From the NCBI GenBank assembly GCA_964487615.1, contig CAZARM010000005.1, positions 182 to 64,181 of the forward strand: a stretch of 64,000 bases of DNA, in the 5' to 3' direction. The first letter of the stretch is position 1; every line of letters begins with the position of its first letter. Source of the stretch: an uncultured Candidatus Saccharibacteria bacterium (lineage in GTDB: Bacteria > Patescibacteriota > Saccharimonadia > Saccharimonadales > CAZARM01). The position numbers were made by a program, and so were the translations under genes. Under the pieces are notes generated by a model that saw nothing but the letters and a program-made list of their open reading frames with translations, was not told the origin of the DNA and made no database searches. Below are positions 1 to 64,000 of the stretch, one piece after another.

Positions 1-86
1 ACGTTGCTAATGCTGCTGGCTCTCAAATCACTTCTGGTCCACCATCACCAAATATGATCACAGGGATTCCGGAAAGCCCTAAATAA
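1..86 (+). CDS. 3' end of an unidentified CDS (partial, continues upstream of window)
   Basis: Frame 3 is open from the window edge to TAA 84-86. A hairpin plus T-run follows. The 27 aa carry no recognisable motif. Confidence 0.35.
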   Translation, partial: VANAAGSQITSGPPSPNMITGIPESPK

Positions 87-102
87 AAAGCATCAACCGA
101 TA

Positions 103-130
103 ACGGTCGGGTTAATTCGGCCGTTTTTTC
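103..130 (+). terminator. Intrinsic terminator between convergent genes
   Basis: ACGGTCG (103-109) pairs with CGGCCGT (118-124), including one G-U wobble valid only on the + strand. TTTTTT follows. Confidence 0.6.
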
Positions 131-147
131 GTTGAGACAATTCTAGG

Positions 148-420
148 CTATTCGACGGTGATTTCGCTGCGTTTGACGGATTTGCCGCTGAATAGACGAA
201 CGCGACGGTCATTGAACTTTACTACGCCATCCTTGGCGGCGTGAATCGTGAAGTTACGGGATACAAAGGTACCAACACCGGCACGCTTAGTCAGGCCGGT
301 TTGACGGACGATAATCTGACCGGTCTTGACCTGTTGGCCGCCAGACAGCTTTAATCCAAGGCGTTGACCTTGGCTATCTCTGTTATTCTTGCTGGTTCCA
401 CCAGCTTTTACATGTGACAT
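148..420 (-). CDS. rpmA: 50S ribosomal protein L27
   Basis: 90 aa. The N-terminus MSHVKAGGTSKNNRDSQGQRLG matches the conserved L27 signature (E. coli MAHKKAGGSTRNGRDS). GGAGGA SD upstream. Confidence 0.97.
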   Translation of the reverse strand: MSHVKAGGTSKNNRDSQGQRLGLKLSGGQQVKTGQIIVRQTGLTKRAGVGTFVSRNFTIHAAKDGVVKFNDRRVRLFSGKSVKRSEITVE

Positions 421-559
421 CCGGCTCTCCTCCGCGGCACACTGCCGCGTTAGAACTTCCGCTACTCGTTCACCGTACCTTCATGTACGGCTTACTCCGT
501 TGCTCAGTTCTGCCTTGCATTGCACTCACGAAAGAGAACCTCTCCCAGTGGTGACCATG

Positions 560-1720
560 CTAGCTTCTTGTTAATACAATTAGCTCGCGGGCGACGATTT
601 GATTTTCTCTATGGTAGACCAAATCACGATTGCTAACTTGCTGAAAACTCACACGAGTATACCCTAATTCCTCGAGAGAATCAAGCATCTTCAAGTGCTG
701 GAAGCCTGTTTTGGTTTTCCATGCGGGGATCGCTATACACAAACGGAAGCCAGCTTTGGTTTGAGTGGCCAGGTTTATTAAAAATTTACGATGGATTGTA
801 TCGACATCTTGCACAACTTCATCTAAAATTTTCGGATTTGGCAAAGCTGAAAAGGGACGACCTAGGTAGGTTTCCGCAGCGATAACATCAAACGGCTTGT
901 CCCACTTTTTATCAGTGGCGTCACCTTGTTCAACTCTTTGCTCCATGGAGTGAACATTGAGCCACTCTAGGTTAGCTTGGGAGTATTCCACCATTCGTGG
1001 TTCCAGGTCCGAGCCATAAACGTTAAACCCCATTAGACTAGCTTCTTGCAGAACGACACCAGTGCCACAGAAAGGGTCTAAAACTGTGGTACCTGGGTCA
1101 GGCTTGGCAAGATTGATAATGATTTGAGCTAGTTTGGGGGGTAGCATGCCTACTCGTGCGTCGCGTTTGGGGCGGGCCTGGTCACGGGCAGCATAGGCGT
1201 CAATGTCTTGAACACTGGTAGTCTGGGCCAGTAACGTGGAGTTGCCATCACGGATTAGGATTAGTTCCCAGCCGGTTGGCCCGGTTAACTGGTTGTGCAG
1301 TACGGAAGCACTGTTGAGCTCCAATTCTTTGTTGGGAATGATTCGTACCGAACGTCCAGAAACCTTAATTAACTTCTTAAGCCGCAGTCCCGTGGCGCTT
1401 ACTATATCCGGCCGTACGCTCAGGCCATAGACGCTCAACCCTAGCTTAAATTTGCCTTCTGGAACGTAGCGCAAATGCTCAGGTATAGTTTTAGCTAGAT
1501 AGGCTTCAATCTTTTGCCAGTCAGTGGTTTCCAGGATAGTCAGGATTTTAGCTAACTTAATACTGCCACCGAGACGACCAAACTCTACGTCTTCAGGCAG
1601 AATTGTCAGGCTACTGGCAACCTCACCAACAGAGGACACAGCATCTGCGCCGTATAAACTCTCTAACTCAGCTCGCCCAATCGCCGGTTGGCGGCCGTGG
1701 ATTAATACACTTCTGACCAT
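560..1720 (-). CDS. SAM-dependent (probably RNA) methyltransferase, Trm11/UPF0020-like, with N-terminal THUMP-like region
   Basis: 386 aa. Motif I is VLDPFCGTGVVLQEA, followed by the acidic-loop motif GSDLEP. The substrate is not deducible. Confidence 0.7.
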   Translation of the reverse strand: MVRSVLIHGRQPAIGRAELESLYGADAVSSVGEVASSLTILPEDVEFGRLGGSIKLAKILTILETTDWQKIEAYLAKTIPEHLRYVPEGKFKLGLSVYGLSVRPDIVSATGLRLKKLIKVSGRSVRIIPNKELELNSASVLHNQLTGPTGWELILIRDGNSTLLAQTTSVQDIDAYAARDQARPKRDARVGMLPPKLAQIIINLAKPDPGTTVLDPFCGTGVVLQEASLMGFNVYGSDLEPRMVEYSQANLEWLNVHSMEQRVEQGDATDKKWDKPFDVIAAETYLGRPFSALPNPKILDEVVQDVDTIHRKFLINLATQTKAGFRLCIAIPAWKTKTGFQHLKMLDSLEELGYTRVSFQQVSNRDLVYHRENQIVARELIVLTRS

Positions 1721-2798
1721 GGCTTTAGTATACTGGGTTACGAGAATGACTGAAAAAATCAGGAAAAAAAAGAATTGGAAGACGATTGCTACTGTACTGA
1801 CGTTTGTAGCAATGGTAGCGACTACTTATGCGCTGCGACAGCAAATCTATGATACCTTCCAGAATTTACGCAATGCCAATCTATGGCTGATCCTGTTAGT
1901 TGTGCCTTTAGCAGGTGGCAATAACTACTTTCAGGCCAAGGTCTACCAAGGCTTATTTAGGGTATTTGGGGAACACTTTCGTTTGAAGCCAATGTTCCGA
2001 CTCAGCCTAGAGCTTAACCTGGTCAATAATGTCTTACCCAGTGCGGGTGTCAGCGGCTTTTCGTACCTGAACCTCCGTATGAAGGCGGAGAACGTCTCGG
2101 TTGCTAAGTCTACGCTGGTGCAGATAATGCGCTTCTCCCTATTGTTTATTTCTTTCCAGGTCTTGCTAGGACTTGGACTGATAATGTTAGCCATTGGCGG
2201 ACAGGCAAGTGACCTTATGTTACTGGTGGCCGGTTCGCTAGCTACACTGTTAGTAGTCAGTACGGCGCTTAGTATCTACATTATCGGCAGCCGGAGCCGT
2301 ATAGACACGTTCTTTACCGGCCTGACGCGGTTCATTAACCGACTTATACACGTGGTTCGTCCTAAATATCCAGAGACGATTAATGTTGAAAGCGCACGCA
2401 ATACGTTTAATGAGCTCCATGATCACTATAAAGAGATGCGCGGTAATCTGCGCCAGCTTCAAAAACCGTTGATAGCATCGTTGTTTGTCAGCCTGACGGA
2501 GGTCATGGCGATTTACTCGGTATTTATTGCGTTTGGGCACTTTATTAACCCTGGCGCGGTCATTATCGCTTACGCTGTTGCTAATTTTGCTGGTTTAGTA
2601 TCGGTTCTGCCTGGTGGGGTAGGAATTTACGAGGCCCTGATGACCGCTGTGTTTGCCACGGCTGGTATATCAGCCGCACTGAGCTTGCCGGTCACCGTGG
2701 CTTACCGCGTGCTGAGCATGGCTGTGCAGATCCCGATTGGCTACATACTGTACCAGAAGAGCTTGCATTATAGTCCACCCTACGAACATGGGGAGTAA
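1719..2798 (+). CDS. Polytopic membrane protein, LPG-synthase-TM/UPF0104 (flippase-like) family
   Basis: The ORF track begins at 1524 but overlaps the divergent gene. The first plausible ATGs are 1719 and 1746. Multiple TM helices with conserved GGxGxxE-like PGGVGIYEA near the C-terminus. Confidence 0.65.
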   Translation: MALVYWVTRMTEKIRKKKNWKTIATVLTFVAMVATTYALRQQIYDTFQNLRNANLWLILLVVPLAGGNNYFQAKVYQGLFRVFGEHFRLKPMFRLSLELNLVNNVLPSAGVSGFSYLNLRMKAENVSVAKSTLVQIMRFSLLFISFQVLLGLGLIMLAIGGQASDLMLLVAGSLATLLVVSTALSIYIIGSRSRIDTFFTGLTRFINRLIHVVRPKYPETINVESARNTFNELHDHYKEMRGNLRQLQKPLIASLFVSLTEVMAIYSVFIAFGHFINPGAVIIAYAVANFAGLVSVLPGGVGIYEALMTAVFATAGISAALSLPVTVAYRVLSMAVQIPIGYILYQKSLHYSPPYEHGE

Positions 2799-2800
2799 AT

Positions 2801-2853
2801 TCTTCTTTCCAAGAAGCAAAATGATGTTACTTTGAGCCGTCAAAGTAACCAAA
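2801..2853 (+). repeat. Two-hairpin post-stop module, copy A (see copy B at 54184-54242)
   Basis: TCTTCTTTCCAAGAAGCAA ... ATGTTACTTT(loop)AAAGTAACCAAA lies directly after the stop at 2796-2798. It shares a 19-nt block, a 10-nt block and a 12-nt block with copy B. Confidence 0.6.
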
Positions 2854-3072
2854 CCTCGCCGCACGCTTCCAGCTCTTTATGATTTCATTGTCAAAGCGCA
2901 CAATGCTCAGAGAACTCGGCCTACTCTTATTAACTTGAGCCAGTAGGCCTCAAACAGCTCTTCGCATAAAATTGTGCTTTTGACATTCACTCATCAGGAG
3001 CTTCCAGAGTGCGGCCAGAAGACCAGGAGACTTCGCTATTTTCTAATTGGGGTATGCGATAATAATTTGTAT

Positions 3073-4191
3073 ATGGGGGAAGAGCTGATATTTTCGCCGA
3101 CGGATTTTGTGGCGGTGTTGAATCAGACGCTGGAGTTTGCTTATCCTAGCGTAATTGTGCAAGGGGAGCTGGCCAATTTGCGTATATCCAAAAATCGTTG
3201 GGTGTATTTTGATCTAAAAGACGAGTATTCGAGTGTTAAGTTTTTTGGCACGATTCATCAGTTGCCGGGGCCACTGGAAGATGGAATGTTGGTGCAGGTT
3301 AGGGGACTACCACGTTTGCATCCGATATATGGATTTAGCGTTAATGTACAGTTTATGCAGCCTATTGGTGAGGGATCGCTGAAAAAAGCTGCTGCGCTTT
3401 TGCAGGCTAGGTTATCTGCCGAAGGCTTGTTTGACGATGATCGCAAACGGGTACTGCCATACCCGCCAAGAAGTATTGGCTTAATTGCTTCAGGAGAATC
3501 CGCTGCTTATCACGATTTTATCAAAGTTCTGAACCATCGTTGGGCAGGTGTAGAGATTCGGCATCTTGACGTTCAGGTGCAGGGTGAACCCGCTACTGGA
3601 CAACTTGTGGCCGCAATAGACCACTTCAATACCCATGACGATGTAGACGTCGTGATTATAACTCGAGGCGGAGGCAGCCCAGAAGACCTGGCTGTCTTTA
3701 GTACCGAGCAAGTAACGCGTGCTGTAGCTGCCAGCCGGATTCCTACGCTAGTGGCAATCGGTCATGAGGTAGATATAAGTCTTGCAGAACTCGCAGCTGA
3801 CCAGCGGGCAAGCACACCATCAAACGCGGCTGAACTTCTAGTGCCAGACAAAAAGCACGTAGCATTGGTCTTAGCTGCAACCAAACAGAGCTTGGGTCAA
3901 AGTTTGATGAACCTGGTTAGCGAGCGTCAGCGGGCTATGACCGACAACTTGGTCAGCTTAACCGAAGCCGTCGAGAAAATTCTAGACAACAAGCGCCAAC
4001 AGTTGTATTTGCATCGAGACATTTTGAGGGCTCTTAGTCCAGAAGCTGCTCTCAAGCGCGGTTATGCTGCGGTACGCAATCTGAAAACAGGCGAATTTGT
4101 AACGTCTACTCAATCCATCAAACCGCAGGACAAAATATCGATTCAGTGGAGAGATGGAACAGCAGACGCGACCGTAAACAAGGTACAATAA
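3073..4191 (+). CDS. xseA: Exodeoxyribonuclease VII large subunit
   Basis: OB-fold N-terminus (VIVQGELANLRISKNRWVYFDLKD). Catalytic core IGLIASGESAAYHDF ... VIITRGGGSPEDL. ATG 3073 is preferred over the upstream GTG 2974. Confidence 0.92.
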   Translation: MGEELIFSPTDFVAVLNQTLEFAYPSVIVQGELANLRISKNRWVYFDLKDEYSSVKFFGTIHQLPGPLEDGMLVQVRGLPRLHPIYGFSVNVQFMQPIGEGSLKKAAALLQARLSAEGLFDDDRKRVLPYPPRSIGLIASGESAAYHDFIKVLNHRWAGVEIRHLDVQVQGEPATGQLVAAIDHFNTHDDVDVVIITRGGGSPEDLAVFSTEQVTRAVAASRIPTLVAIGHEVDISLAELAADQRASTPSNAAELLVPDKKHVALVLAATKQSLGQSLMNLVSERQRAMTDNLVSLTEAVEKILDNKRQQLYLHRDILRALSPEAALKRGYAAVRNLKTGEFVTSTQSIKPQDKISIQWRDGTADATVNKVQ

Positions 4192-4195
4192 AGTC

Positions 4196-4396
4196 ATGAC
4201 ACGAACGATAGACTATGTGAAGTTGAGCAAAGAACTAGACACTATATTATCCGTGCTGCAGTCAGCGGAGCTTGATATTGATGAAGCAGTTAAGCAGTAC
4301 GAACGGGGGATGGAAATTGTTAAGCAGCTGGAAGCTTATCTCAAAACGGCGGAAAATAGAGTTACCAAGATTAAAGCTGGCTTTGAAAAACCGTAG
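4196..4396 (+). CDS. xseB: Exodeoxyribonuclease VII small subunit
   Basis: 66-aa helical protein immediately after xseA, with typical motif LDEAVKQYERGMEIVKQLEAYL. Confidence 0.9.
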   Translation: MTRTIDYVKLSKELDTILSVLQSAELDIDEAVKQYERGMEIVKQLEAYLKTAENRVTKIKAGFEKP

Positions 4397-4431
4397 AACC
4401 TCGGACGTATGACGTATAGAGTATTACGGCA

Positions 4432-4974
4432 ATGGCCGGACGCTTTATACGCCATACGCTATACTTTATACAAAGCATGAGTTTATTCTGGACAATCATT
4501 TGGGCGTTGGCCTTCCTAACATTTGTTGGCTTCACCTTTGTAATTCTTTTTGGGGCGCCTTATTTGCCCACATTAAGCAAGCAAGTACCCAAAGCGCTTG
4601 ATCTGATTGACCTTAAGCCTGGACAAACGTTGCTGGAACTTGGTAGCGGCGACGGACGCATCTTAGCAGCTGCTGCACAGAGAGGCATCACGTCCGTAGG
4701 CTACGAGCTGAACCCGCTGCTAGTCATATATTCCTGGCTGCGGACCCGCCGCTACGGCAAGAAGGTTAGGGTAGTGTGGGGGAACTATTGGGTCAAGCCG
4801 CTGCCAGCTGCCGACGGTATATTTGTGTTTCTGCTCAACCCATACATGGAAAAGTTGAATAAGAAAATTGTTCAAGATTTTAGTAAGCCTGTCAAATTGG
4901 TGAGCTTTGCATTTGAAATTCCTTCACGTAAGCCTATCAAGCAAAAAGGCGGCCTCTATCTATACCAGTACTAA
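4432..4974 (+). CDS. Small membrane-anchored class I SAM-dependent methyltransferase
   Basis: N-terminal TM helix followed by motif I LLELGSGDGRILAAAAQRG. The start could be the internal ATG at 4477. Confidence 0.6.
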   Translation: MAGRFIRHTLYFIQSMSLFWTIIWALAFLTFVGFTFVILFGAPYLPTLSKQVPKALDLIDLKPGQTLLELGSGDGRILAAAAQRGITSVGYELNPLLVIYSWLRTRRYGKKVRVVWGNYWVKPLPAADGIFVFLLNPYMEKLNKKIVQDFSKPVKLVSFAFEIPSRKPIKQKGGLYLYQY

Positions 4975-5001
4975 ATTTGTGTTATCATAAGCGTAATTAT
5001 T

Positions 5002-5748
5002 ATGCCGCCCGTATCTAATCAAAACCCAACACCCAATCCTGCATATCCAACGCCTGGTCAACCTATGGCTCAATTTGACCCCACACAGCCCATCCAGAAG
5101 CCTAAGCACCACATGAATGTGCTGCTGATACCCTTGATATTGACGATTTTACTACTGATAGGAGCAATTGGCTTTGGTGTGCGGACATCGATGAGCCGCG
5201 ATGATTACAAGAACAATTCCGACGGCATATCTGCACGCGCGGTGGCCGCTGCCGAAAAAATACAGGCGGACAAGCTGGAAAAAGAATTTCTAGAGCGTGA
5301 AAAACAGCCTCTTAAGGAGTACAAAGGCCCAGCTACGTACGGTAGCATCGACATGATGTACCCTAAAACATGGAGCGCTTTCGTAACTGTCGACGACACA
5401 GGCACAACACCTATTGACGGTTATCTTCATCCGGATGTAGTACCTGGTCTAGATTCTGGTACGGCATTTGCAGTGCATATGCAGGTTATCAACAGCACCT
5501 ACGACCAAGAGCTTAAGAAGTTTGACAGTGACGCCAAAAGTGGCAAAGTCAAAGTTACTGCCATTGTGGCTCCCAAAGTGCCGAACGTAGCCGGCGTTCG
5601 CATAGAAGGCGAAGTTGAACCGGGCAAGCAGGGCAGGCTAGTGATGTTCCCGGTTCGCGACAAGACACTTAAAGTTATCAATGAATCAGACCAGTACGCC
5701 AAAGACTTTACTGACACAATCCTGCCTAATCTGGTCTTTACCCCTTAG
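5002..5748 (+). CDS. Hypothetical membrane-anchored protein (Pro-rich N-terminus, one TM)
   Basis: 248-aa ORF with one TM (LLIPLILTILLLIGAIGFGV). No recognisable domain. Confidence 0.55.
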   Translation: MPPVSNQNPTPNPAYPTPGQPMAQFDPTQPIQKPKHHMNVLLIPLILTILLLIGAIGFGVRTSMSRDDYKNNSDGISARAVAAAEKIQADKLEKEFLEREKQPLKEYKGPATYGSIDMMYPKTWSAFVTVDDTGTTPIDGYLHPDVVPGLDSGTAFAVHMQVINSTYDQELKKFDSDAKSGKVKVTAIVAPKVPNVAGVRIEGEVEPGKQGRLVMFPVRDKTLKVINESDQYAKDFTDTILPNLVFTP

Positions 5749-5834
5749 AGCTACCCAAGAAACCGGTTAAAACTACTTCATTTCTGGTGGTCTTGCTTTG
5801 CTATACTGGTCATAGATTAAGAGGTAGTTTTTGA

Positions 5835-6521
5835 ATGAAAGGTCCAGACGACCAGGATTTGGGGCAGACCGAACGACTACTGCGGGTACTGGCAGAGCAG
5901 CTCAAGACACCTTTGCTACAAATCGCCCAGGTCGCAGAATTAGGCCAAGAGGACGGACTACAGCAGGCCGGGGAGACGGCTGAACATGCCCTAAAGCTAG
6001 TAGATAGCTTTGTGCTAGCCACGGAGCTTAATCAGCAACAGCTGCAACTAGAGCCTGTCTCTATTCCCTCAGTTCTATATGATGTGGCCGTGATGTTACG
6101 ACCTCTAGCCGAGCAGCATAATTGCGAGCTAGAACTTAGGCTGGATGGCAAATACAAACCAGTGATGGCCGACCGTCAGAGCTTACAGGCAGCGCTGGTC
6201 AGCTTGGGCCAAAGTTTTATAGAAGTTGGTAGTGACAAGCGCTCGACCATTACCTTGGCCGCATATAAGTCACCGAATGGAATCTCGACCGGCTTATTTG
6301 CCGAAGGCGCGCTATCGACAGATACCTTCAAGCGGGCTCTCAAGCTCTACGGACTAGCTCGCCAGGCCATGCCCAAACTTCAAACCGCTGCTGGTGCAGG
6401 TTTGTATGTAGCTGAAGCGTTATTTGCTGCCATGGCAGCTCCGCTAGAGGTTACAAAGCACCACAATCTAAACGGGCTAGCAGCGACCTTCGTACCCAGC
6501 GCCCAACTGCGGCTAATCTAA
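5835..6521 (+). CDS. Degenerate histidine-kinase-like protein (HisKA/HATPase-like; phospho-acceptor His replaced)
   Basis: The H-box-like LAEQLKTPLLQI aligns to SHELRTPL with Glu at the His position. The N-box Asn and G1 box are not recognisable, and G2 is reduced to AAGAGLYVAE. No TM segment. Confidence 0.6.
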   Translation: MKGPDDQDLGQTERLLRVLAEQLKTPLLQIAQVAELGQEDGLQQAGETAEHALKLVDSFVLATELNQQQLQLEPVSIPSVLYDVAVMLRPLAEQHNCELELRLDGKYKPVMADRQSLQAALVSLGQSFIEVGSDKRSTITLAAYKSPNGISTGLFAEGALSTDTFKRALKLYGLARQAMPKLQTAAGAGLYVAEALFAAMAAPLEVTKHHNLNGLAATFVPSAQLRLI

Positions 6522-6907
6522 TGGCGGAGCTTCTACTTGTCGAGCCTAATCGGCCGTTGGCGCAAAATTATACAGTTGCCCTGAGCGCAGCCGGCCACCA
6601 TGTTAGACATTGTGTTAAGGGTCAAACTGCCATTGAGCTTGCTGACAAATCTATGCCGGATATGATCATAGTAGAACTCCAGCTGGCTGCTCATAACGGC
6701 CTGGAATTTTTGTACGAGCTGCGCTCCTACGTAGAGTGGCAAAAAATACCTGTGATTATTTTAAGCGTGGTGCCGCCCCATGCTTTCGCAGAGGCCAGGG
6801 GACTGCCGCTGCTAAACATCAGCCGTTATTTGTATAAGCCTCAGACCAAACTACACCAACTAGTCTCTGCTGTGGATGATTTATTGGCCGCTACAGTACC
6901 AGCATGA
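6521..6907 (+). CDS. Receiver-domain-like protein lacking the phospho-acceptor Asp (pseudo-receiver)
   Basis: REC fold motifs: LLVEPNR (DD pocket becomes EP), PDMIIVELQL (Asp becomes Glu), PVIILS, YLYKP (Lys retained). TAATG overlap with the upstream gene and ATGA overlap with recO. Confidence 0.6.
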   Translation: MAELLLVEPNRPLAQNYTVALSAAGHHVRHCVKGQTAIELADKSMPDMIIVELQLAAHNGLEFLYELRSYVEWQKIPVIILSVVPPHAFAEARGLPLLNISRYLYKPQTKLHQLVSAVDDLLAATVPA

Positions 6908-7596
6908 AAACGGTTGTTACCAAGGGTATAGTCTTGGCCCGCACTAACTTCCAGGAAGCTGACCGCATCGTCACATTACTAACGCCAGACCAGGGGAAGG
7001 TTAGAGTACTGGCCAAAGGTGTGCGTAAACCCAAGTCCAAGCTAGCTGGCGGCATAGAACTATTCAGTGTCAGCGACATTACCTACTTGCCTGGACGCGG
7101 AGAGTTGGCCACTCTTATATCCTCGCGGGTAATGATCCACTATGGCAATATTGTGAAAGATATCAACCGCACCATGTACGGCTACGAGCAGCTCAAACGG
7201 TTCAATAAACTAACCGAGGACGAAGTAGAACCAGATTATTTTGAGCTTCTGCAGGCGGGGCTGGATAGCTTAAACAACTCAGAAATTTCATTTGACCTCA
7301 CTGATTTGTGGTTGAGCATGCAATTGCTCAGACTGACTGGGCAGGCGCCAAATTTACGTACCGACATAACCAATACTAAGCTGACAGAAGGCCAGAATTA
7401 CGTCTTTAGTTTTGATGACATGGCTTTTGCAGCTGCCCCCGACGGTGGGTCCAATGCAAAAGTCATCAAAGTCCTGCGCTTAGCTCATTCTGCTGCTTCA
7501 CCCGGTGTACTACTACAGGTCACGGGAGCAGACAAGTTGATTGGTGAAGCAGTGCAACTAGCTAGATCAATGGCAAAACTCTACCTCCCGACATAA
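6904..7596 (+). CDS. recO: DNA repair protein RecO
   Basis: The N-terminal OB region GIVLARTNFQEADRIVTLLTPDQGKVRVLAKGVRKPKSKLAG is typical of RecO. Confidence 0.9.
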   Translation: MKTVVTKGIVLARTNFQEADRIVTLLTPDQGKVRVLAKGVRKPKSKLAGGIELFSVSDITYLPGRGELATLISSRVMIHYGNIVKDINRTMYGYEQLKRFNKLTEDEVEPDYFELLQAGLDSLNNSEISFDLTDLWLSMQLLRLTGQAPNLRTDITNTKLTEGQNYVFSFDDMAFAAAPDGGSNAKVIKVLRLAHSAASPGVLLQVTGADKLIGEAVQLARSMAKLYLPT

Positions 7597-7616
7597 CCCT
7601 AATTGTGTAAAGCATA

Positions 7617-7645
7617 TTGACACAACAGGCAAGCAGGCGGATTAT
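7617..7645 (+). promoter_or_regulatory. Sigma-70-type promoter (TTGACA-N17-GATTAT)
   Basis: TTGACA 7617-7622, 17-nt spacer, GATTAT 7640-7645, with an AAAGAGGA SD before ATG 7678. Confidence 0.5.
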
Positions 7646-7677
7646 ACGTTTGATCTCATACTAAAGAGGAAATTACA

Positions 7678-7926
7678 ATGCCGCCAAGCGAACTCTCAGA
7701 ATTTGACCCTAACGCCCAATCCGAACTGATGCGGCTGGCTGCTAAGCGGGCCGCAGAAAGAGACTATTCCGAGCGATATAGTGCCCAAAAACGGGCAGCT
7801 TTATCGCAGATAGCAAATCGGGGTGCCGGTGTCGCAACACCCTACGATTCTTACCAGGCTGCCGACATAGCCGCTGTTAACACCGGTGAGTACCCCGTGG
7901 TGCCAGCTTCTGGTACTAGCGCCTAG
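7678..7926 (+). CDS. Hypothetical small protein
   Basis: 82-aa ORF with promoter and SD. No recognisable domain. Confidence 0.5.
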   Translation: MPPSELSEFDPNAQSELMRLAAKRAAERDYSERYSAQKRAALSQIANRGAGVATPYDSYQAADIAAVNTGEYPVVPASGTSA

Positions 7927-7962
7927 CCCTTATCAGACTCTTCAGATATAATCACTGGTAAT

Positions 7963-9333
7963 ATGAGTGATGTAAAAATGGATGATATTGTCTCTTTGGC
8001 CAAACGCCGTGGATTTATTTATCAGGGGAGTGATATTTATGGCGGCATGGCGGGTATGTATGACTTTGGACCGTACGGTGTCGAACTTCTTAACAATCTT
8101 AAGGCTGCGTGGTGGAAAGAGCATGTTTATAACCGCGATAACTACTTTGGGCTCGACTCCGCTATCTTTAAAGATCCTCGCGTTTGGGAGGCTTCCGGGC
8201 ATACCACTGGTTTCTCGGATCCCCTTGCTGAGTGCAAAAAGTGCAATACGCGTATTCGCGTAGATAAAGAACTGGAAAAGGTTGGCGTCAAAGCTGACGA
8301 GAAAATGTCAGAAGAAAAGCTAAATGAGCTGTTTGACGCGAACCGAGACAAAATTACCTGTCCAAAGTGCGGAGCCAAAGAGTTTGGCAAAGTACGGGCA
8401 TTCAATTTATTAGTAAAAACCAATATGGGAGACTTCAGTGGTGAAGCCAGCGAGCCAGTTTATTTGCCCGGTGAAGCCTGCCAGGGTATTTACCTGAACT
8501 TCAAGAACATTGTTGACACTACTCACGCAAAAATACCATTTGGTATAGTCCAAATTGGTAAAGCGTTCCGTAATGAGATAAGTCCACGAAATTTTCTTTT
8601 CCGCACTAGGGAACTGGAGCAGGCAGATACGCAGTACTTTGTTCGCCCTAAAGAAAACAAAGAAGCATATGAAAAGATCAAACAAGATCGCTGGGATTGG
8701 TACGTGAAGATGGGTATCAAGCCCGAAAATTTACGGTTCAAACAGCATGATAACCTAGTATTCTATGCCTCTGATGCCTGGGACATTGAGTATAACTATC
8801 CCACTTACGGCTTTGATGAAATGGAAGGGATCCACGACCGAACTGACTATGATTTAACGCAGCACTCCAAGTTCTCAGGAGTGGATTTGTCTTATGTTGA
8901 TCCTACGTCAGGTGAAAAGTTCATCCCATGGATTTTAGAAACATCAGTTGGTATGGGTCGGATGTTTTTGGCTTTCTTATGCGATGCCTATTATCAGGAT
9001 GAACAAGGTGATAGTACGCGTACAGTGTTGCGACTATCCAAAGAGCTGGCACCTGTAAAAGCAGCGGTCTTTCCACTTCTGAAAAACAAGCCTGAACTGG
9101 TAGAGAAGGCAAAGGAAGTTTATGCTGAACTAAAGGAAGAATTAGGTAGTGTAATGTTTGATGACAACGGCAATATTGGCAAACGCTACCGCCGCCAGGA
9201 CGAAATAGGTACTCCAGTTTGTGTGGTTATTGATTTCCAAACCTTGGAAGACAATACCGTAACTGTCCGCGATCGCGACACCACAGAACAAAAGCGCGTT
9301 AGGATAGATACGTTAAATTCCGTTCTCAATTAA
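7963..9333 (+). CDS. glyQS: Glycine--tRNA ligase (class II, homodimeric type)
   Basis: LAKRRGFIYQGSDIYGGMAGMYDFGPYGVELLNNLK, class II motifs (GKAFRNEISPRNFLFRTRELEQ) and a C-terminal anticodon-binding domain. Confidence 0.95.
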   Translation: MSDVKMDDIVSLAKRRGFIYQGSDIYGGMAGMYDFGPYGVELLNNLKAAWWKEHVYNRDNYFGLDSAIFKDPRVWEASGHTTGFSDPLAECKKCNTRIRVDKELEKVGVKADEKMSEEKLNELFDANRDKITCPKCGAKEFGKVRAFNLLVKTNMGDFSGEASEPVYLPGEACQGIYLNFKNIVDTTHAKIPFGIVQIGKAFRNEISPRNFLFRTRELEQADTQYFVRPKENKEAYEKIKQDRWDWYVKMGIKPENLRFKQHDNLVFYASDAWDIEYNYPTYGFDEMEGIHDRTDYDLTQHSKFSGVDLSYVDPTSGEKFIPWILETSVGMGRMFLAFLCDAYYQDEQGDSTRTVLRLSKELAPVKAAVFPLLKNKPELVEKAKEVYAELKEELGSVMFDDNGNIGKRYRRQDEIGTPVCVVIDFQTLEDNTVTVRDRDTTEQKRVRIDTLNSVLN

Positions 9334-9393
9334 GAGCATAGGCACTGCGAACGGCGTATTCCATATTACTATAAATAGTGGTATAGTATATAT

Positions 9394-10197
9394 ATGACCG
9401 GAGATATATTACCTCAGTTTGAGGGCTGTGAAGATCGCCTCACTGCCGTAGCATTTAGTGAAGTTTATACCAGGCGAGCGGATTTGAAATTATCTATTGA
9501 TCCTGAGCGATCACTCGACGAACTTGGTGAGTATCCGCCTGAACCGTCTTACCTTAGCGCCATCGTGTGCGCCTATAGAGACGATGAGGCTGTCAGAGTC
9601 AGGTCAACAATTACTGCATTGGGTAGTGCAACGCCAGCTGAGATAGGGGAACAACTTATTGATGGGCACGAAACACTAGTAGAACGTTGGCATAAAGTAG
9701 CAGATCGGTTTGCCGCTAACCCAAGCGGACTGTCACCAGATGATCTTGCCCTGCTTGCGGTGGAAAAAGCAAAACAAGCAAAAATACATACAGTTGCTTC
9801 ACTTGTGATTTATTCAGCCGTTAAGTCGTCCATGTATTATCCAGCATTGCTTATCCCAAAGAAAACCGTTAATGATGTACCGCTAGAATTCAGAGAAGTA
9901 GCTATAAGCGCTCATACAGCGCTAGAACTTGAAGGCGTTAGTGTTCAATCGCTTGCGGAAGCAGAAGGCATGAGTTCGATAGTAAAAGCCATCATGCAAA
10001 ATGACCCACGTAATATTGCCCTAGCTTACTTTGCGGCTGCTATTAATCTACCAAGAGTCGAATCGATTCGACAACATATGCCGGATATGTTACCACCCCC
10101 CGATCCAGTCGGGGACAAATACAAAGGTATGACTCGAGCAGAACGTCGAAATGCTCAGTTGCAAGAACGCCGAAATAGTCGGAGAAATCGCAGCTAA
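9394..10197 (+). CDS. Hypothetical protein (orphan, acidic, Arg-rich C-terminal tail)
   Basis: 267-aa ORF. An extended -10 (TGgTATAGT 9379-9387) ends 7 nt before the ATG. No SD and no known domain. Confidence 0.55.
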   Translation: MTGDILPQFEGCEDRLTAVAFSEVYTRRADLKLSIDPERSLDELGEYPPEPSYLSAIVCAYRDDEAVRVRSTITALGSATPAEIGEQLIDGHETLVERWHKVADRFAANPSGLSPDDLALLAVEKAKQAKIHTVASLVIYSAVKSSMYYPALLIPKKTVNDVPLEFREVAISAHTALELEGVSVQSLAEAEGMSSIVKAIMQNDPRNIALAYFAAAINLPRVESIRQHMPDMLPPPDPVGDKYKGMTRAERRNAQLQERRNSRRNRS

Positions 10198-10291
10198 CAC
10201 TGCTTCATTGAACCAACAGAAGCGGACTAGGGATATTAAAACTATATTGCTCATGCTTGCAATGAGTTTCTAAAACTCCATACTTTATGTT

Positions 10292-11080
10292 ATGGCTGAG
10301 AATTTGAGACCCAATGGTCTTTTTGTAGTTACTGATAATCCCGATGTGGAGTCGGCGCACTTGGAATTGGATAGTCCACCCGTTCACGCTTGCTATGTGC
10401 TGGGTCAATTTGCTCGTAGTTTTGCCGGCATAGTCGCAGAGAAGGCAGATCCAACAAATCCATTTGCTCCACCAGGCTTGACGGCTGAGGAATATCACAA
10501 GGAAGTAATTGCAATGAACAATGAGGTGATGGCAGCGTGCAAGCGTACTTGCCAGACATCATGCCGGCTTGAAGATGTTATGCTAGCTGATTCGTCGCCA
10601 CTTGATGTAGAGCTGGATATATCGGATGATGATGTATCAAGTTTATGGACGATAATTGGATATTTGGAACTAATGAGGCCTGTCGACGATAAGCCATTGA
10701 GCGATGGAGACCAGCACGTCAGGGGTGTGCTAGAGCCCTGGCTTAAAATGAGTCTAGATGCTTATGAACAACAGGCACAAACTGAGTTTGTCACTCCTGA
10801 AGTAGAGGACAGTTGCTATCAAATGCTAGGCTTGCTAACTGATAATAACTTTCATGTAATGAAGCAGCTAATGGGCACACTATTTAAGATTGCGCTCTTG
10901 CAACAGGCTGAAGGCGAGCAAGCAGCCATCGCAAAGTTTGGGATCAGCTTTGCCCAAACCCAAAAAATTGGAACAGCTGAGTTGATTAAGTTGTTGGTTC
11001 ATCCTGACCGTGACTTCAACTTTGCACTAAATCTAAAATCCACGCCTCGGACAGAGATGCTACGCGGCCTCAGGCGCTAA
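10292..11080 (+). CDS. Hypothetical protein (orphan, acidic)
   Basis: 262-aa ORF. TTGCAA (10257-10262)-N18-TACTTT (10281-10286) lies just upstream of the ATG. No known domain. Confidence 0.55.
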   Translation: MAENLRPNGLFVVTDNPDVESAHLELDSPPVHACYVLGQFARSFAGIVAEKADPTNPFAPPGLTAEEYHKEVIAMNNEVMAACKRTCQTSCRLEDVMLADSSPLDVELDISDDDVSSLWTIIGYLELMRPVDDKPLSDGDQHVRGVLEPWLKMSLDAYEQQAQTEFVTPEVEDSCYQMLGLLTDNNFHVMKQLMGTLFKIALLQQAEGEQAAIAKFGISFAQTQKIGTAELIKLLVHPDRDFNFALNLKSTPRTEMLRGLRR

Positions 11081-11100
11081 CTGGTATTATTGATGGGAGC

Positions 11101-11346
11101 ATGAATAGCATAGAAGAACGCCTACGGGAAATTGAAAAACGGAACAAACGAGTAGAACTTGATAAGGCATGGGAAACCAGCTGGGCCCGACGGCTTTCAA
11201 TTGCCGGGCTGACATACTTAGTGGTGGTAAGCTACCTGTTCGTCATTAATAATGACAAACCGTTTGTGAATGCCTGCGTGCCCGTAGCTGGATATCTTTT
11301 ATCAACCTTGGTATTGAAAAGTATCAGAAAATTCTGGCAAAAATGA
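11101..11346 (+). CDS. Small membrane protein
   Basis: 81 aa with two predicted TM helices. 4-nt overlap with the next gene. Confidence 0.5.
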   Translation: MNSIEERLREIEKRNKRVELDKAWETSWARRLSIAGLTYLVVVSYLFVINNDKPFVNACVPVAGYLLSTLVLKSIRKFWQK

Positions 11347-11849
11347 AACGTGTGGCTATCATCGGAAGTCCTGGAGCGGGTAAGTCTTACTTATCCAGAG
11401 AGTTGGCCCAGATAACCAGTCTTCCGCTAGTTCACTTGGACAAGATTTATCATGACAAAAGTTTTGATTATCTTAATAACCGTAACGAATGGTTAAAACG
11501 CGTCACTCAGGAGGTGGTGAAGCCGAGATGGATTATAGAAGGGAATTATAAATCCTCTTTTGCGCTACGTTTGCCGGCGGCAGACACTATTATCTTCTTG
11601 GATTACTCCAAGCCACGGGTTTTGTGGCGGGTTTTCAAAAGGCGAGTTCAATACCGCAATAAGCTCAGGTCAGAAATGCCCGAAGGTTGGAAAGAAAAAA
11701 TTGACCCAGTGTTTCTCAAATTTGTCTGGAACTACAAGAAAAGTGAGCGTCCCATGGTACACGAACTGCTAGGACAATTTAAGAATAAAGAGATCGTTAT
11801 ACTAACAACGCCTAAAGAAACCAAACAGTTTCTTAAAACCTTGGTATGA
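11343..11849 (+). CDS. P-loop NTPase/kinase (adenylate-kinase-like, topology-modulation-protein-like)
   Basis: Walker A IIGSPGAGKSYLSREL within the first 20 aa. The size (168 aa) is typical of small AAA/kinase-fold proteins. Confidence 0.6.
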   Translation: MKRVAIIGSPGAGKSYLSRELAQITSLPLVHLDKIYHDKSFDYLNNRNEWLKRVTQEVVKPRWIIEGNYKSSFALRLPAADTIIFLDYSKPRVLWRVFKRRVQYRNKLRSEMPEGWKEKIDPVFLKFVWNYKKSERPMVHELLGQFKNKEIVILTTPKETKQFLKTLV

Positions 11850-11873
11850 TTAATGTATAAAAAGGAGGATGCA

Positions 11874-12356
11874 ATGGAGCTAAAATTTACAGGGATTGGT
11901 ATCCACCTGAAAGTTAAAGACATCAAAGCATCCCGAGAATTCTATGAAAGTCTGGGTTTCTTGCCAAGTTTCGGCTACGGCGATGAAGAATTCCGGAAGA
12001 CGCTACCCCAAGGATGTGCATCCGCGCCTGAAAAGTATCAAGGTGTTACGTATAAATTAAAAGATGGTGCAGAGTTTGAAATAGCTGATGGTCACATAGC
12101 TTCTAAAACAGAAGTGTTTGGTGAGCAAATTACGTCTGGTAAAGTCACGGCCATGATTCGTGTCGAAAGCGTGGTTCCGGTCATTGCGAAATATAAAGAC
12201 CGTATTAAGTTTCCCGTCAGAAAATATTATTGGGGCAGCATCGAAGTGGCATTGCGTGATCCTGACGGCTTCGTCTTGGTATTCATCGCACCTTTTAGTG
12301 ATCAAGAACTCACAAATGTTAGCAAATTGACCGAAGTTGAGACAATAAACCCGTAG
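11874..12356 (+). CDS. VOC/glyoxalase-family protein
   Basis: IGIHLKVKDIKASREFYESLGF is a typical VOC beta-alpha-beta start. AAGGAGG SD lies 6 nt before ATG 11874 (the track start 11853 is rejected). Confidence 0.6.
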   Translation: MELKFTGIGIHLKVKDIKASREFYESLGFLPSFGYGDEEFRKTLPQGCASAPEKYQGVTYKLKDGAEFEIADGHIASKTEVFGEQITSGKVTAMIRVESVVPVIAKYKDRIKFPVRKYYWGSIEVALRDPDGFVLVFIAPFSDQELTNVSKLTEVETINP

Positions 12357-12375
12357 TCAGTGCTATGATTAAGGC

Positions 12376-12948
12376 ATGCTAGGGAAGCCTAATACAAAGC
12401 CGGTCTATGCGTTTATAGACAGCCAGAACCTAAATGTCAGTACCCAGAAGTTTGGCTGGAAGATGGACTGGAAGAAATTCCGGCAGTTTCTGACAGAAAA
12501 ATACGGCGTCACCAATGCCTACATGTTCATCGGCTACATGCCAGAGTTTGAGGACATGTACCAGCAACTGCACGAAACCGGCTATCTGATTGTGCTCAAA
12601 CCAACTTATGACATGACGAAGCCGCAAGTCGAAGCCGAGGAAGGCAAGCCAAAGAAAGACGAAGAGCGTCATATAAAAGGCAACATCGACGCTGACCTGG
12701 TGCTATGGGCCATGAAGGAGCTACCCAATTATTCCAAAGCCTTGATAGTATCTGGCGACGGAGACTTCTATAGCTTGATTGAATACCTGGACACGCAAGG
12801 TAAATTACTAAAGCTGCTGGCCCCCAGCGCGCATTACTCAAAGCTATATAACAAGTATGAGCAGCACGTAGAGCGTTTAGATAACTACAAACGGGATCTG
12901 GCGTATCGGACATTTAAGCGCCGACCAGACGCACCCAAAAACTCCTAA
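12376..12948 (+). CDS. NYN/LabA-like domain protein (predicted RNase fold)
   Basis: VYAFIDSQNLNV ... IVSGDGDFYSLIEYL matches the NYN (LabA/DUF88) Asp-containing motifs. Confidence 0.65.
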   Translation: MLGKPNTKPVYAFIDSQNLNVSTQKFGWKMDWKKFRQFLTEKYGVTNAYMFIGYMPEFEDMYQQLHETGYLIVLKPTYDMTKPQVEAEEGKPKKDEERHIKGNIDADLVLWAMKELPNYSKALIVSGDGDFYSLIEYLDTQGKLLKLLAPSAHYSKLYNKYEQHVERLDNYKRDLAYRTFKRRPDAPKNS

Positions 12949-13024
12949 ATAGTTGTAGACAAACAGCAATTGCGCGAGCATAATCGAAATATTAGTTAAA
13001 TGCGCAGCGGCGCAGGGAGTGGAG

Positions 13025-13444
13025 ATGGATGTTCAAGTAAATTACCTGGCAGTGTTACTGGCAGCTCTGTCGAGTTTTGTCGTTGGGATGGTGTGGTACG
13101 CCAAGCCGCTGTTTGGTGCCGCCTGGATGAAAATGGTCGGACTAACTGATGAAAAGCAAAAAGCTGGCATGGCAATGGCCATGGGGAAATCACTAATTGC
13201 TTCATTGTTAACGGCTTATGTACTATCTCACGTGACCTACATTTCCATGCACTTTTTCAATGTCTCATTCATGGAATCAGCCCTAAATACATCATTTTGG
13301 CTGTGGCTAGGCATATCCGCAGCTGATATTGTGCGCATGGACGCCTTCGAACAACGTCCTATGAAGTTAACGGCGATTAATGCCGGCAACCGCTTGGCAA
13401 CACTTATGGTCATGGGTTTGATCATCGGCGCACTCGGCGTCTAG
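13025..13444 (+). CDS. DUF1761-family membrane protein
   Basis: The N-terminus NYLAVLLAALSSFVVGMVWYAKPLFGAAWMK is typical of DUF1761. 4 TM helices. ATG 13025 follows a GGAG SD. Confidence 0.6.
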   Translation: MDVQVNYLAVLLAALSSFVVGMVWYAKPLFGAAWMKMVGLTDEKQKAGMAMAMGKSLIASLLTAYVLSHVTYISMHFFNVSFMESALNTSFWLWLGISAADIVRMDAFEQRPMKLTAINAGNRLATLMVMGLIIGALGV

Positions 13445-13513
13445 GAATCAACTCCGTTTCAGACAGGGCAGGTGGGATCGTTGTATACTGACAGTATTAG
13501 ACAAGGAGATGAT

Positions 13514-14233
13514 ATGACAGATCATGCATATGATTTTAGCGATCTAAAAGCAGTGTTCTTTAACTGCACCCTTAAAAAATCCCCGGAAGTAAGCAACACC
13601 GAGGGCCTGATCAAAGTCAGCCAAGCAATCATGGAGAAACAAGGGGTCAAGGCCGAAATCATCCGGCCGATTGATCATGATATTGCAACTGGCGTATACC
13701 CAGATATGACTGAGCACGGTTGGAAGACGGACGAATGGCCTAAGCTGTACAAAAAAGTCATGGACGCCAACATCCTAGTTTTATGCGGCCCAATTTGGCT
13801 GGGAGACAATAGCTCTCAGACCAAGAAGATTATAGAACGACTCTACGCCAACTCTAGCGAGCTAAATGACAAAGGCCAGTATGCCTTTTATGGCAAGGTG
13901 GGTGGCGCCATAATCACCGGCAACGAGGACGGTGTCAAACACTGCACTATGAATATCCTCTACAGCCTGCAACACATTGGCTACACTATTCCACCCCAGG
14001 CAGATGCCGGCTGGATAGGCGCAATTGGCCCAGGCCCAAGTTACTTAGACAAAGGTTCCGGCGGCCCAGAAAGCGACTTCACTAACCGCAACACCACGTT
14101 CATGACCTGGAACCTGATGCACCTGGCCAAAATGCTAAAAGAGCAGGGCGGCATCCCAGCCCACGGCAATCAAAGAAGCGAATGGGACAAAGGCAACCAC
14201 ACAGGCTTTGCCGGCAACCCCGAGTATCGCTAA
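13514..14233 (+). CDS. Flavodoxin-like NAD(P)H-dependent FMN reductase family protein
   Basis: KAVFFNCTLKKSPEVSNT ... ILVLCGPIWLG ... GKVGGAIITGNEDG. AAGGAG SD before ATG 13514. Confidence 0.65.
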   Translation: MTDHAYDFSDLKAVFFNCTLKKSPEVSNTEGLIKVSQAIMEKQGVKAEIIRPIDHDIATGVYPDMTEHGWKTDEWPKLYKKVMDANILVLCGPIWLGDNSSQTKKIIERLYANSSELNDKGQYAFYGKVGGAIITGNEDGVKHCTMNILYSLQHIGYTIPPQADAGWIGAIGPGPSYLDKGSGGPESDFTNRNTTFMTWNLMHLAKMLKEQGGIPAHGNQRSEWDKGNHTGFAGNPEYR

Positions 14234-14239
14234 AAGACT

Positions 14240-15313
14240 TTAATCATCTATGACGGCGTAAGACTTAGCGCCCTTGTCGGGAATGTTTACTCTTATTCCT
14301 GGATGCGCCGCCAGTATTGCCGCGAACCTACTACGACGGTTACTGTCGCTTGCATCAATTCCCATAGCTCTTAGTAATTGCTTTACTGTCATTGGTACAT
14401 CAGACTTAGTTAGTATCACAAAACTCCTATCAACTAATTCCGGGTAATGCAGTTGCCGGTCCCCGAGGCTCTCATTGCAATGACCTGTTCGCTGAAGAAG
14501 ATAACGAATATCATCTGGTTGTTCTACGTCTGGTTGCTTTAATCGCTCAAGTCGTTTGTTGGCATTAGCGTGTCCTTCGGCATAAAAAGAGGGGTCAAGC
14601 CTTACAGTTCGAGTGACTATCTCACCTAAAGCGTCTACAGCGTCCGATGCCTGCGGATTAAATGTGAATATACGCTCACGCTTCCCCCGAACACGTGACT
14701 CCATAACTAGCTTGCCACTGACTAATCTATTGAGGGGGTGTTCAATTCTTTTTCGTCTGCCTCCATCGATGGCATTTATTTCTTTTGTGAGGTCCTTATT
14801 AGTAAAACGCATGAGTTCTCGGGCCAAAAATAGAGCCCGTAAACTAAGTATGATGCCCGGCGTTTCGGTCGATTCGGCTGATGGCAGCTTTGCTCCGCCA
14901 AAAAATTTTCCAAAGCGGGCATTATGGCTCACACCCCAACCCAATAACTGTTCAGCGGCTGGTCGATAGATCGCTACACCCACATCGCTAAGTGCGTAGA
15001 GGTTTGGCGTACGAGTGAAAGCACTTCCATGGCCAGGTGTCATATCAAATACGCCGTAGGCGCGGGTTGCCAATAGATCGACTGCTTCCGGATAGGTGGC
15101 GTCTGATGGAGTATATAAAGGATTGCCATTTTGTAGCTTGAGAACACGGGTGTTTATACCAGCTGCGTCTAGTTTTTCGTCCGGCTCAAACATGTCAACT
15201 AACGTGGCCTTTACCTCTGTAGACAAGGCATTAAAAACCATCGCCGTCTGGTATTCGCTCAGCCTCTCCATACCTTCGGATCTGTCTAAACCGATGTCGT
15301 TTAAAGCACTCAT
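14240..15313 (-). CDS. Hypothetical protein, possibly multi-winged-helix
   Basis: 357-aa ORF on the strand opposite its neighbours. No confidently recognisable domain. Confidence 0.5.
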   Translation of the reverse strand: MSALNDIGLDRSEGMERLSEYQTAMVFNALSTEVKATLVDMFEPDEKLDAAGINTRVLKLQNGNPLYTPSDATYPEAVDLLATRAYGVFDMTPGHGSAFTRTPNLYALSDVGVAIYRPAAEQLLGWGVSHNARFGKFFGGAKLPSAESTETPGIILSLRALFLARELMRFTNKDLTKEINAIDGGRRKRIEHPLNRLVSGKLVMESRVRGKRERIFTFNPQASDAVDALGEIVTRTVRLDPSFYAEGHANANKRLERLKQPDVEQPDDIRYLLQRTGHCNESLGDRQLHYPELVDRSFVILTKSDVPMTVKQLLRAMGIDASDSNRRSRFAAILAAHPGIRVNIPDKGAKSYAVIDD

Positions 15314-15369
15314 TTGGCGGTATAATACAATAAAAGCGCTTAAAAGTCCATATAGTATACTGAGAAATC

Positions 15370-16644
15370 ATGGACCAAAACCTCAAAAACAATAATTTTC
15401 CTAAAGGTTTTTTCTGGGGAGGCAGCACAGCCAGCCACCAAGTAGAAGGCGGCACAGTCAACCAGTGGTCAGTATGGGAACTAGCCCATGCCAAGGAGCT
15501 GGCTCAAACCGCCCATCAGCGACTTAGCTGGCTTCCAAACTGGGGCGATATAAAAGCTCAGGCTGAAACCCCTGAGAATTACGTTTCCGGTGCTGGCGTC
15601 GAGCATTATAAAAGATTTGAAGAAGACTTTGACATTGCCAAGTCATTGAACCTCAATGCTTTTCGGTTTGGTATTGAATGGTCGAGGATTGAGCCCGAAG
15701 AAGGGCACTGGGATGAAGCCCAAATCCAGTATTACAAGAACTACATTCTGGAACTTCGTGCCCGGCACCTAGAGCCATTTCTAAATATCTGGCACTGGAC
15801 TATGCCCACCTGGTTTACAGATAAAGGCGGCTTTGCCCAAGCCAAAAATCGCGTCTACTTTGAGCGGTTTGTGCAAAAGGTGGCGGAGGAGCTGGTGGAT
15901 GAAGTCACCTACGTGATTACACTTAATGAGCCCAACGTTTATGCAAGTTTTGGTTACCTGACGGGCGAATGGGTGCCACAAGTCAAAAATCCACTGACAT
16001 TTTTGCGGGTTTATTGGAACCTGGCGATGACTCACAAGCGAGCCTATAAGATTCTGAAAGCCAAAAAGCCCAGTTTGCAAATTGGAGTTGCAGCCCAGCT
16101 GGCTAATATTCAAGCCAAGCGTCCCCATAACTTGTTTGACGAAATTTCTACAAAATGGATGCGGTACTTTTGGAACTGGTGGTTTCTGCGCCGAATTCGC
16201 AATCAGCAGGACTACGTAGGCTTTAACTATTACTTCACAGATTACTACACGGGGCTGGGCAAAAAGATTAACCCCAAGGTGCCATTAAATGATATGGGCT
16301 GGTACATGGAGCCGGAAGGTCTGTACCCGCTACTGCTTAGGCTATGGACTAGATTTAAGAAACCAGTGTTTGTGCTAGAAAACGGCGTGGCCGACGCAAA
16401 TGACGAATACCGCCGTTGGTGGATTGAGGAAACCATCATTGCCATGGAAAGAGCGATCTCTGAAGGCGTCGACCTAAAAGGCTACTTCTACTGGAGCCTA
16501 CTAGACAACTTTGAATGGAAATACGGCTGGTGGCCAAAGTTTGGCCTAGTGGATGTAGATCGTGAAAACGGCATGAAGCGCACTGTGCGTCCGAGTGCCA
16601 AATGGTTTGCTGCCCGCATTAAGCAAATCACGAACAGCAACTGA
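15370..16644 (+). CDS. Glycoside hydrolase family 1 (beta-glucosidase-like)
   Basis: FPKGFFWGGSTASHQVEGG, acid/base motif TLNEPN, nucleophile motif VLENG. Confidence 0.9.
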   Translation: MDQNLKNNNFPKGFFWGGSTASHQVEGGTVNQWSVWELAHAKELAQTAHQRLSWLPNWGDIKAQAETPENYVSGAGVEHYKRFEEDFDIAKSLNLNAFRFGIEWSRIEPEEGHWDEAQIQYYKNYILELRARHLEPFLNIWHWTMPTWFTDKGGFAQAKNRVYFERFVQKVAEELVDEVTYVITLNEPNVYASFGYLTGEWVPQVKNPLTFLRVYWNLAMTHKRAYKILKAKKPSLQIGVAAQLANIQAKRPHNLFDEISTKWMRYFWNWWFLRRIRNQQDYVGFNYYFTDYYTGLGKKINPKVPLNDMGWYMEPEGLYPLLLRLWTRFKKPVFVLENGVADANDEYRRWWIEETIIAMERAISEGVDLKGYFYWSLLDNFEWKYGWWPKFGLVDVDRENGMKRTVRPSAKWFAARIKQITNSN

Positions 16645-16652
16645 CGATATAC

Positions 16653-16681
16653 TTGACAGATCAGAAAGCTTATGCTATATT
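16653..16681 (+). promoter_or_regulatory. Sigma-70-type promoter (TTGACA-N17-TATATT) placed for a leaderless transcript
   Basis: TTGACA 16653-16658, TATATT 16676-16681. ATG 16688 begins 7 nt after the -10. No SD. Confidence 0.5.
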
Positions 16682-16687
16682 GTTTAC

Positions 16688-17008
16688 ATGAGTAAAATAC
16701 CTATTAACGAAACCATCGGCCAAAGATTTCTTTATCATCAGGGCGCAAAGCGTGTTGGCGCAGAAGCGGCTGACGAAATGAATAGTCGTGATGTAAGGAT
16801 CGAAGGTGTTCGTAGGTTAGGATACGGGGTTGCTAAAGTCGCTGTCGGCGCAGCCGCAGCACTGACAGGGGTTGCTTTGGTCGGTAATGCTATAGATAAT
16901 TCACCAACTACAATTGAGCAACGTCGCAATGCTGAACAGCAAGAGTTACACCCTGACCCCACGCAAGCTCAAATCGTTGTTGAGCTACCTGAAGACCACG
17001 GCGAATAA
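16688..17008 (+). CDS. Hypothetical small membrane-associated protein
   Basis: The ORF from ATG 16688 (106 aa) carries an Ala/Gly-rich hydrophobic segment. The track start 16595 overlaps the GH1 gene. Confidence 0.45.
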   Translation: MSKIPINETIGQRFLYHQGAKRVGAEAADEMNSRDVRIEGVRRLGYGVAKVAVGAAAALTGVALVGNAIDNSPTTIEQRRNAEQQELHPDPTQAQIVVELPEDHGE

Positions 17009-17030
17009 ATAGCGTTTTGATATGAAGCTG

Positions 17031-17060
17031 ACCCACCACATGTTGTGGTGGGTTTTTATT
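17031..17060 (+). terminator. Intrinsic terminator
   Basis: Perfect 10-bp stem ACCCACCACA/TGTGGTGGGT with a short loop, followed by TTTTTATTT. Confidence 0.85.
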
Positions 17061-17071
17061 TGTGGCAAAAC

Positions 17072-17081
17072 TGTGGATAAC
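17072..17081 (+). promoter_or_regulatory. Perfect DnaA-box 9-mer within the 10-mer TGTGGATAAC (site 1 of 3)
   Basis: TGTGGATAA is the complement of TTATCCACA. A degenerate copy, TGTGGCAAA, lies 11 bp upstream (17061-17069). Confidence 0.5.
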
Positions 17082-17083
17082 TA

Positions 17084-17160
17084 TGGGTAGAATGTCTATA
17101 TTTACTAGATAATGTGCTTGTATGTGGGACATAGTGGGTAGTACACTCATGTCAGTGGGT
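17084..17160 (+). promoter_or_regulatory. Candidate MraZ operator: phased (A/G)TGGG(T/A) direct repeats upstream of mraZ
   Basis: ATGGGT 17084, GTGGGA 17124, GTGGGT 17134 and GTGGGT 17155. The spacings of 40, 10 and 21 bp are approximate helical multiples. Confidence 0.5.
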
Positions 17161-17237
17161 AATCGTAGGTAACCAAAATAGTTACCAGCTCGATCACAAA
17201 AAATAAAAACCACTGTAATTTAATTCAAACACACCTT

Positions 17238-17600
17238 ATGGGAACAACTGACTACTTTGAACGGAGGCTCGACGACAAGCGCCGGTTAACCATACCGACC
17301 GAACTTCGAGATAAGTTCAATAGTGGTGCTGTGATTACCAGAGGTTTTGGCGACTACCTGCATCTGTATCCCAAGCACGTTTGGGACGAACAGGTAGAAC
17401 CGCGGTTAAACGGCGACCTCCTTGACGAGCGGATTGCTGATCTGAATGTCCAGTTTCGGACAGGCAAGACAGAAACCCAGCTAGACGGAAAGCAGGGCCG
17501 TATAACTATAGAACAGCATTTGCTGGACTATGCGGGCATCGACAAAGACGTGGTGGCTATCGGAGTGGGCAACTACTGGCGAATCCTAGCCCGGAAATAA
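17238..17600 (+). CDS. mraZ: Transcriptional regulator MraZ
   Basis: Two SpoVT/AbrB-like repeats carrying DxxxR motifs (LDDKRRLTIP and LDGKQGRITIEQ). First gene of the dcw cluster. Confidence 0.9.
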   Translation: MGTTDYFERRLDDKRRLTIPTELRDKFNSGAVITRGFGDYLHLYPKHVWDEQVEPRLNGDLLDERIADLNVQFRTGKTETQLDGKQGRITIEQHLLDYAGIDKDVVAIGVGNYWRILARK

Positions 17601-17651
17601 ATTACCGTCCCTTAACAACCCAACACATAACAGATAGGCAAAGCAAAAAAC

Positions 17652-17810
17652 TTTGTCGTGACTGGCTTTCATTCCCGGGAAGGGAAAAGAGAGCCCGACA
17701 AAATGTATTCCATTTTGTCGGCGCGATGAGAAAAACCGCAAAGGTTTGTCTCATAAGGCGAAGCCGCGGTTAGCTATCTGGCAACCAACAAGTGGGCTGA
17801 AGGTAACCAC
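17652..17810 (+). promoter_or_regulatory. Structured RNA element in the mraZ-rsmH spacer (unclassified)
   Basis: Mutually exclusive pairings: TTTGTCG 17652-58 with CGACAAA 17696-702, versus CCGACAAAATG 17695-705 with CATTTTGTCGG 17711-21. Nested GGCTTTC/GAGAGCC hairpin. ATGAGA...TCTCAT hairpin 17726-54. Confidence 0.35.
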
Positions 17811-18099
17811 TCTAAAATACCTTAGTACCTTATAGTAAAACACCTCCCAAAACTCCACCTCACACATAAGTCTCTCAAACTTAAGCCTTAACCAGTGAAG
17901 GAAATCCTCTTTGGACTAAACTCCCAAGACTTCTCTCGCATACATGGATAAGGTCGTTCGCTAAAAATGTGAACAAACAAAAACAAAAACTACAAAAAAC
18001 ACAAAAAGTTGGTTGCTAGATAGGTGATCTTAAGTAAGAAAGCAAAAGCAAAAACAAAAATCACCAAATTAGTGGAAGTATCTTCTACAATAAGAAGAT

Positions 18100-18963
18100 A
18101 TGAACCATGTACCAGTACTAGTTGACGAAGTTTTGCAGTACCTAGACCCAAAGAAAGGGGAATCATTCCTGGACCTGACGGCTGGTTACGGCGGACATGC
18201 CGAGCAAGTATTGGTACGGACGAAATCCAAAAACGCAGTGCTTGTGGACCGTGACGCGAAGGCGGTCCAAGAGCTAACCAAGCGTTTTAAGGGTTTGGCA
18301 ACAGTGCTTCATACCGATTTCTTAGACGCCGCACAAAAATTGCGCGTCCAAGAGAAGAAGTTTGATTGCATTCTAGCTGATCTGGGAGTTTCGTCGCCGC
18401 ACCTTGACATCGCAAGCCGTGGGTTCAGTTTACGGGCAGAAGGCCCGCTGGACATGCGGATGGACCAAAGCAGTGATCTGACTGCCGCCGAGATCGTAAA
18501 TAGCTACGAACTGGAGCAGCTAGTCAGTATTTTGCGGGATTACGGGGAAGAACCCAAAGCTCGCAAGATAGCCCACGATATTATTGCTAATCGGCCCGTC
18601 CAAACCACCACTGAGCTTGCCAAAATCGTTGCCCGTTCATGGGGCGGCCAAAGTAGAGTCCACCCGGCGACCCGAACGTTTCAAGCACTTCGAATCGCTG
18701 TTAACGACGAACTTGGCCAGCTAAAGGCGGCCTTGCCCATCTGGCTAGAGCTGCTTAATCCCGGCGGACGCTTAGTAGTTATTAGCTTCCATAGTCTGGA
18801 GGATCGCTTAGTTAAGCAGTTCTTCCAAGACCACAGTGGGAATCGCTATGACGCCGAGGCTACGCTACTGACTAAAAGGCCCATAACGGCTGGCAACGCT
18901 GAATTAGTTTCCAATCCGCGTGCCCGCAGTGCAAAATTGCGTGCCGTAGCAAAACAAACATAA
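18100..18963 (+). CDS. rsmH: 16S rRNA (cytosine1402-N4)-methyltransferase
   Basis: HVPVLVDEVLQYL ... DLTAGYGGHAE ... DLGVSSPHLD ... ISFHSLEDRLVK are canonical RsmH motifs. Confidence 0.95.
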   Translation: MNHVPVLVDEVLQYLDPKKGESFLDLTAGYGGHAEQVLVRTKSKNAVLVDRDAKAVQELTKRFKGLATVLHTDFLDAAQKLRVQEKKFDCILADLGVSSPHLDIASRGFSLRAEGPLDMRMDQSSDLTAAEIVNSYELEQLVSILRDYGEEPKARKIAHDIIANRPVQTTTELAKIVARSWGGQSRVHPATRTFQALRIAVNDELGQLKAALPIWLELLNPGGRLVVISFHSLEDRLVKQFFQDHSGNRYDAEATLLTKRPITAGNAELVSNPRARSAKLRAVAKQT

Positions 18964-19116
18964 ACAAAGGAGAAGGGCATGCCTATCCAGGTAAAAAACC
19001 TTTCCCGAGCTTACAAAGTTAAGGTCCGCGTCAGCAGACCCTAAGACTTAGATGTAAGTACCCAGCCCCTGGCAACGGGGGCTGGACCAAAAACAAAAAT
19101 AAAAGAAGAAGCAAAA

Positions 19117-19464
19117 ATGACGTACTCTAGTTCTATGGCGATGAACCGCAATCGGTTCAGTAATCGCAACCAAAACACCATGAGCTTTAAGGCCCAAGAA
19201 CGAAGCTTGGGACCCGTAAGCAACACCATCATGCTGATTGTGCTGGCATGTGTACTGGGCCTTCTGTATTTGACGCAGGTTACTAAGACAAATGCCTACG
19301 GCTACAAGATTAATGAGCTGCAAAAGCAACAAACTAGCTTGCAGACTGAGCATGATGAGCTAGAAGTATCTTCAGCGCGTTTGCAATCATTAGAGCGTAT
19401 CAAGAACAGCGAAGTTGCCAAAAATTTAGTTTCCGTAGCTAGCTCTGGCACCGTAGCTAACTGA
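19117..19464 (+). CDS. ftsL: Cell division protein FtsL-like (bitopic, coiled coil)
   Basis: 115 aa. One TM (IMLIVLACVLGLLYL) followed by a coiled coil. Located between rsmH and ftsI. Confidence 0.7.
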   Translation: MTYSSSMAMNRNRFSNRNQNTMSFKAQERSLGPVSNTIMLIVLACVLGLLYLTQVTKTNAYGYKINELQKQQTSLQTEHDELEVSSARLQSLERIKNSEVAKNLVSVASSGTVAN

Positions 19465-19582
19465 TTTTCAAAACCACAATTTCCAATTTCATTCAATTTA
19501 TCAGAGAATCATTGTAAAATAAGTTTTAGGATTTGAAAATTAAACATTAAACGCGAAAATTGTAAATTGGTAATTCAAAATT

Positions 19583-21382
19583 ATGCCCCCAGACGCTGCT
19601 GTTAGGCAACATAGTTCCTTGAACCGCATACGCATCTGGTATGCGGTGTTATTGCTATTCTGTGGGTTAGTGGTCGTCCGGCTGTTTTATCTGCAGGTTA
19701 TCAAACACCAGTACTACCAAACGGCAGCGCTGTCCGGACAACTCAAGGAATATGAACTACCGGCCCAAAGGGGTATCATAGAAGCCCACAACGGTGATCA
19801 AGTGATGCCGTTAGTACTCAATGAGGTCAAATATACGCTGTTTGCTGACCCAAAGTTTATTAAAGATCCGGCCAAGTCGGCTAAGGCCCTGGAAGCTGTA
19901 ATTGGCGGGAAGGCTGATGACTACGAAGCGGCCATGAAAGCCAGCACTCGCTACGCTGTTCTGGCCAAAAAGTTAACCAAAGATCAAAAGACTCAAATCG
20001 ATAAAGCTAGCGACGCCGAAGCCAAGGATCTGCGCGGGCAATCAAACGCTACCTACCTCTGGAAAGGTATTGGAACCAGAGAGGTTTCCTACAGGACCTA
20101 TCCACAAGGACAACTGGCCTCGCAAGTCCTGGGCTTTGTCGATGACGAAGGGCAGGGGAAATATGGCATTGAGCAGTTCATGGATAAAGACTTGCGCGGT
20201 ACGCCGGGCTTACTCAAGGCCATTACCGACGCCAGCGGTGTGCCATTGGCGGCGAATCGAGATAACGTAAGTATTGAGCCTAAAAGCGGGGAACGCACCT
20301 TGCTGACTATCGATTTGGGCTTGCAGCAACGACTAGAAGACATACTCAAAACAGGGCTGGAAAACGCCAAATCCTCCAGTGGTGGCGCATTAATACTTGA
20401 GGCTCAAACTGGTGCTATTAAGGCTATGGCCAACATGCCAACCTATAACCCAGGTGAATTCTTTAAGATAGACGATGCATCGGTGTTCACTAACGGCACA
20501 GTTAGCTCTCCGCTAGAAATTGGCTCTGTCATGAAACCGCTGACGACAGCAGCTGCCCTGGACCAGGGCGTTATCAAGAAAGACACGACGTACTATGACC
20601 CGGGTTTTTGGCAGATTGGAGACGCCAAGGTCACAAACATTGAGGAAGTAGGTGGGGCAGGGACCAAGAGTATCGCAGACATCCTGCGCCAGTCCCTAAA
20701 CACGGGGGCTACCTGGATGCTAATGCAAATGGGGGGCGGTGAGATAAATGAAAAAGGCCGGGTGGCCTGGCATAACTACATGGTTGACCACTATGGTTTT
20801 AGCAAGCAAACTGGAGTCGAGCAAGGCTATGAGGACGGGGGGTTTGTGCCCGATCCAGTTAACGGTTTTGGTCTTAACATCCAGTACGCAAACACTGCGT
20901 TCGGTCAGGGCATGAGGGCCACACCATTACAACTCGGGGCAGCCATCGCCTCGGTAGTCAATGGTGGTACATACTATCGACCGCGGTTGGTGGACAAAAC
21001 TGATGACGTTGTCCATGGCCCAGATATTGTCCGGCGTAACGTTGTCAGTCCCGCTGCTGGTCGCTCAACACGCGAGTTAATGGAATACGCCTTTTCTCAG
21101 AATTACCGCGGTTATGGCCTAGCAAAGCTGCCGACTCAATATTCTATTGGTGGCAAGACCGGTACGGCCCAGGTTCCCAAACCTACCGGCGGCTACTACG
21201 AAGATCGCTATAACGGTATGTTCATGGGCTTTATTGGGGGGGATGACGTCCAGTATATTATTATTGTCCGTGTCGACGTGCCAAAGATAGCTGGTTACGC
21301 TGGAGCAAAGGCTGCCGGGCCGATCTTTAGCGCCCTAGCGACCATGATGATTGATAATTTCGGGGTAACACCCAAGAGTTAG
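19583..21382 (+). CDS. ftsI: Penicillin-binding protein 2/FtsI-type transpeptidase
   Basis: N-terminal TM and PBP dimer domain. The transpeptidase motifs I can point to are SVMKP (SxxK) and KTGTA. dcw context. Confidence 0.9.
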   Translation: MPPDAAVRQHSSLNRIRIWYAVLLLFCGLVVVRLFYLQVIKHQYYQTAALSGQLKEYELPAQRGIIEAHNGDQVMPLVLNEVKYTLFADPKFIKDPAKSAKALEAVIGGKADDYEAAMKASTRYAVLAKKLTKDQKTQIDKASDAEAKDLRGQSNATYLWKGIGTREVSYRTYPQGQLASQVLGFVDDEGQGKYGIEQFMDKDLRGTPGLLKAITDASGVPLAANRDNVSIEPKSGERTLLTIDLGLQQRLEDILKTGLENAKSSSGGALILEAQTGAIKAMANMPTYNPGEFFKIDDASVFTNGTVSSPLEIGSVMKPLTTAAALDQGVIKKDTTYYDPGFWQIGDAKVTNIEEVGGAGTKSIADILRQSLNTGATWMLMQMGGGEINEKGRVAWHNYMVDHYGFSKQTGVEQGYEDGGFVPDPVNGFGLNIQYANTAFGQGMRATPLQLGAAIASVVNGGTYYRPRLVDKTDDVVHGPDIVRRNVVSPAAGRSTRELMEYAFSQNYRGYGLAKLPTQYSIGGKTGTAQVPKPTGGYYEDRYNGMFMGFIGGDDVQYIIIVRVDVPKIAGYAGAKAAGPIFSALATMMIDNFGVTPKS

Positions 21383-21405
21383 GGTATAATGATATTTAAA
21401 TTACC

Positions 21406-22452
21406 ATGACACAAACACTATCGCTTTCCGTCGAAACTGAAACTATTATTAGAATCCTGCTACTGGGCTTCATCGGTTTTGCCTTCAGTATGCTGATCAC
21501 ACCAATCTACACGACCCTGGCTTATAAGTACGAGTGGTGGAAGAAGCAACGTTCATCGGCCTGGTCTGGTGGCATCGCTACTGTCTATCAGAAGCTTCAT
21601 GCCGAGAAACATAAGCGTAATATCCCGACGATGGCCGGGATTATTTTTGTGGTCGCCGCCGGCATCGTTACCTTGCTATTTAACCTCGACAGGGGAGAAA
21701 CCTGGCTGCCGCTGGCTGGAATGGTATGTTCGGGGGCTATCGGTTTGTTTGACGATATTATCAACATTCGCGGCGGCAACGGTGGAATCGCTGGCATGAG
21801 GCCCAAGATCAAGTTTATCCTCCATAGCTTGGTGGCTATCGCCGGGGGCTTGTGGTTCTTTGCCAAGTTGGATGTCACTAGTATCCATGTGCCAGTGGCG
21901 GGAGAAGTCCAGGTAGGGATCTTGGTGGTAGTGTTGTTCTGGTTTGTGGTAGTAGCAACTGCCAATGCAGTGAATATAACTGATGGGCTCGATGGTTTAG
22001 CTGGTGGCCTACTGGTATCTTCATTTGCCACCTACGCTGTTATCTGTGTCATGCAACAGCAGTACTCCTTGGCAGGTTTTTGCTTGACTCTTGTTGGGGT
22101 GCTGCTCAGTTACACCTGGTTTAACATCTATCCGGCGCGATTTTTCATGGGCGACGTGGGATCGTTTGCGATGGGAACGGCCCTGGGTTTTATTGCTATG
22201 CAAACTGACACTGTCTTCATATTGCCGCTTATTGGATTGGTCTATGTGGCCGAGACGGGTTCAGTTATCATAAACCGATTGTCAAAAAAACTACGCCATG
22301 GCAAAAAAGTCTTTAAGTCTTCGCCAATCCATCACCACTTTGAAGCCAGTGGCTGGCCTGAGACCAAGGTCACTATGCGTTTTTGGGTTATCGGCCAGGT
22401 TGCCAGTGTACTGGGCCTGATTGTCTTCCTGGTGGGACGCGTATCAACATGA
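21406..22452 (+). CDS. mraY: Phospho-N-acetylmuramoyl-pentapeptide transferase
   Basis: Polytopic protein with NAVNITDGLDGLA and MGDVGS motifs. Confidence 0.95.
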   Translation: MTQTLSLSVETETIIRILLLGFIGFAFSMLITPIYTTLAYKYEWWKKQRSSAWSGGIATVYQKLHAEKHKRNIPTMAGIIFVVAAGIVTLLFNLDRGETWLPLAGMVCSGAIGLFDDIINIRGGNGGIAGMRPKIKFILHSLVAIAGGLWFFAKLDVTSIHVPVAGEVQVGILVVVLFWFVVVATANAVNITDGLDGLAGGLLVSSFATYAVICVMQQQYSLAGFCLTLVGVLLSYTWFNIYPARFFMGDVGSFAMGTALGFIAMQTDTVFILPLIGLVYVAETGSVIINRLSKKLRHGKKVFKSSPIHHHFEASGWPETKVTMRFWVIGQVASVLGLIVFLVGRVST

Positions 22453-23675
22453 GACCGCAGTCGCGCCGACGCCCAGTCATGGTCGGGCAGGCGAGTGCCA
22501 AGCGACGTCATCGACCAGATTACATGCTGGTCATCATCTCTACAGTATTAATTGCACTAGGTCTGATTGTGGTCTATGCCATCAGCCCAGGATTGAGCCA
22601 ACAAAAAAACGTCTCTGAAAATTACTTTGTAAGCAAGCAGTTGTTAGCGGTTTTGATTGGCCTCGTGGCATTTGGGGTGTGCGCTAATGTACCCATGTCT
22701 CGCTGGAAGTCGCTACTGAAGCCATTAGTAATAGTCGCCGGTGTGGCCACTGTGGTAGCGCTGTTTATGCCGGCAACGGCCGAATATCCAGCCCACCGTT
22801 GGATTAGGGTTGGTGGTCTGTCGCTGCAATCAGTTGAATTGGTAAAGTTTGCATTGCTCCTAGGGCTGGCTTACTTTCTGAGTGACAGAATCCGACAAGG
22901 TAATCTAGATGATCCCCAGAAGACCTTTAAACCGCTACTGATCATTATGGGAGCCCTGGCAGTGATTGTGGCGTGGGCTCAGAAGGATTTGGGCTCCACC
23001 GGAGTGCTGATAGCCATGATGGGCATCATGGTTTACGTGGCTGGGCTGCCATTTAAGAGATTAGCATTGATTGGTGTAGTGGTCGTCACAGGGGTCCTGC
23101 TGTTAGTATTACCAGTAGCGTACCGCAGAGACCGTGTCTTTACGTTTCTAAATCCGGAGAAAGACTGCCAAAACGACGGATATCAAGCCTGCCAGGCCCT
23201 GATTGCCGTCGGGTCAGGCGGCTTGTTTGGCAAAGGACTGGCTCACAGCGTGCAAGCTTACGGCTACTTACCAGAGGCCGCCAACGACTCAATATTCGCA
23301 ATATTCGCCGAGAAGTTTGGTTTTGTAGGAGTTAGTCTACTTGTTGGTTTGTTTGTGGCGTTTTTCACCCGGGTGAAAAACATCATGGAGCGAGCGCCGG
23401 ACATGATGACTAGGCTGATATTGGCCGGAATTTTGGCCTGGCTCAGTACCCAGGCGCTGATCAATATCGGGGCTATGGTGGGGCTACTTCCGCTGAAAGG
23501 CATTACGCTACCATTCATTAGCTACGGAGGCACGAGCATTATCTTTGTCTTGGCTAGCGTAGGCGTAGTATTTAACGTTTCCCGGTATACTACTTATGGG
23601 GTCAATAACGTCGAAAATGAAGGAAAATCCAATGACCGACCAGGCATCCGGGCCGTCCGTTACTCCAACCGCTAG
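22449..23675 (+). CDS. ftsW: SEDS-family peptidoglycan polymerase / cell division protein FtsW
   Basis: ATGA overlap with the mraY stop. SEDS motifs (PAEYPAHRWI, GKGLAHSVQAYGYLPEAANDSIFA, LPLKGITLPFISYGGTS). Confidence 0.9.
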   Translation: MRPQSRRRPVMVGQASAKRRHRPDYMLVIISTVLIALGLIVVYAISPGLSQQKNVSENYFVSKQLLAVLIGLVAFGVCANVPMSRWKSLLKPLVIVAGVATVVALFMPATAEYPAHRWIRVGGLSLQSVELVKFALLLGLAYFLSDRIRQGNLDDPQKTFKPLLIIMGALAVIVAWAQKDLGSTGVLIAMMGIMVYVAGLPFKRLALIGVVVVTGVLLLVLPVAYRRDRVFTFLNPEKDCQNDGYQACQALIAVGSGGLFGKGLAHSVQAYGYLPEAANDSIFAIFAEKFGFVGVSLLVGLFVAFFTRVKNIMERAPDMMTRLILAGILAWLSTQALINIGAMVGLLPLKGITLPFISYGGTSIIFVLASVGVVFNVSRYTTYGVNNVENEGKSNDRPGIRAVRYSNR

Positions 23676-24828
23676 AACTATCATCCTGACAGGTGGCGGT
23701 AGCGGTGGCCATATCACACCCTTGCTAGCCGTGGCCCATGAGCTGAAGAAGTTAGAACCTCGGTCACGAATAATTTATGTTGGTGAGCGCCATGGCAAGT
23801 TTGCGCATCTAACAAAAGGCCAAACCGACATCGATGAAATCCACACCGTATTCGCTGGCAAATTCCGACGCTACCACGGCGAATCATGGCTGACACGGGT
23901 TACCGCCGTTAAGACTAATCTACTAAACCTCCGCGACGCGGTGTTTGTGGGCATTGGCTTTCTACAGAGTCTAGCATTGCTGCGTCGCCTCAAACCGAAC
24001 GTTATTCTGCTCAAAGGTGGTTATGTCGGCGTACCGATTGGCTTAGCGGCGGTGGTCGGCAAACGGCCTTTCGTGACTCATGACTCGGACGCTCTACCAG
24101 GGTTGGCAAATCGGTTGGTCAGTCGTTGGGCGCGAGTCCACGCCACTGGTATGCCGGCTGAGTACTACAACTACCCCAGAAATACGGTTCGGCACATTGG
24201 TGTTTTGGTTGTCGAGGACTACCGACCGGTGACACCTCCTATGCAAAAACAATACCGGATTGACCTAGGCGTTTCACCAGCCTCAAAGGTCCTGCTAATA
24301 ACTGGTGGCAGTCTAGGGGCTCGGTCGCTAAACCTAGCCATGGTTAAAATTGCTCCAGAGCTACTACAGCAGTTTTCGGACCTACATATTATTCATCAAG
24401 TAGGGAAGGGTAATAGCAAAACCTACGGTGAGTACACCCATCATCGCCTACAAGTGCTGGAGTTCCTAAAGCCACTGGCAACCTACACCGGCGCGGCAGA
24501 CATTGTGGTGACCAGGGCAGGGGCCAACACGCTGGCCGAGCTGGGAGTGCAGGGCAAGGCCTGCATTGTAGTGCCAAACCCCTTACTAACAGGGGGGCAC
24601 CAGCTCAAGAATGCCGAGTATTTATCACAACATAAAGCTGTAGAAGTGGTCGACGAAGCCAAAGTTAACCGCAACCCAGAGTTTCTCCAAACTGCAATTC
24701 AAGAGCTGCTGCAGGACAGCCTTAAACGGCAAGCTTTGGGAGCCACACTTCGTAAACTCACCGTTCCTGATGCCGCCCAGCGCCTAGCTTTGATATTACT
24801 AGAGACCGGGACCCAGCAGACGGGGTAA
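23632..24828 (+). CDS. murG: UDP-N-acetylglucosamine--N-acetylmuramyl-(pentapeptide) pyrophosphoryl-undecaprenol GlcNAc transferase
   Basis: TGGGSGGHITPLLAV and a C-terminal GT28 domain (TRAGANTLAEL). ATG 23632 has a GAAGGA SD and overlaps the end of ftsW. Confidence 0.9.
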   Translation: MTDQASGPSVTPTARTIILTGGGSGGHITPLLAVAHELKKLEPRSRIIYVGERHGKFAHLTKGQTDIDEIHTVFAGKFRRYHGESWLTRVTAVKTNLLNLRDAVFVGIGFLQSLALLRRLKPNVILLKGGYVGVPIGLAAVVGKRPFVTHDSDALPGLANRLVSRWARVHATGMPAEYYNYPRNTVRHIGVLVVEDYRPVTPPMQKQYRIDLGVSPASKVLLITGGSLGARSLNLAMVKIAPELLQQFSDLHIIHQVGKGNSKTYGEYTHHRLQVLEFLKPLATYTGAADIVVTRAGANTLAELGVQGKACIVVPNPLLTGGHQLKNAEYLSQHKAVEVVDEAKVNRNPEFLQTAIQELLQDSLKRQALGATLRKLTVPDAAQRLALILLETGTQQTG

Positions 24829-24837
24829 AATAAGCCA

Positions 24838-25722
24838 ATGTTCAAAAATAAAAACCGCCAAAATTCGAATGTCCGTCGAGTGCAACAGCGAACTGATAAT
24901 ACCCCAGTTTTTTCCTACTACTCCAGCCGCTCGCGCAGTGAGAACACTGTTGGACGCCTGCAACTGCCCTCACCAAAGTTTAATTGGCGCCTGATCCCAA
25001 CATACATTGCGGTACTAGCTTTAGTCGTCAGCTTTTTATACGCTTCTACGATAGACATGAACCCACGTATATTACATAGCCAGCCAGCTGATGCCGCATT
25101 ACTGCAAAGTGATAAAACCTACCAAACGGCTGCTAGGGAGGTGTTAAAGAGCTCGCTTTTAAATCATAGTAAACTGCTGGTAAACACCAAACAGCTAGAA
25201 CGCCGGCTGAAAGATCGTTTCCCCGAGCTACAAGAAGTGTCAATTACCATCCCGCTGGTTAATCGGCGGCCCATCGTAGCCTTTGAACCAGCGACTCCGG
25301 CACTCATTCTGACCAGCGGCAGCGATAATTACGTCATTGATAACCACGGCCAAGCTATACTAGCTACCCAGAACCTGCTGGCCTACGAACGCTCCTTGCC
25401 ACACGTTACCGATGACAGTGGCTTGTCAGTTACGCTTGGCAAGGCTGTTCTGCCCTCTGACACGACGCGGTTTATTAACGCTGTACGGGGGCAACTGGTG
25501 GCTAAAGGTCTAGAGATCGAAGCAATGACATTGCCGGCCGTTCCTAACGAACTACAAGTACGAGTAAAGGGAGATGGCTACTACAGCAAGTTTAATGTAC
25601 TGGGCGATGCAAGGGGGCAGGCAGGGACCTACCTGGCAGTTAAAGACAAGCTGGCCGCACTCAAGGTCAAACCTGCTGAATACGTCGATGTACGGGTAGA
25701 AGAAAAAGCATTCTATAAGTAG
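24838..25722 (+). CDS. ftsQ: Cell division protein FtsQ/DivIB-like (POTRA)
   Basis: Basic N-terminus, one TM, POTRA-like region. Last gene of the dcw cluster. Confidence 0.7.
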   Translation: MFKNKNRQNSNVRRVQQRTDNTPVFSYYSSRSRSENTVGRLQLPSPKFNWRLIPTYIAVLALVVSFLYASTIDMNPRILHSQPADAALLQSDKTYQTAAREVLKSSLLNHSKLLVNTKQLERRLKDRFPELQEVSITIPLVNRRPIVAFEPATPALILTSGSDNYVIDNHGQAILATQNLLAYERSLPHVTDDSGLSVTLGKAVLPSDTTRFINAVRGQLVAKGLEIEAMTLPAVPNELQVRVKGDGYYSKFNVLGDARGQAGTYLAVKDKLAALKVKPAEYVDVRVEEKAFYK

Positions 25723-25756
25723 TAGTGTATTGGCCAAGGATATCTTTGCGTCTTCC

Positions 25757-25837
25757 GATGCCCCCGGGCAGGGCATACCGCTCCTCAACGTAGCAATGGC
25801 TACGCTTCCTTCGCCTGACGCCCGGCCCACGGGCACC
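25757..25837 (-). ncRNA. Candidate small structured RNA: 81-nt extended hairpin with SRP(4.5S)-like internal loop; identity unconfirmed
   Basis: On the minus strand, GGUGCCCGUGGGC pairs with GCCCGGGGGCAUC (13 positions: 12 pairs including 2 G-U wobbles, plus 1 G-G mismatch). Also GGGC/GCCC and an 8-bp apical stem with a CAUU loop. GUCAGGCGAAGGAAGC resembles the SRP motif GUCAGGUCCGGAAGGAAGC. The canonical GNRA tetraloop placement is absent. Confidence 0.35.
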
Positions 25838-26065
25838 AGTCACAGTTTCGAAACTGAAAAGGATCCTTAACCAAGCCCCATGCTCCTCCACTCTTCCCTA
25901 ATAGTTCGTAAATTGTTCATGTTTGACTATAACTGATTCAATTGAATAAACTATACCAACATAGCAAAGTAGGGAAATGTCAAATATAAGTAGTTAACCC
26001 CATAAACAGGGAAAAGGAAGTTTTAATAATAGTTAACGTGAAAAAGCAAATGTTTTCACGGCAGG

Positions 26066-26075
26066 TGTGGATAAC
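26066..26075 (+). promoter_or_regulatory. TGTGGATAAC (perfect DnaA box, site 2 of 3)
   Basis: Exact 10-mer inside the 735-bp non-coding region after ftsQ. Confidence 0.45.
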
Positions 26076-26370
26076 TTGTGAGCAATCGCACAACGACATG
26101 AGGGCCGGCAGTAGCTAAAGGACATTATGTCAGCACATACCAGACATCAGGTTATTATAAATGTGCAGTTAGGCTGTTTGGCACTATCTTGTTCCCTGCA
26201 GAAGAGGTAATGCTAATCATCTTTGATTATTAATAAAGAGTCGCAAAATACACATTGTGCGACCTGCATTGTATGTTCGCTTTGTGTGCACTGCTTCGTC
26301 TTCTATGTTTAGTTTTTCTGCACTTTCCTAAATTAGTTTTTGATTTTTGTTTTACGCTTCACTGCTGCCA

Positions 26371-26399
26371 GGCATACAAATAGGTAAACCATGTTTACC
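26371..26399 (-). terminator. Probable intrinsic terminator of the minus-strand operon 28150-26459
   Basis: GGTAAAC/GTTTACC stem (26383-26399) followed on the minus strand by UAUUUGUAU. Confidence 0.45.
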
Positions 26400-26458
26400 T
26401 TCTTCCACCTCTAAGTTACATTCTGAGCGTTCGTAATTTGTACAATCACTCAAAATTT

Positions 26459-27106
26459 CTAAACTGTTAGATCAAAACGATCATGCCCTACATCTAGGAT
26501 GCGTAGTTCAGGCCCCGCAACTGTTTCTACCTGAGCTTGAATGCCTAACCCAGGGCGGCCATATGGCGCCATCGACCCCCATGCCTTGACTTTACCGGGC
26601 ATTGTAATTCCACCCAATGTGTAAACAGTAATTGGTCGTCCAAAAAGGGGCAATTCAGATTGAGCGCGCTGCAAGGCATCATGTGCTGGATGAATCAGCC
26701 TGGGGCTGGCGTTGAGTGCGCGTTCTACAGCACCTGCCAAGTAAGGTAATCCAGCATCATCACGGCTCCCTTTATACGCAAGGGTTTTCGTTGCACGCTC
26801 AACAGCGGCATTAATTACATGGCAAATGCCTTGTTCTAGGGAAAGACCATGAACGGCGCGTTGCAGAATGTCCAGATCTCTCAAGGTGTCACTGTCAAGC
26901 TCACTGAACCCTTGGCCTGCATAATAGTCCGCTAGTTCTCTGTATAACTGCATTGCCGGGTCAATACCAGTAAATACGGCCCTTTCAAATTCAGCTTCAC
27001 CCCGACCCGCTTCATAAATGGGCTCGACGTCAATGGTGCGATTATCGGCAACCACTTGGTCAAAATACGCCGTTAGGTCAAGTTGTTCTTCGTGAGGAGC
27101 AGTCAT
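26459..27106 (-). CDS. Hypothetical acidic protein, co-transcribed with the sigma-r4/HARE-HTH gene
   Basis: 215-aa ORF starting 9 nt after the upstream stop. No recognisable domain. Confidence 0.55.
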   Translation of the reverse strand: MTAPHEEQLDLTAYFDQVVADNRTIDVEPIYEAGRGEAEFERAVFTGIDPAMQLYRELADYYAGQGFSELDSDTLRDLDILQRAVHGLSLEQGICHVINAAVERATKTLAYKGSRDDAGLPYLAGAVERALNASPRLIHPAHDALQRAQSELPLFGRPITVYTLGGITMPGKVKAWGSMAPYGRPGLGIQAQVETVAGPELRILDVGHDRFDLTV

Positions 27107-27115
27107 AGGAGAATC

Positions 27116-28150
27116 TTATTCAGCTAAGGCGTATGTAGCTTTGGCGACGCGCTTGAACTGGGGTTTGCCTTGAAGGTTCAATAGAATTGTGGTTTCTTTG
27201 ACGTGGCGGCTCTTTAGAACCTGCTTTACAATTTCATCACGGTGCAGTGGCTCACCGGATTTCTTGAGTACTTCTACTATAATGTCGGCCACAGTTCCCT
27301 TTTCATAACCCCACTCTTTGAGGGCGTAAATCCCCCGCCCGATCAGCACAAAGCGCTTGTCTTTAATCAGTTCGTTGTGGATAGCTTGGGTAGTAACATC
27401 CTTGCGCTTGAAATCAGAATCTTTGATGGCTTTGGCAATTTCGTTAAAGTGCATGTGCTTCCCTGATTCATGCAGAATGACATAGATTTTGTCCCGGATG
27501 TTCTTGGGGTTGACCATTGGCCATTTTATAAGCCCCCAGCGTCCATTTAGAGTAGCTAGATGCTTAGAAGTGCTGGCTAGGGCCTCAACATGCTTAGGAT
27601 CGTTGTTGTTGACCTTTTCAGCGACTTTTTCAACTGTAGTCGGGGCAGCGATATCTTTGATGGCTTCTATAATCTTGCCGACCTGGTCTTTTATCTTCTT
27701 TTCGTCGTGAATGGATTTTAGGCCAACGGCGTGGTGGAAGTGGTCGTTGTCATCGACTACAGCCAGTTTGGGGCACAGTTGGGCTAGGAACGCTATCCTT
27801 GCCTGATCGATCCGGCTGTTGTCTTTAGTCAGCTTGGCGCTAAGGTCAGTAATACGAGTAACGCCACCTAGGTCTTTGATGGCGTCTACAAATGTCTCTT
27901 CTACCTCTGATAAGTGGGGCAATTGCCCCTGCTCTGCTGCAGCCTTAAGCCGGGCTACAACGGCTTTTTCTAGCTGACGGACGCGTTCCCTGGTAATACC
28001 CAGCAATTCACCGATTTGTTCCAGTGTTTCCTTGCGGTCAAACAAACCAAAACGACGGGCTACAATCTCACGCTCACGTTCGCGCTCAATAGTGCCCAGG
28101 ATGTCATTAATGACCTTTTCTACGTCTAGTGTGCTTGGGTTATCTGCCAT
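27116..28150 (-). CDS. Sigma-70 region-4-like HTH fused to repeated HARE-HTH-like domains
   Basis: The N-terminus REIVARRFGL...TLEQIGELLGITRERVRQLEKAVVARLK is sigma region 4. Up to three HARE-HTH-like (RNAP delta-like) segments follow, e.g. MHFNEIAKAIKD...GRGIYALKEWG. Confidence 0.65.
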   Translation of the reverse strand: MADNPSTLDVEKVINDILGTIEREREREIVARRFGLFDRKETLEQIGELLGITRERVRQLEKAVVARLKAAAEQGQLPHLSEVEETFVDAIKDLGGVTRITDLSAKLTKDNSRIDQARIAFLAQLCPKLAVVDDNDHFHHAVGLKSIHDEKKIKDQVGKIIEAIKDIAAPTTVEKVAEKVNNNDPKHVEALASTSKHLATLNGRWGLIKWPMVNPKNIRDKIYVILHESGKHMHFNEIAKAIKDSDFKRKDVTTQAIHNELIKDKRFVLIGRGIYALKEWGYEKGTVADIIVEVLKKSGEPLHRDEIVKQVLKSRHVKETTILLNLQGKPQFKRVAKATYALAE

Positions 28151-28196
28151 AACAGGACACTTCCTTTAATTACAGTAATAAGAAGTTATAAGCATA

Positions 28197-28225
28197 ATTG
28201 TAAAACATAAAGTTTTAAAAGTCAA
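28197..28225 (-). promoter_or_regulatory. Sigma-70-type promoter (TTGACT-N17-TACAAT) for 28150-27116
   Basis: On the minus strand, TTGACT is 28225-28220 and TACAAT is 28202-28197. AGGAAG SD before the ATG at 28150. Confidence 0.55.
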
Positions 28226-28310
28226 GCTATTTTACGCTTCAGATAAAGTATAGCACTAAATTGGACACGACTGCTTAGAATATGGTGTAGAAATATCACC
28301 AGAAAACAAC

Positions 28311-28337
28311 TTGCACACTGTGCAAATTGTGGATAAC
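28311..28337 (+). promoter_or_regulatory. Perfect 7-1-7 palindrome TTGCACAcTGTGCAA abutting TGTGGATAAC (DnaA box site 3 of 3)
   Basis: Palindrome 28311-28325. DnaA-box 10-mer 28328-28337. Located about 100 bp upstream of the promoter at 28197-28225. Confidence 0.45.
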
Positions 28338-28351
28338 ACTGCTTCTTATAA

Positions 28352-28376
28352 TACAAAAAGCCCTTCCAAGGGCTTC
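28352..28376 (-). terminator. Intrinsic terminator (minus strand) at the left edge of the GC-rich island
   Basis: On the minus strand, GAAGCCC-uuggaa-GGGCUU is followed by UUUUGUAUUAU. Confidence 0.65.
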
Positions 28377-28593
28377 TAGAGTCGAGGGTGAAATATGACA
28401 GGCAGGAGGGGTGGGAAAGGCGGGTGGGCGCTCGTGGGAGGCGCGGGTGTGCATTTTCATGCGATTAAAGCCCCTGGCCTCTTCATCTGGAACCTACCGA
28501 TCACCATGTCGCTCTCCACCTCGGAGCTTGTGGTGACCGGTAGGTCCAGGTCCCGTCGGTCACGGAACGCGCGGTTGTGACCCGGCGTTCTGC

Positions 28594-28773
28594 CTAGAGG
28601 GAGGTGACGAGCTCGTCGTCAGGTACCGCTGGGGCCTCGCCGTCGTGGAGGATCAGCTGGTGGTGCCGGTCGGGCGGGTCGCTCGAGCGGTCTTCGTCGT
28701 TGTCACAGTCGCCTTGGTGGCCGTCTGGGCCTGGGGGCGACCGCGAGTGAGCGGTCCGGAGGTGTGCATCAAT
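28594..28773 (-). pseudogene. Start-less 59-codon frame with high-GC codon signature (putative remnant of a foreign gene 3' end)
   Basis: Open between TGA and TAG with no ATG/GTG/TTG start. By manual count about 85% of third positions are G/C. It ends ...HQLILHDGEAPAVPDDELVTSL*. It lies in a roughly 65% GC block. Confidence 0.35.
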
Positions 28774-29030
28774 TCAGCTCGTTTCGTCGAGATGCCGTCG
28801 TGGATAGCGACGGGTACTGCCTTGCTTCCTCAAACATCGATATTGCTGATGTTTCACCGCTGCCCGGTGGTCTGTTGCCTTTCGCATCAGATGAGATGGC
28901 GACTCTTGGAACACCCAAGGATCAGCAGCTCATCTGATGGCTCCCTGCCTGTCAAGGTGCCATCGTGAATGAATTCACTCTAACGATGTTAAATATCGTT
29001 ATACTCTGGTGTCATCTAGCTGTCAAATTG

Positions 29031-31319
29031 TTATTTCTTGCGTTTAGGGAAACGTCTGCCCTTGCCTTTGGCGGGAGCGTCATCTAATAACTTCTTGGCT
29101 TCAGCCTCGGTCAGCTTCTTGGCATCGGTGGTCTTGGGGATCCGGGCATTCTTCTTGCCATCAGTGACGTATGGACCGTATGGACCATTTAGGATCTTAA
29201 CGCCACTTGGGAACTCAGCAATGTGCTTCTCGGCCTCTTTCTTGAGTTTGGCTACGTAGAGCTCTCTAGCCTCATCCTCGGTAATCTTGAGCGGATCGAG
29301 CGGTTTAATAGACACAAACACTTTGCCTACCTGTACATAGGGTCCAAAGCGGCCAATGTTGGCTTTCATGTCTTCGCCGTCGGCGGTTTTACCTACCGTG
29401 CGGGGTAGCTTGAACATTTCTAGAGCTTGTTCTAGGGTAACGGCTTCTAGTTTGACCCCCTCTGGCAACGGGGCAAAGTCAGGCTTGTCCTCTGATTCAG
29501 TCTCGCCGCGCTGTAGCATCGGACCATAGCGGCCGTAACGGGCGATGATTGGCTGTTTGGTCTTGGGGTCCGTGCCAAGACTGCGGGCTTGGCTGGTTTC
29601 TTCGCGGCTGACGTTCTCGGCGTTGCCGATCAGCGGGTGGAAATCTTTATAAAAGCCCTTCAGCATACTCACCCAATCCTCTTTGCCGTCAGCGATATCG
29701 TCAAACTCCTTCTCCACCGTAGCTGTAAAGTCGTAATCGACAATCGCACCAAAGTGTTTAACCAGAAAATCGGTGGTCACATCAGCGGTATAGGTAGGCA
29801 GTAGTTTGCTGCGATCAGCACCGAATCGCTCTAGCTCCTCGCTGGTGGTGATTTGTTGTTTCTCTAATTTCAACACCTTTATCGCCCGCTCTTCGCCCTC
29901 CAGGTCGCCCTTCTCCACGTAGCCTCGGCTTTGGATAGTCGAAATTGTGGGGGCGTAGGTACTGGGGCGGCCAATGCCCAAGTCCTCTAGCTGCTTCACA
30001 AGTGAGGCTTCAGAGTAACGAGCTGGCGGCTTGGAATAGGTTTCTACGGCGTTAATCTGCTGCATAGTCAGAATTTCTCCCTGCTTAACATCAGGCAGTA
30101 TGACGTCGTCCTTGCCGCCACCGTAGACTTTCAAGAAGCCGTCAAATTTTAATACTTCCCCTTTAGCTACGAAGGTTTCGTCACGATTGCTGATATCGAT
30201 AACTATCTCTGTCTTGTCAACAACTGCGGCAGCCATCTGGCTGGCCAGGGCGCGTCGCCAGATCAGCTCATACAACTTCTTCGCACCCGCATCAGCGCCT
30301 GCGCTAGTTTTGCGGAAGTCTGTTGGCCGGATGGCTTCGTGAGCTTCCTGGGCAGAAGCGTTCTTGGTCTTGAACTGCCGGACCTGGTGATAATTGGCTC
30401 CAAATTCCTTTTTGATGTAATCCTCGGCAGCTTTAATCGCTAAACCAGACAGTGTCGTGCTGTCGGTACGCATATAGGTAATCAGGCCAGCCTCGTAAAG
30501 CTTCTGAGCTACCACCATTGTCTGTTTGACGCTGTAACCCAGACGACGAGCAGCTTCCTGCTGCAGGCTGCTGGTCGTAAACGGCACACTGGGGTTACGA
30601 GTACCGGGCTTCTTGTCGATGGCTTTGACTGTAAAGGCGGCTGACTTGGCGGCCTCTAGGAACGCATTGGCGGTTTTATCAGATTCTAATCGAGTATTTA
30701 GTTCAGCGGGCAGCTCGCTCTTGCCAGTTATGAAGATAGCCGTGACTTTGTAGTTACTGGCGGCCTCAAACGCTTTGATCTCCCGTTCCCTATCCACAAT
30801 CAGTCGCACGGCTACGGATTGGACACGGCCGGCGGACAATCCAGGCCGGACTTTCTTCCAGAGCACCGGACTTAGCTCATAGCCGACTAAGCGGTCTAGG
30901 ATACGCCGGGCTTGCTGGGCATTAACTAGGTTAATATCCACCGTTCGCGGGTTTTTAACAGCGTGTTCGATAGCCGACTTGGTAATCTCATGGAAGACAA
31001 TGCGTTTGGTGTTTTCTGGCTTGAGTCCTAGTGCGGCACAGAGGTGCCAAGCTATGGCCTCGCCTTCGCGGTCTTCATCACTGGCTAGCCAAACTTCAGC
31101 CGCTTTGGCCGCAGATTTGAGCTCAGCTACGACCTTCTTCTTATCAGGGCTGATGGCATATGTTGGCTGGAAGTCCTTAGCAATATCAATATTTAAGCCC
31201 TTGCTAGGCAGGTCACGAATATGGCCAAAACTACTCTTAACCGAGTAATCTTTGCCTAGGAACTTCTCTATCGTCTTAGCTTTGGCAGGGCTTTCGACGA
31301 TCACTAAATTTTTCGCCAT
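29031..31319 (-). CDS. topA: DNA topoisomerase I
   Basis: 762 aa. Toprim start LVIVESPAKAKTIEKFLG, active-site region ITYMRTDS, Lys-rich C-terminal repeats. Confidence 0.97.
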   Translation of the reverse strand: MAKNLVIVESPAKAKTIEKFLGKDYSVKSSFGHIRDLPSKGLNIDIAKDFQPTYAISPDKKKVVAELKSAAKAAEVWLASDEDREGEAIAWHLCAALGLKPENTKRIVFHEITKSAIEHAVKNPRTVDINLVNAQQARRILDRLVGYELSPVLWKKVRPGLSAGRVQSVAVRLIVDREREIKAFEAASNYKVTAIFITGKSELPAELNTRLESDKTANAFLEAAKSAAFTVKAIDKKPGTRNPSVPFTTSSLQQEAARRLGYSVKQTMVVAQKLYEAGLITYMRTDSTTLSGLAIKAAEDYIKKEFGANYHQVRQFKTKNASAQEAHEAIRPTDFRKTSAGADAGAKKLYELIWRRALASQMAAAVVDKTEIVIDISNRDETFVAKGEVLKFDGFLKVYGGGKDDVILPDVKQGEILTMQQINAVETYSKPPARYSEASLVKQLEDLGIGRPSTYAPTISTIQSRGYVEKGDLEGEERAIKVLKLEKQQITTSEELERFGADRSKLLPTYTADVTTDFLVKHFGAIVDYDFTATVEKEFDDIADGKEDWVSMLKGFYKDFHPLIGNAENVSREETSQARSLGTDPKTKQPIIARYGRYGPMLQRGETESEDKPDFAPLPEGVKLEAVTLEQALEMFKLPRTVGKTADGEDMKANIGRFGPYVQVGKVFVSIKPLDPLKITEDEARELYVAKLKKEAEKHIAEFPSGVKILNGPYGPYVTDGKKNARIPKTTDAKKLTEAEAKKLLDDAPAKGKGRRFPKRKK

Positions 31320-31414
31320 GTAGCTTAAGTTTACCTATTTAATGAGCAACAGCAAGTAACACTAACTTCATTTTCGCGAAAATGCAAATAATTACTTATC
31401 AGGGGGTACTGTTA

Positions 31415-31585
31415 CTACTGATTAGCCAATTTATATCCGGCCCAGATGCCAATCACCCCGCCCACTGTTCCTAAAACAATGCTCCAAAAGCCAAAGAAGT
31501 TGCCTTTGTCTAGCAGACCGCCAAGGACGCTGCCGACGGTTGAGCCGATAAAGATGCCAATATAAATATATGTTTTAGTTTCCAT
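31415..31585 (-). CDS. Small glycine-zipper membrane protein (56 aa, below the ORF-track cutoff)
   Basis: My own translation is METKTYIYIGIFIGSTVGSVLGGLLDKGNFFGFWSIVLGTVGGVIGIWAGYKLANQ*, with two hydrophobic Gly-rich helices. No clear SD. Confidence 0.4.
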   Translation of the reverse strand: METKTYIYIGIFIGSTVGSVLGGLLDKGNFFGFWSIVLGTVGGVIGIWAGYKLANQ

Positions 31586-31673
31586 ACCAAGTAGTTTACA
31601 GCTAACCGCTAACAGTAAACAGTCATAGCCAAAAACCTTCAGCTGTCAGCTGTATACTGTTAGCCTTCCAGGG

Positions 31674-31856
31674 TTACCTGGCAGGCTTGGAGGACAGGTG
31701 CCAGCCGCCGCAATCTGGGCACTTGTATACTCGTCTGGGTTTGTTTAGCGATTTAGAGGGATTGATACGTTTGATAGCCGCTTGTGCGGCCGCATCGCTA
31801 GAATAGCGGACTTTATTGTTGCAGGTTTTCTTTTTGGGCGTTCCAAATAGAGGCAT
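31674..31856 (-). CDS. Small zinc-ribbon-like protein
   Basis: 60 aa. Only one CxxC is visible (KCPDCGGWHLSS, C-terminal); a single Cys lies near the N-terminus. The arrangement resembles small phage/actinobacterial zinc-ribbon proteins. Confidence 0.45.
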   Translation of the reverse strand: MPLFGTPKKKTCNNKVRYSSDAAAQAAIKRINPSKSLNKPRRVYKCPDCGGWHLSSKPAR

Positions 31857-31865
31857 AGCTCTATT

Positions 31866-32729
31866 TTAACGTATGCCCCAGTGGCCTGCGCCTAAACTGT
31901 ATATTTTGCCGGTGATTTCCAGCATGGTCAGAGTTTGGTTAAAACTGGCGGTCTCTAGTTTGCTTCTGCTAAGTAACTGGGTGGAATCCGTAATGCCGGA
32001 CTGCAGGAGCTTTAAAATAAGGGTTTCTTCCTCGGTGCTGCCGAATAGATCAGTTTGTTGCTGTTTGCTCTCTCTTAACCCCAAGGCTAGCAGAATATCC
32101 GCCGAAGTCGTGACAGCTATGGCACCGGATTTAATAAGGTTATTGGTGCCTTGAGACAAGGGTGAATTAATGTTGCCGGGTACGGCCATGACGGTTCTGC
32201 CCTGATCTAAGGCAAAGTTGGCGGTGTGGATGGTGCCGCTCTTGGCAGCAGCCTCAGTTATAAGTATGCCGTCACTCAATCCCGAAACAATTCGGTTGCG
32301 AGCAATAAAGTTGAGGGGTTGGGTGGTAGATCCTGACGGATACTCGCTGACAATGGCTCCGCCCTGCTCTAGAATCCGCCGGGCCACGTGATAATTTGTG
32401 GCCGGCCCTAGTTGCTCTAAGCTAGTGCCCAACACCGCAATGGTGGAACCATGCATGTCCAGTGCGGCTTGGTGGGCGATGGCGTCCACACCGAGGGCTA
32501 AGCCACTGATAATCACCACGCCTTTATTGGCTACATCTTGGGTTAGCTGCTGGGTGACCAATTTGCCATAAGGAGTGACTTTGCGGCTGCCGACCACTGC
32601 CAAACGTGGCTTCTGAAGTAATGTCTTGAGGTCACCCAGGACATATAGCTCCTTCGGCGGATCAGGGATCATCCGAAGTATCTCGGGATAGTCGGGCGAA
32701 TCAAGCGTAAGCTTCTTGACATTGTTCAT
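31866..32729 (-). CDS. dprA: DNA-processing protein DprA (Smf)
   Basis: LAVVGSRKVTPYG ... ISGLALGVDAIAHQAAL ... TIAVLG ... SEYP is the Rossmann-like DprA core. Confidence 0.92.
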   Translation of the reverse strand: MNNVKKLTLDSPDYPEILRMIPDPPKELYVLGDLKTLLQKPRLAVVGSRKVTPYGKLVTQQLTQDVANKGVVIISGLALGVDAIAHQAALDMHGSTIAVLGTSLEQLGPATNYHVARRILEQGGAIVSEYPSGSTTQPLNFIARNRIVSGLSDGILITEAAAKSGTIHTANFALDQGRTVMAVPGNINSPLSQGTNNLIKSGAIAVTTSADILLALGLRESKQQQTDLFGSTEEETLILKLLQSGITDSTQLLSRSKLETASFNQTLTMLEITGKIYSLGAGHWGIR

Positions 32730-32745
32730 TAGATATATCTTAGTA

Positions 32746-32774
32746 TTGACACAACGACATTAATTTGCTAAAAT
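32746..32774 (+). promoter_or_regulatory. Consensus sigma-70-type promoter (TTGACA-N17-TAAAAT) firing into a non-coding region
   Basis: TTGACA 32746-32751 and TAAAAT 32769-32774. The nearest + strand CDS start is about 600 nt downstream. Confidence 0.55.
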
Positions 32775-32781
32775 TGCAATC

Positions 32782-33217
32782 CGAAGTCAGCTATATGCTG
32801 ATTTTCGTACCTTATATTGTCGTATTCTGAAACTTTATGTTTTAGGATACTCCAAAATCTAACAAATTGTTAGAGTGTTTTAGAGCGTGCTGGCCAAGTT
32901 GTTACCCTCCACTTGCTCCGGCTACCGTCCCCGAGGCGGAAGCGTTCTAAAGCATACTAACCCCTTTAAGTTAGCTCACGTAGCGGTTTGCCAAAGCGTG
33001 ACTACCCCAAAGTTTTTTGGTGGGTCCATTCACTTATGTAGCGAATCCCCAAGATTTTATCCGCTCTAGCGGATAGAGACACGGCACCGTATGGATCAAT
33101 AGTGCACGATGTTTCGCTCGGGTGGGCTTAAAGGGTGTTTTTGGGGCTTGAGCTTGTCTCGAGTCCAAAAAGGACTTCCAGCGGTGCCCACCCCCTCTGG
33201 AAGTCCTTTTTGGTAGT
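32782..33217 (+). ncRNA. Candidate unclassified structured RNA (or long cis-regulatory leader), about 430 nt
   Basis: Bounded by the promoter above and a perfect 17-bp hairpin (33165-33181 with 33197-33213, 15-nt loop) ending in TTTTT. The GC-enriched core 32880-33160 holds many local hairpins. No ORF. The strand is inferred from the promoter and terminator only. Confidence 0.4.
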
Positions 33218-33290
33218 TCAGTGTTATTGGTGCCCAGTCTGTTGTTGGTTTAAATTTTTAAATAGCTGCACTAACGACGGCACCTCATGC

Positions 33291-33338
33291 CTACAGAAAA
33301 TGTCCACTGGACATTTCTGCCCTCTGTAGACTCTTTTT
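33291..33338 (+). terminator. Second terminator/attenuator-like hairpin upstream of the 33388 ORF
   Basis: CTACAG-AAAATGTCCA-c-TGGACATTTC-tgccct-CTGTAG followed by ACTCTTTTT. Confidence 0.45.
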
Positions 33339-33387
33339 GGTTATAGGAACGATGCTATATCATGTAATAGATAAGGGTAATGATTTT

Positions 33388-33678
33388 ATGGAAAAACGTG
33401 GCAAAAAAGTCTATTTGACGATTCAAGAGCAGATACTATCAGGCTACCCTAGCCCCATTGATGTTGATGAATTTGATAAACACAAAGAGAGAGTTGCGGC
33501 GGAAACAGAGATTGACCGACTAGAGGCTATGCAAGCAGCTGATGACGATGAACTAACTCACGAGGAACGCGCGAGCCTGCCTGCCAATTTAGAACGTGCG
33601 CGTATGAAATCTAAAATAACTCGAGGCATTGGCGCGACCATGGCAACAGAAACTATAGTTGTTGGCGGCGATAGCTAA
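33388..33678 (+). CDS. Hypothetical small acidic protein
   Basis: ATG 33388 with an AAGGG SD (the track start 33337 is a TTG inside the hairpin tail). 96 aa. No known domain. Confidence 0.5.
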   Translation: MEKRGKKVYLTIQEQILSGYPSPIDVDEFDKHKERVAAETEIDRLEAMQAADDDELTHEERASLPANLERARMKSKITRGIGATMATETIVVGGDS

Positions 33679-33730
33679 TAGGAGGCATTATTGTAATCAG
33701 GTATAGGAGTATGTTAAACATACTTTGCTT

Positions 33731-34249
33731 ATGAGTGAATTTGTAAGAGGCCGCGTGGTAGAAATTCCTGGTTCGAACGCTGCTGTAATCGACGGCCTAG
33801 CCGAACACGCTGGGCTGACGCCTGAGGAATACTTAGAGCAAGGAATCGTCATAGTGCTATTCTGCGCTGAACAAGCAGTGCTGAATCAGCAAGTCGACAG
33901 GACGACGGCCATATATTTTGAGATGGAACCCGATGTTTATGAAGGCTGGTTGTTCCCGTTAGTTCTTGAAGAAGCAGTCCGTGTGGAGTCGGGCCAAACC
34001 TCACTTGATGATCTTGAAGTCGTGGATCCTTTTTTAGTAGACCAGCCAGAGGCTGTTGAAATAGGGCTGAATGAAGCACAGGAAGAAAAAATGCGACATT
34101 GGGCGCCATTATTAGGTATAACGCTAGATGATTTCATCGAGAATGCGTTATATCTGCGTTGGCAATGGGCACTTGCTCGCCAAAAATATGGTCGTGTTCT
34201 AATAGAAGAAGTCGACGGTACTTTCGTTGAGGTAAATGCTAATTTCTAG
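33731..34249 (+). CDS. Hypothetical acidic protein
   Basis: 172 aa from ATG 33731. No known domain. The stop shares a CTAG with the convergent pth stop. Confidence 0.5.
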   Translation: MSEFVRGRVVEIPGSNAAVIDGLAEHAGLTPEEYLEQGIVIVLFCAEQAVLNQQVDRTTAIYFEMEPDVYEGWLFPLVLEEAVRVESGQTSLDDLEVVDPFLVDQPEAVEIGLNEAQEEKMRHWAPLLGITLDDFIENALYLRWQWALARQKYGRVLIEEVDGTFVEVNANF

Positions 34250-34881
34250 ACTAGAAAGCTGCGGGTTTCGGGGGTTAAGGTGCCTTGGTAGAGAGATTCG
34301 GTTAGGATGCTGACTACTTCAGCCCTTAGCGCCTTGAGATGAGCCTGCTCTTCCTTATTAAACTTGGCTAGCACAAAATCTGCTCCTTCCATTTTGGTTG
34401 GCGCTTGGATGCCGATGCGTACTCTACCGAAGTCTTCGCCGAGATGTTGGATTAACGACTTTAAGCCATTGTTGCCGGCAGCTGATCCGCCCAGACGCAT
34501 ACGGATTTGGCCAAATGGTATATCCAGTTCATCATGGACGACAACTATGTCACTTTGAGCGATTTTGTAGAAGTTACTCATCGCTTGGATGGCTTCACCG
34601 CTCAGATTCATCATGGTGGTTGGTTTGCACAAAATAACACGAGCGCCGCCCAAAGTTTTGGATACCAACAGGCATTTCAAATCTTTCTTCTCTGACCACT
34701 TGCCAAACTCGTGGGCCTCGGCGAATGCGTCAATACAAGCAAAGCCAATGTTGTGGCGGGTCCCATCAAATTTCTTGCCCTTGTTGCCCAAGCCAACAAC
34801 TAGAACCGTCCTTTCCTGCCCTAAAGAATATAACGCCCGCTTCTCGCTGCTCAAAAATGGATTCTTCTGGAATAGTCCCAT
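34246..34881 (-). CDS. pth: Peptidyl-tRNA hydrolase
   Basis: VVGLGNKGKKFDGTRHNIGF ... HDELD ... GGSAAGNNGLKS are canonical Pth motifs. About 25 aa of N-terminal extension. Confidence 0.93.
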   Translation of the reverse strand: MGLFQKNPFLSSEKRALYSLGQERTVLVVGLGNKGKKFDGTRHNIGFACIDAFAEAHEFGKWSEKKDLKCLLVSKTLGGARVILCKPTTMMNLSGEAIQAMSNFYKIAQSDIVVVHDELDIPFGQIRMRLGGSAAGNNGLKSLIQHLGEDFGRVRIGIQAPTKMEGADFVLAKFNKEEQAHLKALRAEVVSILTESLYQGTLTPETRSFLV

Positions 34882-34974
34882 ACGATGCTTAGTCTAACAG
34901 TCCGGCAGTCCCCTAGTCCACCAGTCTTCACTTCATGACAAGCAGAAGGTATACTGAAAAATAGGGAGAAGAAT

Positions 34975-35286
34975 ATGTTGTCACCAGAAGCTGGAGAACG
35001 GTTTGTATTGCGATCGCGTGGAACCTATTTTGATCTAGGCAGCGGTCAGTTAGTGCCAGCTGCCCACATATTCGGTGAATTCCAGGAACTTCCTACTGCA
35101 CTACAATGTGCTGAGGCATTGGCTGAAGCCGAAGACATCTTGGAATCAAAAAGACGAACAGGGATTCAATTAGGTGCTCCACTCTTGGAAAGAGAAATCC
35201 ACCCTTACCCAACCCAACTAGATGAGCCAATGCTCTTCTGGCAGGTTGCCGGAGTTGTTTCCGTGGAAGAAATACTCGCTGCCTGA
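34975..35286 (+). CDS. Hypothetical protein
   Basis: 103-aa ORF with a TATACT -10 and an AGGGAGAAG SD. No known domain. Confidence 0.5.
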   Translation: MLSPEAGERFVLRSRGTYFDLGSGQLVPAAHIFGEFQELPTALQCAEALAEAEDILESKRRTGIQLGAPLLEREIHPYPTQLDEPMLFWQVAGVVSVEEILAA

Positions 35287-35288
35287 AA

Positions 35289-36680
35289 CTAGTAGGCAGT
35301 ACCCTCCTGTTCGCGGCGGCGGTTTTCTTTGTTTCTCTCTTTGGTGGGGCTGCGACCGTGCTTGTGGGTCTCGTGTTTTTCAAAAAACCAAAAGCGAATG
35401 GGCGTGCCGCTAAACCCGTAGGATTGGCGCAGCTCGCGTTCCATGTAGCGTTTATAGCTCCAGTGCAGAAATTTGGTGTGAGCACCGTAAACCTTGAAGT
35501 TAGTCGGTTCTTGTTCTTCTTGGACGATATAGTTCAGTTTGGGCTGGCGGTTTTTAAGGCCGGCAGGTGGATGAGCATCGGTAATCTGGTGCAGCCAACG
35601 ATTCAGTTCGGTGGTTTTGACCCGTGTCTGGCGATTTTTCTCAATCTCCAAGATCAAATCAAATAGCTTGGTGACGTTTTGGCCGGTTTCGGAACTGGTG
35701 AATATTAATGGCGCCCATGGCACAAACTCATAGTTGTGTTTAATCTCAGGAGCCATGGCGTCACGGGTATAGGCGTCTTTTTCTAATGAGTCCCACTTGC
35801 TGACTACCAACACCATGCCCTTGCCGGCTTCTTTGACCAGTCCGGCAATCTTTTGGTCCAAACCAACGTTTAGCTCATTTGCGTCCATTAGCAGCAGTAC
35901 CACATCGGACTGTTCGATAGCTGCCAGGGAGCGGATAACAGAAAAGCGTTCAATACCCTGCCCGATTTTACCAGCCCGACGGATGCCAGCAGTGTCCATG
36001 AGTTCTATCTCGCGGCCCTCGTACTTGACGATGGCGCGGTTGACGTCGCGGGTGGTGCCCGCGCGATCAGCTACGATAGCTTGCTGCTTCTTGGCTAGAG
36101 AATTAAATAATGCCGACTTGCCAACGTTAGGTCGACCCAGGAGTGCCACATGGATACGATCATCATCGGCATGTAGCGTTGCGCGCGGAATGTCTTGTAG
36201 TAACCGCACCAGCAGATCTTCAATGCCACGGTTTTGGGTGGTGCTGGTTAGTAGTATCGGTTTAATGCCTAGGTTTTGGTAGTCCTCGGGGCTAGCTTTG
36301 GGCTTCTTGTCCTGCTTATTCACAACCAAGTAGACCGGTTTGCGGGATTTGAGTGCCATGGTGGCTACCCGGCGGTCTTCCTCTGTAATAATGGTGTTGG
36401 CTTCAATTACCACCCAGATAATGTCGGCGCTATCAGCCGCTTGGGTGATCTGCTCCTGAATGGTAAACTCAAAGTCGTCCTCGGCGTCTTTTATGCCGGC
36501 GGTGTCTACTAGCCAGAAGTGCTGGCCGTTGTACTCGGCCTTGGCGGTTATAGCGTCACGGGTAGTCCCGGCTTCGCGAGCCACAATCGCCTCACGTCGC
36601 TCCAAGATAGCGTTAAACAGAGACGATTTGCCAACATTGGCTCGTCCGACGATGGCTACGATCGGTAACTTTTTAGACAT
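35289..36680 (-). CDS. der: Ribosome-biogenesis GTPase Der (EngA)
   Basis: Two tandem GTPase domains (GRANVGKSS and GRPNVGKSA P-loops) plus a KH-like C-terminus with a basic tail. Confidence 0.95.
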   Translation of the reverse strand: MSKKLPIVAIVGRANVGKSSLFNAILERREAIVAREAGTTRDAITAKAEYNGQHFWLVDTAGIKDAEDDFEFTIQEQITQAADSADIIWVVIEANTIITEEDRRVATMALKSRKPVYLVVNKQDKKPKASPEDYQNLGIKPILLTSTTQNRGIEDLLVRLLQDIPRATLHADDDRIHVALLGRPNVGKSALFNSLAKKQQAIVADRAGTTRDVNRAIVKYEGREIELMDTAGIRRAGKIGQGIERFSVIRSLAAIEQSDVVLLLMDANELNVGLDQKIAGLVKEAGKGMVLVVSKWDSLEKDAYTRDAMAPEIKHNYEFVPWAPLIFTSSETGQNVTKLFDLILEIEKNRQTRVKTTELNRWLHQITDAHPPAGLKNRQPKLNYIVQEEQEPTNFKVYGAHTKFLHWSYKRYMERELRQSYGFSGTPIRFWFFEKHETHKHGRSPTKERNKENRRREQEGTAY

Positions 36681-36698
36681 GAGTAGTCGTTAATTCTA

Positions 36699-37358
36699 TC
36701 ATAATTCCTTGTATTTCGCAAGAGGCAGCACCCCTAATACGTAGTTGCCAAAGTGGGTGCGGTGTAGTTTTTTGACGTGGTAGCCTAAAGATTCAAATGT
36801 GCGACGGATTTGGCGGTTACGGCCCTCGCTCATCATCACTTTCCATTCCATTAGTTGATCATTAATTGCCTCCAATTGTAACCGGCTTTCACCGTCTTCC
36901 AGGCGCACCCCATCTCTGGTTATGTGGACAAAATCCTTGGGGCTTAAGTCTTTGTCTAAGCGGACCTTATAACGCTTCAATTTCTGGTGACTGGGATGAG
37001 TTAGCTCCTGAGCCAGGTCACCATCATTGGTCAGCAGCAGCAAGCCAGAAGAGTGTTTGTCTAGCCGTCCAACAGGCTTGAGGTTATGCAGTTCCGGGGG
37101 CAGCAAATCATACACCGTCTTATTGCCCTGCCCGTCCCTTGAGACAACGTAACCAACAGGCTTGTTGAGCATTATTGTGTGCAGACTCGTGGCCTGCTTG
37201 AGATCAATACCATTCAAGCTGACAATATCTTGAGGCTGAACTTCTTGGCCAAGTTCGGCTGAGTGGCCGTTAATTTGCACTCGACCTTCCTGGATGGCGC
37301 GATCAGCAGCCCGTCGACTGATACCGGTAGTAAGGGCGAGGTGTTTATTGAGACGCAT
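36699..37358 (-). CDS. Pseudouridine synthase, RsuA/RluB family (S4 domain + catalytic domain)
   Basis: N-terminal S4-like domain, catalytic motif GRLDKHSSGLLLLTNDG, and GRNRQIRR. Confidence 0.88.
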   Translation of the reverse strand: MRLNKHLALTTGISRRAADRAIQEGRVQINGHSAELGQEVQPQDIVSLNGIDLKQATSLHTIMLNKPVGYVVSRDGQGNKTVYDLLPPELHNLKPVGRLDKHSSGLLLLTNDGDLAQELTHPSHQKLKRYKVRLDKDLSPKDFVHITRDGVRLEDGESRLQLEAINDQLMEWKVMMSEGRNRQIRRTFESLGYHVKKLHRTHFGNYVLGVLPLAKYKEL

Positions 37359-37470
37359 ACAAGGAGTTTAAAGGGTAAAGATCAAACTATAAAGGCGATA
37401 TCATTTTATACTTCCAGCTTTTTACTTGGCCTATAGGGAGATGCTGTTGGGACCGGCGCTGGGGGCTGGG

Positions 37471-38451
37471 CTAGCGGGGGGTAGCCGCTGGAGGCGTTAC
37501 GTCAGGTTTAATAAGTTGACCGCTATTGAGTGGGGGGCTGGATTCATTAGCCGCTTCTTTGGCCAGGAGCTCACTTAAGTTGGGCTTGGAGCTAGGCGTG
37601 TTGAGTGGCTGGATAACGCGACGGTCAGAGCTGAAGCCACCACTTGATTCATGAGAATCGACGTCTTTAGGGGTGGACGGTTCTGGAGCTGAAGCAGTTG
37701 GTGAGGTGTTTTGTTTCTTGTCCATAATGTCATTGACCATGCCGGCCAGGTTGTCGGCGCGCTGGGCTGTAGAGTTTGTCCTGTCTAGATCAGCGTTGGA
37801 AGGCTCAACTATTAGCGGTGTGGCGCTTGGGGTTCGTTCAAATGACTTTACTTGTTGATCAACTTTGGCTGTCTCGGAGGCCGATGTTTGGGCTGGTGCG
37901 GAAGTATCATCTGCCGATGTGCTGATAGTACTAACTGGCTCGTCTGGTGTCGTAGACACAGGGATGGGCGTAATGGTGGCCGGAGCTGGCTTTGTGTTGT
38001 CAGTTTTTGGGCTGTCGGTAGCGGGAGCCGCCGGAGAGGTAGCCGGCTTGGGGCTGTCGGTAAGTGGCGAACCACCGGTGGTTTGATCGCCCAAGACTTC
38101 TCGGGTTACTTTAGCTACGTCCTCCAAGGTGACCTGGGATTTAACTAAGTAACGATCAGCACCAAGCTTCTCGGCCCTGGCCTTGTCTTCGGCTTGGGAA
38201 AGTGCGGTCATCATGATCACCTTGGTGTCTTTGGTTTCGGGAGTACTGCGTAGGATATCTAGCATATCAAAGCCACTGATTTTGGGCATCATGACGTCAG
38301 AAATAATCAGGTCAGGCTTCTCCTTGACAGCTAGAGCCAAGGCTTCTTCACCATCTTTGGCGGAGACAATTTCGTAACCTTCTGCGAGTAGTCTAGCCTC
38401 ATAAATCTCCCGTAGATTATTGTCGTCCTCAACCAGCATTATCTTCGCCAT
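37471..38451 (-). CDS. Response regulator: receiver domain plus about 200-aa Pro/Thr/Ser-rich disordered tail, no output domain
   Basis: IMLVEDDNNLREIY ... PDLIISDVMMPKISGFD ... VIMMTA ... YLVKS are intact REC motifs. The remainder is low complexity. Confidence 0.85.
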   Translation of the reverse strand: MAKIMLVEDDNNLREIYEARLLAEGYEIVSAKDGEEALALAVKEKPDLIISDVMMPKISGFDMLDILRSTPETKDTKVIMMTALSQAEDKARAEKLGADRYLVKSQVTLEDVAKVTREVLGDQTTGGSPLTDSPKPATSPAAPATDSPKTDNTKPAPATITPIPVSTTPDEPVSTISTSADDTSAPAQTSASETAKVDQQVKSFERTPSATPLIVEPSNADLDRTNSTAQRADNLAGMVNDIMDKKQNTSPTASAPEPSTPKDVDSHESSGGFSSDRRVIQPLNTPSSKPNLSELLAKEAANESSPPLNSGQLIKPDVTPPAATPR

Positions 38452-38476
38452 AGTGTCGGTATCCTTGAAGGTTCCT

Positions 38477-40291
38477 TTATGAAGTGCTTATGTTATTGGA
38501 TATTGTACCACGAGTGCCACTAATGTTAGCCGCGGCACTAGGGGTCAGGCTTGGCGCGGTAGGTATACTGCCACTCAGTGGGTCGGCAGCCTTCGTTTTT
38601 TGCATTGCCTCAGCTTTTTTAGTCTCAAGTCGCGGTAAGTTAATGAAGAATGAACTACCCTTGCCCACGACGCTTTCAACCCAAATGCGCCCCTTGTATA
38701 GTTCGACAATTTTGCGGCAGATGAAGAGCCCTAAGCCCGTGCCGCCAATCGTTCGCGTAGCCGATGTATCGACACGGTAGAACTTTTGGAAAAGATGTGG
38801 AATGTCATCGGCCGGGATACCAGGGCCAGTATCATGAACCGACAGTTGCACTACCTGGGCATTCCCCGTCAAGCCTATGGTAATCTTGCCCGTCTCAGTG
38901 TACTTAACAGCGTTGTCAAAGAGATTGGTGACAACTTCTCGCATGCGCTCTGGGTCAACGTAGGTGTAGTACAGCGGTTTTATCATCCGACCTCCCCCAA
39001 CTGCATTGGTCTCACCCTCGGAACCCAGCATGAAGTCTACCAGCAAACCTTTCTTCTCTGCCGCAAATCGCAAGCCTTCGGACAATTGTTCCAAATAACT
39101 GCCCATTTCGACGACACTGGGGTGGCTGACTAGGCGCCCGTCTTCTGTCTTAGCACTTGTTAGAAGATCCTGGAAGAGCGTACCTAGGGCTTGGGTACTG
39201 GAGTGGGCCTTCTCTAAGAAGCCGCGGGCTTTTTGATCTACATGGCTAACTCGGTCGTTTAACGCCAAGGCCAAGTAGCCTTCAATGGCTGCCACTGGGG
39301 TGCGCATTTCGTGACTAGCAGTGCTAATAAAATCAGCACTGCGGCGCTCCTCGGCCCTAGAAACGCTAACATCTCGGATGACCGCCACGGCTCCAATAGG
39401 TGCTTTGGCCTTAGGCAATATTACCGGTGAAACTACAAGCGATACGATCATGGTTTTTTGGTTGCGGCCGACCAGCTGTAACACCATATTGACTTGCTTC
39501 TCCTCATTTAGCACCTGCTTTATAGGGTCCTCGCGGAGATCCAGAGGTTTGCCATCCTCACGGTTGAGCTTGAGGACCGTCTCTACGTCTATACCGGTGG
39601 CTTCTTCAATACTCCACTCTGTCATGGCCGCTGCCGCGGGGTTCAGCAAGTTGATTTTGCCGTCAGTACCAATCAGGATGATGCCGTCAGAGATTGAGTT
39701 TATTAGGATCTCTGACTGCAAGCGGTTGCCCTTGAGCTGGCCGGACAACTGGGCGATTTTAGAGCTTTCTTGTGTAACGTACATCCGGCGCCAAAAGAAG
39801 TAACTCACGATGCCCAGCGCAATAATACCGACAGTAACCTCAATACTGAATGGCTCGTAGGTAAACCGTCCGGGAACTTCTGTAATAATAAGCAGTAGGT
39901 ACATCAGGCTCAAGAAACAAAAGCCAGCAGTCGCAAACCCGCTAAACATCCCACTAAATAGCACTACCACCAGCCAGAGCAAGTTATACCAGGAATGAAG
40001 CCGACCAGTGCCGTTGATTAGGATAACGATATTGAACATAAACATGAAGTTCACTATCATGGTGGCGCCAAATAGGCCAATCTTCTCTTTGATCAGCTTG
40101 TAACCCCCCAGAATGTATACGAGCTCAAAGGCAGCCAAAAATAGGGTCACATACGACAAGCCTGAGCGGGCGCCAATGCTGCCGAGACCTGGCACAGCTA
40201 ACACCAAAATGCTGCCCAACAATAAGATACCGGATAACAGAGTTACCGCCCGGGTGTAGCCTTCGTACCAACGGTCAGAAACAAATTGCAT
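38477..40291 (-). CDS. Membrane sensor histidine kinase (multi-TM, PAS, HisKA, HATPase_c)
   Basis: About 6 TM helices. PAS-like DGIILIGTDGKINLLNPAA. H box STASHEMRTPVAAI. N box NLFDNAVKYT. G boxes DTGPGI and GGTGLGL. Confidence 0.92.
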   Translation of the reverse strand: MQFVSDRWYEGYTRAVTLLSGILLLGSILVLAVPGLGSIGARSGLSYVTLFLAAFELVYILGGYKLIKEKIGLFGATMIVNFMFMFNIVILINGTGRLHSWYNLLWLVVVLFSGMFSGFATAGFCFLSLMYLLLIITEVPGRFTYEPFSIEVTVGIIALGIVSYFFWRRMYVTQESSKIAQLSGQLKGNRLQSEILINSISDGIILIGTDGKINLLNPAAAAMTEWSIEEATGIDVETVLKLNREDGKPLDLREDPIKQVLNEEKQVNMVLQLVGRNQKTMIVSLVVSPVILPKAKAPIGAVAVIRDVSVSRAEERRSADFISTASHEMRTPVAAIEGYLALALNDRVSHVDQKARGFLEKAHSSTQALGTLFQDLLTSAKTEDGRLVSHPSVVEMGSYLEQLSEGLRFAAEKKGLLVDFMLGSEGETNAVGGGRMIKPLYYTYVDPERMREVVTNLFDNAVKYTETGKITIGLTGNAQVVQLSVHDTGPGIPADDIPHLFQKFYRVDTSATRTIGGTGLGLFICRKIVELYKGRIWVESVVGKGSSFFINLPRLETKKAEAMQKTKAADPLSGSIPTAPSLTPSAAANISGTRGTISNNISTS

Positions 40292-40417
40292 TCTTTTACT
40301 TTTTGTCGTTTGTCCTTATGCTTGATTCAGGGTAAATTATACCTCAAAGTTGACTGTTTTACGAGAGGCTGAATGGACAGTTCATCTCTGTTATGGTAGT
40401 ATTTTGCGGTCTGACGA

Positions 40418-40492
40418 GGCCTTATCGTCTAACGGTTAGGACACCAGGTTCTCATCCTGGCAATCCGGGTTCGATTCCCGGTAAGGTCACCA
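40418..40492 (+). tRNA. tRNA-Glu (anticodon CUC), CCA encoded
   Basis: Manual cloverleaf: acceptor GGCCUUA/UAAGGUC; anticodon stem CCAGG/CCUGG with loop UUCUCAU; T arm CCGGG-UUCGAUU-CCCGG. Confidence 0.93.
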
Positions 40493-40559
40493 ACCATAAC
40501 TTTATGACTTTATGAGATTCAAGTTCTATGATCTTGAATCTGTTATTCTGATTAATTAT

Positions 40560-41105
40560 ATGATAACAATAGTATTTGAACCTCATGCCACAACTATCGA
40601 CAACGAGGCGCATCTGGCATCTGGCTGGAATGATATCGCCCTTTCTGAGCTGGGGCAACGCCAAGCTAAAGAATTGGGCCAGCGCTATGAACTGAGTGAT
40701 TTTGATGCGATTTTCGCCTCCGATTTGGAGCGAGCTTACCAAACCGCAATTCTTGCGTTTGATATTGATCCTAAAAAGCTATTTATCGATTGGCGACTTC
40801 GGGAATGCGATTATGGTGAACTCACCCAGCATTCTAAATCAGAAGTGGAACCGGCGAAGGGCAAGCATATTTCAATTCCCTTTCAAAACGGGGAGAGTTA
40901 TGAGCAGTCTACCGAGCGCATATTATCCTTTTTGCAAGACTTGATGCGATCCCACGACGATAAGAAGGTTATGATTATCGGACATCGAGCAACCCAATAC
41001 GGACTTGAGCACTTGATAAATGGAGTACCTCTAGTTAATGCGGTTACTGCACCCTGGAAATGGCAACCGGGCTGGACTTACGATTTACGTGAGCTTCCTG
41101 GGTAA
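40560..41105 (+). CDS. Histidine-phosphatase (PGAM-like) family protein, variant active-site motif
   Basis: IVFEPHATTIDN aligns to the RHGxTxxN motif with Pro at the Arg position. GHRATQYGLE (second His) is present. Start chosen at ATG 40560. Confidence 0.6.
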   Translation: MITIVFEPHATTIDNEAHLASGWNDIALSELGQRQAKELGQRYELSDFDAIFASDLERAYQTAILAFDIDPKKLFIDWRLRECDYGELTQHSKSEVEPAKGKHISIPFQNGESYEQSTERILSFLQDLMRSHDDKKVMIIGHRATQYGLEHLINGVPLVNAVTAPWKWQPGWTYDLRELPG

Positions 41106-41114
41106 CCACACTTC

Positions 41115-42440
41115 TCAAGTGGCTTTTACTTTTGGTAGTTCCTGCCAGTTGGTGGTGTAGAGGGGGCTGCGGAGGTTGTAGATGGGTCTCCAGGCTTCGC
41201 CCAGGCCTTCGGCGGCTAAACGGATGGTACGGCGGCCGAAGCGGTCATTGATGTGGTCCAGGGCTTGCATGCGCCGAGAGGCTTTGCCGTGAGCAGGAAC
41301 GTCCACGCAGCCGAACAGATCAGTTTGTAACACTGCTGCTGGCACGAAATCATACAGCAGTACGCCTGCCCGGTGATATTTGACCGCTGGATTGTACAAC
41401 TGGCTAAATAAATCGTTCATGGTCTGGGCAATCAAGCCGGTATCGGCCGTTGGTACGTCAAACACTACTTCCTTGCTCCAGCGTCGGTAGCCAGGCTTAT
41501 GTTTATTAGTCGTTACAAATATACCGGCTCGACGCGTTAACTGCTGGCTTTCCCTTAGGCGGTGACTGGCCTGGGAGGTGAAGGTGGCCAGAGCGGCCTC
41601 TACGGCGTGGGCGTTGCCGGTATCGTGGCCAAAGGTGCGGGTGCGGGCAATGCTCTTGCGGACTTTGCCCTCTACCTCCAGGGCGTGACAGCTTACGCCG
41701 TTGAGCTCAGCCACTAGCTGACGACCCAGGATACCCATCAAGCTCTGGGCGCGCCGGGGCGAAAGCTGGCAAAGTTGCTCAGCTGTCGAAATTCCCTCAC
41801 CCCGCAATCTTGGCGCCAGCCTCCACCCAATCCCCCACACCTCCTCCACTGGCGTAGTCTCCAGCCACATGTGAGAGGTCCGTCCTCTCACACTAGCCGT
41901 GAGTAGTGGTGTTTGTGAGAGGTCCGTCCTCTCACAAAAAGAGAGGACGCCGTCTAGTTCGGGGTCTTTTTTGGCCCTGTCGGAAGCTAGCTTAGCCAGG
42001 GTTTTGGTGGGCGCGATGCCAATTGACACTGGCATACCTATCCACTTGAATATCCGGCGCTGGACCTCGCGCCCCCAAGCGGTGTAATCAGTAATCGGTA
42101 GCTCCGAGAGATCCAAGAAGCACTCATCTACCGAATAAACTTCAATTCTAGGCGTAATGGTCGTCAGCAGTTCGATAATCCGGCGCGATATGTCGCCGTA
42201 CAGCTCGAAGTTAGCGCTAAACTGCACTACCCCGTAGTCTTTGAATAATTGCCGGTACTTGAAAGCCGGCGCCGCCATGCGTATACCCAAGGCCTTAGCC
42301 TCATTGGACCGAGCCACGGCGCAACCATCATTACTAGATAACACCACAACGGGTTGGCCTTCCAGGTCAGGCCGAAAGACCCTCTCGCAGGATACAAAAA
42401 AGTTGTTGCAGTCAATCAGAGCAAACAGTGGTTTCTTCAT
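41115..42440 (-). CDS. umuC: Y-family translesion DNA polymerase, UmuC-like
   Basis: FALIDCNNFFVSCERVFRPDLEGQPVVVLSSNDGCAVARSNEAKALGI is near-collinear with the E. coli UmuC N-terminus. EEVWGIG motif present. Confidence 0.9.
   Translation of the reverse strand: MKKPLFALIDCNNFFVSCERVFRPDLEGQPVVVLSSNDGCAVARSNEAKALGIRMAAPAFKYRQLFKDYGVVQFSANFELYGDISRRIIELLTTITPRIEVYSVDECFLDLSELPITDYTAWGREVQRRIFKWIGMPVSIGIAPTKTLAKLASDRAKKDPELDGVLSFCERTDLSQTPLLTASVRGRTSHMWLETTPVEEVWGIGWRLAPRLRGEGISTAEQLCQLSPRRAQSLMGILGRQLVAELNGVSCHALEVEGKVRKSIARTRTFGHDTGNAHAVEAALATFTSQASHRLRESQQLTRRAGIFVTTNKHKPGYRRWSKEVVFDVPTADTGLIAQTMNDLFSQLYNPAVKYHRAGVLLYDFVPAAVLQTDLFGCVDVPAHGKASRRMQALDHINDRFGRRTIRLAAEGLGEAWRPIYNLRSPLYTTNWQELPKVKAT
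41870..41892. repeat. 23-bp palindromic element TGTGAGAGGTCCGTCCTCTCACA, copy 1 (inside umuC)
   Basis: 9-bp arms TGTGAGAGG/CCTCTCACA with a 5-nt centre. Identical to the copies at 41914 and 50018. Confidence 0.9.
41914..41936. repeat. 23-bp palindromic element, copy 2 (inside umuC)
   Basis: Exact 23/23 match, 21 bp from copy 1. Read in a different codon phase from copy 1. Confidence 0.9.
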
Positions 42441-42524
42441 CGTTTCCTCGGTCTATAGAGCCCTAGCTCCAGGCACCACAAAACAAATGCGTCCCAGGTA
42501 GAGACTAAAAGTGTAAGTTTGGCG

Positions 42525-42884
42525 TCAGGCTGCTTCATTTGGCGCGTCCTGGCTGACATATTGGTGGATGGCAGTAGTCACGACACCCCAGCACTGACTG
42601 CCACTAGGCAAGCTGGCCCTGTGCCCCAGGACAAAGCTGTCACCTTCCCACCAGATGATCAAATCGTTTTTGCGGGGCGTCAGCACGCGGTCGATAATCA
42701 AGACGTCATTATGGAAAATGCCAAACTCCCGCCAGGTGTTGCCTTCTATGCGCATGTAGAACGTGCCAATGGAGTGTTGCACCAGGTATTTGTTGAGGTC
42801 AATCCCCTGCAAAGTGGTGTCTGATCCAGGATTTGGAAAGCCAGCGTGTACCGAGACTCCCTGGGGGCTGCTATATACAGTCAT
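42525..42884 (-). CDS. umuD: UmuD-like S24 peptidase-fold protein with substituted catalytic residues
   Basis: VHAGFPNPGSD aligns to UmuD VQCGFPSPAADY. GNTW replaces the GDSM nucleophile motif. No Lys at the FTVKK position. Lies directly upstream of umuC. Confidence 0.7.
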   Translation of the reverse strand: MTVYSSPQGVSVHAGFPNPGSDTTLQGIDLNKYLVQHSIGTFYMRIEGNTWREFGIFHNDVLIIDRVLTPRKNDLIIWWEGDSFVLGHRASLPSGSQCWGVVTTAIHQYVSQDAPNEAA

Positions 42885-42895
42885 GGTCCGGGTCC

Positions 42896-43144
42896 TTATG
42901 CGGACTCAAGACCGAGCAGTGTCCACTGATCGTTCTCTTGCTTTAGGCGATAGTTGGTTAGGCCGTCAGTCATGTTAAATAGTTTGAAAGCGTGCTGGCC
43001 GCTCTGCACTAGCAGCTGCAAGCCAGATTTGAAGCTGAATTGTTGGTCATCTAAGGTAATACGGGCTGGGAAAGATTTGAAGGTACGGCCCTTGGCAAAG
43101 TAGTAAGAGGTTACTTCTACGGGGCGGTTGATCTGCTTAGTCAT
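42896..43144 (-). CDS. Hypothetical small protein, first gene of the umuD-like/umuC operon
   Basis: 82 aa from ATG 43144, which has an AGGAG SD 8 nt upstream. The track start 43192 lies inside the promoter. No known domain. Confidence 0.5.
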   Translation of the reverse strand: MTKQINRPVEVTSYYFAKGRTFKSFPARITLDDQQFSFKSGLQLLVQSGQHAFKLFNMTDGLTNYRLKQENDQWTLLGLESA

Positions 43145-43163
43145 ATCGATACTCCTGTCATTT

Positions 43164-43192
43164 TTATAAGTAGAACTAGAAAAGGCCGTCAA
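43164..43192 (-). promoter_or_regulatory. Sigma-70-type promoter (TTGACG-N17-TTATAA) for the 43144-41115 operon
   Basis: On the minus strand, TTGACG is 43192-43187 and TTATAA is 43169-43164. Confidence 0.5.
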
Positions 43193-43457
43193 AGAAATAC
43201 TTCTTAGCGGCGAACGGATTAATTAAGGCTTAGCGCCTAAATAAGTGACCTGGAGTCGTAAGTACAAACCGTTCGATTGTCTTACCTGACAGGAAACTTG
43301 GAGTAGATATGCGGCTTGCAGGGACCGAAGTGTGCTAACCGAGATGTGTATAAAGCCTGCGTGCTATGCCCTATCAAATGACGGGGTCATGCTCCCATGA
43401 CTAATAAACAGTATACTCCCAAGCTACTAATGCTTGGCAATAGCAACTTCGTAGATT

Positions 43458-43859
43458 TTACAAGTTTAGTTGTTGGACGAATTCTACTAGCTGGCGGGGG
43501 GTGATCTCGGCTTTGATGATGTAGCCGTCGGCCTGTTTCTCGATTGAGGCACGGCCTTCCTCGCCCTGCTCCAGGTTGGTAGTGATAATAACTTTGGCGT
43601 GCAGCTTGGGAGTTTCCTGGGGGTCACGCAAGCGGCGTAGCACCTCAGTGCCAGTCATGTTGGGGATCATAATGTCCAACAGCACCAGGTCATACACATC
43701 AGTCTGAGCTTCTTTGAGCCCTTCGGCTCCGTCAACAACGACTTTGACCTCGTAGCCGGCCTTGGTTAGGGCTCGGACGTATAGTTCACTGATAAAATGC
43801 TCATCCTCGATGCAAAGTATTTTTTTGCCGGTATGTACTGGTTTTGTGGTTTCGTCCAT
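43458..43859 (-). CDS. Single-domain response regulator (CheY-like receiver)
   Basis: ILCIEDEHF ... DLVLLDIMIPNMTG ... VIITT ... GYIIK are intact REC motifs. 133 aa. Confidence 0.88.
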   Translation of the reverse strand: MDETTKPVHTGKKILCIEDEHFISELYVRALTKAGYEVKVVVDGAEGLKEAQTDVYDLVLLDIMIPNMTGTEVLRRLRDPQETPKLHAKVIITTNLEQGEEGRASIEKQADGYIIKAEITPRQLVEFVQQLNL

Positions 43860-43862
43860 ATC

Positions 43863-45401
43863 CTATCTTCTATATAACGAGTGGTTCTTTACCCAGCCGT
43901 GGGCGGTCCGGGTGATGTCCGCTGTGCCCTCGCCTGGTTTGTTTTGCTTGAACGTATCGAATGGTATCAGACTAAAGCCAAAGGTGCTACCCTGGCCTTC
44001 CTTACTCTGAGCCCAGATTTGTCCGCCGTGAGCGCTAATGATAGATTTGCTCAAATATAGCCCTAGGCCGGTGCCGCCAATCTCGCTACGAGTCCGGTGG
44101 TTGCGGTAAAACTTCTCAAATAAGTTGGGCAGTACACTCTCTGGTATACCGACGCCAAAGTCTTGGACAGTAGTCACGACCGTTCCGTCTTTGCCCAAAG
44201 TTGCGCTGACAATAATCTCCGGACTCTTAGCTGAGTATTTGATGGCGTTATCCAGTAGGTTGCTAATAACTTCGTAGATGCTGACCCGGTCAACAGCTAC
44301 AGTCGGTAAGCCCTCGGCGATTTTATAGGTAACATGTTTGCCGCGTACACGAGCTCGGAGTTCGGTGTCGGCGGCGGCCTTTTGCAATACGTCTGGCCAG
44401 GCTTCCTCGTGTAGCTGCAGAACCAGCTGATCGTCGTCGACGCGGGCGACATTCAGGATATTGTTAACAAAAGCGGTCAGCTGCTCGGCCGATACTTGCA
44501 TCTTGTGCATGAAGTCCTTGAGTTCGGGATTAAGCGTTTCGCCAAGCTCTTCCTCGAACACCTCAATATAACCGCGCAGGACTGTCAATGGGGTGCGCAG
44601 CTCGTGTACGGCTAGTGCTACAAAGCCCATGGCTTTGTCATCTTGGTTGTAGTGCTCGGTGCGGTCAAACAGCGTGATAATGAATTCGGTACCTGTTGGG
44701 TCGTCACGGTTGTAGTAAGCAGCCATGTCGCACTGATGCAACTTAGATTCGTCGCTGCCCCAGCGGACCCTGACGCGCTCCCAGTAGGCACTGTCGGTGA
44801 CCCGAGTTTTTTGAGCTTCATTCATCCAGACTTCCAGAGTGCGTTCACTCGGGAACTCTAGCTTAACACTAGCGAACAAGGGCTTACCAAACAGGTCGGC
44901 GCTTTGGATCCCGCAGTACTCCAGCCCCGCGGTGCTGGCATTAGTAACAAACTGCTGGCGATTGCAGACAAACATTGGGATTGGCAGATGATCAATGACA
45001 TTAGTAGCTTGGGTCACCGCCTGGCGCTTGGCGGTATCGGCTACAGCTGCCTGGCTACTGGCTAGCTGATAGATTTGTAGTGACAAGCTAGTGACTAGCT
45101 CACGACCCAGGCGGACATCATCTAGATTAGGCGCAGCCGTTCCTTGACTCTCCGGACTGACATGCAGGATAGCTTGCCAAAGCAATCGCAACGGCTCGAG
45201 TATCCCCGGAGCTATGATCAACCCCGCGCAGATAGCCAGTACGGCGACGATAGATAAGGTGGCCAGCGCACTTAGCCAACCCGGCAGATCGATTACATCA
45301 TGTAATGCCCACCAGGACAGTACGGCTAGACTGTTGGTGATCACCAGGACTAGCGTGATCCTAAGCGCTACCTGAGCTCGCAGCTTGCGGAAGTAGTCCA
45401 T
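43863..45401 (-). CDS. Sensor histidine kinase (2 TM, PAS-like, HisKA, HATPase_c)
   Basis: H box LAVHELRTPLTVL. N box NLLDNAIKYS. G boxes DFGVGI and GGTGLGL. Confidence 0.92.
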   Translation of the reverse strand: MDYFRKLRAQVALRITLVLVITNSLAVLSWWALHDVIDLPGWLSALATLSIVAVLAICAGLIIAPGILEPLRLLWQAILHVSPESQGTAAPNLDDVRLGRELVTSLSLQIYQLASSQAAVADTAKRQAVTQATNVIDHLPIPMFVCNRQQFVTNASTAGLEYCGIQSADLFGKPLFASVKLEFPSERTLEVWMNEAQKTRVTDSAYWERVRVRWGSDESKLHQCDMAAYYNRDDPTGTEFIITLFDRTEHYNQDDKAMGFVALAVHELRTPLTVLRGYIEVFEEELGETLNPELKDFMHKMQVSAEQLTAFVNNILNVARVDDDQLVLQLHEEAWPDVLQKAAADTELRARVRGKHVTYKIAEGLPTVAVDRVSIYEVISNLLDNAIKYSAKSPEIIVSATLGKDGTVVTTVQDFGVGIPESVLPNLFEKFYRNHRTRSEIGGTGLGLYLSKSIISAHGGQIWAQSKEGQGSTFGFSLIPFDTFKQNKPGEGTADITRTAHGWVKNHSLYRR

Positions 45402-45419
45402 GGGTGTGTGCCTTGATTC

Positions 45420-46625
45420 TTAGGGCGCGAACTTAATTTTGTCGGAGCCGGTTACTACTACGTACCACGTTTGTCCGGGATTAAGCTTTAGAACATTGCC
45501 ACTATTGTCCTTTAGGACGTACTGACTCTTGCGGTCAGGCTTCTCCCAGTTAGCTTCAATGGAAATGCCGTCCTGGAAGATAATGGCTTTGCCGGTGCCC
45601 AGGGTGCCGTAGACCGAATAAACTCCGTCATAGTGGTGGCTCATTATCAGCCCGACCACGACTTGGGGGGCGATTTGGTTACCGGATTTTTCGTCAACGT
45701 GGGGCTTGCCGGCCAGTACGCGTTTATAGCTGTGGGTGCTGATGTCGTAATCGAAGTGGGGGTTATAGAGTGGCCCAGAGATGGTGAAATCAAGGGTTTT
45801 GGCGGTCGGCGTGGCTGCCGGAGTAGCCGCGTCCTTGCGGGCGATGCCAGTGTAGGTACTGCTGGTGAAGCCTTTTTGTTTTTGCAGATCCAGCAATTTG
45901 GCACGCGAGGTGTAGAGGTTGTGCGGCGCGTAGCGACTGCTGACGCGTTGATAGGCACCAGGATTAGCAAACTGATCCAAATCTTTGACACCTTGGGATT
46001 TGACAAGCGCCAGGGCTGGGGCGCTGCCTCCGGCATGGGCAACGGCGGCGTCAAACGGACCCAAGAAATCCAAGTAGTATGGCCGGACGGAGCGTACTGG
46101 GCCGATGTAGTCGGGTTGTGATTCTTGGTATAGCACCAGGAAGCGGGTGATGCCGCCCTCGGCTATGGCCTCAAACACCGTATCAGCTTGGGTCAGACCG
46201 GATTGTGGGCGGGCGTCTGGGCTGTTTTCTATCATGACGGCGGTTACTGGCAGATCGTTTAATTCTCGGGCTACTTGTACGCCGGTCATCCGGGAAGGTA
46301 CGGTTGCCGATAAGGGAGCAGGTTCAGGTGCTTTTTTAACAGCCTGCGACTCCGAAGGCGGTTCGTTGTCGCTGAACCAGATCTTGGAGGCTGCAAAACC
46401 AGCCCCGCCCAATATTGCCAGGGCACACATCAGTGCCAAAAAGCGCTCTTGACGACTTAAACTCTTGAGCCACCAGTGGAGCTTCTTTGGGGCGGCTAGC
46501 AATCTCATGGGTCGGCCAGGTTTGTTTTTGGCGGCTACCTGATCCGGGGTTTGGAAGGAGTCTTGTAAGTTATTAGTATCGGGTACAGATTTCACAGCCT
46601 TAGAAGGCTTAAAGTCATCATTCAT
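45420..46625 (-). CDS. DUF3048-family secreted/membrane-anchored protein
   Basis: N-terminal TM followed by ENSPDARPQSGLTQADTVFEAIAEGGITRFLVLY ... RSVRPYYLDF, typical of DUF3048 (YerB-like). Confidence 0.7.
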   Translation of the reverse strand: MNDDFKPSKAVKSVPDTNNLQDSFQTPDQVAAKNKPGRPMRLLAAPKKLHWWLKSLSRQERFLALMCALAILGGAGFAASKIWFSDNEPPSESQAVKKAPEPAPLSATVPSRMTGVQVARELNDLPVTAVMIENSPDARPQSGLTQADTVFEAIAEGGITRFLVLYQESQPDYIGPVRSVRPYYLDFLGPFDAAVAHAGGSAPALALVKSQGVKDLDQFANPGAYQRVSSRYAPHNLYTSRAKLLDLQKQKGFTSSTYTGIARKDAATPAATPTAKTLDFTISGPLYNPHFDYDISTHSYKRVLAGKPHVDEKSGNQIAPQVVVGLIMSHHYDGVYSVYGTLGTGKAIIFQDGISIEANWEKPDRKSQYVLKDNSGNVLKLNPGQTWYVVVTGSDKIKFAP

Positions 46626-46737
46626 ATAAAAACTATTCTAGCAGCGCTTATGCTAATGAGTCAAAGTGCCTTCTATCTTTGGGGCCCTACCTCCAGGAAA
46701 GCTACCGTTCAAATGTTTTGCCACAAAACGGTTATTC

Positions 46738-46766
46738 TTGCAAATACGCGACTTTTAAGGTATAAT
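46738..46766 (+). promoter_or_regulatory. Consensus promoter (TTGCAA-N17-TATAAT) 10 nt upstream of the ATPase start codon
   Basis: TTGCAA 46738-46743, TATAAT 46761-46766, ATG 46777. No SD, so the mRNA is leaderless or has a very short leader. Confidence 0.55.
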
Positions 46767-46776
46767 TTCCCCCAGT

Positions 46777-49356
46777 ATGTTTTTCCGAAAAATGCAAAGT
46801 ACCGCTGCTGTTGATGACGGAGCAGTCTTGCTCCTACAAATCCCCCGCACCAACGAGAAAAAAGAGCTGGCCGCCGAGCAAATGTTTGCTAGCCTGCATG
46901 GCTTGCTGACCACCGCTGACAAGACGTTTTTTAAGGCGCCGGTGCACGAGCGCATTAGTTTTGAAATTATTGTTCAATCTAAGCGCATCTGTTTCTATGT
47001 CTGGGTCCCCCAACACCTCAAAAGCTTCGTAGAAGAGCAGATCTATGCCCAGTACCCCACGGTTCACATCTCTGAGGTTGAAGATTATACCGATAACAAG
47101 GCCCAAGCCTATCCGACTAAGCTCATCGGCGAGCTCAAGCTAATCGGCAACGATGCCCTGCCGATAAAAACCTTCCCCAGCTTTGAAGTCGACCCTTTGG
47201 CAGCCATCACCGCCACTCTGGCAAAATTTGAGGATGATGAAGAAGCTTGGCTGCAACTAGTTATGCGCCCAGCGCCTAGCGATTGGCACAAAAAGAGTGA
47301 GAAATACATCGGTAGTATCCGCAACAAAACCGTTGGGGGTAGCAGCAGCTTCGGAGTGGCCACGGCTCTATGGGCACCTCCCGAAGGCAAGAGTGGTGGT
47401 AGCACGGCAGCTAAACTCGCGGAGTACGAAACCGCTCGGGCCAGTGGTGCCGAGAGCAAAGCACAAAAGCTGGCTTACGAAGTGAGCTTGCGCATTGTCT
47501 ACTTGGGCAATGCTTCGCCGGCACATGCCCGGATGCGCATCCAGGCCATTACGGCCAGTTTTAAACAATTCAACACTACCTATCTCAACGGCTTCACGCA
47601 GGATTACTTAACAGAAGATATACGCTTCTTGGATTTGTACCGTAATCGAGAGTTCAAAGGCCGCGGCTTTATGTGCAACATCGAGGAAGTCGCCAGCGTC
47701 TACCACCTGCCGCACACCAATGTCGAGACGCCTAACATCCTGTGGGCGAATGCCAAAACAGCCGAACCGCCAGCCAATGTTCCGTTAGTTTCAGAAGCTA
47801 ACCGGGATGTTATTAGCCCGATTGCGGTGACTAATTTCCGGGGGCACAACACCATGTTTGGACTGCCCCGCGAAGATCGTGGTCGGCACTTATATATCAT
47901 TGGTCAAACCGGCACCGGTAAATCTGGGTTGTTGGAGCTGATGACCATCTCGGATATTTATAGTCCCTACGGTTTTGCCGTCATAGACCCACACGGTGAT
48001 TACGCCCTCAATATCCTGCGACGCATTCCGCCAGAGCGCGCCAAAGACGTCTTGTACTTTAACCCCGCGGACACGGACTTCCCCATTGCCTTTAACCCCA
48101 TGGAAGTTTTAGACGAAAAGCTCAAGACCCACACCGCTTCAGAGCTGATTGGCGTATTAAAACGTATGTTTGAATCCTGGGGTCCTAGACTGGAATACAT
48201 CCTGCGCTACTCGCTGTTGGCACTGCTTGACTACCCCGATGCCACGATGCTGGACATTACCCGAATCCTAACGGACAAAAAGTTCCGTGAAGACGTCCTA
48301 ACCTACGTCCAGGATCCGGTGGTTAGAAACTTCTGGCAGATTGAGTTTGCTAGCTGGAATGACAAGTTTGCCGCCGAAGCTGTAGCGCCAGTTCTGAACA
48401 AAGTCGGGGCCTTCACCGCTAACCCGACGGTGCGTAATATCATTGGCCAGCCCAAGAGCACTTTTAACATCCGTCAGATTATGGATGAGCGCAAGATCTT
48501 GATTGTTAACCTGTCACGCGGACTAATAGGCGAAGACAACGCCGCTTTGCTAGGCGCCCTGATGGTTACCAAGATCCAGATGGCAGCCATGAGCCGGGCC
48601 GACCAAGACCAAGAAGCTCGGGTGCCCTTCTATCTCTACGTCGACGAATTCCAAAACTTTGCCACCGATTCATTTGCCACAATCCTGTCGGAGGCCCGTA
48701 AATACGCTCTCAACCTGACGGTCGCCAACCAGTACATCGCCCAGATGATGGACACCGTTAAGGACGCTGTCTTCGGTAACGTCGGCTCGATCCTGTCCTT
48801 CCGTACTAGCGCTGACGATGCCCGCACCATGATGAAGTATTTCGAGCCGCAGTTTACCGATTTTGACATCGTCCACATGCACAACCGCCACTTTGCGTTA
48901 TCGATGACCATCGAGGGCGAGAAAGCCCAAGCCTTCTCGGCGACCACATTGAATCTACCAGAAGCCGGACCAGATAATAGCGCCGAGATCATTGCTCACA
49001 GCCGGGAAAAATACGCTGTGCCACGCGCTGGCATCGAAGAATTCATGAATAAACGCTACGTGACACCTAGTAAGAACGCCACCTCCGGCCAAACCCCACG
49101 GGCGCATTATGACAAACCTAGGGAGCAGAGGCCAGATAATAGAGTTCAGAGTTTAGAGGACGGAGATCAGGCAGCTGCATTGGCGCCGAAGGAGCCAGCC
49201 ACACCACAAGGAATGGCCAAGAGTATTCTGAACCTGAGTGGTGCAGAAAAGCCCAAGCGCAAACGGACTCGCACCCGTCGCAAGAAAAACCCCGAAGCAC
49301 CAACCCAAACTCCCGTTACCCAAAAGGACGATGAGACGGTACTAAAACTGCACTAA
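46777..49356 (+). CDS. FtsK/HerA-superfamily P-loop ATPase, TraD/VirD4-coupling-protein-like, with large N-terminal domain of unknown function
   Basis: Walker A IIGQTGTGKSGL, then IDPHGDY, Walker B YLYVDEFQNF, and a basic C-terminal tail KPKRKRTRTRRKK. Confidence 0.75.
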   Translation: MFFRKMQSTAAVDDGAVLLLQIPRTNEKKELAAEQMFASLHGLLTTADKTFFKAPVHERISFEIIVQSKRICFYVWVPQHLKSFVEEQIYAQYPTVHISEVEDYTDNKAQAYPTKLIGELKLIGNDALPIKTFPSFEVDPLAAITATLAKFEDDEEAWLQLVMRPAPSDWHKKSEKYIGSIRNKTVGGSSSFGVATALWAPPEGKSGGSTAAKLAEYETARASGAESKAQKLAYEVSLRIVYLGNASPAHARMRIQAITASFKQFNTTYLNGFTQDYLTEDIRFLDLYRNREFKGRGFMCNIEEVASVYHLPHTNVETPNILWANAKTAEPPANVPLVSEANRDVISPIAVTNFRGHNTMFGLPREDRGRHLYIIGQTGTGKSGLLELMTISDIYSPYGFAVIDPHGDYALNILRRIPPERAKDVLYFNPADTDFPIAFNPMEVLDEKLKTHTASELIGVLKRMFESWGPRLEYILRYSLLALLDYPDATMLDITRILTDKKFREDVLTYVQDPVVRNFWQIEFASWNDKFAAEAVAPVLNKVGAFTANPTVRNIIGQPKSTFNIRQIMDERKILIVNLSRGLIGEDNAALLGALMVTKIQMAAMSRADQDQEARVPFYLYVDEFQNFATDSFATILSEARKYALNLTVANQYIAQMMDTVKDAVFGNVGSILSFRTSADDARTMMKYFEPQFTDFDIVHMHNRHFALSMTIEGEKAQAFSATTLNLPEAGPDNSAEIIAHSREKYAVPRAGIEEFMNKRYVTPSKNATSGQTPRAHYDKPREQRPDNRVQSLEDGDQAAALAPKEPATPQGMAKSILNLSGAEKPKRKRTRTRRKKNPEAPTQTPVTQKDDETVLKLH

Positions 49357-49781
49357 CGCGCACGCTTACGGGGCAAAAAATCTACTTTTGTTTCTCGCAT
49401 GATCTGACAATTATCTCCGCCTTCTTCAAAATCCTGGCAGGCTTGCGGACGCCGAGGGTACGTTCCACAATATCGTTTACCATCAGGGGTGGTTCGTAGC
49501 CATCCACAAGTCCCGATTAACATATATCTTCCAAAACCCGCAGAGAGAGGCTCGTACGGATTTTCGGCATCTACCAGCCACTTTATTGTTCTTCTGTCAG
49601 CATCTATTTCCATTGCTTGCGGATAGATCACGTCATCACGATCAAAGCTAGCGGGTTCAGCGATGGACTGAAATACTGTCCCTGCTGATTCAAGGCTAGC
49701 CTTTTCTAGCAAGCTGAGTTGCATCGTCTGTGGCCCTATACAGCAGGCTCCAAAACAGTCATGACACGATATCTCTGACAC
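49353..49781 (-). CDS. YkgJ-family cysteine-cluster protein (UPF0153)
   Basis: N-terminal CHDCFGACC (CxxCxxCC) plus a C-terminal Cys cluster. Confidence 0.65.
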   Translation of the reverse strand: MSEISCHDCFGACCIGPQTMQLSLLEKASLESAGTVFQSIAEPASFDRDDVIYPQAMEIDADRRTIKWLVDAENPYEPLSAGFGRYMLIGTCGWLRTTPDGKRYCGTYPRRPQACQDFEEGGDNCQIMRETKVDFLPRKRAR

Positions 49782-49782
49782 T

Positions 49783-51186
49783 TTATAGAGCTTCTATTTG
49801 TCGATCGAGGCGGCGTAGGCTAAGTTCTTTGCCTAAAACCGCCAAAGTTTCGGCTAAGCCGGGACTAGAGGGGCTCTGGGTGGTGGCTATGCGGATTAGG
49901 CTGAATAGGACGGCTGGTTTTTGGCCAGTTTTTTCTAGCAATTGGTTTAACCGCCCCTGTAAATCGTCCAGTGTAAAATCGCTCTGCTCCAAGCTATCCC
50001 TGGCCGTACAGAGCCAATGTGAGAGGTCCGTCCTCTCACATTTCCCGAGTTGTTTGTGATTGGTAATCAGTTCAGGATTCACAGGGAGATCAGCAAAGAA
50101 AAACTTGGTGAGATTTGCGAGCTCACCGAAATATTTCAGACGTTCCTGAACCAGGGCAAGGACAGTTTTCTTGTACGCTTCGCTGGCATCCTTGGCCTCC
50201 GCGGGCCAATAGCTCTCGCAGCGTTTATATAGATCGTCTAGGGGTAATCCACGGATAAAGTGGCCGTTGACCCATAGTAGCCGTTGCTCGTCAAAACGAG
50301 CACCGCTCTTCTGTACTTTATCTAGACTGAATTTTTGAATTAGCTCATTGGTAGTAAAGACCTCTTGGGTGGTGCCATCGTTCCAACCTAGCGTGGCTAT
50401 AAAGCTAACCAGGGCCTCTGGCAAGTAGCCGTCACGGATATAATCCAGTACGTCCTTGGCGCCGTCGCGCTTGGACAGCTTCTTGTGCCCGTCTGGACCC
50501 AGAATATGGGGCATGGTGGCCATAATAGGCGGTTTCAGCTCCAATGCCTCGTACAGATTAAGGTAGTTCGGGGTGCTAGCTAAGAACTCCTGACCACGGA
50601 TGACATGGCTAATCTTCATGTCAGCGTCGTCGACGATGTGGGAAAAGTTATATGTCGGGTAGCCATCAGATTTGATTAGCACAAAGTCGTCTACCCCTTC
50701 AGGTCCGGTAGAAATCTCGCCCATGACTTCGTCGTGCCAGGTGTAGGCTTTGGGCTCCGACTTAAAGCGTAGCGGCTGACTACCATCCCAGGCCGGCAGA
50801 TCTTGGGGTCGATGATTGCGGTACAGAAAAGGCTTCTTACTTGCCACGGCTTCGTCCCTAAATTTTTGAACTTCCTGTGTGCTGTATGGATCAGCATAAG
50901 CACGGCCACTGTCGATTAATTTATGAGCCCATGTTTTATATAGACTGAGGCGTTCGCTTTGGCGTATCGGTCCTTCGTCAGGCTTGAGGCCTAGGGCATT
51001 TAGGCTGTCGACTATGTGCTGCCCGGCGCCTTCTACCTCCCGTTTTTGGTCAGTGTCTTCCAGACGCAAGATAAAAACACCGTTGTTTTGCCTAGCTACC
51101 AGCCATGCGAATAATGCTGTGCGAATACCACCGACGTGTAGCAATCCAGTTGGTGATGGAGCAAAGCGGGTTCGAACGATGTTCAT
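49783..51186 (-). CDS. gltX: Glutamate--tRNA ligase
   Basis: RTRFAPSPTGLLHVGGIRTALF (HIGH region) and KLSKRDG (KMSKS). Carries one copy of the 23-bp palindrome in the C-terminal domain. Confidence 0.96.
   Translation of the reverse strand: MNIVRTRFAPSPTGLLHVGGIRTALFAWLVARQNNGVFILRLEDTDQKREVEGAGQHIVDSLNALGLKPDEGPIRQSERLSLYKTWAHKLIDSGRAYADPYSTQEVQKFRDEAVASKKPFLYRNHRPQDLPAWDGSQPLRFKSEPKAYTWHDEVMGEISTGPEGVDDFVLIKSDGYPTYNFSHIVDDADMKISHVIRGQEFLASTPNYLNLYEALELKPPIMATMPHILGPDGHKKLSKRDGAKDVLDYIRDGYLPEALVSFIATLGWNDGTTQEVFTTNELIQKFSLDKVQKSGARFDEQRLLWVNGHFIRGLPLDDLYKRCESYWPAEAKDASEAYKKTVLALVQERLKYFGELANLTKFFFADLPVNPELITNHKQLGKCERTDLSHWLCTARDSLEQSDFTLDDLQGRLNQLLEKTGQKPAVLFSLIRIATTQSPSSPGLAETLAVLGKELSLRRLDRQIEAL
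50018..50040. repeat. 23-bp palindromic element, copy 3 (inside gltX)
   Basis: Exact TGTGAGAGGTCCGTCCTCTCACA, translated as CERTDLSH as in umuC copy 2. Confidence 0.9.
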
Positions 51187-51227
51187 ATAGGTCTATTGTA
51201 CGGGAAACAGAGGCCGGTTGGCTACTT

Positions 51228-51446
51228 TTAGATTTTCTTAGAGCGGTGTGCGGCAACGAACAAGCCCACCATTGCCGCAGCAGCTAACCCCACTACCACA
51301 TACTGACCACCTTCAATATTTTTGGTATCACTATGCGTCACTGTATCGTAGGGCATCTCAGCAGTGGTTGCGGTGACCTCATAACCTGGCCCCAGAAACA
51401 GATCTGGTTGGCCATTCCCAGGAATAATAGACAAATTTTCACTCAT
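51228..51446 (-). CDS. Small tail-anchored protein (C-terminal TM + basic tail)
   Basis: 72 aa ending GGQYVVVGLAAAAMVGLFVAAHRSKKI. No N-terminal signal peptide and no LPXTG. Confidence 0.45.
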   Translation of the reverse strand: MSENLSIIPGNGQPDLFLGPGYEVTATTAEMPYDTVTHSDTKNIEGGQYVVVGLAAAAMVGLFVAAHRSKKI

Positions 51447-51484
51447 AAGCCGAGTACTATAACATGCATTCTGTAGTGTGGCAA

Positions 51485-52576
51485 CTAAAAACTACTCACC
51501 ACTCGCAGTAGCTGGTCGCTGTTAAGGCCAGAGCCATCTACCTCGTACAGGATACCGTTGTCTACCCATGTAGCTTTGTTTTGATCGCTAATATATATAG
51601 TTTTACCGCCACGTTCTACAGTTTGGTACGATGTATTTAGACCAAGTACCTCGGTGGGTTGCAACGAGGCATTACTCAGATTGGTTGATTTTTGAGTGAC
51701 GGTGTAGCTGCGGTCGTCACTGTTTGACCTGTAGCTGACTTGGATTTGACCAGGGCTGTAGCCAATGGCGCCATTGAGTGAAAAACCAGCAGCCTGATAA
51801 CCGGGCAGTCGAGCGGCTACCCCTGCCCGCTTGGCCGCGATGCCCATTGCTAGGTTAGGTATATTGTGATGAACAAAAAACCCGCCGATACCAAGTAATA
51901 GAATCAGAACAGCGGCCGCCCTCACGACTTTCGGAGAAACCCTCATATGGCGGGCTGTTCGGTTGGTACGACTAGCTTTTTTGGGCTGCACTTGGGTGTG
52001 ACTGATGGCCGTCGCCAGAGCATTCTCAAACGGGTTGGCATGACTAACAGTGTGCCCTTTAGGTATGCTGAGTACGGCCTTTTCAAAGTGGTCGTCCAAT
52101 ACTGGTGCACGTGGTATCGCGTCAGGCTCGGGCTGTACGCTAAGCGGTGTTAGTTGAGGCGCAATCGAACTGACATGTCGAGGACCAAAACGGCTGATCA
52201 GATGACTCTTCGGAATATGTGCAGATCGGGCCACCCGCCCTACATCAATAATCGTTGACTTGGTAATGGCGTGAGTTGGCTGGTGTTTTTGATGAGTGGG
52301 TTTGTGGACAGCGCTACGCATTAAAGTTTTGGACCTCTGAACTTTTTTAGCTGCCGCTGGAGCTGGAGAGTGTGGGGCATGAGAACGGGGTTTAGCAACG
52401 CCATCAATTGCGCTTCCGTCGCTGATTGGGATGGGTGTTGGTGTAGGTTTTGGCATAGTGTTGGTTGAAGGCTTTGGATTCTGGGGGAGTGAAGTATGGT
52501 GAGTGCTGGAGTGGCCAGCCTTTAGATCGTAGACCTTTCCATTGAGTTCGATGACGCTAGTGTGTGGCTTGCCCAC
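51485..52576 (-). CDS. Hypothetical bitopic protein (His/Pro-rich cytoplasmic N-terminus, one TM, extracytoplasmic C-domain)
   Basis: 363 aa with TM VVRAAAVLILLLGIGGFFV. The N-terminal region is compositionally similar to the sortase N-extension. Confidence 0.55.
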   Translation of the reverse strand: MGKPHTSVIELNGKVYDLKAGHSSTHHTSLPQNPKPSTNTMPKPTPTPIPISDGSAIDGVAKPRSHAPHSPAPAAAKKVQRSKTLMRSAVHKPTHQKHQPTHAITKSTIIDVGRVARSAHIPKSHLISRFGPRHVSSIAPQLTPLSVQPEPDAIPRAPVLDDHFEKAVLSIPKGHTVSHANPFENALATAISHTQVQPKKASRTNRTARHMRVSPKVVRAAAVLILLLGIGGFFVHHNIPNLAMGIAAKRAGVAARLPGYQAAGFSLNGAIGYSPGQIQVSYRSNSDDRSYTVTQKSTNLSNASLQPTEVLGLNTSYQTVERGGKTIYISDQNKATWVDNGILYEVDGSGLNSDQLLRVVSSF

Positions 52577-52698
52577 GTTTATGTGTTCCCTCTCGCTATT
52601 TTTTTGGTAATTCGTTTGATTCTAATCTTACCCCTTATGGTAGAGTGACGCAAGAGCTTCGTGATGTCGCATAAGCAGCGTATACTGGAAGACACATT

Positions 52699-54174
52699 AT
52701 GGATTTTCTTGATCCAAAAAAGAAACGCGCCCACCGCATAAAACTATTCATTGGCTACGGACTGATGGCTATTGCTCTGGGGTTTGGTACCAGAATCCTG
52801 TTTTCCCAATCTTACGGGTATCACCGCGACCCTAAAACTGGGGAAGTTGTGCAGAACGGCCTGGTGTTTATCAATGCTCAGCCTGAAGCTGCCCAAGTTA
52901 AACTAAACGGCGTAGACAGGGGTCAGACCGACCAGCGTCTGGACATACCATCCGGACAATATGATCTAGAACTAAGCCGCAGCGGCTACCGAACTTGGAA
53001 GCGCAGCTTTACACTTGAGGGCGGTAGCATCGAGCGATTTGTTTACCCCTTATTGTTCCCTGAAACTTTAAAAACCTCAGACGTACAGTTATATGCTAAT
53101 GCTCCTAGTCTAGCGACGACCAGTCCCGACCGTCACTGGTTACTAGTAAGTCAGCCTGGCTCGTTCACGACTTTCGACGTCCTTGACCTAGAAAGTTCAA
53201 CAGCGACAAGCAAGGTGGTTTCTTTGCCAGCATCACTACTAGAGGCTAAAGGGGCAACTCATGGATTGTCACTGGTGGACTGGGCTAGCGATAATCGTCA
53301 TGTGCTACTGAAACATAGCTTCGAAGGCGGTCAGGAGTTCGTCCTGGTAGATATCGAATCACCGGCCGGGAGTGTGAACATCAACAAAACCTTCAATGTA
53401 CCATTGACTGAGGTTAGTCTCCGCGACAAGAAGTTTGACCTGTATTACTTATTCAACCAACCGGCCAAAACGCTGCAGACAGCCACCCTATCGAGCCGCC
53501 AGGTCACGCCATATTTGAGCGATGTATTGGCCTTCCGCTCATCAGGTGATAACGTCGTAGTTTATGTCACCGCAGCGCAGGCTAAGGAAGGAAAAGTACT
53601 ACTCAGGGTTCGCGAAGGAACCGATAGCTACAGCTTGAGGGAATTCCCAGCGGGCGATAGCTATGTTTTAGGTGCGAACCGCTTTGACAATGCGTGGTAT
53701 TTTGCCGCCGGTGCTGCCAGTGAGCAAAAAGCGTACGTCTATAAAAATCCAGTAGCCGCCATTAAGCGACGCCCCGACGTAAAGCCAGTGCCAGTGGGCG
53801 TCCTGCATTTAAACAAAGCCCCAGAGTTTATAACATTTTCAGCAAATGCCCGTTTTGTAGCCGTTCAAGCCGGCAGTCAGTTCGCTGTCTATGATGCCGA
53901 AACCGACCGCCAATACAACTACGATAGCGGCCTCATACTCACCCCTGCCCAGCAGGTTACTTGGATGGACGGTCACCGTCTGATGGCTGTGGCTGGGGGC
54001 AAAACCGTGGTATTTGATTATGACGGTACGAACAAGCAGACTCTATCGCCAGCTGTGGCTGGCTCGGTGCCACTATTTGACGGTAACTACAAAGCTTTGT
54101 TTAATGTGGCATCATCAGTTATGGTGCCGGGGCGGTTTGCTATTACTCGGACAGAGTTGCGGGTTACGCAGTAG
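52699..54174 (+). CDS. PEGA-domain membrane-anchored protein with probable beta-propeller C-terminal region
   Basis: N-terminal TM, then a PEGA-like segment VFINAQPEAAQVKLNGVDRGQTD...GQYDLELSRSGYRTWKRSFTL. Confidence 0.65.
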   Translation: MDFLDPKKKRAHRIKLFIGYGLMAIALGFGTRILFSQSYGYHRDPKTGEVVQNGLVFINAQPEAAQVKLNGVDRGQTDQRLDIPSGQYDLELSRSGYRTWKRSFTLEGGSIERFVYPLLFPETLKTSDVQLYANAPSLATTSPDRHWLLVSQPGSFTTFDVLDLESSTATSKVVSLPASLLEAKGATHGLSLVDWASDNRHVLLKHSFEGGQEFVLVDIESPAGSVNINKTFNVPLTEVSLRDKKFDLYYLFNQPAKTLQTATLSSRQVTPYLSDVLAFRSSGDNVVVYVTAAQAKEGKVLLRVREGTDSYSLREFPAGDSYVLGANRFDNAWYFAAGAASEQKAYVYKNPVAAIKRRPDVKPVPVGVLHLNKAPEFITFSANARFVAVQAGSQFAVYDAETDRQYNYDSGLILTPAQQVTWMDGHRLMAVAGGKTVVFDYDGTNKQTLSPAVAGSVPLFDGNYKALFNVASSVMVPGRFAITRTELRVTQ

Positions 54175-54183
54175 CTGCGAGAG

Positions 54184-54242
54184 TCTTCTTTCCAAGAAGC
54201 AACCTCAATGTTACTTTCTTGTGCGACAAGAAAGTAACCAAA
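54184..54242 (+). repeat. Two-hairpin post-stop module, copy B
   Basis: The same TCTTCTTTCCAAGAAGCAA / ATGTTACTTT...AAAGTAACCAAA blocks as 2801-2853. The second stem is lengthened by paired changes (GTTACTTTCTTG/CAAGAAAGTAAC). Confidence 0.6.
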
Positions 54243-54418
54243 GAAACGCCCACACTGATCCCACACTGCGGAGGTTGATAAGAACCAGGCTTGCCTGCCA
54301 AGCACTTTTATTAAACTTGCTGCCAGCAACTTTATTAAAAGCACGAGTCAGGCACCCAAGGCCGCCTGGTTCTCACAACATCCGGTCAGGTGGAACCAGA
54401 CGTGGAGAGGACCAAGGG

Positions 54419-54447
54419 ATGCCCTTTGAGGAGGGCATTATTTTTTG
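54419..54447 (+). terminator. Intrinsic terminator (plus strand)
   Basis: ATGCCCT-ttgagg-AGGGCAT followed by TATTTTTT. It abuts the convergent sortase stop. Confidence 0.7.
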
Positions 54448-54448
54448 G

Positions 54449-55693
54449 TTATCCGGAGATCCAGGACCAAAAGCGGGCCCAGAGGGTTGGGGCGTTAGAA
54501 GGCAGTTCGGTGGGCTGGCTGGCGGTCTGTTTGGCACTGCTGGCGATGTTAGTCGTGGGATCGGGGCTGATCTGCTCGCCGATAACGATCAAACGATTTA
54601 TCGACGTTCCCGGCGGGTCACAGGTAATCAATGTGGCCGTTGGGCGATCTAAGCTACCTAGGACCGATACGTCGTCTGGTTTGACAATTTTTTTCTCAAA
54701 AACTTTATAGATGTAGCGTTTGCCGTCTTTCTGCAGCATAAACGTATCGCCGTTTTCTAGCCGGCTGAGCAGCACGAAGGCGAACTTGTACTTGCCCTTA
54801 TTCAGGATGTTGTTGCTGGAGTGTCCAAAGTACACGGCGTTGCCTTGCTCGCCTGGGTTGGACGTGGTGGCGTAGTGCAGTACCCCGCCCTCCAGGGCTC
54901 GTTGGATAGCGTGCTCATCAACCGACGGCTCATCGTAAATAACTGGAATCTCTACGTTGATTTTAGGAATAATAACTTTTGGCTCTGGCCCGACGGCCGA
55001 GGTACTGTCAGTGATGATGGGAGTGGAGCTGACATTGCGGCTGGGAGTGATGAATGGCGCAATGAATCGCTCGTTGAAGAAGCCAAACATCAATACGACT
55101 AAAGTAAGCAGGCCCATACTGAGCCCAAACCCTAGCGATTTTAAGTGTCGTTTGTGCTTAGCGCTTGCGCGGCCACTAATTTTGCGTAGCAGCTCGTCTT
55201 TGATATCTTTGGCAGTGGTCAAGGGGTTAAATGGTTCACTTCCCGGAGCGCGATGAGCGGGCGTCGGCTGGTGCACCTGAGGCATTTGCTTATGTGGAGT
55301 GTGGTGAACAGTGTGGACATGGGGTTGAGACAGCTTGCTAGCCCGTCCGTGGTTGGCGTAGAATTCTCGCCAAACCTCAAATTTTTCATGGTCGGGTAAG
55401 TTAGCGTAGTAGGCATGCCAAGCTGTTTGGATCTCGGCTAGAGGTTTACCAGAGGTACTTAGATCGTACATAAATTGCTGGTGCTTGGAGCGCCGATGCA
55501 CTGTTTGGGCCTCGGCGGCCTCTTCACGGGCTTCAGGTTCATGCTTGTATAAAGCGTTGATCTTGCCCCGAATCAGTTCCACTGCTTCATTGCCCTCTAC
55601 CGACTTGGGAGCATGCGAAGCCGTACTCGCTGGTTCATATTTGGGCGGCACATTAAAGAGTGGGTTGTTCCCGGTAGGGTTATTAGGATCCAT
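54449..55693 (-). CDS. Sortase-family transpeptidase with about 190-aa cytoplasmic N-terminal extension
   Basis: C-terminal catalytic region containing ATLITCDPPGTSINRLIV (TLxTC). One TM. His/Pro-rich N-terminal region. Confidence 0.8.
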   Translation of the reverse strand: MDPNNPTGNNPLFNVPPKYEPASTASHAPKSVEGNEAVELIRGKINALYKHEPEAREEAAEAQTVHRRSKHQQFMYDLSTSGKPLAEIQTAWHAYYANLPDHEKFEVWREFYANHGRASKLSQPHVHTVHHTPHKQMPQVHQPTPAHRAPGSEPFNPLTTAKDIKDELLRKISGRASAKHKRHLKSLGFGLSMGLLTLVVLMFGFFNERFIAPFITPSRNVSSTPIITDSTSAVGPEPKVIIPKINVEIPVIYDEPSVDEHAIQRALEGGVLHYATTSNPGEQGNAVYFGHSSNNILNKGKYKFAFVLLSRLENGDTFMLQKDGKRYIYKVFEKKIVKPDDVSVLGSLDRPTATLITCDPPGTSINRLIVIGEQISPDPTTNIASSAKQTASQPTELPSNAPTLWARFWSWISG

Positions 55694-55864
55694 GAGTATT
55701 TCTTATGCTAGCGATAACAGGGATAATTATAACTGATATGTCACCTGGGAGCCACATCAGTTAAGATTTTATAAGTGGCGTGTGGATGATGAACGCGCAA
55801 GTTGTTGCCCCTGTCGGGGAACGCTCAACTATAGTATAATTTGCCACGTTCTACCCCTATGCTT

Positions 55865-55951
55865 GCCGCGGTGGTGGAATTGGTAGACACGCCGGACTCA
55901 AAATCCTGTGAACGCAAGTTCGTGACGGTTCAAGTCCGTCCCGCGGCACCA
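55865..55951 (+). tRNA. tRNA-Leu (anticodon CAA), long variable arm, CCA encoded
   Basis: Acceptor GCCGCGG/CCGCGGC. Anticodon loop CUCAAAA, with one C-U mismatch in the stem. T arm ACGG-UUCAAGU-CCGU. Confidence 0.9.
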
Positions 55952-56070
55952 GCTTGGAATTGTATTCCGACTTCCGTAAAACGACGGGAGTCGTTTTACT
56001 TCCAGTCTCCAACAATTCCTGCACTTTCCTAAAGCCGAATGCTCTCGTCTTTAGGAGGAAGACATTCGAA

Positions 56071-56856
56071 TCAAGATTGAAGGAGGGAGGTGGTTAGGGC
56101 TTCTAAGGGTTTGGTGGGGTTTTGGAGGCGCCAGACGCTGGCAGCAGCCGCAGTCTTGACCCGCCAAATGGGTAGTTCTTTGGTTAATTTAGTGGTGGTC
56201 ACTCGACCGCTCAAGGCTACGAGCAGATTATCTAGATGCTTGACGATAATCTCTAGCGAGTACATGTCAGTAAACTCGCGTAACGTCTCGACCAGCTTTA
56301 GGAGGTCCATGCCGAATGTAATTGGTTTAGTGAAACCGCTGGCGGCCACTAATTTTTGTAGTTCGCTCAGGCTTAAAACAAGTGTTGTATCACTCCGTTG
56401 CAACAGTACACTTGGCTTAGACGTAAAGTAGTCGACTGCGTCTTGGGTCAGCGTTAGAGCACCCGAATATTTGCTGACAAATGATTCTAATAAAATTGCT
56501 GTCTCAGAGTTGCGTCCTAGATCTCCAGCTACCAGTACCCCGTCGGCCCATTGACTTAATTCAAGCAATTCCGCCAAGGCTTTTTGACTGAAGCTGCCGC
56601 TGGGATTACTGGGTGCAAATTCGCCCTCGGTTAAGACTGGCCCGACGACTTTTTTAATCGCTTCCGGTAGCAGAACGCGGGCTGTGCCAACGCCGGCCTG
56701 CTGAGCGGCCTGGTAGGCCTCTGCTACTGCAGCGAAGCCATGAGCATTGCCACCGATAATTGCTAACTTACCTGCCTGGGCCTTATGCTCTGGCCGGCTC
56801 CAAAGCAGTTCTGGGAATAACGGTGCATCTTTAGTCTGCTTCTGCCAATAGTCCAT
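56071..56856 (-). CDS. YjeF-C-terminal / NAD(P)H-hydrate dehydratase-like carbohydrate-kinase-fold protein
   Basis: RPEHKAQAGKLAIIGGNAHGFAAVAEAYQAAQQAGVG matches the HKGxxG...IGG...GA N-terminal motif of this family. Confidence 0.55.
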   Translation of the reverse strand: MDYWQKQTKDAPLFPELLWSRPEHKAQAGKLAIIGGNAHGFAAVAEAYQAAQQAGVGTARVLLPEAIKKVVGPVLTEGEFAPSNPSGSFSQKALAELLELSQWADGVLVAGDLGRNSETAILLESFVSKYSGALTLTQDAVDYFTSKPSVLLQRSDTTLVLSLSELQKLVAASGFTKPITFGMDLLKLVETLREFTDMYSLEIIVKHLDNLLVALSGRVTTTKLTKELPIWRVKTAAAASVWRLQNPTKPLEALTTSLLQS

Positions 56857-56858
56857 CG

Positions 56859-57656
56859 CTAAGAGTCTATAGTGATACTGATTGGGCAGTGGTCGGAACC
56901 CATGACCTCGGGGTGGATATCGGCAGTTTTGACTTTGCTTTTGAGCGCCGCAGAAACCAGAAAGTAGTCAATCCGCCAGCCGACGTTTCTAGCCCGGGAG
57001 TTGGCAAAGTGACTCCACCAGCTGTAATGTCCATTGCCCTTGTGGAACATTCGAAAGGTGTCGACAAAGCCGGCATCGATGAAATTCTGGAAACCTTCGC
57101 GCTCTTCATCGGTAAAGCCCCGCTTGCCTTTATTTGGCTTGGGATTAGCTAGGTCGTCTTCGGTGTGGGCGACATTCAGGTCGCCCGTAAAGATTACTGA
57201 CTTCTTTTTCTCCAGCTGCTTGCAGTAGGCCAAAAAAGCCGGATCCCACTGCTTGTGACGCATAGGCACTCGCGACAGATCATCTTTCGCATTCACCGTG
57301 TAGACATTAACTAAGTAAAAGTTGTCAAACTCCGCTGCAATCACTCGTCCCTCAGAATTGGGGTCTCCGTAGCTGTCGGCTATTAGCCCAAATTTCTTGC
57401 AGATATCGTCAGGCAGGCTGTTAATCACCGTCAGCGGCTTGATACGAGTAAAAATAGCAGTACCGGAGTAGCCCTTTTTCTCGGCGCTATGCCAGTATTC
57501 TTCATAACCTGGCATGTCTATGACGGCTTGCCCCTGCATGGCTTTGGTTTCTTGCAGGGCCAGAATGTCCGGCTGATGTTTTTTGACAAATTCTTGGAAG
57601 GCTCCTTTGTTAATCACCGCCCGGATCCCATTCACGTTCCAGCTATAAATCTTCAT
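56859..57656 (-). CDS. xth: Exodeoxyribonuclease III (AP endonuclease)
   Basis: MKIYSWNVNGIRA ... LALQETK ... GDLNVAHTEDD ... SDHCPI. ATG 57656 is preferred over the track start 57725. Confidence 0.93.
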   Translation of the reverse strand: MKIYSWNVNGIRAVINKGAFQEFVKKHQPDILALQETKAMQGQAVIDMPGYEEYWHSAEKKGYSGTAIFTRIKPLTVINSLPDDICKKFGLIADSYGDPNSEGRVIAAEFDNFYLVNVYTVNAKDDLSRVPMRHKQWDPAFLAYCKQLEKKKSVIFTGDLNVAHTEDDLANPKPNKGKRGFTDEEREGFQNFIDAGFVDTFRMFHKGNGHYSWWSHFANSRARNVGWRIDYFLVSAALKSKVKTADIHPEVMGSDHCPISITIDS

Positions 57657-57724
57657 GCCTACAAGTATACCGTAAAGCCCGCGTTGACTGAGTTGGGAGT
57701 GGGTACCCAACTCAAGCGAAGCCA

Positions 57725-58951
57725 TTACTCGTAACGGAGAGCATCAATGGGATCTTTGCGGGCGGCCCGCAGTGCGGGGGTCACGCCAAAGATAATGCCG
57801 ACTATCAACGCCGCACCCACGGCTAGGCCCATAATCGGGAAAGTAATTACTGGTTTTAGGTCCGTTGAAATTCTTAGCCCAATGTTAATCACAATTGATA
57901 TGATTACGCCCACTATCCCACCGAAGACACTCAGAATCATGGCTTCGGTTAGGAACTGGTTGAGGATTTGACGATTAGTAGCGCCCACTGCTTTGCGGAC
58001 ACCAATCTCAGCCGTACGCTCGGTAACGGCCACTAACATGATGTTCATAATGCCGATTCCGCCCACCAGCAGCGAAATAGCGGCTACGCCGGCGATAAAG
58101 CCGGTGATGAGGTTGAGGGTAGCGCCGGTTAATGCCAGGGTTTCCTGAGCCTTAAGCACGGCAAAGTCTTGCTCGCCACCGTGAGAAGCGGTGAGGTTGG
58201 CTTCGATGCGATGAGTCGCCTCAGTGGGGCTGACATCATTTTTGGGCCTGGCTAGTACTTGCTGGACCTGAATATTGCCGCCAACCAATTGCCTGCCGAC
58301 CTCGTAAGGGATGAAGATGGCTGAATTGTAGTCTTCGCTTAAGAACCCGGGTGCAGTGGTGTCAAATTCTTCAAAGATACCTCGGACTACAAAGGTGTGA
58401 TCGCGTAGCTTAAAATCTTTACCAATCGGGATGTTCTCGCCAAACAGCTTCTCCGCCACCTTTGGTCCAATCACGGCAAAGTCATTGTTCAAGCCATCAT
58501 CGCCGTAAAAACTGCCGTACTGAACCTTTTGGTTAAGTAGGCTGGGGGCATCTTGGGTGGTGGCGATTATCTGGCCGTCGTAACTAGAAGTTGCAGTTTT
58601 AGCGGTGCCGGTAACCCGAGCAAACGGCGCGCTTTTGTCTAAGCCCTCGGTAGTTTGGATTGTTTTATAATCTGACTCACTAAATACGCTGCCATTACCT
58701 AAAGGGCTGAAGCCGCTGATGTTGCCGTTAGGCTCGCGATGTACGCGTTGCCCTGGCAAAACGGTGATCAAATCTTCGCCGCGCTGGCGAATCTGGCCAC
58801 GAATCTGCTGCTTGACCCCCTCCCCCAGCGATACGGTTGTCATAACGGAAACTACCCCGATAATGATGCCCAAACTCGTCAGGAAGCTACGCCATTTGGC
58901 ACCACTGATAGAGTGCATAGCCATTTTGACATTAGCTCGACTGCGAATCAT
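57725..58951 (-). CDS. ABC transporter permease, MacB/FtsX type
   Basis: 408 aa. The N-terminal TM plus large periplasmic domain plus a C-terminal FtsX 3-TM bundle form the MacB-like architecture. Confidence 0.88.
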   Translation of the reverse strand: MIRSRANVKMAMHSISGAKWRSFLTSLGIIIGVVSVMTTVSLGEGVKQQIRGQIRQRGEDLITVLPGQRVHREPNGNISGFSPLGNGSVFSESDYKTIQTTEGLDKSAPFARVTGTAKTATSSYDGQIIATTQDAPSLLNQKVQYGSFYGDDGLNNDFAVIGPKVAEKLFGENIPIGKDFKLRDHTFVVRGIFEEFDTTAPGFLSEDYNSAIFIPYEVGRQLVGGNIQVQQVLARPKNDVSPTEATHRIEANLTASHGGEQDFAVLKAQETLALTGATLNLITGFIAGVAAISLLVGGIGIMNIMLVAVTERTAEIGVRKAVGATNRQILNQFLTEAMILSVFGGIVGVIISIVINIGLRISTDLKPVITFPIMGLAVGAALIVGIIFGVTPALRAARKDPIDALRYE

Positions 58952-59025
58952 GACACGCTCCCTACGGTCGCAGAAGTTAGATTACGGATTCTAGAAGTTA
59001 GAGTAAAAACAAATCCCGAACTGTT

Positions 59026-59053
59026 TCTAAAATCTAAAATCTTAAATCTAAAA
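59026..59053. repeat. Heptamer tandem repeat (TCTAAAA)x4, one variant unit
   Basis: TCTAAAA TCTAAAA TCTTAAA TCTAAAA lies in the 106-bp gap between the ABC ATPase stop and the permease start. Confidence 0.7.
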
Positions 59054-59057
59054 TCCC

Positions 59058-59933
59058 TCATTTCTTGTCCTTCTTGGGCCGAGCACGGTAGGACTTGGCC
59101 TTGGTTTTACGAGGCTTTCGGGTTGTTTTCTTGGGTTTGAGCTTGCCAGGCAAAGCTTGCATCAGAGCCGATACACCTGCCAGATCGTCCTCGGTGGTAG
59201 TCTTGGGGATAAAGTACAGCCGACGGGCCATATCAGGCACTTGGCCAATCGCCGATGCTTCGTCGGCAATGATGGCGCCGTCATGCATGAAGACTACGCG
59301 AGTGGCATACCTGGTGAGCTCCGGATTATGAGTGACCATCAATATAGTGTTGCCGTCTTTGTGTAGCTCGCTAAGCAGCTCCATAACCAACCGCGATGAG
59401 CCACTATCCAAATTACCAGTCGGCTCGTCGGCAATGATAATGCTGGGCTCGTTAATGAGCGCTCTGGCTATGGCTACCCGTTGCAGTTGGCCACCACTAA
59501 GCTGCTTTGGAAGGAAGTACTCGCGGTCGGCCAAGCCTACACGCTCTAGCATGGTAGCGGCTCGCTTCTGACGGCGGACTTGGCCCACGCCCTTATACAT
59601 CAACGGCAAGGCGACATTTTCTAGCACTGACAGCCTAGGTAACAGATTAAAAGACTGAAACACAAAACCGATGGTGTCCCGTCGCAACTTTGCTCGACGG
59701 TTTTGATTGAGTCTAGCAACCTGTCGAGTGTTCAAAAAGTAATCCCCGTGAGAGGGACGATCTAGTAAGCCAATAATGTTCATGAGCGTCGACTTACCAG
59801 AGCCGCTAGGCCCCATGACGGCCACAAATTCCCCGCGCTCAATCGAGATATTTACTTCATCAATAGCAAGAGTGGTGGCATCGCCTAACCCGTAAACTTT
59901 ACTGGCATCTTTCAGCTCAATCACGGAACTCAT
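59058..59933 (-). CDS. ABC transporter ATP-binding protein (MacB/LolD-like) with Lys-rich C-terminal tail
   Basis: Walker A GPSGSGKST, signature LSGGQLQRVAIARA, Walker B IIIADEPTGNLD. ATG 59933 has a GGGAG SD. Confidence 0.93.
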   Translation of the reverse strand: MSSVIELKDASKVYGLGDATTLAIDEVNISIERGEFVAVMGPSGSGKSTLMNIIGLLDRPSHGDYFLNTRQVARLNQNRRAKLRRDTIGFVFQSFNLLPRLSVLENVALPLMYKGVGQVRRQKRAATMLERVGLADREYFLPKQLSGGQLQRVAIARALINEPSIIIADEPTGNLDSGSSRLVMELLSELHKDGNTILMVTHNPELTRYATRVVFMHDGAIIADEASAIGQVPDMARRLYFIPKTTTEDDLAGVSALMQALPGKLKPKKTTRKPRKTKAKSYRARPKKDKK

Positions 59934-60185
59934 CGCATAACTCCCGTCCAGCCTCAAACTCTCCTGGCAAGCACCCTGCACCAGTTTTGTTCGTCAGCGT
60001 ACGTCGGTGTACGCTTCCTCACAAGAACTAGCACAGGGCACTCACCAGGAGTGTTTTCACTTAACAGACTGCAGATATTCGATGAGTTCCAGGACATGTC
60101 CTAATAGTGTAACCTCTCCAACAGATAGTACAAGGTGTTAAATATACAATTTTCAGATATAATTTCCCTGGCCTGTGGCCGACTC

Positions 60186-60275
60186 GGAGAGGTCGCATAG
60201 TGGTCTAGTGCGCCGCCTTGGAAAGGCGGTATGGGGGCAACTCCATCGAGGGTTCAAATCCCTCTCTCTCCGCCA
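60186..60275 (+). tRNA. tRNA-Ser (anticodon GGA), CCA encoded
   Basis: Acceptor GGAGAGG/UCUCUCC. Anticodon stem CCGCC/GGCGG with loop UUGGAAA. Long variable arm. T arm GAGGG-UUCAAAU-CCCUC. Confidence 0.92.
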
Positions 60276-60276
60276 G

Positions 60277-60310
60277 AAAAATATCCGCTGTGGTAGCGGA
60301 TATTTTCTTC
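60277..60310 (+). terminator. Intrinsic terminator after tRNA-Ser
   Basis: AAAATATCCGCT-gtggt-AGCGGATATTTT followed by a T-rich tail. Confidence 0.8.
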
Positions 60311-60337
60311 ACACGGGTCTCTCAATCTTATTTTTGG

Positions 60338-60607
60338 CTAGACTGTTCCCTGGCCACGGCTGCCGCTGAGCAGACGCATAAAGCCTAACAGTACGACTGC
60401 ACCTCCAACGGCTATAGCGATGCTCATGAGGTTAAACCCAGAAACGCTCGGTCCGCCAAGCAAGCTAGACAGTGCTCCGCCAATAAAAGCACCGACGATG
60501 CCGATAATTATATTAGCCAAAGCTCCCTGCTGTGCATCGGTGTGCATAATCAAGGAGGCGATCCAACCGGCCAACGCTCCAAAGATGATCCATAACAATA
60601 TGCCCAT
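60338..60607 (-). CDS. GlsB/YeaQ/YmgE-family (transglycosylase-associated) small membrane protein
   Basis: MGILLWIIFGALAGWIASLIM ... IIGIVGAFIGG is the typical family signature. Confidence 0.85.
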   Translation of the reverse strand: MGILLWIIFGALAGWIASLIMHTDAQQGALANIIIGIVGAFIGGALSSLLGGPSVSGFNLMSIAIAVGGAVVLLGFMRLLSGSRGQGTV

Positions 60608-60700
60608 GTCTTCCTCCTAGTTTATTAATGCAGTGAAGTAGTTCAGTGTAATTGCAAAGCCTTCGTCGGACAGCAATATATTTCACACCCCGAACAGTGT

Positions 60701-60847
60701 TTATTTAAACATGTTATGGCTAGAGTGGCCGGGCTTGGGGGCTTGCGGGACGGTGCCTGAAAAGCTAAAAGTTTGTGGTTTAGGTTGTTTAAATTTTTGT
60801 TCTTTCGGAATGTGTAGTACGTGCCCTGTCGCGTCATGCTTGCCCAT
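60701..60847 (-). CDS. Candidate 48-aa small protein (below the ORF-track cutoff)
   Basis: My own translation is MGKHDATGHVLHIPKEQKFKQPKPQTFSFSGTVPQAPKPGHSSHNMFK*. GGAGG SD about 7 nt upstream. It overlaps and competes with the track ORF 60643-60837 in another frame. Confidence 0.35.
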   Translation of the reverse strand: MGKHDATGHVLHIPKEQKFKQPKPQTFSFSGTVPQAPKPGHSSHNMFK

Positions 60848-60960
60848 GAAGTGCCCTCCTCTTTAACTGTTTTGTAATGAGTGATCGCTCACCGTACCAG
60901 ACTATCATTGCTTGTGTTATTGATGCTGCCGAGTATCTCGCATTACGTCTATATTAGGGT

Positions 60961-60992
60961 TAAGAAAAAGAGGCCCCTTTTAAGGAGCCTCT
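60961..60992 (-). terminator. Intrinsic terminator (minus strand)
   Basis: On the minus strand, AGAGGCUCC-uuaaaa-GGGGCCUCU is followed by UUUUUCUUA. Confidence 0.55.
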
Positions 60993-61023
60993 ATGAATGT
61001 GCAAATGCCGAAGCTACACGTTT

Positions 61024-61131
61024 CTAGTAGTGAATGTAGTGATCGTGTATCCACGTGATGTCTTCACGCGTCAATACTGATGTTTTTGGATGTGCGTCGT
61101 TGCGATCGACGATGACTTCAAATTTGTTCAT
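61024..61131 (-). CDS. Candidate 35-aa small protein (below the ORF-track cutoff)
   Basis: My own translation is MNKFEVIVDRNDAHPKTSVLTREDITWIHDHYIHY*. GAAGGAGGG SD 6-7 nt upstream. The terminator at 60961-60992 lies downstream. Confidence 0.35.
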   Translation of the reverse strand: MNKFEVIVDRNDAHPKTSVLTREDITWIHDHYIHY

Positions 61132-61304
61132 CTCTCATCCCTCCTTCTTTCAGTTGACTCTTACAGATTAATGCTTAAGGATGTAAATCGAAATGAATTA
61201 TCTCGCTTAATTGCTGTGATTAATCGCACACAACAGCAATTACACGCCGTTAATTGTACAGATGCATAGGGGTGCTGATCTGACCGCACCGTGATAGCAA
61301 GGTG

Positions 61305-61700
61305 TTAGGATGGTACTTCAGATGAGGGGTGCAGCTCCAAGGCAGTATCCATAATAACCGTCAAACCGGTTCTGCCTAAGTGTTTCTCAAGCATAGCAGT
61401 TAGTACTGCATTGTACATAGTGCCCCACTCTTCTGGCGCGTAAGTGAGCACGTCGCCGTCTGTCGTTTGAATCACGTGATTAGCACCGTCACGCGTTATG
61501 ACGGCATCACCGCGGCCTAATACATCGGCTGCCCTCTCGCCGACTAGAAAATCAGCGGGGTGCGGGTGCTCTGGAAATATTTCCCAGACCCGTGGTGTTC
61601 CGTCTTTCTCAGGAGAAGTAACAAAAATTCGAGTGACAGAGTTGAGTCCCATGATCACTATACTATGAATAAATAATTCCTGGACGTCAAATTCTGACAA
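61305..61700 (-). CDS. Hypothetical protein
   Basis: 131-aa ORF with a TTG start 9 nt after the MBL gene stop (internal ATG alternative at 61652). No known domain. Confidence 0.45.
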   Translation of the reverse strand: MSEFDVQELFIHSIVIMGLNSVTRIFVTSPEKDGTPRVWEIFPEHPHPADFLVGERAADVLGRGDAVITRDGANHVIQTTDGDVLTYAPEEWGTMYNAVLTAMLEKHLGRTGLTVIMDTALELHPSSEVPS

Positions 61701-61709
61701 CTCTAGCGC

Positions 61710-62495
61710 TTACGTCCGATAGGTGTCTAAGTCTTTTGCAACGCTGATTGGTCCGCTGTAGCCGGACGACTGAGCAGCTGTTGTCATGTCTTCAGCGCTA
61801 TCTACGCCAGTGTAATGGGTCAGTATCAATTGTTTACAGTTCTGCTTCAGGGCAATTTCCCCGGCTTGCTTCGGGCCTACATGGCCATCGTCCGGTTGCT
61901 TATCAATCGCTATAAATGACTCACACAAAAATATATCGGCGTGCGCAGCAGCTGCTTCTAACCCTTCGGAATGTGCGGAGTCACCAGAGTAAGCCAGTAT
62001 GCCATCCGAGGTTTCTAGACGGAGTGCGTAGGCTTCTAGTTGGTAATGCTGGGTTCTATTAGGAGTCAACTTGATCGTTTCATTAAGCTGCATAGGTTCT
62101 CCGTCAGTATATGACGTAAAAGTCAGATCAATGGTGGTGAGTAAATCGTCTGTAAATGTCCAGCCTTTGGTTTTGTAGGCCGCCTCAACCCTAGCCTGGA
62201 TGTCCGACGGACCCAAAATGCGTAAGTGTATTTTCTGACCAAGTAGTTTGGCGTGCAAATAGTAAGCCTGCAGAATAGGCTCTAAGACAAAGTGGTCAGC
62301 ATGAAAATGAGAGATGCAGATGGTGTCTATTTCCGGCAAGGTGACACCTAGCCTAGCAATCTGAGGCAAGACACCTATCCCCGCATCAAACAGAATCTTT
62401 CTATTGCCCACTTCTATCAGGTGGGCAGAAGAATAGCGGAAGCCCGTTCCAGGGAATGTTATTGATACACCCGATCCAAGCACCGTTAGTTTCAT
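61710..62495 (-). CDS. MBL-fold metallo-hydrolase (RNase Z/ElaC-like)
   Basis: MKLTVLGSG ... ICISHFHADH ... SGDS. ATG 62495 is preferred. Confidence 0.8.
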   Translation of the reverse strand: MKLTVLGSGVSITFPGTGFRYSSAHLIEVGNRKILFDAGIGVLPQIARLGVTLPEIDTICISHFHADHFVLEPILQAYYLHAKLLGQKIHLRILGPSDIQARVEAAYKTKGWTFTDDLLTTIDLTFTSYTDGEPMQLNETIKLTPNRTQHYQLEAYALRLETSDGILAYSGDSAHSEGLEAAAAHADIFLCESFIAIDKQPDDGHVGPKQAGEIALKQNCKQLILTHYTGVDSAEDMTTAAQSSGYSGPISVAKDLDTYRT

Positions 62496-62593
62496 GATTT
62501 TATCATAGCAAAAAACATCCCTCATAGCGCGTACTGGAATTTAAGATAGGAGCGCTATAATTGAGGGTAGCCAATAATCACAGGGAGCACGTC

Positions 62594-63016
62594 ATGCAAA
62601 CGAAACTCAATCCGTACATTAGCTTTAAAGGCAACGCTCGCGAGGCCATGGAATTCTATAAAAGTGTTTTTGGCGGCAAGCTCGATCTCACGACCTTCAA
62701 AGAAGGCGGCGTACCGTCGAGCCCAATTACAGAGAATCAGCTAATGCATGCCATGCTTGTAGCCGACAATGGAATAACCATCATGGGCTCCGACGCGCCC
62801 GAGGTTGGTGGTATGGAGTATAAAGTAGGTACAAATATCAGTATTTCACTTAGCGGCGATAACGAAGCCGAGCTGAGCGGGTACTTTAATAAACTGGCGG
62901 ATGGTGGCACCGTAGTCTCGCCCCTCAAAAAAGAGTCCTGGGGTGATACATTTGGTATGGTCACAGACAAGTACGGCCTGTTTTGGATGGTGAATGTCGC
63001 CGGGAAAAAGTCCTAG
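62594..63016 (+). CDS. VOC-superfamily protein, PhnB/YjdN-like
   Basis: NPYISFKGNAREAMEFYKSVFGG ... SWGDTFGMVTDKYGLFWMVN. AGGGAG SD before ATG 62594. Confidence 0.75.
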   Translation: MQTKLNPYISFKGNAREAMEFYKSVFGGKLDLTTFKEGGVPSSPITENQLMHAMLVADNGITIMGSDAPEVGGMEYKVGTNISISLSGDNEAELSGYFNKLADGGTVVSPLKKESWGDTFGMVTDKYGLFWMVNVAGKKS

Positions 63017-63058
63017 AAATTGATTTAGGTTTTTGGGAACCGTCAGCTTCCCCAAGAG

Positions 63059-63343
63059 TTATCTTATTTTCTTCTCAATCCACTCAAGTACACCCCGGGT
63101 TGTTTTCGATACAGGTATCATGGTGAGCACATAGTATGGATCACTGTGTGTCGTGTTCAATGTCTCGACTATTTTGTCGAACTTTTCCTCCACTGACTCA
63201 ATCATAAGCAATACTTCTGAGGCGTGCTTAATCTTGCCATCCCAGTGGTAGATTGAATTTATATTGCTTCGTTTGATACATACTGCTAGCTTTTGTTCAA
63301 CGAGGGTTGTTGATATTTTTATCGCTTCATTTTCACGGCACAA
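63059..63343 (-). CDS. cutA: CutA1 divalent-cation-tolerance homologue; canonical start would truncate the first beta-strand
   Basis: LVEQKLAVCI ... SIYHWDGKI ... PYYVLTMIPV aligns with CutA1. The in-frame upstream codons (to 63373) encode DLLFKLC, matching strand 1, but the only candidate start there is ATT (63364-63362). Confidence 0.55.
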   Translation of the reverse strand: MCRENEAIKISTTLVEQKLAVCIKRSNINSIYHWDGKIKHASEVLLMIESVEEKFDKIVETLNTTHSDPYYVLTMIPVSKTTRGVLEWIEKKIR

Positions 63344-63506
63344 CTTAAAAAGTAGGTCGCTAATCTCACGATCCTATTTTATCAAAAGAGAAATAGCCTA
63401 AGCTGATATACAGCACGTTTATAATTGGCTCACCACGGTAGGGGAAGTTATAACTGTGATTAAGCTAGATATGGAACCAATGCCCGGTATGTAGATTATT
63501 CGTTTA

Positions 63507-64000
63507 TTACTCCATTTCACCAGTCTTAACATCACCGTCGCGCTTATAGTAAGCAAATATCACCCCGTTTGAGGTAATTAAATTATCTGTCAATTTGAAG
63601 GCAGCAGGGATTACCCCTTCACCAAATAATCGCTTACCCGTACCGAGAGTGATTGGAAATGTCATAAGGAACATTTCATCAACCAAATCGTGTTTGAATA
63701 AGGACTGAGCCAGGTTACCACTTCCGTGAACTTTTATAACTTCTCCGTCTGTTTCTTTCAGCTTTTTGATGTCCTCAACATTGTTAAGCAATACAGAGTT
63801 ATCCCAACCCGAAGCATCTACGTCTGATTGTGACATTGTGGTACTAGCAACGTATTTTGTAACATCGTTTATGCCTGGCCACGCATCTTCATGTTTGGGC
63901 CAGTATCCTGCAAAAATTTCAAAAGTTTTTTGACCTAACAGAATATCGGTCGATTCCATCCATCTCTTCATGAACTCTTCGCCTTCTTTGAACCCAATCT
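63507..64000 (-). CDS. RibD-C-terminal/dihydrofolate-reductase-like family protein (5' end beyond the window)
   Basis: LLGQKTFEIFAGYWP ... IKVHGSGNLAQSL ... FPITLGTGKRLF. The frame stays open upstream of the Met at 63971 to the window edge. Confidence 0.7.
   Translation of the reverse strand, partial: IGFKEGEEFMKRWMESTDILLGQKTFEIFAGYWPKHEDAWPGINDVTKYVASTTMSQSDVDASGWDNSVLLNNVEDIKKLKETDGEVIKVHGSGNLAQSLFKHDLVDEMFLMTFPITLGTGKRLFGEGVIPAAFKLTDNLITSNGVIFAYYKRDGDVKTGEME

What the first reader, a model, noticed from the sequence alone, without database searches (positions are those of the whole stretch)
32746..33340. Unclassified RNA locus: consensus promoter, about 430-nt GC-enriched non-coding core and two strong terminator-like hairpins between dprA and two orphan genes
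The 600-bp gap between divergent dprA and the 33388 ORF has no credible ORF. It does contain a near-consensus promoter TTGACA-N17-TAAAAT (32746-32774) pointing rightwards. It also contains a GC-enriched core (32880-33160) full of local hairpins, for example TATCCGC/GCGGATA at 33058-33075 and GAGACA...TGTCTC at 33076-33160. A perfect 17-bp hairpin CCAAAAAGGACTTCCAG/CTGGAAGTCCTTTTTGG (33165-33213) ends in a T-run. A second long hairpin plus T-run lies at 33291-33338. GGTGCC(CA) occurs twice and its complement GGCACC twice (33081, 33184, 33229, 33279), which allows long-range pairing. This could be an independent sRNA of about 430 nt. It could also be a tandem-attenuator leader or riboswitch controlling the downstream orphan acidic proteins. 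I could not match it to a known class by eye.
Basis: partly seen in the sequence, partly recalled or inferred. Interest (0 to 1): 0.66.

Follow-up and report, generated by a model that had tools for sequence, protein, structure and literature searches.

The report
New large structured RNA of Saccharibacteria
The gap next to dprA holds a stand-alone gene for a roughly 435-nt, intricately folded non-coding RNA that is conserved across Saccharibacteria, matches no catalogued RNA family, and ends in a hairpin whose 15-nt loop also occurs in many phage RNAs.

Summary
Window 32746-33216 (+) is an independent RNA gene. It has a near-consensus extended -10 promoter, a multi-helix RNA of about 435 nt, and a 17-bp terminal hairpin.

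Homologous DNA sits at the same place, divergent from dprA and convergent with pth, in 72 of 80 Saccharibacteria dprA loci and in 25 metagenome contigs. Three deeper lineages carry reduced forms.

On 36 sequences, 72 proposed pairs are 91% paired, against 34-52% in slid controls, and 43 show compensatory changes. G-U pairs outnumber A-C mismatches 201 to 22, which fixes the + strand. Rfam 15 and ARAGORN find nothing, so this is not RNase P RNA, tmRNA, 6S or SRP RNA.

It is not a leader. The downstream orphan genes are a lineage-specific insertion, and in 12 relatives pth ends within about 120 nt of the loop.

The terminal loop CGGUGCCCACCCCCU is invariant. It can pair with an invariant GGGUGGG strand upstream to form a pseudoknot. 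The same loop on unrelated stems occurs in 47 viral contigs, between late phage genes and inside a YrlA-like RNA.

Function is unknown. My best guess is a housekeeping RNA or RNP whose loop is a recognition handle that phages copy.

The parts
32746..32774 (+). Promoter: -35 TTGACA (32746-32751) and extended -10 TGCTAAAAT (32766-32774). Inferred transcription start near 32781.
   Evidence: scores it 11/12 with TG. A TTGACA-like box, 16-18 nt spacer and TAnnnT box are kept in 60 of 61 homologues. These columns are near-invariant.
32781..33216 (+). The RNA itself, about 435 nt, called RNA1 in this report.
   Evidence: nhmmer and HMM hits cover this span in 72 of 80 dprA loci and 25 metagenome contigs. 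Covariation is shown. G-U 201 against A-C 22 fixes the strand.
32782..32807 (+). P1, the 5' hairpin.
   Evidence: 8 of 10 pairs show changes on both sides (helix 1).
32807..32816 (+). Conserved single-stranded block GUACCUUAUA, followed by CCCC in most relatives.
   Evidence: Near-invariant columns. No pairing partner was found.
32869..32961 (+). Long helix P2'/P3 (32869-32873 and 32877-32887 pairing with 32943-32953 and 32957-32961). It encloses a junction.
   Evidence: RNAalifold finds it. In one search helix 4, 8 of 11 pairs are compensatory and 96% are paired.
32896..32914 (+). P4a hairpin (AAGU/ACUU) presenting the invariant loop UGUUACCCUCC. The core ACCCUCC resembles the anti-Shine-Dalgarno sequence.
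   Evidence: Invariant TACCCTCCAC columns. ACCCUCC is also kept in the reduced forms L062-L064.
32925..32939 (+). P5, a variable hairpin.
   Evidence: A hairpin of different sequence sits here in relatives. It was not scored formally because MAFFT misaligns it.
32962..32970 (+). P6 5' strand CCCUUUAAG, pairing with 33127-33135.
   Evidence: helix 6: 100% paired, with the terminal pair C-G in 27 sequences and G-C in 9. L064 has CCCUUUCAU / AUGAAAGGG.
32971..33039 (+). P7, a variable hairpin region.
   Evidence: Each homologue folds a strong but unrelated hairpin here.
33040..33118 (+). P8 (33040-33045 with 33113-33118) enclosing P9 (33059-33074) and P10/P11 (33079-33088 with 33102-33112).
   Evidence: helices 7 and 8: 5 of 6 and 4 of 5 pairs are compensatory. 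The P9 hairpin varies in sequence between relatives.
33120..33126 (+). GGGUGGG, the proposed pseudoknot strand (receptor) for the terminal loop.
   Evidence: Invariant. It is complementary to 33187-33193. Both partners are invariant, so there is no covariation test (helix 9).
33127..33135 (+). P6 3' strand CUUAAAGGG.
   Evidence: See P6.
33144..33166 (+). P12, an optional hairpin.
   Evidence: Present in about two thirds of homologues and absent in the rest.
33165..33213 (+). P13, the terminal hairpin and bidirectional terminator. The stem is 33165-33181 with 33197-33213. The 15-nt loop CGGUGCCCACCCCCU is 33182-33196.
   Evidence: 65 sequences: 93% paired, 14 of 15 pairs compensatory, 0 of 500 shuffles reach the observed values. 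The loop is invariant.
33229..33340 (.). Accessory downstream module. It is not part of the conserved RNA, and its strand is unresolved.
   Evidence: Related modules lie directly after the RNA in about 14 loci and are tandem in L002 and L134. Only L012 and L109 match the window's version.
31866..32729 (-). dprA, the divergent neighbour. Its start codon is 16 nt from the RNA's -35 box.
33388..34249 (+). Two orphan ORFs (96 and 174 aa), a lineage-specific insertion between the RNA and pth.
   Evidence: orfA96 has homologues only in L007, L045 and L109, and orfB174 has none. orfA96 has no Pfam match; orfB174 was not scanned.
34246..34881 (-). pth, the conserved convergent neighbour.

Best explanation
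Window 32781-33216 (+) is a free-standing gene for a new family of large structured RNA specific to Saccharibacteria.

Shown:
- It is transcribed from its own strong sigma-70-type promoter.
- It ends at a 17-bp hairpin that also serves as a bidirectional terminator against the convergent pth.
- It folds into a 5' hairpin, a long helix presenting an invariant ACCCUCC loop, and a 3' multi-helix domain closed by P6.

Inferred:
- The invariant terminal loop (GCCCACCC) docks on the invariant GGGUGGG strand beside P6, forming an H-type pseudoknot.
- The RNA acts in trans as a constitutive housekeeping RNA or RNP scaffold, not as a cis regulator.
- Its terminal stem-loop is a recognition handle for a conserved partner. 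That partner is either the RNA's own GGGUGGG receptor, used in cis or between molecules, or a host protein.
- Phages have grafted the same handle onto their late mRNAs, a small RNA and a Y-RNA-like RNA in order to engage that partner.
For: Conservation and synteny: homologous DNA lies directly upstream of dprA in 72 of 80 Saccharibacteria loci by HMM. It also lies between dprA and pth in every metagenome contig that is long enough to show the flanks. Reduced forms occur in L062-L064.

Structure: 72 pairs are 90.9% paired, against 34-52% when the partners are slid. 43 pairs have changes on both sides, and 0 of 500 shuffles reach the observed values. The terminal hairpin alone is 93% paired with 14 of 15 pairs compensatory.

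Strand: G-U 201 against A-C 22. The promoter is kept in 60 of 61 homologues. Folding z-scores are -7.2 on the + strand and -4.8 on the - strand.

Not coding: inter-block lengths show no multiple-of-three pattern.

Not a known family: there is no Rfam hit at the gathering threshold or at E<=10, in the window or in 5 homologues. ARAGORN finds no tmRNA.

Not a leader: the downstream content is variable, and pth ends within about 120 nt of the loop in 12 loci.

The handle: the exact loop 15-mer sits in hairpins with stems of 7-18 bp in 47 of 87 IMG/VR hits. Those stems show G-U 40 against A-C 10. The hairpins are co-oriented with capsid, lysis and terminase genes. None of the 46 has a nearby GGGUGGG. 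One hairpin replaces the 3-nt cap of the acceptor-like stem of a YrlA-like RNA. One phage-like contig, L273, carries a full copy of the RNA without dprA.
Against: - No expression data were available, so the transcription start, the 3' end and the abundance are inferred from sequence only.
- The pseudoknot cannot be tested by covariation because both strands are invariant. In the reduced forms both partners are changed and no clear replacement pairing was seen.
- The partner of the loop is unknown.
- The hosts of the viral contigs are unknown, so the link between phage hairpins and this RNA rests on the shared loop and on one phage-borne copy.
- No function is demonstrated.
- Part of the conserved 5' block could be conserved because it serves as the dprA promoter on the other strand.
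Confidence: 0.6

Rival explanations
1. It is a trans-acting base-pairing regulator. The exposed C-rich elements (the ACCCUCC loop, the CCCACCCCCUC loop and the 5' CCCC block) pair with G-rich Shine-Dalgarno regions of mRNAs, as the C-rich motifs of RsaE/RoxS do, and repress or sequester them.
For: Three or four invariant C-rich stretches sit in predicted loops or linkers. ACCCUCC resembles the 16S anti-SD sequence, which I state from general knowledge. The promoter and terminator are typical of an sRNA gene.
Against: At 435 nt with at least 10 covarying helices, it is far more elaborate than known seed-pairing sRNAs. The terminal loop has a perfect internal partner. No enriched complementary sites occur in the 64-kb window. 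Rfam finds no RsaE/RoxS match.
Confidence: 0.15
2. It regulates dprA (competence) in cis. Divergent, overlapping transcription from the strong RNA promoter interferes with the dprA promoter or is antisense to the dprA 5' UTR.
For: The dprA start codon is 16 nt from the -35 box, so the dprA promoter must lie inside the RNA gene. The synteny is invariant. The conserved block GTACCTTATA reads TATAAG on the dprA strand, which is visible directly in the sequence.
Against: Interference needs only a promoter, not 400 nt of covarying structure and an invariant 3' loop. The RNA persists where only a short dprA fragment (about 40 codons) is detectable (L092, L135) and on a contig without dprA (L273). 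No sigma-70-like site was found on the - strand in 32730-33340.
Confidence: 0.08
3. It is a highly diverged form of a universal housekeeping RNA (RNase P RNA, tmRNA, 6S RNA or SRP RNA) that the standard models miss, as has been reported for some CPR RNase P RNAs.
For: The size is in the RNase P and tmRNA range. The gene is single-copy, nearly universal in the lineage and has a strong promoter. CPR RNase P RNAs can fall below Rfam thresholds (PMC8172020). One phage-like contig carries a copy, as phages sometimes do for tmRNA.
Against: No Rfam match appears even at E<=10 in the window or in 5 relatives, and ARAGORN is negative. The ends do not pair with each other. There is no tRNA-like T-arm or acceptor stem, no GGAAAGUCC / ACAGAA...GGCUUA P4 strands, no 6S-type rod with a central bubble, and no SRP domain IV motif.
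Confidence: 0.05
4. It is a cis-acting leader, attenuator or riboswitch for the genes downstream of it.
For: In the window, two co-oriented ORFs follow, and there are two terminator-like hairpins.
Against: The downstream content is not conserved. In 12 loci the next gene is the convergent pth, 20-70 nt away. orfA96 has homologues in only 3 of about 100 loci and orfB174 in none. Some downstream ORFs in relatives are preceded by TATAAT-like sequences of their own (by eye, e.g. L024, L027, L029).
Confidence: 0.03
5. The terminal hairpin is conserved mainly as an attachment site (attB) for integrating phages, as the 3' ends of tRNA and tmRNA genes are. The viral hairpins would then be attP sites.
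For: The interval after the RNA is a variable insertion zone. Partial copies of the loop and 3' arm occur downstream. The loop is identical in hosts and viruses.
Against: None of 138 ORFs flanking the viral hairpins matches an integrase. The hairpins lie inside co-oriented late operons. Their stems show the G-U bias of RNA rather than the symmetry expected of DNA sites. Only 9 of 46 carry the U-tail that a copy of the gene's 3' end would have.
Confidence: 0.03

Closest known systems
Large ornate bacterial RNAs of unknown function (ROOL, GOLLD, OLE, raiA motif RNA)
   Same: Several hundred nucleotides long, with many covarying helices and pseudoknots. They are stand-alone genes restricted to particular lineages and have no known function. 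ROOL and GOLLD also occur in phages and prophages, and they assemble through intermolecular loop contacts (PMC12286853, listed; the rest is from general knowledge).
   Different: No sequence or structure match to their Rfam models. The architecture is different. This RNA sits at a fixed chromosomal position (pth-RNA-dprA) and is close to universal within Saccharibacteria. Oligomerisation has not been tested.
Housekeeping RNAs RNase P RNA, tmRNA and 6S RNA
   Same: Similar size range, single copy, strong constitutive-type promoter, near-universal in the lineage, a conserved core with variable peripheral hairpins, and a pseudoknot.
   Different: None of their defining elements is present, and there are no model matches.
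C-rich-motif sRNAs (RsaE/RoxS)
   Same: Several invariant C-rich unpaired motifs able to pair with Shine-Dalgarno-like G-rich sequences. An independent gene with an intrinsic terminator.
   Different: Four times larger and structurally complex. One C-rich motif has an internal partner. No Rfam match.
Modular tethering RNAs (bacterial Y RNA / YrlA)
   Same: The terminal stem-loop behaves as a portable module. In phage contig L234 it is inserted into the cap of the acceptor-like stem of a YrlA-like RNA. Y RNAs work by tethering partners, which I state from general knowledge.
   Different: The window RNA has no tRNA-like domain and no Ro-binding stem. The YrlA match is in a viral contig, not in the window.

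Membership tests
Bacterial RNase P RNA (RF00010/RF00011) | Match to the covariance model. Diverged CPR forms still score when thresholds are lowered. | tested here: not met
   No hit at E<=10 on 32600-33500 or on 5 homologous loci. A score of only 5-15 bits cannot be excluded.
Bacterial RNase P RNA (RF00010/RF00011) | P1 formed by the 5' and 3' ends, and a P4 pseudoknot with conserved GGAAAGUCC and ACAGAA..GGCUUA strands. | tested here: not met
   The ends do not pair. The only GGAAGUCC is in the window's terminal stem, which covaries away in relatives.
tmRNA | A tRNA-like domain (acceptor stem, T-arm, CCA end) and a tag reading frame. | tested here: not met
   ARAGORN finds no tmRNA in the window. 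There is no Rfam tmRNA hit, including permuted forms. No T-loop appears in the conserved blocks.
6S RNA | A rod about 180 nt long formed by the 5' and 3' ends with a large central bubble, and a match to RF00013. | tested here: not met
   The covarying helices define a multi-domain fold with local 5' and 3' hairpins. There is no Rfam hit.
Cis-regulatory leader / riboswitch / attenuator | It lies upstream of, and is co-oriented with, a gene or gene class that is conserved across the species carrying it. | tested here: not met
   The downstream content is variable, and pth is convergent and directly adjacent in 12 loci.
Cis-regulatory leader / riboswitch / attenuator | Match to a known riboswitch or leader model. 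| tested here: not met
ROOL / GOLLD / OLE / raiA large RNAs | Match to the family covariance models. | tested here: not met
ROOL / GOLLD / OLE / raiA large RNAs | Homo-oligomeric assembly through intermolecular contacts. | not testable with these tools
   This needs native gels or cryo-EM. The loop-receptor complementarity (33120-33126 with 33187-33193) would allow it.
Independent structured ncRNA gene (generic) | Its own promoter and terminator, conservation beyond that of neighbouring non-coding DNA, covarying base pairs, and no coding signal. | tested here: met
Independent structured ncRNA gene (generic) | A discrete transcript detected in cells. | not testable with these tools
   No transcriptome data were available. 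The TM7x transcriptome preprint mentions no validated small RNAs.
Phage attachment site at the 3' end of an RNA gene | An integrase gene next to the phage copy (attP), and direct repeats flanking proviruses. | tested here: not met
   No integrase family appears among the 25 most frequent of the 60 Pfam families matched by the 138 flanking ORFs. The hairpins lie inside late operons.

The most novel reading that the evidence does not exclude
The RNA is a hub that recognises hairpins carrying the GCCCACCC loop through its GGGUGGG strand. Its own 3' hairpin occupies that site in cis, or links copies of the RNA into an assembly. Phage transcripts that carry the same hairpin (late mRNAs, a small RNA, a Y-RNA-like RNA) dock onto it in trans to be processed, stabilised or translated. 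This would be a previously unknown RNA-RNA recognition system, possibly a ribozyme or RNP, shared by CPR bacteria and their phages.
Probability: 0.2. Interest if true: 0.92.

Novelty: categorically new. Interest (0 to 1): 0.8.

Why it matters
Saccharibacteria are ultra-small episymbionts with minimal genomes of about 1 Mb and short intergenic regions. Keeping a 435-nt non-coding gene at a fixed locus across the whole lineage implies an important function.

No RNA of this kind is in Rfam 15, and none turned up in the literature I could search. It would therefore add a new large structured RNA class from the candidate phyla radiation, where almost nothing is known about RNA biology.

The invariant loop shared with dozens of phage contigs offers a direct experimental handle. 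The hairpin can be used for pull-downs, and phage-host assignment can follow from it. The shared loop also suggests a host factor or RNA site that phages exploit.

Several Saccharibacteria are now cultivable and genetically tractable, so the predictions can be tested.

Tried and rejected
1. Known families. Rfam at the gathering threshold on the whole window, and at E<=10 on the region and on 5 homologous loci, gave only noise such as suhB and mir. ARAGORN found no tmRNA.

2. tRNA gene split by a group I intron, an idea prompted by PMC13011429. No tRNA halves flank the region and there is no intron match.

3. Protein coding. The ORFs are short and not conserved, and spacing varies without a multiple-of-three pattern.

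4. Minus-strand RNA, or a dprA 5' UTR read through from pth. The G-U to A-C ratio, the conserved + strand promoter and the folding z-scores all argue against it.

5. Leader of the orphan genes. Rejected on synteny.

6. Attachment site for phages. Rejected: no integrase appears among the 25 most frequent of the 60 Pfam families matched by the 138 flanking ORFs, and the hairpins lie inside late operons.

7. A genome-wide terminator type or repeat. The loop motif occurs once per host locus and once in the 64-kb window.

8. Trans targets in the window for the two C-rich loops. No enrichment.

9. Further phage-borne full copies. The 16-mer from the ACCCUCC loop gave 25 viral hits, all chance apart from L273.

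10. MAFFT plus RNAalifold on whole domains recovered only the P3 helix, because the variable hairpins misalign. Q-INS-i was not installed. I therefore anchored the helices on window coordinates.

11. Seven literature searches found no description of this RNA or of the loop sequence.
Full report
**What is there.** The 660-bp interval between dprA (31866-32729, minus strand) and the first orphan ORF (33388) contains the best sigma-70-like site of the neighbourhood. This is TTGACA-N17-TAAAAT at 32746-32774, scoring 11/12, with a TG that makes the -10 box extended. The only ORFs are short and start with GTG. The plus strand from about 32781 to 33216 folds much better than shuffled sequence (z = -7.2), against z = -4.8 for the minus strand. 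The GC enrichment holds only against the AT-rich flanks.

**Known families.** Rfam 15 gives nothing for this region at the gathering threshold. At E<=10 it gives only noise, both in the window and in five homologous loci. ARAGORN finds three tRNAs elsewhere in the window and no tmRNA.

**Organism and conservation.** The 80 best DprA relatives in the species-representative genome set are nearly all Saccharibacteria MAGs. A single-sequence nhmmer search with 32730-33390 hit DNA directly upstream of dprA in about 68 of these loci. An HMM raised this to 72 of 80.
- Two of the eight misses, L008 and L049, have no upstream sequence.
- Three misses, L062-L064, carry a recognisable reduced form of about 230-250 nt. 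It has the same promoter, a long helix presenting ACCCUCC, the CCCUUU/AAAGGG helix and a terminal hairpin.
- Three misses, L078-L080, are not Saccharibacteria and lack the RNA.

Gene order is der-pth-[RNA]-dprA-topA throughout. The RNA is divergent from dprA and convergent with pth. A metagenome scan with the loop 15-mer found 25 further copies. All those with enough flank lie between dprA and pth.

**Not a leader.** orfA96 has homologues only in L007, L045 and L109, and orfB174 has none. The distance from the terminal loop to the end of pth runs from about 20 nt to 3.7 kb. It is at most 120 nt in 12 loci and more than 400 nt in 26. The stretch after the RNA is therefore a variable insertion zone, and the RNA is not tied to any downstream gene.

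**Structure.** Conservation is blocky: the promoter, GUACCUUAUA, GUUAGAUUGUUUUAGAGCG, AGUUGUUACCCUCCACUU, CUCUAAAACAAACUAACCCCUUUAA, GAUGCUUCGCUGGGUGGGUUGAAGGGUG and CAGCGGUGCCCACCCCCUCUGG. Segments of variable length separate the blocks, and their lengths show no multiple-of-three bias.

For the terminal hairpin, 65 sequences aligned without gaps:
- 93% of cells are paired, against 68.5% in shuffles and 38-56% when partners are slid.
- 14 of 15 pairs show changes on both sides, in 217 cells.
- 0 of 500 shuffles reach the observed values.

For the whole RNA, I aligned 36 sequences and projected a window-based model onto the alignment:
- 72 pairs are 90.9% paired, against 34-52% when slid.
- 43 pairs are compensatory, in 235 cells.
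- 0 of 500 shuffles reach any of the five measures.
- P1, P3, P6, P8, P10 and P13 are each supported.

Variable segments fold into strong hairpins of unrelated sequence at equivalent positions. G-U pairs outnumber A-C mismatches 201 to 22. Together with the promoter being kept in 60 of 61 homologues, this fixes the plus strand.

**Invariant elements.** Two features stand out.
1. The apical loop of P4a always contains ACCCUCC, even in the reduced forms. It resembles the anti-Shine-Dalgarno sequence, which I state from general knowledge.
2. The 15-nt loop of the terminal hairpin, CGGUGCCCACCCCCU, is identical in 64 host loci while its stem changes freely. Its GCCCACCC is perfectly complementary to the invariant GGGUGGG(C/U) immediately 5' of the P6 3' strand (33120-33126). 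This would make an H-type pseudoknot stacked on P6.

Because neither side varies, covariation cannot test this pairing (helix 9). In L065, L066 and L071 the loop drifts to GAUGCCCACCCUUAC, or UUCUGCCCACCCUUAC in L065, but keeps GCCCACCC, and the receptor is kept. In L062-L064 both are replaced. This pattern is consistent with the pseudoknot but weak as evidence.

**The loop outside the host gene.** In host DNA the motif occurs once per locus and once in the 64-kb window. The exact 15-mer gave 87 instances in 86 IMG/VR stretches, which is about the number expected by chance. However, stem length in the fixed register is bimodal. Forty instances have 0-5 bp and 47 have 7-18 bp of unrelated sequence, with G-U 40 against A-C 10. 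These 47 are therefore RNA hairpins on the motif strand.
- They lie mostly between co-oriented genes.
- The most frequent Pfam families among the 138 flanking ORFs are capsid proteins, amidase, lysozyme-like proteins and terminases, with no integrase among the 25 most frequent families.
- Only 9 of 46 are followed by a T-rich tail, and none has GGGUGGG within 200 nt.
- One subgroup shares a fixed intercistronic layout: stop codon, hairpin, a second small hairpin, AAGGAG, then ATG.
- In L233 and L234 the hairpin is a 47-nt insertion replacing the 3-nt cap of the acceptor-like stem of a YrlA-like RNA (RF02553, E = 6e-7, below the gathering score).
- Metagenome contig L148, which encodes an HNH-motif ORF (judged from its sequence; no family search was run on L148), has a predicted RNA of about 90 nt ending in the hairpin.
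- Viral contig L273 encodes RecT, a PD-(D/E)XK-FtsK fusion, putative DNA methylases (judged by eye from N-terminal sequence) and a KhpA-like KH protein. It carries a complete copy of the RNA with an intact promoter but no dprA, plus a separate hairpin of the same kind.
- A second viral scan with the ACCCUCC-loop 16-mer found no other full copies.

**The second hairpin.** Window 33229-33340 belongs to an accessory module. It begins with GGUGCCCAG, which copies the 5' part of the loop. It contains two or three covarying hairpins. It ends with C(A)CCCUC, an arm and a U-run, which copy the 3' part of the loop, the 3' arm and the tail. A clearer version of about 113 nt lies directly after the RNA in 13 loci, tandem in L002 and L134. 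The window's version matches only L012 and L109. Its strand and origin remain unexplained.

**Interpretation.** The locus is a real, independent, structured RNA gene of a family not represented in Rfam 15. Seven full-text searches, including one for the loop sequence itself, found no description of it.

It lacks the defining elements of RNase P RNA, tmRNA, 6S RNA and SRP RNA. CPR RNase P RNAs can be diverged (PMC8172020), but they retain features that are absent here.

I favour a constitutive trans-acting RNA or RNP whose terminal stem-loop is a recognition handle. Phages graft the same loop onto unrelated RNAs without a local receptor, so there must be a trans partner. That partner would be either the RNA's own GGGUGGG site or a host protein. 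This step is inference.

The alternatives are a C-rich seed-pairing regulator, interference with dprA, a diverged housekeeping RNA, a leader, and an attachment site. Each is scored in the rival explanations with its evidence. The attachment-site and leader readings were tested and not supported.

**Limits.**
- There are no expression data.
- The transcript ends are inferred.
- The pseudoknot is untested.
- The hosts of the viral contigs are unknown.
- Whether canonical rnpB, ssrA, ssrS and ffs exist in the same genomes could not be checked here.

Noticed in passing
IMG/VR loci L201-L285 (e.g. L226:5305, L207:2870, L254:3038, L277:8010, L285:11491); metagenome L148:7484, L116:1103: A portable RNA hairpin: stems of 7-18 bp of unrelated sequence around the invariant loop CGGUGCCCACCCCCU. 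It occurs in 47 viral contigs, mostly between co-oriented late genes (capsid, lysis, terminase). One subgroup shares a fixed layout: stop codon, hairpin, CCAGCnnnGCUGG hairpin, AAGGAG, ATG.
   Followed up: partly
L234:7426-7533 (-) and L233 around 9508 (-): A phage-encoded YrlA-like (Y RNA-like) RNA. It has a permuted tRNA-like domain closed by a 5'/3' stem. The 3-nt cap of the acceptor-like stem is replaced by a 47-nt hairpin carrying the same loop (RF02553, 37.7 bits, E = 6e-7, below the gathering score). No Rsr gene was seen among the neighbouring ORFs.
   Followed up: partly
L273:7926-8396 (+) and L273:6863-6877 (-): A viral or MGE contig encoding RecT, a PD-(D/E)XK-FtsK fusion, putative methylases (by eye, not Pfam-tested) and a KhpA-like KH protein. 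It carries a complete, promoter-bearing copy of the RNA without dprA or pth, plus a separate hairpin with the same loop upstream of its RecT gene.
   Followed up: partly
window 33229-33340; L002:2271-2383, L098:3080-3192, L134:380-609, L021, L001, L051, L019, L044, L028, L022, L014, L060, L176: An accessory structured module of about 113 nt, found only immediately after the RNA and sometimes tandem. It looks like a copy of the terminal loop and 3' arm with a 95-nt structured insertion and no 5' arm. Its strand is ambiguous: hairpin a favours the minus strand, while hairpin c gives mixed signals. Its origin is unexplained.
   Followed up: partly
L062:5700-5990, L063:430-720, L064:5650-5940 (minus strand of each locus): Reduced forms of the RNA, about 230-250 nt, in deeper Saccharibacteria lineages. 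They keep the promoter, a 20-bp rod presenting CUCACCCUCCUUUU, the CCCUUU/AAAGGG helix and a terminator hairpin with a different loop. They lack the GGGUGGG/GCCCACCC pair.
   Followed up: partly
window 32807-32835 (read on the minus strand): The conserved blocks GTACCTTATA and ATTCTAAC read TATAAG and TAGAAT on the dprA strand. They could be the -10 boxes of the dprA promoter, which must lie inside the RNA gene because only 16 nt separate the dprA ATG from the RNA's -35 box.
   Followed up: no
window 33388-33678 and 33725-34249: Two acidic orphan ORFs. orfA96 has no Pfam match; orfB174 was not scanned. They are inserted between the RNA and pth. orfA96 has homologues only in L007, L045 and L109. 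The RNA-to-pth interval is a variable insertion zone across the lineage, from 20 nt to 3.7 kb.
   Followed up: partly
L092:11714-11839 and L135:5463-5588: In these two near-identical metagenome contigs only a short dprA fragment is detectable next to an intact RNA gene. This suggests that dprA can decay while the RNA is kept.
   Followed up: no
window 32823-32849: A window-specific extra hairpin (UAUUCUGAAAC/GUUUUAGGAUA). It looks like a duplication of the AUUCUAAC...GUUAGA stem that follows it.
   Followed up: no

Follow-up and report, generated by a model that had tools for sequence, protein, structure and literature searches.

A 23-nt hairpin that occurs three times, letter for letter, in 64 kb of DNA from an uncultured Saccharibacteria bacterium (the whole stretch analysed, hereafter the window) most probably (about 80%) belongs to the REP-type repeat family of a REP/RAYT system with a wide distribution among Saccharibacteria and neighbouring lineages of the candidate phyla radiation (CPR). 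The assignment is based on what we observed of family membership by architecture, co-variation between hairpin and transposase lineage, distribution of the copies, constraint on reading frame and spectrum of host genes. REP/RAYT systems are known chiefly from Proteobacteria, with a few further phyla, and CPR genomes are usually described as streamlined. The reach of these systems is thus extended to ultrasmall Saccharibacteria and other CPR genomes, for which we found no description of REP/RAYT in the searchable literature. Intragenic, translated REPs are already known; the Saccharibacteria hairpin lies outside the GTAG- and CGTC-tagged superfamilies, and its RAYT-like enzymes form a distant clade.

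A preliminary description, made from the sequence of the window, had reported exact copies of the 23-mer TGTGAGAGGTCCGTCCTCTCACA, two in umuC and one in gltX, and all three are present as described. It had also held that three such identities cannot be chance; with an expectation of 0 matches from 100 shuffles, we agree. The loop reads TCCGT on the + strand in all three copies, in identical orientation. The relevant features are these:

41115..42440, - strand: umuC-like Y-family DNA polymerase gene, 441 aa, host of the REP doublet
41870..41892, unstranded: REP copy 1, TGTGAGAGG-TCCGT-CCTCTCACA, read on the - strand in phase 2 as (S)VRGRTSH(M) of UmuC
41893..41913, unstranded: 21-nt spacer of the umuC REP doublet, encoding TPLLTA(S)
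41914..41936, unstranded: REP copy 2, same sequence and loop orientation as copy 1, phase 0, CERTDLSQ
41941..41949, unstranded: half-REP-like GAGAGGACG, 9 nt, inverted, encoding GVLS, conserved in UmuC
42525..42884, - strand: umuD-like Peptidase_S24 gene, upstream of umuC, given for context
49783..51186, - strand: gltX, glutamyl-tRNA synthetase, 467 aa, host of the REP singlet
50018..50040, unstranded: REP copy 3 in gltX, phase 0, CERTDLSH

Folded as single-stranded DNA, the 23-mer gives a hairpin of -8.8 kcal/mol (z = -4.6), with 9 bp in the stem and 5 nt in the loop. Neither host ORF is interrupted, and the two umuC copies are indeed translated in different phases, as CERTDLSQ and VRGRTSH; the third phase contains TGA, whichever strand is read. 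Beyond the three exact copies, the window holds no degenerate site at up to 7 mismatches, and the 9-nt arm does not occur in it on its own. The short sequence at 41941..41949 is complementary to the 3' arm of copy 2 and may be a product of chance, a similarity of target sites or a remnant. Neither the 23-mer nor the sequence that directly flanks it in the window shows GTAG at an end of the repeat. A terminal CGTC tag is likewise absent: the TCCGT variant has CGTC only at an internal position, where loop and stem meet, and the other loop variants have none. Rfam models matched three tRNAs only in the window and five related loci, with no RNA family at the palindromes. The gene order gltX-DUF3048-umuD-umuC and the best protein homologues point to Saccharibacteria. 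A DprA gene is also present in the window.

Scanning one genome per species for the palindrome, with the loop unconstrained, yielded 78 copies at 70 loci, most of them in metagenome-assembled genomes (MAGs) of Saccharibacteria or Saccharimonadales and several to a MAG. The loop sequence is characteristic of each genome. It is TCCGT/ACGGA in MAGs JBBRZI, UBA5145 and CAYJDY, ACTGT/ACAGT in JBATRZ, CAZXOA and DATIJT, TCTCA/TGAGA in PFEG, TTCGA in CAYGIR and CTCAG in a MAG labelled 'Elusimicrobia GH52'. JBBRZI holds at least 14 perfect copies on 8 contigs and GH52 at least 12 on 11 contigs. As the sequences around one copy are unrelated to those around another, the repeat consists essentially of the hairpin. 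The umuC genes of the window and of locus L072 each contain a direct doublet and that of L071 an inverted one; ksgA of L050 has a doublet too, and adjacent partial duplicates of the hairpin were also seen. Viral contigs scanned with the stem pattern gave 0 matches.

The preliminary description had suggested looking for an associated RAYT or IS200-like transposase, and in related Saccharibacteria a Y1_Tnp gene is bracketed by the same 23-mer. Matches of E. coli RayT (tblastn against all fetched loci) are weak, at 22-28% identity and E of 0.002 or worse, but lie directly beside palindromes. The adjacent ORFs, of 216-225 aa as called and ~209 aa counted from a conserved MPSRN start, belong to Pfam family Y1_Tnp (PF01797; 37-44 bits against a cutoff of 23). 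Their sole NCBIfam match is REP_Tyr_transpos (NF047646), at 40-42 bits and thus under the equivalog cutoff of 80. The Saccharibacteria RAYT-like protein belongs to a distant clade and is not an equivalog of the proteobacterial enzyme. The HUH motif PNHFHLL (H77/H79) and the tyrosine in SRYIHLNP (Y137) are invariant in 24 homologues. The protein has homologues in the thousands, which in Saccharibacteria are annotated 'transposase'; to our knowledge, no biochemical activity is known for this enzyme clade.

At locus L040 (MAG JBBRZI), an inverted hairpin pair stands on either side of the transposase gene. On the 5' side, TGTGAGAGG-TCCGT-CCTCTCACA is separated by 61 nt from CGTGAGAGG-ACGGA-CCTCTCACA, which is followed directly by TG and the gene; on the 3' side, the gene runs through GTGA into a second TGTGAGAGG-TCCGT hairpin, and 54 nt beyond this lies an ACGGA hairpin. 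The start ATG shares bases with the end of one hairpin, and a different hairpin contains the stop TGA. Three of these four copies are identical to the 23-mer of the window, and the fourth deviates at its first base only. Loci L018, L023, L031 and L022 have a similar layout, each with the variant of its own genome, and RAYT genes on JGI metagenome contigs are bracketed by the same kind of hairpin. The REP/RAYT reading also explains N-terminal miscalls of the 'transposase' gene.

The association holds across lineages. In a set of 80 metagenomic loci encoding homologues at 41-62% identity, most transposase genes have matching hairpins on both sides, and a common 10-mer or longer is found in the upstream and downstream flanks of 50 of the 60 two-flank loci (5/60 for a control region). 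The hairpins of different lineages are unlike each other, for example TTTCCAAGG.., TTGACAAGG.., TGCACGAGG.. and GCTACCGGG.. Between transposase lineages, 8 of the 9 stem pairs change on both sides with palindromy kept; this covariation count is partly circular, because hairpins were selected as perfect inverted repeats, and its informative part is that 8/9 stem pairs differ. The loop-closing G:C is invariant across the lineage variants, and the loop-closing GG...CC nearly so. A REP/RAYT system is defined by just this arrangement, a Y1 gene bracketed by hairpins matched to its lineage. Stems of the form CTAC...GTAG are present in some further RAYT lineages of the CPR (L083, L088, L094, L100 and L136). 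In the closest lineages the transposase gene lies between murD and a response-regulator gene (seven loci with at least one neighbour checkable), a position that suggests vertical inheritance.

Of 49 copies counted at 42 Saccharibacteria loci, 34 fall outside any ORF of at least 90 aa. Given a coding fraction of ~84%, copies are depleted about tenfold from coding sequence. Some intergenic copies lie at the 3' end of a gene, others separate two convergent genes, and promoter regions of divergent genes hold copies as well. Copies within long ORFs use phases 0 and 2 only, which are the two stop-free frames. The window, all of whose copies are intragenic, therefore represents a minority situation, as ~30% of family copies lie within ORFs.

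The families of genes that host intragenic copies comprise UmuC, GltX, ArgRS, DNA polymerase I, methylpurine glycosylase (MPG), Fpg, DnaG, TsaD, KsgA, Dus and S4/FtsJ-like and RlmKL-like methyltransferases, so that all 12 host-gene families examined are DNA- or RNA-acting enzymes, against a baseline of about one-third among neighbouring genes (a rough figure from gene lists). REPs inside genes have been documented by Di Nocera et al. (2013; PMC3733652), who found that more than half of them are dimers or grouped repeats encoding 20-30 aa, and that they are concentrated in error-prone polymerases, repair and replication genes and tRNA synthetases. The umuC doublet (22 aa) and the gltX singlet closely fit this description. 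The Saccharibacteria host genes show the same pattern as REP hosts in other phyla, and they repeat in a distant phylum the bias of intragenic REPs towards error-prone polymerases, repair and tRNA enzymes (PMC3733652).

In UmuC, the element lies just before PVEEVWGIG, where the preliminary description had placed it and had judged the protein about 12 aa longer than E. coli UmuC. The length excess is real: the window protein has 441 aa, whereas the ten closest orthologues (71-75% identity), which are without the element, have 428-434 aa, one 766-aa entry excepted, and the difference is ~13 aa. Compared with the Pol IV structure 7yll in the PDB, the extra residues fall at the palm-thumb junction before the PVxxVxGIG motif. 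In two more distant orthologues, L071 and L072, this position likewise holds a doublet, here with ~42 nt between the units and ~27 extra aa in the protein; in L072 both units have the loop TTTAT. The length excess and the element-less closest orthologues together indicate that the umuC element is a true gain of length in a variable linker.

The singlets behave differently. In gltX, the palindrome encodes CERTDLSH in place of eight codons of the KLEKSELK type, with no indel, and the length across this site is the same in 120 orthologues. Other singlets are associated with changes of -1 (DnaG), +3 (ArgRS), +4 (methyltransferase) and +4 aa (Fpg), compared with ~8 aa expected. A simple insertion of fixed length is ruled out for singlets by these variable changes and the indel-free gltX copy. 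The earlier proposal that the palindromes are in-frame insertions therefore stands for umuC and fails for gltX, where codons were replaced.

Several sites are shared by diverged genomes. The gltX site is occupied in at least four lineages: the window (stem GAGAGG/CCTCTC, loop ACGGA), L071 (GAAAGG/CCTTTC, ACGGA), L075 (GAAAGG/CCTTTC, TTCGA) and L076 (GAAAGG/CCTCTC, a one-mismatch intermediate, with loop ATAAA). The window and L071 elements in gltX differ at 2 of 23 positions, and these changes compensate each other, compared with 10 differences in the 36 nt upstream. In L071, the gltX copy and both umuC copies have the A:T stem variant; the window's three copies all have G:C. An ArgRS site is common to L004 and L056 at 42% protein identity, with the loop of its own genome in each, and a KsgA site is common to L032 and L050. 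An ordinary conserved peptide, encoded by divergent DNA, had been named as what would overturn the idea of an element; the orthologues that encode the peptide carry the palindrome, with compensatory stem changes.

In neighbour-joining trees of low resolution, the GltX and UmuC sequences that carry a REP do not group together but fall into two or more small clades, with relatives that lack it in between, which speaks against a single ancient origin of the gltX and umuC copies. At this resolution, the trees are compatible both with re-acquisition at hot-spots and with ancestral presence followed by many losses. Orthologous sites are thus either strong hot-spots that are re-filled, or old copies that were kept and re-matched to the current variant of the genome. 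Both readings imply a specificity that acts in trans, for which the bracketing Y1 enzyme is the obvious candidate.

We infer the mechanism of mobilization by analogy. The Y1 enzyme would recognise the hairpin when it is extruded on single-stranded DNA, for example at a replication fork, and would cleave and rejoin at the foot of the hairpin, as HUH/Y1 enzymes do. Such a reaction could disseminate copies and keep them matched to the enzyme's own specificity. In gene-dense genomes of ~1 Mb, some copies would be expected to land inside genes, where they would survive only in the two frames without an internal TGA, read as CER..LSH or VRG..SH, and in tolerant loops or linkers. The umuC doublet would then have lengthened a variable linker, and the gltX singlet would occupy existing codons. 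The E. coli TnpA-REP and the IS200/IS605 enzymes are the established models for these steps. The scheme also draws on PMC3733652.

How does this reading compare with the alternatives? The hairpins could be an uptake-signal-like motif, a sequence preferred in competence and gained through mutation and biased uptake or recombination (molecular drive). The DUS of Neisseria and the USS of Haemophilus set a precedent, and genome-specific variants would be species 'dialects'. Consistent with this, the gltX copy sits without an indel on existing codons and its CERTDLSH resembles the ancestral LEKSELKN; orthologous sites are retained in diverged genomes with genome-specific variants; and DprA is encoded in the window. 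Uptake signals, however, occur at ~1 per kb with many one-mismatch copies. The density here is very low (3 copies in 64 kb), there are neither lone half-sites nor sites with 1-7 mismatches, and the motif, which specifically flanks a Y1 transposase gene on both sides, varies in step with the lineage of that enzyme; nor did the literature searched link Saccharibacteria to an uptake sequence. We consider this explanation very improbable, and dropped it as the main one on the transposase link, the low density and the absent near-cognates. Chromosomal sites for a DNA-binding protein, of operator, ParB/Noc or MatP type and selected in place, would account for a palindrome through a dimeric protein. 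The ACTGT- and CTCAG-loop variants are palindromic through the centre, perfectly or nearly so, the near-invariant GG...CC around the loop could be read in the same way, and orthologous positions are kept, in gltX without indels. The TCCGT centre, in contrast, lacks symmetry and still does not vary among the copies of a genome, positions at 3' ends, at 5' ends and inside genes follow no logic with respect to promoters, and partial duplicates beside a copy, like the doublets, are what repeat dynamics typically produce. Together with the systematic association with a transposase gene, these features make binding sites improbable. CRP-like, NrdR-box, LexA-box and parS readings were rejected, as their consensus sites differ from the 23-mer in half-site spacing and sequence.

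A miniature transposon of the MITE or RPE kind would insert at a fixed length, carry inverted repeats at its termini and duplicate its target site. In its favour is the length of UmuC, which exceeds that of the closest orthologues in the window and does so by more in L071 and L072, with their longer doublets; translation in frame is also a property of Rickettsia RPEs (PMC3733652). The conserved unit is nevertheless the 23-nt hairpin only, with unrelated flanks, and by eye we noticed neither duplicated flanking sequence nor separate terminal inverted repeats at the copies compared. Against it too are the unchanged length of gltX, the variable length change elsewhere, the absence of a terminal CGTC tag and an associated enzyme that is a Y1 single-strand transposase and not a DDE transposase. 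The probability of such a transposon is remote, and of the REP, MITE or RPE-like elements tolerated in frame that the preliminary description had in mind, the REP type is upheld and the RPE or MITE structure is not. Chance similarity, or an assembly or cloning artefact, has nothing but the small copy number in the window in its favour. Its probability is negligible in view of the shuffles and because independent assemblies (NCBI MAGs and Logan SRA) carry the same element at the same codons, which also disposes of the artefact that had been raised as a concern.

Comparable systems are the 'REPtrons' of Proteobacteria such as E. coli, Pseudomonas and Stenotrophomonas. There too, short hairpins (20-40 nt) occur in many copies, mostly intergenic, as singlets and pairs; a single HUH/Y1 gene is flanked by copies, often as inverted pairs; the repeat changes with the transposase lineage; and some copies lie in frame within genes, notably those for error-prone polymerases, repair and tRNA enzymes (PMC3733652). 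Unlike those repeats, the Saccharibacteria 23-mer has no terminal GTAG and its 9-bp stem is perfect instead of imperfect, its enzyme is ~45 aa longer than E. coli RayT, and the units of the window's umuC doublet are direct, not inverted, in loop orientation. The host also differs, as an ultrasmall CPR bacterium in which ~30% of copies are inside ORFs. IS200/IS605 elements share the Y1_Tnp family, the HUH motif and the catalytic tyrosine, and by analogy the hairpins would correspond to their subterminal hairpins, which are read on single-stranded DNA; in contrast to these elements, the Saccharibacteria loci lack a TnpB partner, and the hairpins are dispersed alone across the genome and not only at IS ends.

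RPE-1-type elements are ~100-150 bp long. Like Rickettsia RPEs and the CGTC-tagged REPs, the Saccharibacteria hairpins are translated palindromic repeats in intact ORFs of a reduced genome, with polymerases and tRNA-modifying enzymes among the hosts (PMC3733652). The CGTC-tagged family, however, has a terminal CGTC and no dedicated transposase (PMC3733652), whereas the Saccharibacteria repeat has 23 nt and no tag, and is linked to a RAYT-like gene. With DUS/USS the 23-mer has in common a short genome-specific motif that is tolerated in coding sequence in particular frames, with conserved orthologous sites and lineage variants; it differs in being far sparser, in being an obligate hairpin palindrome without near-cognates and in its link to a transposase gene.

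Some observations count against the REP/RAYT reading. The 64-kb window contains no RAYT gene, the RAYT-like score is 42 bits against 80, the matches of E. coli RayT to this protein are weak, and neither GTAG nor CGTC, which typically tag the REP superfamilies described so far, stands at an end of the 23-mer. Cut-and-paste or copy-in of 23 nt predicts neither the indel-free gltX copy nor the small length changes at other singlets. REPIN populations have been described as mutant clouds, and the window has no decayed copies. Finally, in MAG PFEG the transposase flanks are of the TCCGT type, whereas the dispersed copies are mostly of the TCTCA type.

It is possible, though doubtful, that the REPs are more than tolerated passengers. 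The suggestion comes from the occupation of the same gltX, umuC, argS and ksgA codons in genomes whose host proteins are 42-77% identical, with each genome's own variant. The pattern would fit rewriting in place, by a domesticated Y1 enzyme that swaps hairpin cassettes between existing sites. Another fit would be selection on the host, under which hairpins in a number of genes for DNA repair and for tRNA/rRNA enzymes are retained because they serve, in connection with RAYT, as a signal for regulation or genome maintenance. Two features offer a handle on how RAYT enzymes maintain REP populations, namely the gltX copy without an indel and the way in which orthologous copies evolve in concert, with compensatory changes. 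At the level of single proteins, the hairpins explain odd short peptides (CER..LSH and VRG..SH) in Saccharibacteria.

Comparison of UmuC orthologues (P0054, P0107, P0119 and the group P0035/P0046/P0061/P0063) revealed that in other lineages the linker that holds the REP doublet of the window contains different, unrelated insertions. The linker peptide of P0054, DCERLNLSQ, is probably another REP variant. In P0119, a 21-aa insert with the palindrome-like peptide LAILDVRHSISDTSSIEHRAS lies nearer the N-terminus than the linker. Within the window umuC itself, REP copy 2 pairs through its 3' arm with GAGAGGACG downstream, giving CGTCCTCTC-acaaaaa-GAGAGGACG (window 41925-41949). This 9-mer is an inverted half-REP that doubles as codons for the conserved UmuC motif GVLS. 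Its presence beside copy 2 could reflect target-site similarity, a remnant or chance.

In MAG PFEG, TCCGT-type REPs flank the RAYT transposase gene (L031:3130-3890), whereas most of the dispersed REPs have the loop TCTCA/TGAGA (L010, L026, L038, L039, L049, L056). This mismatch suggests either that there are two REP subfamilies or that flanking and dispersed copies are out of step, one lagging the other. In a MAG labelled 'Elusimicrobia bacterium GH52' the same stem occurs 12 times, with the loop CTCAG (loci L011, L022, L027, L041, L043, L045, L052, L053, L059, L067, L068), and there is a RAYT homologue with 47% identity to the Saccharibacteria RAYT. Either GH52 is a misassigned bin, or the system extends across phyla.

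Single copies of the stem, with loops CATTT or CTTCC/GGTAT, also occur in unrelated phyla, in two loci each from Actinomycetota (L001, L042) and Deltaproteobacteria (L019, L025), at apparently orthologous ORF positions. These matches are probably due to chance or are independent hairpins; by our own estimate, an 18-base pattern is expected to occur by chance about 9 times in 596 Gb.

In the Saccharibacteria MAG JBBRZI we observed a longer composite repeat, in which a REP is followed by CTGCAGAGTTYTAT...GGCAACGATCTGGCATG. It forms a tandem array with periods of 87-107 bp, and an Rfam search with it returned no match. It occurs at:
L037:5500-5700, inside a non-coding stretch of ~1.2 kb that separates nrdR from ftsZ
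L009:160-280
L048:7341-7420
L064:3639-3720
L035:1930-2011

Other genes in the window are:
12376-12948, +, NYN-domain gene
31866-32729, -, DprA gene
46777-49356, +, DUF87/TrwB/TraG-like coupling-protein ATPase gene (859 aa)
40418-40489, 55865-55948 and 60186-60272, three tRNA genes

The ATPase gene lies between a DUF3048 gene and gltX; it is likewise present at that place in L076, but L071, L072, L074 and L075 lack it in their syntenic regions. About 600 bp separate one of the tRNA genes from the 3' end of umuC.

Follow-up and report, generated by a model that had tools for sequence, protein, structure and literature searches.

A single perfect 23-bp palindrome is found in two unrelated genes, gltX and umuC, within a 64,000-nucleotide stretch of DNA from an uncultured Candidatus Saccharibacteria bacterium (hereafter, the window). 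This raises the question of what kind of element the palindrome is and of how protein-coding sequence accommodates it. The original prediction, made on the basis of sequence alone, was that of a short mobile or recombinogenic element inserted in frame, with an mRNA hairpin shared by the two genes as the alternative. As detailed below, the palindrome is very probably a REP-type repeat, namely, a member of a hairpin family that is recognized and mobilized by a RAYT, a REP-associated tyrosine (Y1, HUH) transposase, and that resides in a subset of Candidatus Saccharibacteria. The features of the window considered here are the following:

49783–51186, - strand: gltX, encoding glutamate-tRNA ligase (467 aa); intact, and host to the probable REP
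50018–50040, + strand: REP-type palindrome in gltX, read on the - strand as CERTDLSH (GltX residues 383–390)
41115–42440, - strand: gene encoding an umuC-type Y-family DNA polymerase (441 aa); intact, and host to the probable REP doublet
42525–42884, - strand: ORF encoding an umuD-like S24 peptidase, upstream of umuC
41870–41936, + strand: probable REP doublet in umuC (67 bp), comprising two palindromes of the same loop orientation separated by a 21-bp spacer (41893–41913)
41870–41892, + strand: copy 1 in umuC, in the second stop-free phase, read as VRGRTSH
41914–41936, + strand: copy 2 in umuC, read as CERTDLSQ, the gene-proximal half of the doublet
41941–41949, + strand: GAGAGGACG, a 9-nt match to the arm and loop of the palindrome that overlaps the conserved GVLS codons of umuC

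The sequence at 50018–50040, TGTGAGAGGTCCGTCCTCTCACA, consists of perfect 9-bp arms and a 5-nt loop reading TCCGT on the + strand, with the stem of the gltX copy being extendable to 11 bp (spanning 50016–50042). Exactly three sites in the window carry TGTGAGAGGTCCGTCCTCTCACA, namely, the site in gltX and those at 41870–41892 and 41914–41936 in umuC, where zero are expected (100 shuffles). No additional copies with up to three mismatches were detected in the 64-kb window. The gltX palindrome is, therefore, an exact copy of the umuC element, as originally claimed. In all three copies the loop reads TCCGT on the + strand, and gltX and umuC are both - strand genes, such that the predicted sharing of orientation relative to the gene was likewise borne out. 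The same can be said of the reading phase, which in gltX is that of umuC copy 2 (CERTDLSH vs. CERTDLSQ), with copy 1 occupying the other open phase (VRGRTSH). Because the third phase of the palindrome contains TGA, regardless of strand, only two phases are tolerable inside genes. Indeed, the stop-free readings are CERxxLS[H/Q] and VRGxxSH, and intragenic copies are always found in these two frames. The single arm TGTGAGAGG is present only within full palindromes, and arms alone are not over-represented. As single-stranded DNA, the gltX hairpin is predicted to fold with an energy of -11 kcal/mol (z = -7.5 relative to shuffled sequences). As mRNA, the corresponding values are -19 kcal/mol for a single copy and -40 kcal/mol for the umuC doublet. 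No known RNA family was matched at the palindrome, with tRNAs and 5S rRNA being the only Rfam matches. Chance and assembly artefact were both rejected as explanations, given that zero copies are expected and that the motif appears in many independent assemblies.

The effect of the palindrome on the encoded proteins was considered by comparison with orthologues. GltX comprises tRNA-synt_1c and Anticodon_2 domains, the latter assigned to residues 319–464 by Pfam, such that residues 383–390, encoded by the palindrome, lie inside Anticodon_2. Forty close orthologues (72–78% identity) aligned without a gap at the CERTDLSH site, presenting eight different residues instead, typically L-S/D-K-x-E-L-K-x. 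A multiple alignment of 53 sequences, including 45 distant representatives, also contained no gap at this position, revealing the segment to be family-wide and merely variable. As the segment is ancestral and no gap is seen, the gltX palindrome replaces 24 ancestral nucleotides (eight codons) with zero gain in length. As such, the notion of in-frame insertion failed for gltX, where eight residues were replaced and where no 8-aa insertion could be seen in comparison to either close or distant orthologues, but held for umuC, where a doublet is found and the protein is 13 aa longer. A Saccharibacteria-specific 8-aa insertion in GltX, raised by pairwise alignments with GluRS structures in the PDB (4–11 extra residues), was overruled by the 53-sequence alignment.

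The palindrome is carried by only 4–5 of some 120 gltX orthologues. The same codons are occupied in at least five lineages, which fail to group together by identity and each of which has its own dialect of the repeat, and identity ranks offered no support for palindrome-bearing GltX proteins forming a single clade. Nor was any prior DNA likeness of the gltX site to the repeat found in orthologues lacking it (mean rank 0.53). Moreover, 80 metagenomic gltX neighborhoods, totaling 910 kb, contained no copies of the palindrome, and the databases contained no close allele of this gltX free of the repeat, with the nearest orthologue being 78% identical and the metagenome scan returning sequences no more than 71% identical. 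The best guess as to how the gltX copy came to replace exactly 24 nucleotides is exchange of an older REP copy for the present one or templated conversion.

In the case of UmuC, which contains IMS, IMS_C, and DUF4113 domains, the doublet and its 21-bp spacer fill a variable linker that follows the catalytic IMS domain, yielding a net gain of 13 aa relative to the closest orthologues (441 vs. ~428 aa). A palindrome is found in this linker in approximately 11 of 120 orthologues, a count that includes a second palindrome family. The 9-nt sequence GAGAGGACG at 41941–41949 pairs with the 3' arm of umuC copy 2 to generate an alternative hairpin (41925–41949), and may represent target microhomology or a chance match. 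The possibility that the umuC palindromes correspond to the SOS box of umuDC was dismissed, since the site is intragenic and the motif is found genome-wide.

To define the distribution of the palindrome, a database comprising one genome per species (185,579 species) was scanned with the query TGTGAGAGG-N5-CCTCTCACA, in which the loop was left free. This yielded 70 loci, of which some 53 were in Saccharibacteria, Saccharimonadales, or Patescibacteria metagenome-assembled genomes (MAGs), several with multiple copies. The MAG GH52, labeled as Elusimicrobia, was counted with these non-scattered loci. The remaining 17 or so were lone matches in unrelated taxa, roughly the level expected by chance for 18 fixed bases. 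Rather than being unique to the three sites in the window and shared by all relatives, the motif is thus dispersed across many Saccharibacteria and absent from most orthologues of its host genes. No match to the palindrome was found in phage contigs. Within a given genome the loop is constant, whereas loops differ between genomes (TCCGT/ACGGA, ACTGT/ACAGT, TCTCA/TGAGA, TTCGA, and CTCAG/CTGAG), and the palindrome occurs in both orientations among the Saccharibacteria loci. Stem variants are compensatory (GAGAGG/CCTCTC, GAAAGG/CCTTTC, and GATAGG/CCTATC), which points to pairing as the conserved property, and the apparent universality of the stem in the scan is partly a matter of ascertainment, as the stem was fixed in the query. 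Among motif-ascertained Saccharibacteria loci, 18 of 52 copies (35%) are contained in ORFs of 150 aa or more, a class that accounts for 75% of the bases; in GH52, this was so for none of 12 copies. Given this depletion from long ORFs, the palindrome is for the most part extragenic, although the share of copies inside genes is unusually large.

Additional traits of mobile hairpins were noted in these genomes. Doublets of 88 bp, with a 42-bp spacer and 65 bp from start to start, are found in five assemblies (L013, L016, L015, L072, and L050), with the remaining doublets being spaced 44–107 bp apart. Two of the 65-bp-spaced doublets occupy unrelated intergenic sites in one genome, and their spacers are, as judged by eye, about 75% alike. 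One palindrome is nested within the loop of another in L076 and L039, and a single arm is tandemly duplicated in L013, L009, and L037. In the 71 kb sampled from the MAG JBBRZI01, 14 perfect and three near-perfect copies were distributed over 10 loci. More generally, near-perfect copies are scarce and usually lie 44–107 bp from a perfect one. In JBBRZI01, the palindrome is also contained within a composite intergenic repeat of some 170 nt. A CRISPR mini-array was considered and rejected, as the loops of a doublet are not uniformly oriented and the spacers show partial conservation.

In eight genomes, the palindrome adjoins a gene encoding a protein of about 209 aa (L040, L031, L018, L075, L076, L077, L023, and GH52 [L022/L067]). 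Three of these genomes (L075, L076, and L077) were obtained via the protein, one being a complete genome of 1.21 Mb. Six of the eight have a palindrome on either side of the gene, with one side being seen in L023 and GH52, and inverted doublets flank the gene on both sides in L040 and L075. In L040, L031, and L018, the bracketed ORF was called at 216–220 aa, with the true length being about 209 aa. The protein scored 37–44 bits against the Pfam family Y1_Tnp (IS200-like), thus passing the cut-off of 23. Its best and sole NCBIfam match was the REP-associated tyrosine transposase model NF047646, against which it scored 40–42 bits and thus fell short of the equivalog cut-off of 80. Alignment of 36 sequences revealed no variation in either the HUH motif (CLMPNHFHLL) or the tyrosine motif (SRYIHxNP). 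At the sequence level, no match to this Saccharibacteria RAYT was found in the PDB. When an AlphaFold (AF2) model (pLDDT 81) served as query, the top PDB fold match was 4er8, the E. coli RAYT in complex with a REP hairpin, followed by ISDra2 and IS608 TnpA. Homologue searches returned thousands of Saccharibacteria relatives which, where named at all, were named only as "transposase."

The position of the RAYT gene is conserved, with the order folD-murI-murD (-)/RAYT (+)/response regulator (-) being shared by L040, L031, L018, L075, L076, and L077. The flanking palindromes have a common architecture, with each genome presenting its own dialect. In L040, the 23-mer flanking the transposase gene is TGTGAGAGGTCCGTCCTCTCACA, i.e., that of the window. 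The flanking palindromes are ATGTGAAAGG-TTAGA-CCTCGCACAT in L075, TGTGATAGG-TTAAA-CCTATCACA in L076, and TGTGAAAGG-ATAAA-CCTTTCACA in L077. L076 encodes a second RAYT paralogue with a different flanking palindrome of its own, GCTACAAGG-ATAAT-CCTTGTAGC. The RAYT start codon overlaps the 3' arm of the palindrome (…CACATGCC…). Classical RAYT-linked REPs are marked by a GTAG tag, but no conserved GTAG/CGTC tag was detected at the foot of the hairpin, where A is found at position -1 in 50% of cases (folded flank logo, 75 copies). GTAG adjoins a few copies (L009, L035, and L077), and the second-family arm CCTTGTAGC does contain GTAG. As the 64-kb window itself contains no RAYT gene, the cognate enzyme of this genome is assigned by reference to relatives. 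It is the combination of a mainly extragenic hairpin repeat, its occurrence as singlets and fixed-spacing doublets, a resident Y1 gene with the repeat on either side, and a repeat sequence that varies in step with the enzyme that argues for the palindrome being a REP. The earlier suggestion of a mobile or recombinogenic short element thus gains support from a REP-type repeat that flanks a cognate Y1 (RAYT-like) gene in related genomes.

The closest known counterpart is the REP/REPIN-RAYT system of Escherichia coli, Pseudomonas, and Stenotrophomonas, to which 4er8 belongs. Both involve a dispersed and mostly extragenic hairpin repeat of 20–40 bp found as singlets and as doublets of fixed spacing, an HUH/Tyr Y1 gene, usually one per genome, that is conserved in position and bracketed by the repeat, and a repeat sequence that co-varies with the transposase lineage. 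In both, a minority of copies lies inside replication, repair, and tRNA-related genes (PMC3733652). The system described here differs in its Saccharibacteria (CPR) host, in the absence of a conserved GTAG tag, and in a short, perfect stem of 9–11 bp. It also differs in that some 35% of copies are intragenic, with single intragenic copies being length-neutral and recurring at the same codons across deep lineages. Furthermore, the Saccharibacteria RAYT is divergent, with a sub-equivalog NCBIfam score, a length of about 209 aa, and a C-terminal helical extension.

The transposase fold and catalytic motifs are also shared with the IS200/IS605 family (IS608 and ISDra2), in which the transposase recognizes subterminal single-stranded hairpins, a property to which the Saccharibacteria RAYT is likened by its predicted fold. 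However, IS200/IS605 elements are autonomous and multi-copy, carry their own tnpA between two unlike hairpin ends, and insert beside a short target, whereas in Saccharibacteria the gene for the enzyme holds a fixed chromosomal position, with repetition being confined to the 23-bp hairpin. The Rickettsia RPEs offer another parallel, being palindromic repeats found in frame within genes for functional proteins, in surface segments tolerant of them, in a reduced genome. RPE-1, at approximately 100–150 bp, is longer and adds length, whereas the unit here is 23 bp, is linked to a RAYT, and can be length-neutral. We know of no cognate transposase for the Rickettsia RPEs. The shorter RPE-4 and RPE-6 have been classed as CGTC REPs without a dedicated transposase (Di Nocera et al., 2013, PMC3733652). 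The same study, which also mentions the in-frame Rickettsia RPEs, described intragenic REPs in several species, many in replication and repair genes, including those encoding error-prone polymerases, and in genes for tRNA synthetases and tRNA-modifying enzymes (Di Nocera et al., 2013, PMC3733652). Both the type of element reported here and its presence within repair and tRNA genes are, accordingly, already known from the literature, while a literature search for REP or RAYT in Saccharibacteria found no relevant report.

The identifiable host genes of intragenic copies conform to this pattern, with 12 of 12 encoding nucleic acid enzymes, namely, GltX and UmuC in the window and, elsewhere, ArgRS (twice), RsmA (twice), PolA, DnaG, Fpg, TsaD, Dus, and a methylase-like protein. 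The single intragenic copies in GltX, ArgRS (81 residues vs. 84 model positions), and one RsmA are length-neutral. At residue 59 of argS, the palindrome is found in two genomes of deeply diverged lineages, each with its own dialect, and the same codons of rsmA are similarly occupied in two genomes, again each with its own dialect.

How such copies might arise can be proposed by analogy. The RAYT would bind the hairpin folded in single-stranded DNA, probably at replication forks, and would cut and rejoin at the foot of the hairpin, as do E. coli TnpA-REP and IS200/IS605 TnpA, thereby spreading or refreshing REP copies. Such binding and cleavage are putative, the basis being the likeness of the modeled fold to 4er8 and the conserved catalytic residues. 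Copies landing in genes would persist only if read in one of the two stop-free phases and situated in a variable surface segment, such as that in the anticodon-binding domain of GltX, where eight codons are replaced, or the linker that follows the IMS domain of UmuC, with the addition of 13 aa. Two observations count against simple transposition. Insertion by a transposase should add some 23–25 nt, yet the gltX and argS copies and one rsmA copy are length-neutral, and occupancy of the same codons in deeply diverged lineages is unlike random transposition. Cut-and-paste insertion alone predicts neither. Both could arise through exchange of an old REP for one of current type, through templated conversion, or through a strong preference for the site coupled with selection on length. 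Replacement of one REP by another or templated conversion would also account for each genome presenting its own dialect at one and the same site. There is some small chance that intragenic REPs are long-lived residents at fixed codons of genes for DNA and RNA enzymes, kept perfect and updated in dialect by the RAYT through length-neutral exchange or conversion. The genes named in this proposal are gltX, argS, rsmA, umuC, polA, dnaG, fpg, tsaD, and dus.

Explanations in which transposition plays no part were weighed against the same data. Were the palindrome a chromosomal site bound by a protein dimer, whether an architectural or segregation site of the parS, Noc, or SlmA type or a global operator, and were it maintained by positional selection, the perfect symmetry of its arms, its low to moderate density (three copies in 64 kb), and its presence at the same codons of gltX, umuC, argS, and rsmA in several diverged lineages would be understandable, as would length neutrality. 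Indeed, parS sites sit inside conserved genes without indels, as do copies of the palindrome. Still, a site under positional selection fits poorly with a palindrome present in so few gltX and umuC orthologues and missing from all 80 metagenomic gltX neighborhoods. Likewise, the loop is preserved within a genome, in both orientations, while doublets, nesting, and duplicated arms are characteristic of hairpins that move, and the only protein consistently linked to the palindrome is the Y1 transposase. A binding site is, therefore, considered very unlikely. Even less credence is given to a DNA uptake signal, shaped by transformation-biased drive in competent Saccharibacteria, despite such motifs being made by substitution, without change in length. 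The length-neutral copies of gltX, argS, and rsmA, situated in variable protein segments, would be in line with this, and the lineage dialects recall those in which the DUS of Neisseriaceae come. DUS and USS, too, are short, over-represented motifs found within genes without indels. However, the Saccharibacteria unit is an entire palindrome and not a 9–12-mer, the arm TGTGAGAGG on its own is not over-represented, and a graded spectrum of near matches is missing, with none at one to three mismatches in the window and few elsewhere. Density is, moreover, far below that of known uptake sequences, and an uptake signal would not be expected to associate with a Y1 transposase.

Selection at the RNA level, with the palindrome serving in cis as a terminator, mRNA stabilizer, or RNase target, would be consistent with the stable folds of single copies and of the doublet, and with most copies being extragenic. 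Elsewhere, REPs have known roles as RNA elements (PMC3733652), and the overlap of the RAYT start codon with the 3' arm suggests translational control of the RAYT gene. At the same time, the appearance of an identical 23-mer in unrelated genes and in intergenic regions, in both orientations, calls for a copying process beyond selection for structure. Only a few copies are followed by a T-run, and no Rfam family was matched. An mRNA hairpin specific to gltX and umuC, as had been offered as the alternative at the outset, thus found no support in a palindrome that is mostly extragenic and oriented both ways, and a cis-acting RNA hairpin in general is judged highly improbable as the identity of the element. 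An RNA-level effect may, at best, be a secondary role of a REP.

Identification of the palindrome as a probable REP would place a REP/RAYT system in Saccharibacteria, an episymbiotic CPR lineage of tiny genomes. For those annotating such genomes, 8-aa CERxxLS[H/Q] or VRGxxSH segments in conserved proteins are to be expected and are not errors. The excess of replication, repair, and tRNA genes among the hosts of intragenic REPs, published but unexplained, is reproduced in a distant phylum, with length-neutral replacement and recurrence at the same codons in lineage-specific dialects being the added features. If the doubtful proposal that intragenic REPs are long-term residents were true, this would amount to transposase-driven, site-preserving overwriting of coding sequence, and would imply a host function for REP/RAYT tied to replication, repair, and translation genes. 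With length-neutral replacement and same-codon recurrence combined, the REPs of Saccharibacteria offer a compact setting in which to test the means by which RAYTs move or renew their repeats.

Within the Saccharibacteria beyond the window, every identified gene bearing an intragenic copy of the palindrome encodes a DNA or RNA enzyme, namely, PolA, ArgRS (twice), DnaG, Fpg, RsmA (twice), TsaD, Dus, and a methylase-like protein (10 loci: L026, L056, L004, L070, L047, L032, L050, L049, L065, and L014). This host-gene bias resembles that reported for other REPs (Di Nocera et al., 2013; PMC3733652). In ArgRS, the palindrome was found at identical codons in two distant genomes:

L056, 637-2301, minus strand: ArgRS gene, palindrome at residue 59
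L004, 187-1827, minus strand: ArgRS gene, palindrome at residue 59

The loops differ between the two genomes, with the site being read as H-VRGETSH-M and H-VRGQSSH-I. The same recurrence was seen in RsmA (L032 and L050), where one gene carries a single copy and the other a doublet.

Two further ORFs of the window lie between gltX and umuC:

42525-42884, minus strand: 119-aa ORF upstream of umuC
46777-49356, plus strand: 859-aa ATPase-like ORF between gltX and the DUF3048 gene

In syntenic loci, the position of the 119-aa ORF is taken by a gene that matches Peptidase_S24 (LexA/UmuD-type); accordingly, this ORF and umuC look like a putative umuDC operon. The L073 counterpart of the 859-aa ORF presents DUF8128, DUF87, and TrwB-type matches. 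L072 and L074 are syntenic apart from lacking this ORF, which makes it a variable insertion within the conserved gltX…umuDC block. Separately, the codons for the conserved GVLS residues of umuC (GGC GTC CTC TCT on the gene strand) comprise a 9-nt REP match able to pair with the neighboring REP arm (alternative hairpin at window 41925-41949), which may reflect target-site microhomology or coincidence.

A second Y1 transposase paralogue in L076 is bracketed by its own palindrome, GCTACAAGG-ATAAT-CCTTGTAGC:

14437-14459: palindrome
14462-15091, minus strand: second Y1 transposase gene
15094-15116: palindrome

A related palindrome, ACTGTACAAG…CTTGTACAGT, lies in the umuC linker of L071 (peptide VQGRSLY) and, as judged from peptides, in that of several further orthologues.

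In MAG JBBRZI01, the palindrome is joined by two additional conserved hairpins, ATCCTGAA…TTCAGGAT and CCGGG…CCCGG, in an intergenic composite repeat of ~170 nt that matched no Rfam family and that forms short tandem arrays in L037 and L009:

L048, 7230-7520: composite repeat
L064, 3530-3820: composite repeat
L035, 1860-2120: composite repeat
L037, 5400-5700: composite repeat
L009, 60-380: composite repeat

A whole palindrome sits within the loop of another copy, as a REP in a REP, in L076 (10615-10665) and L039 (about 7390-7450). Single palindrome arms are tandemly duplicated in L013 (6211), L009 (163), and L037.

Finally, the AT-rich MAG JAQICQ01 ("Elusimicrobia GH52"; L011, L022, L027, L041, L043, L045, L052, L053, L059, L067, and L068) contains at least 12 copies with the same stem and a CTCAG/CTGAG loop, extragenic without exception, with RAYT homologues (47-54% identity) adjoining these copies. 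Either this bin wrongly bears the Elusimicrobia label or the REP/RAYT pair has crossed phyla.
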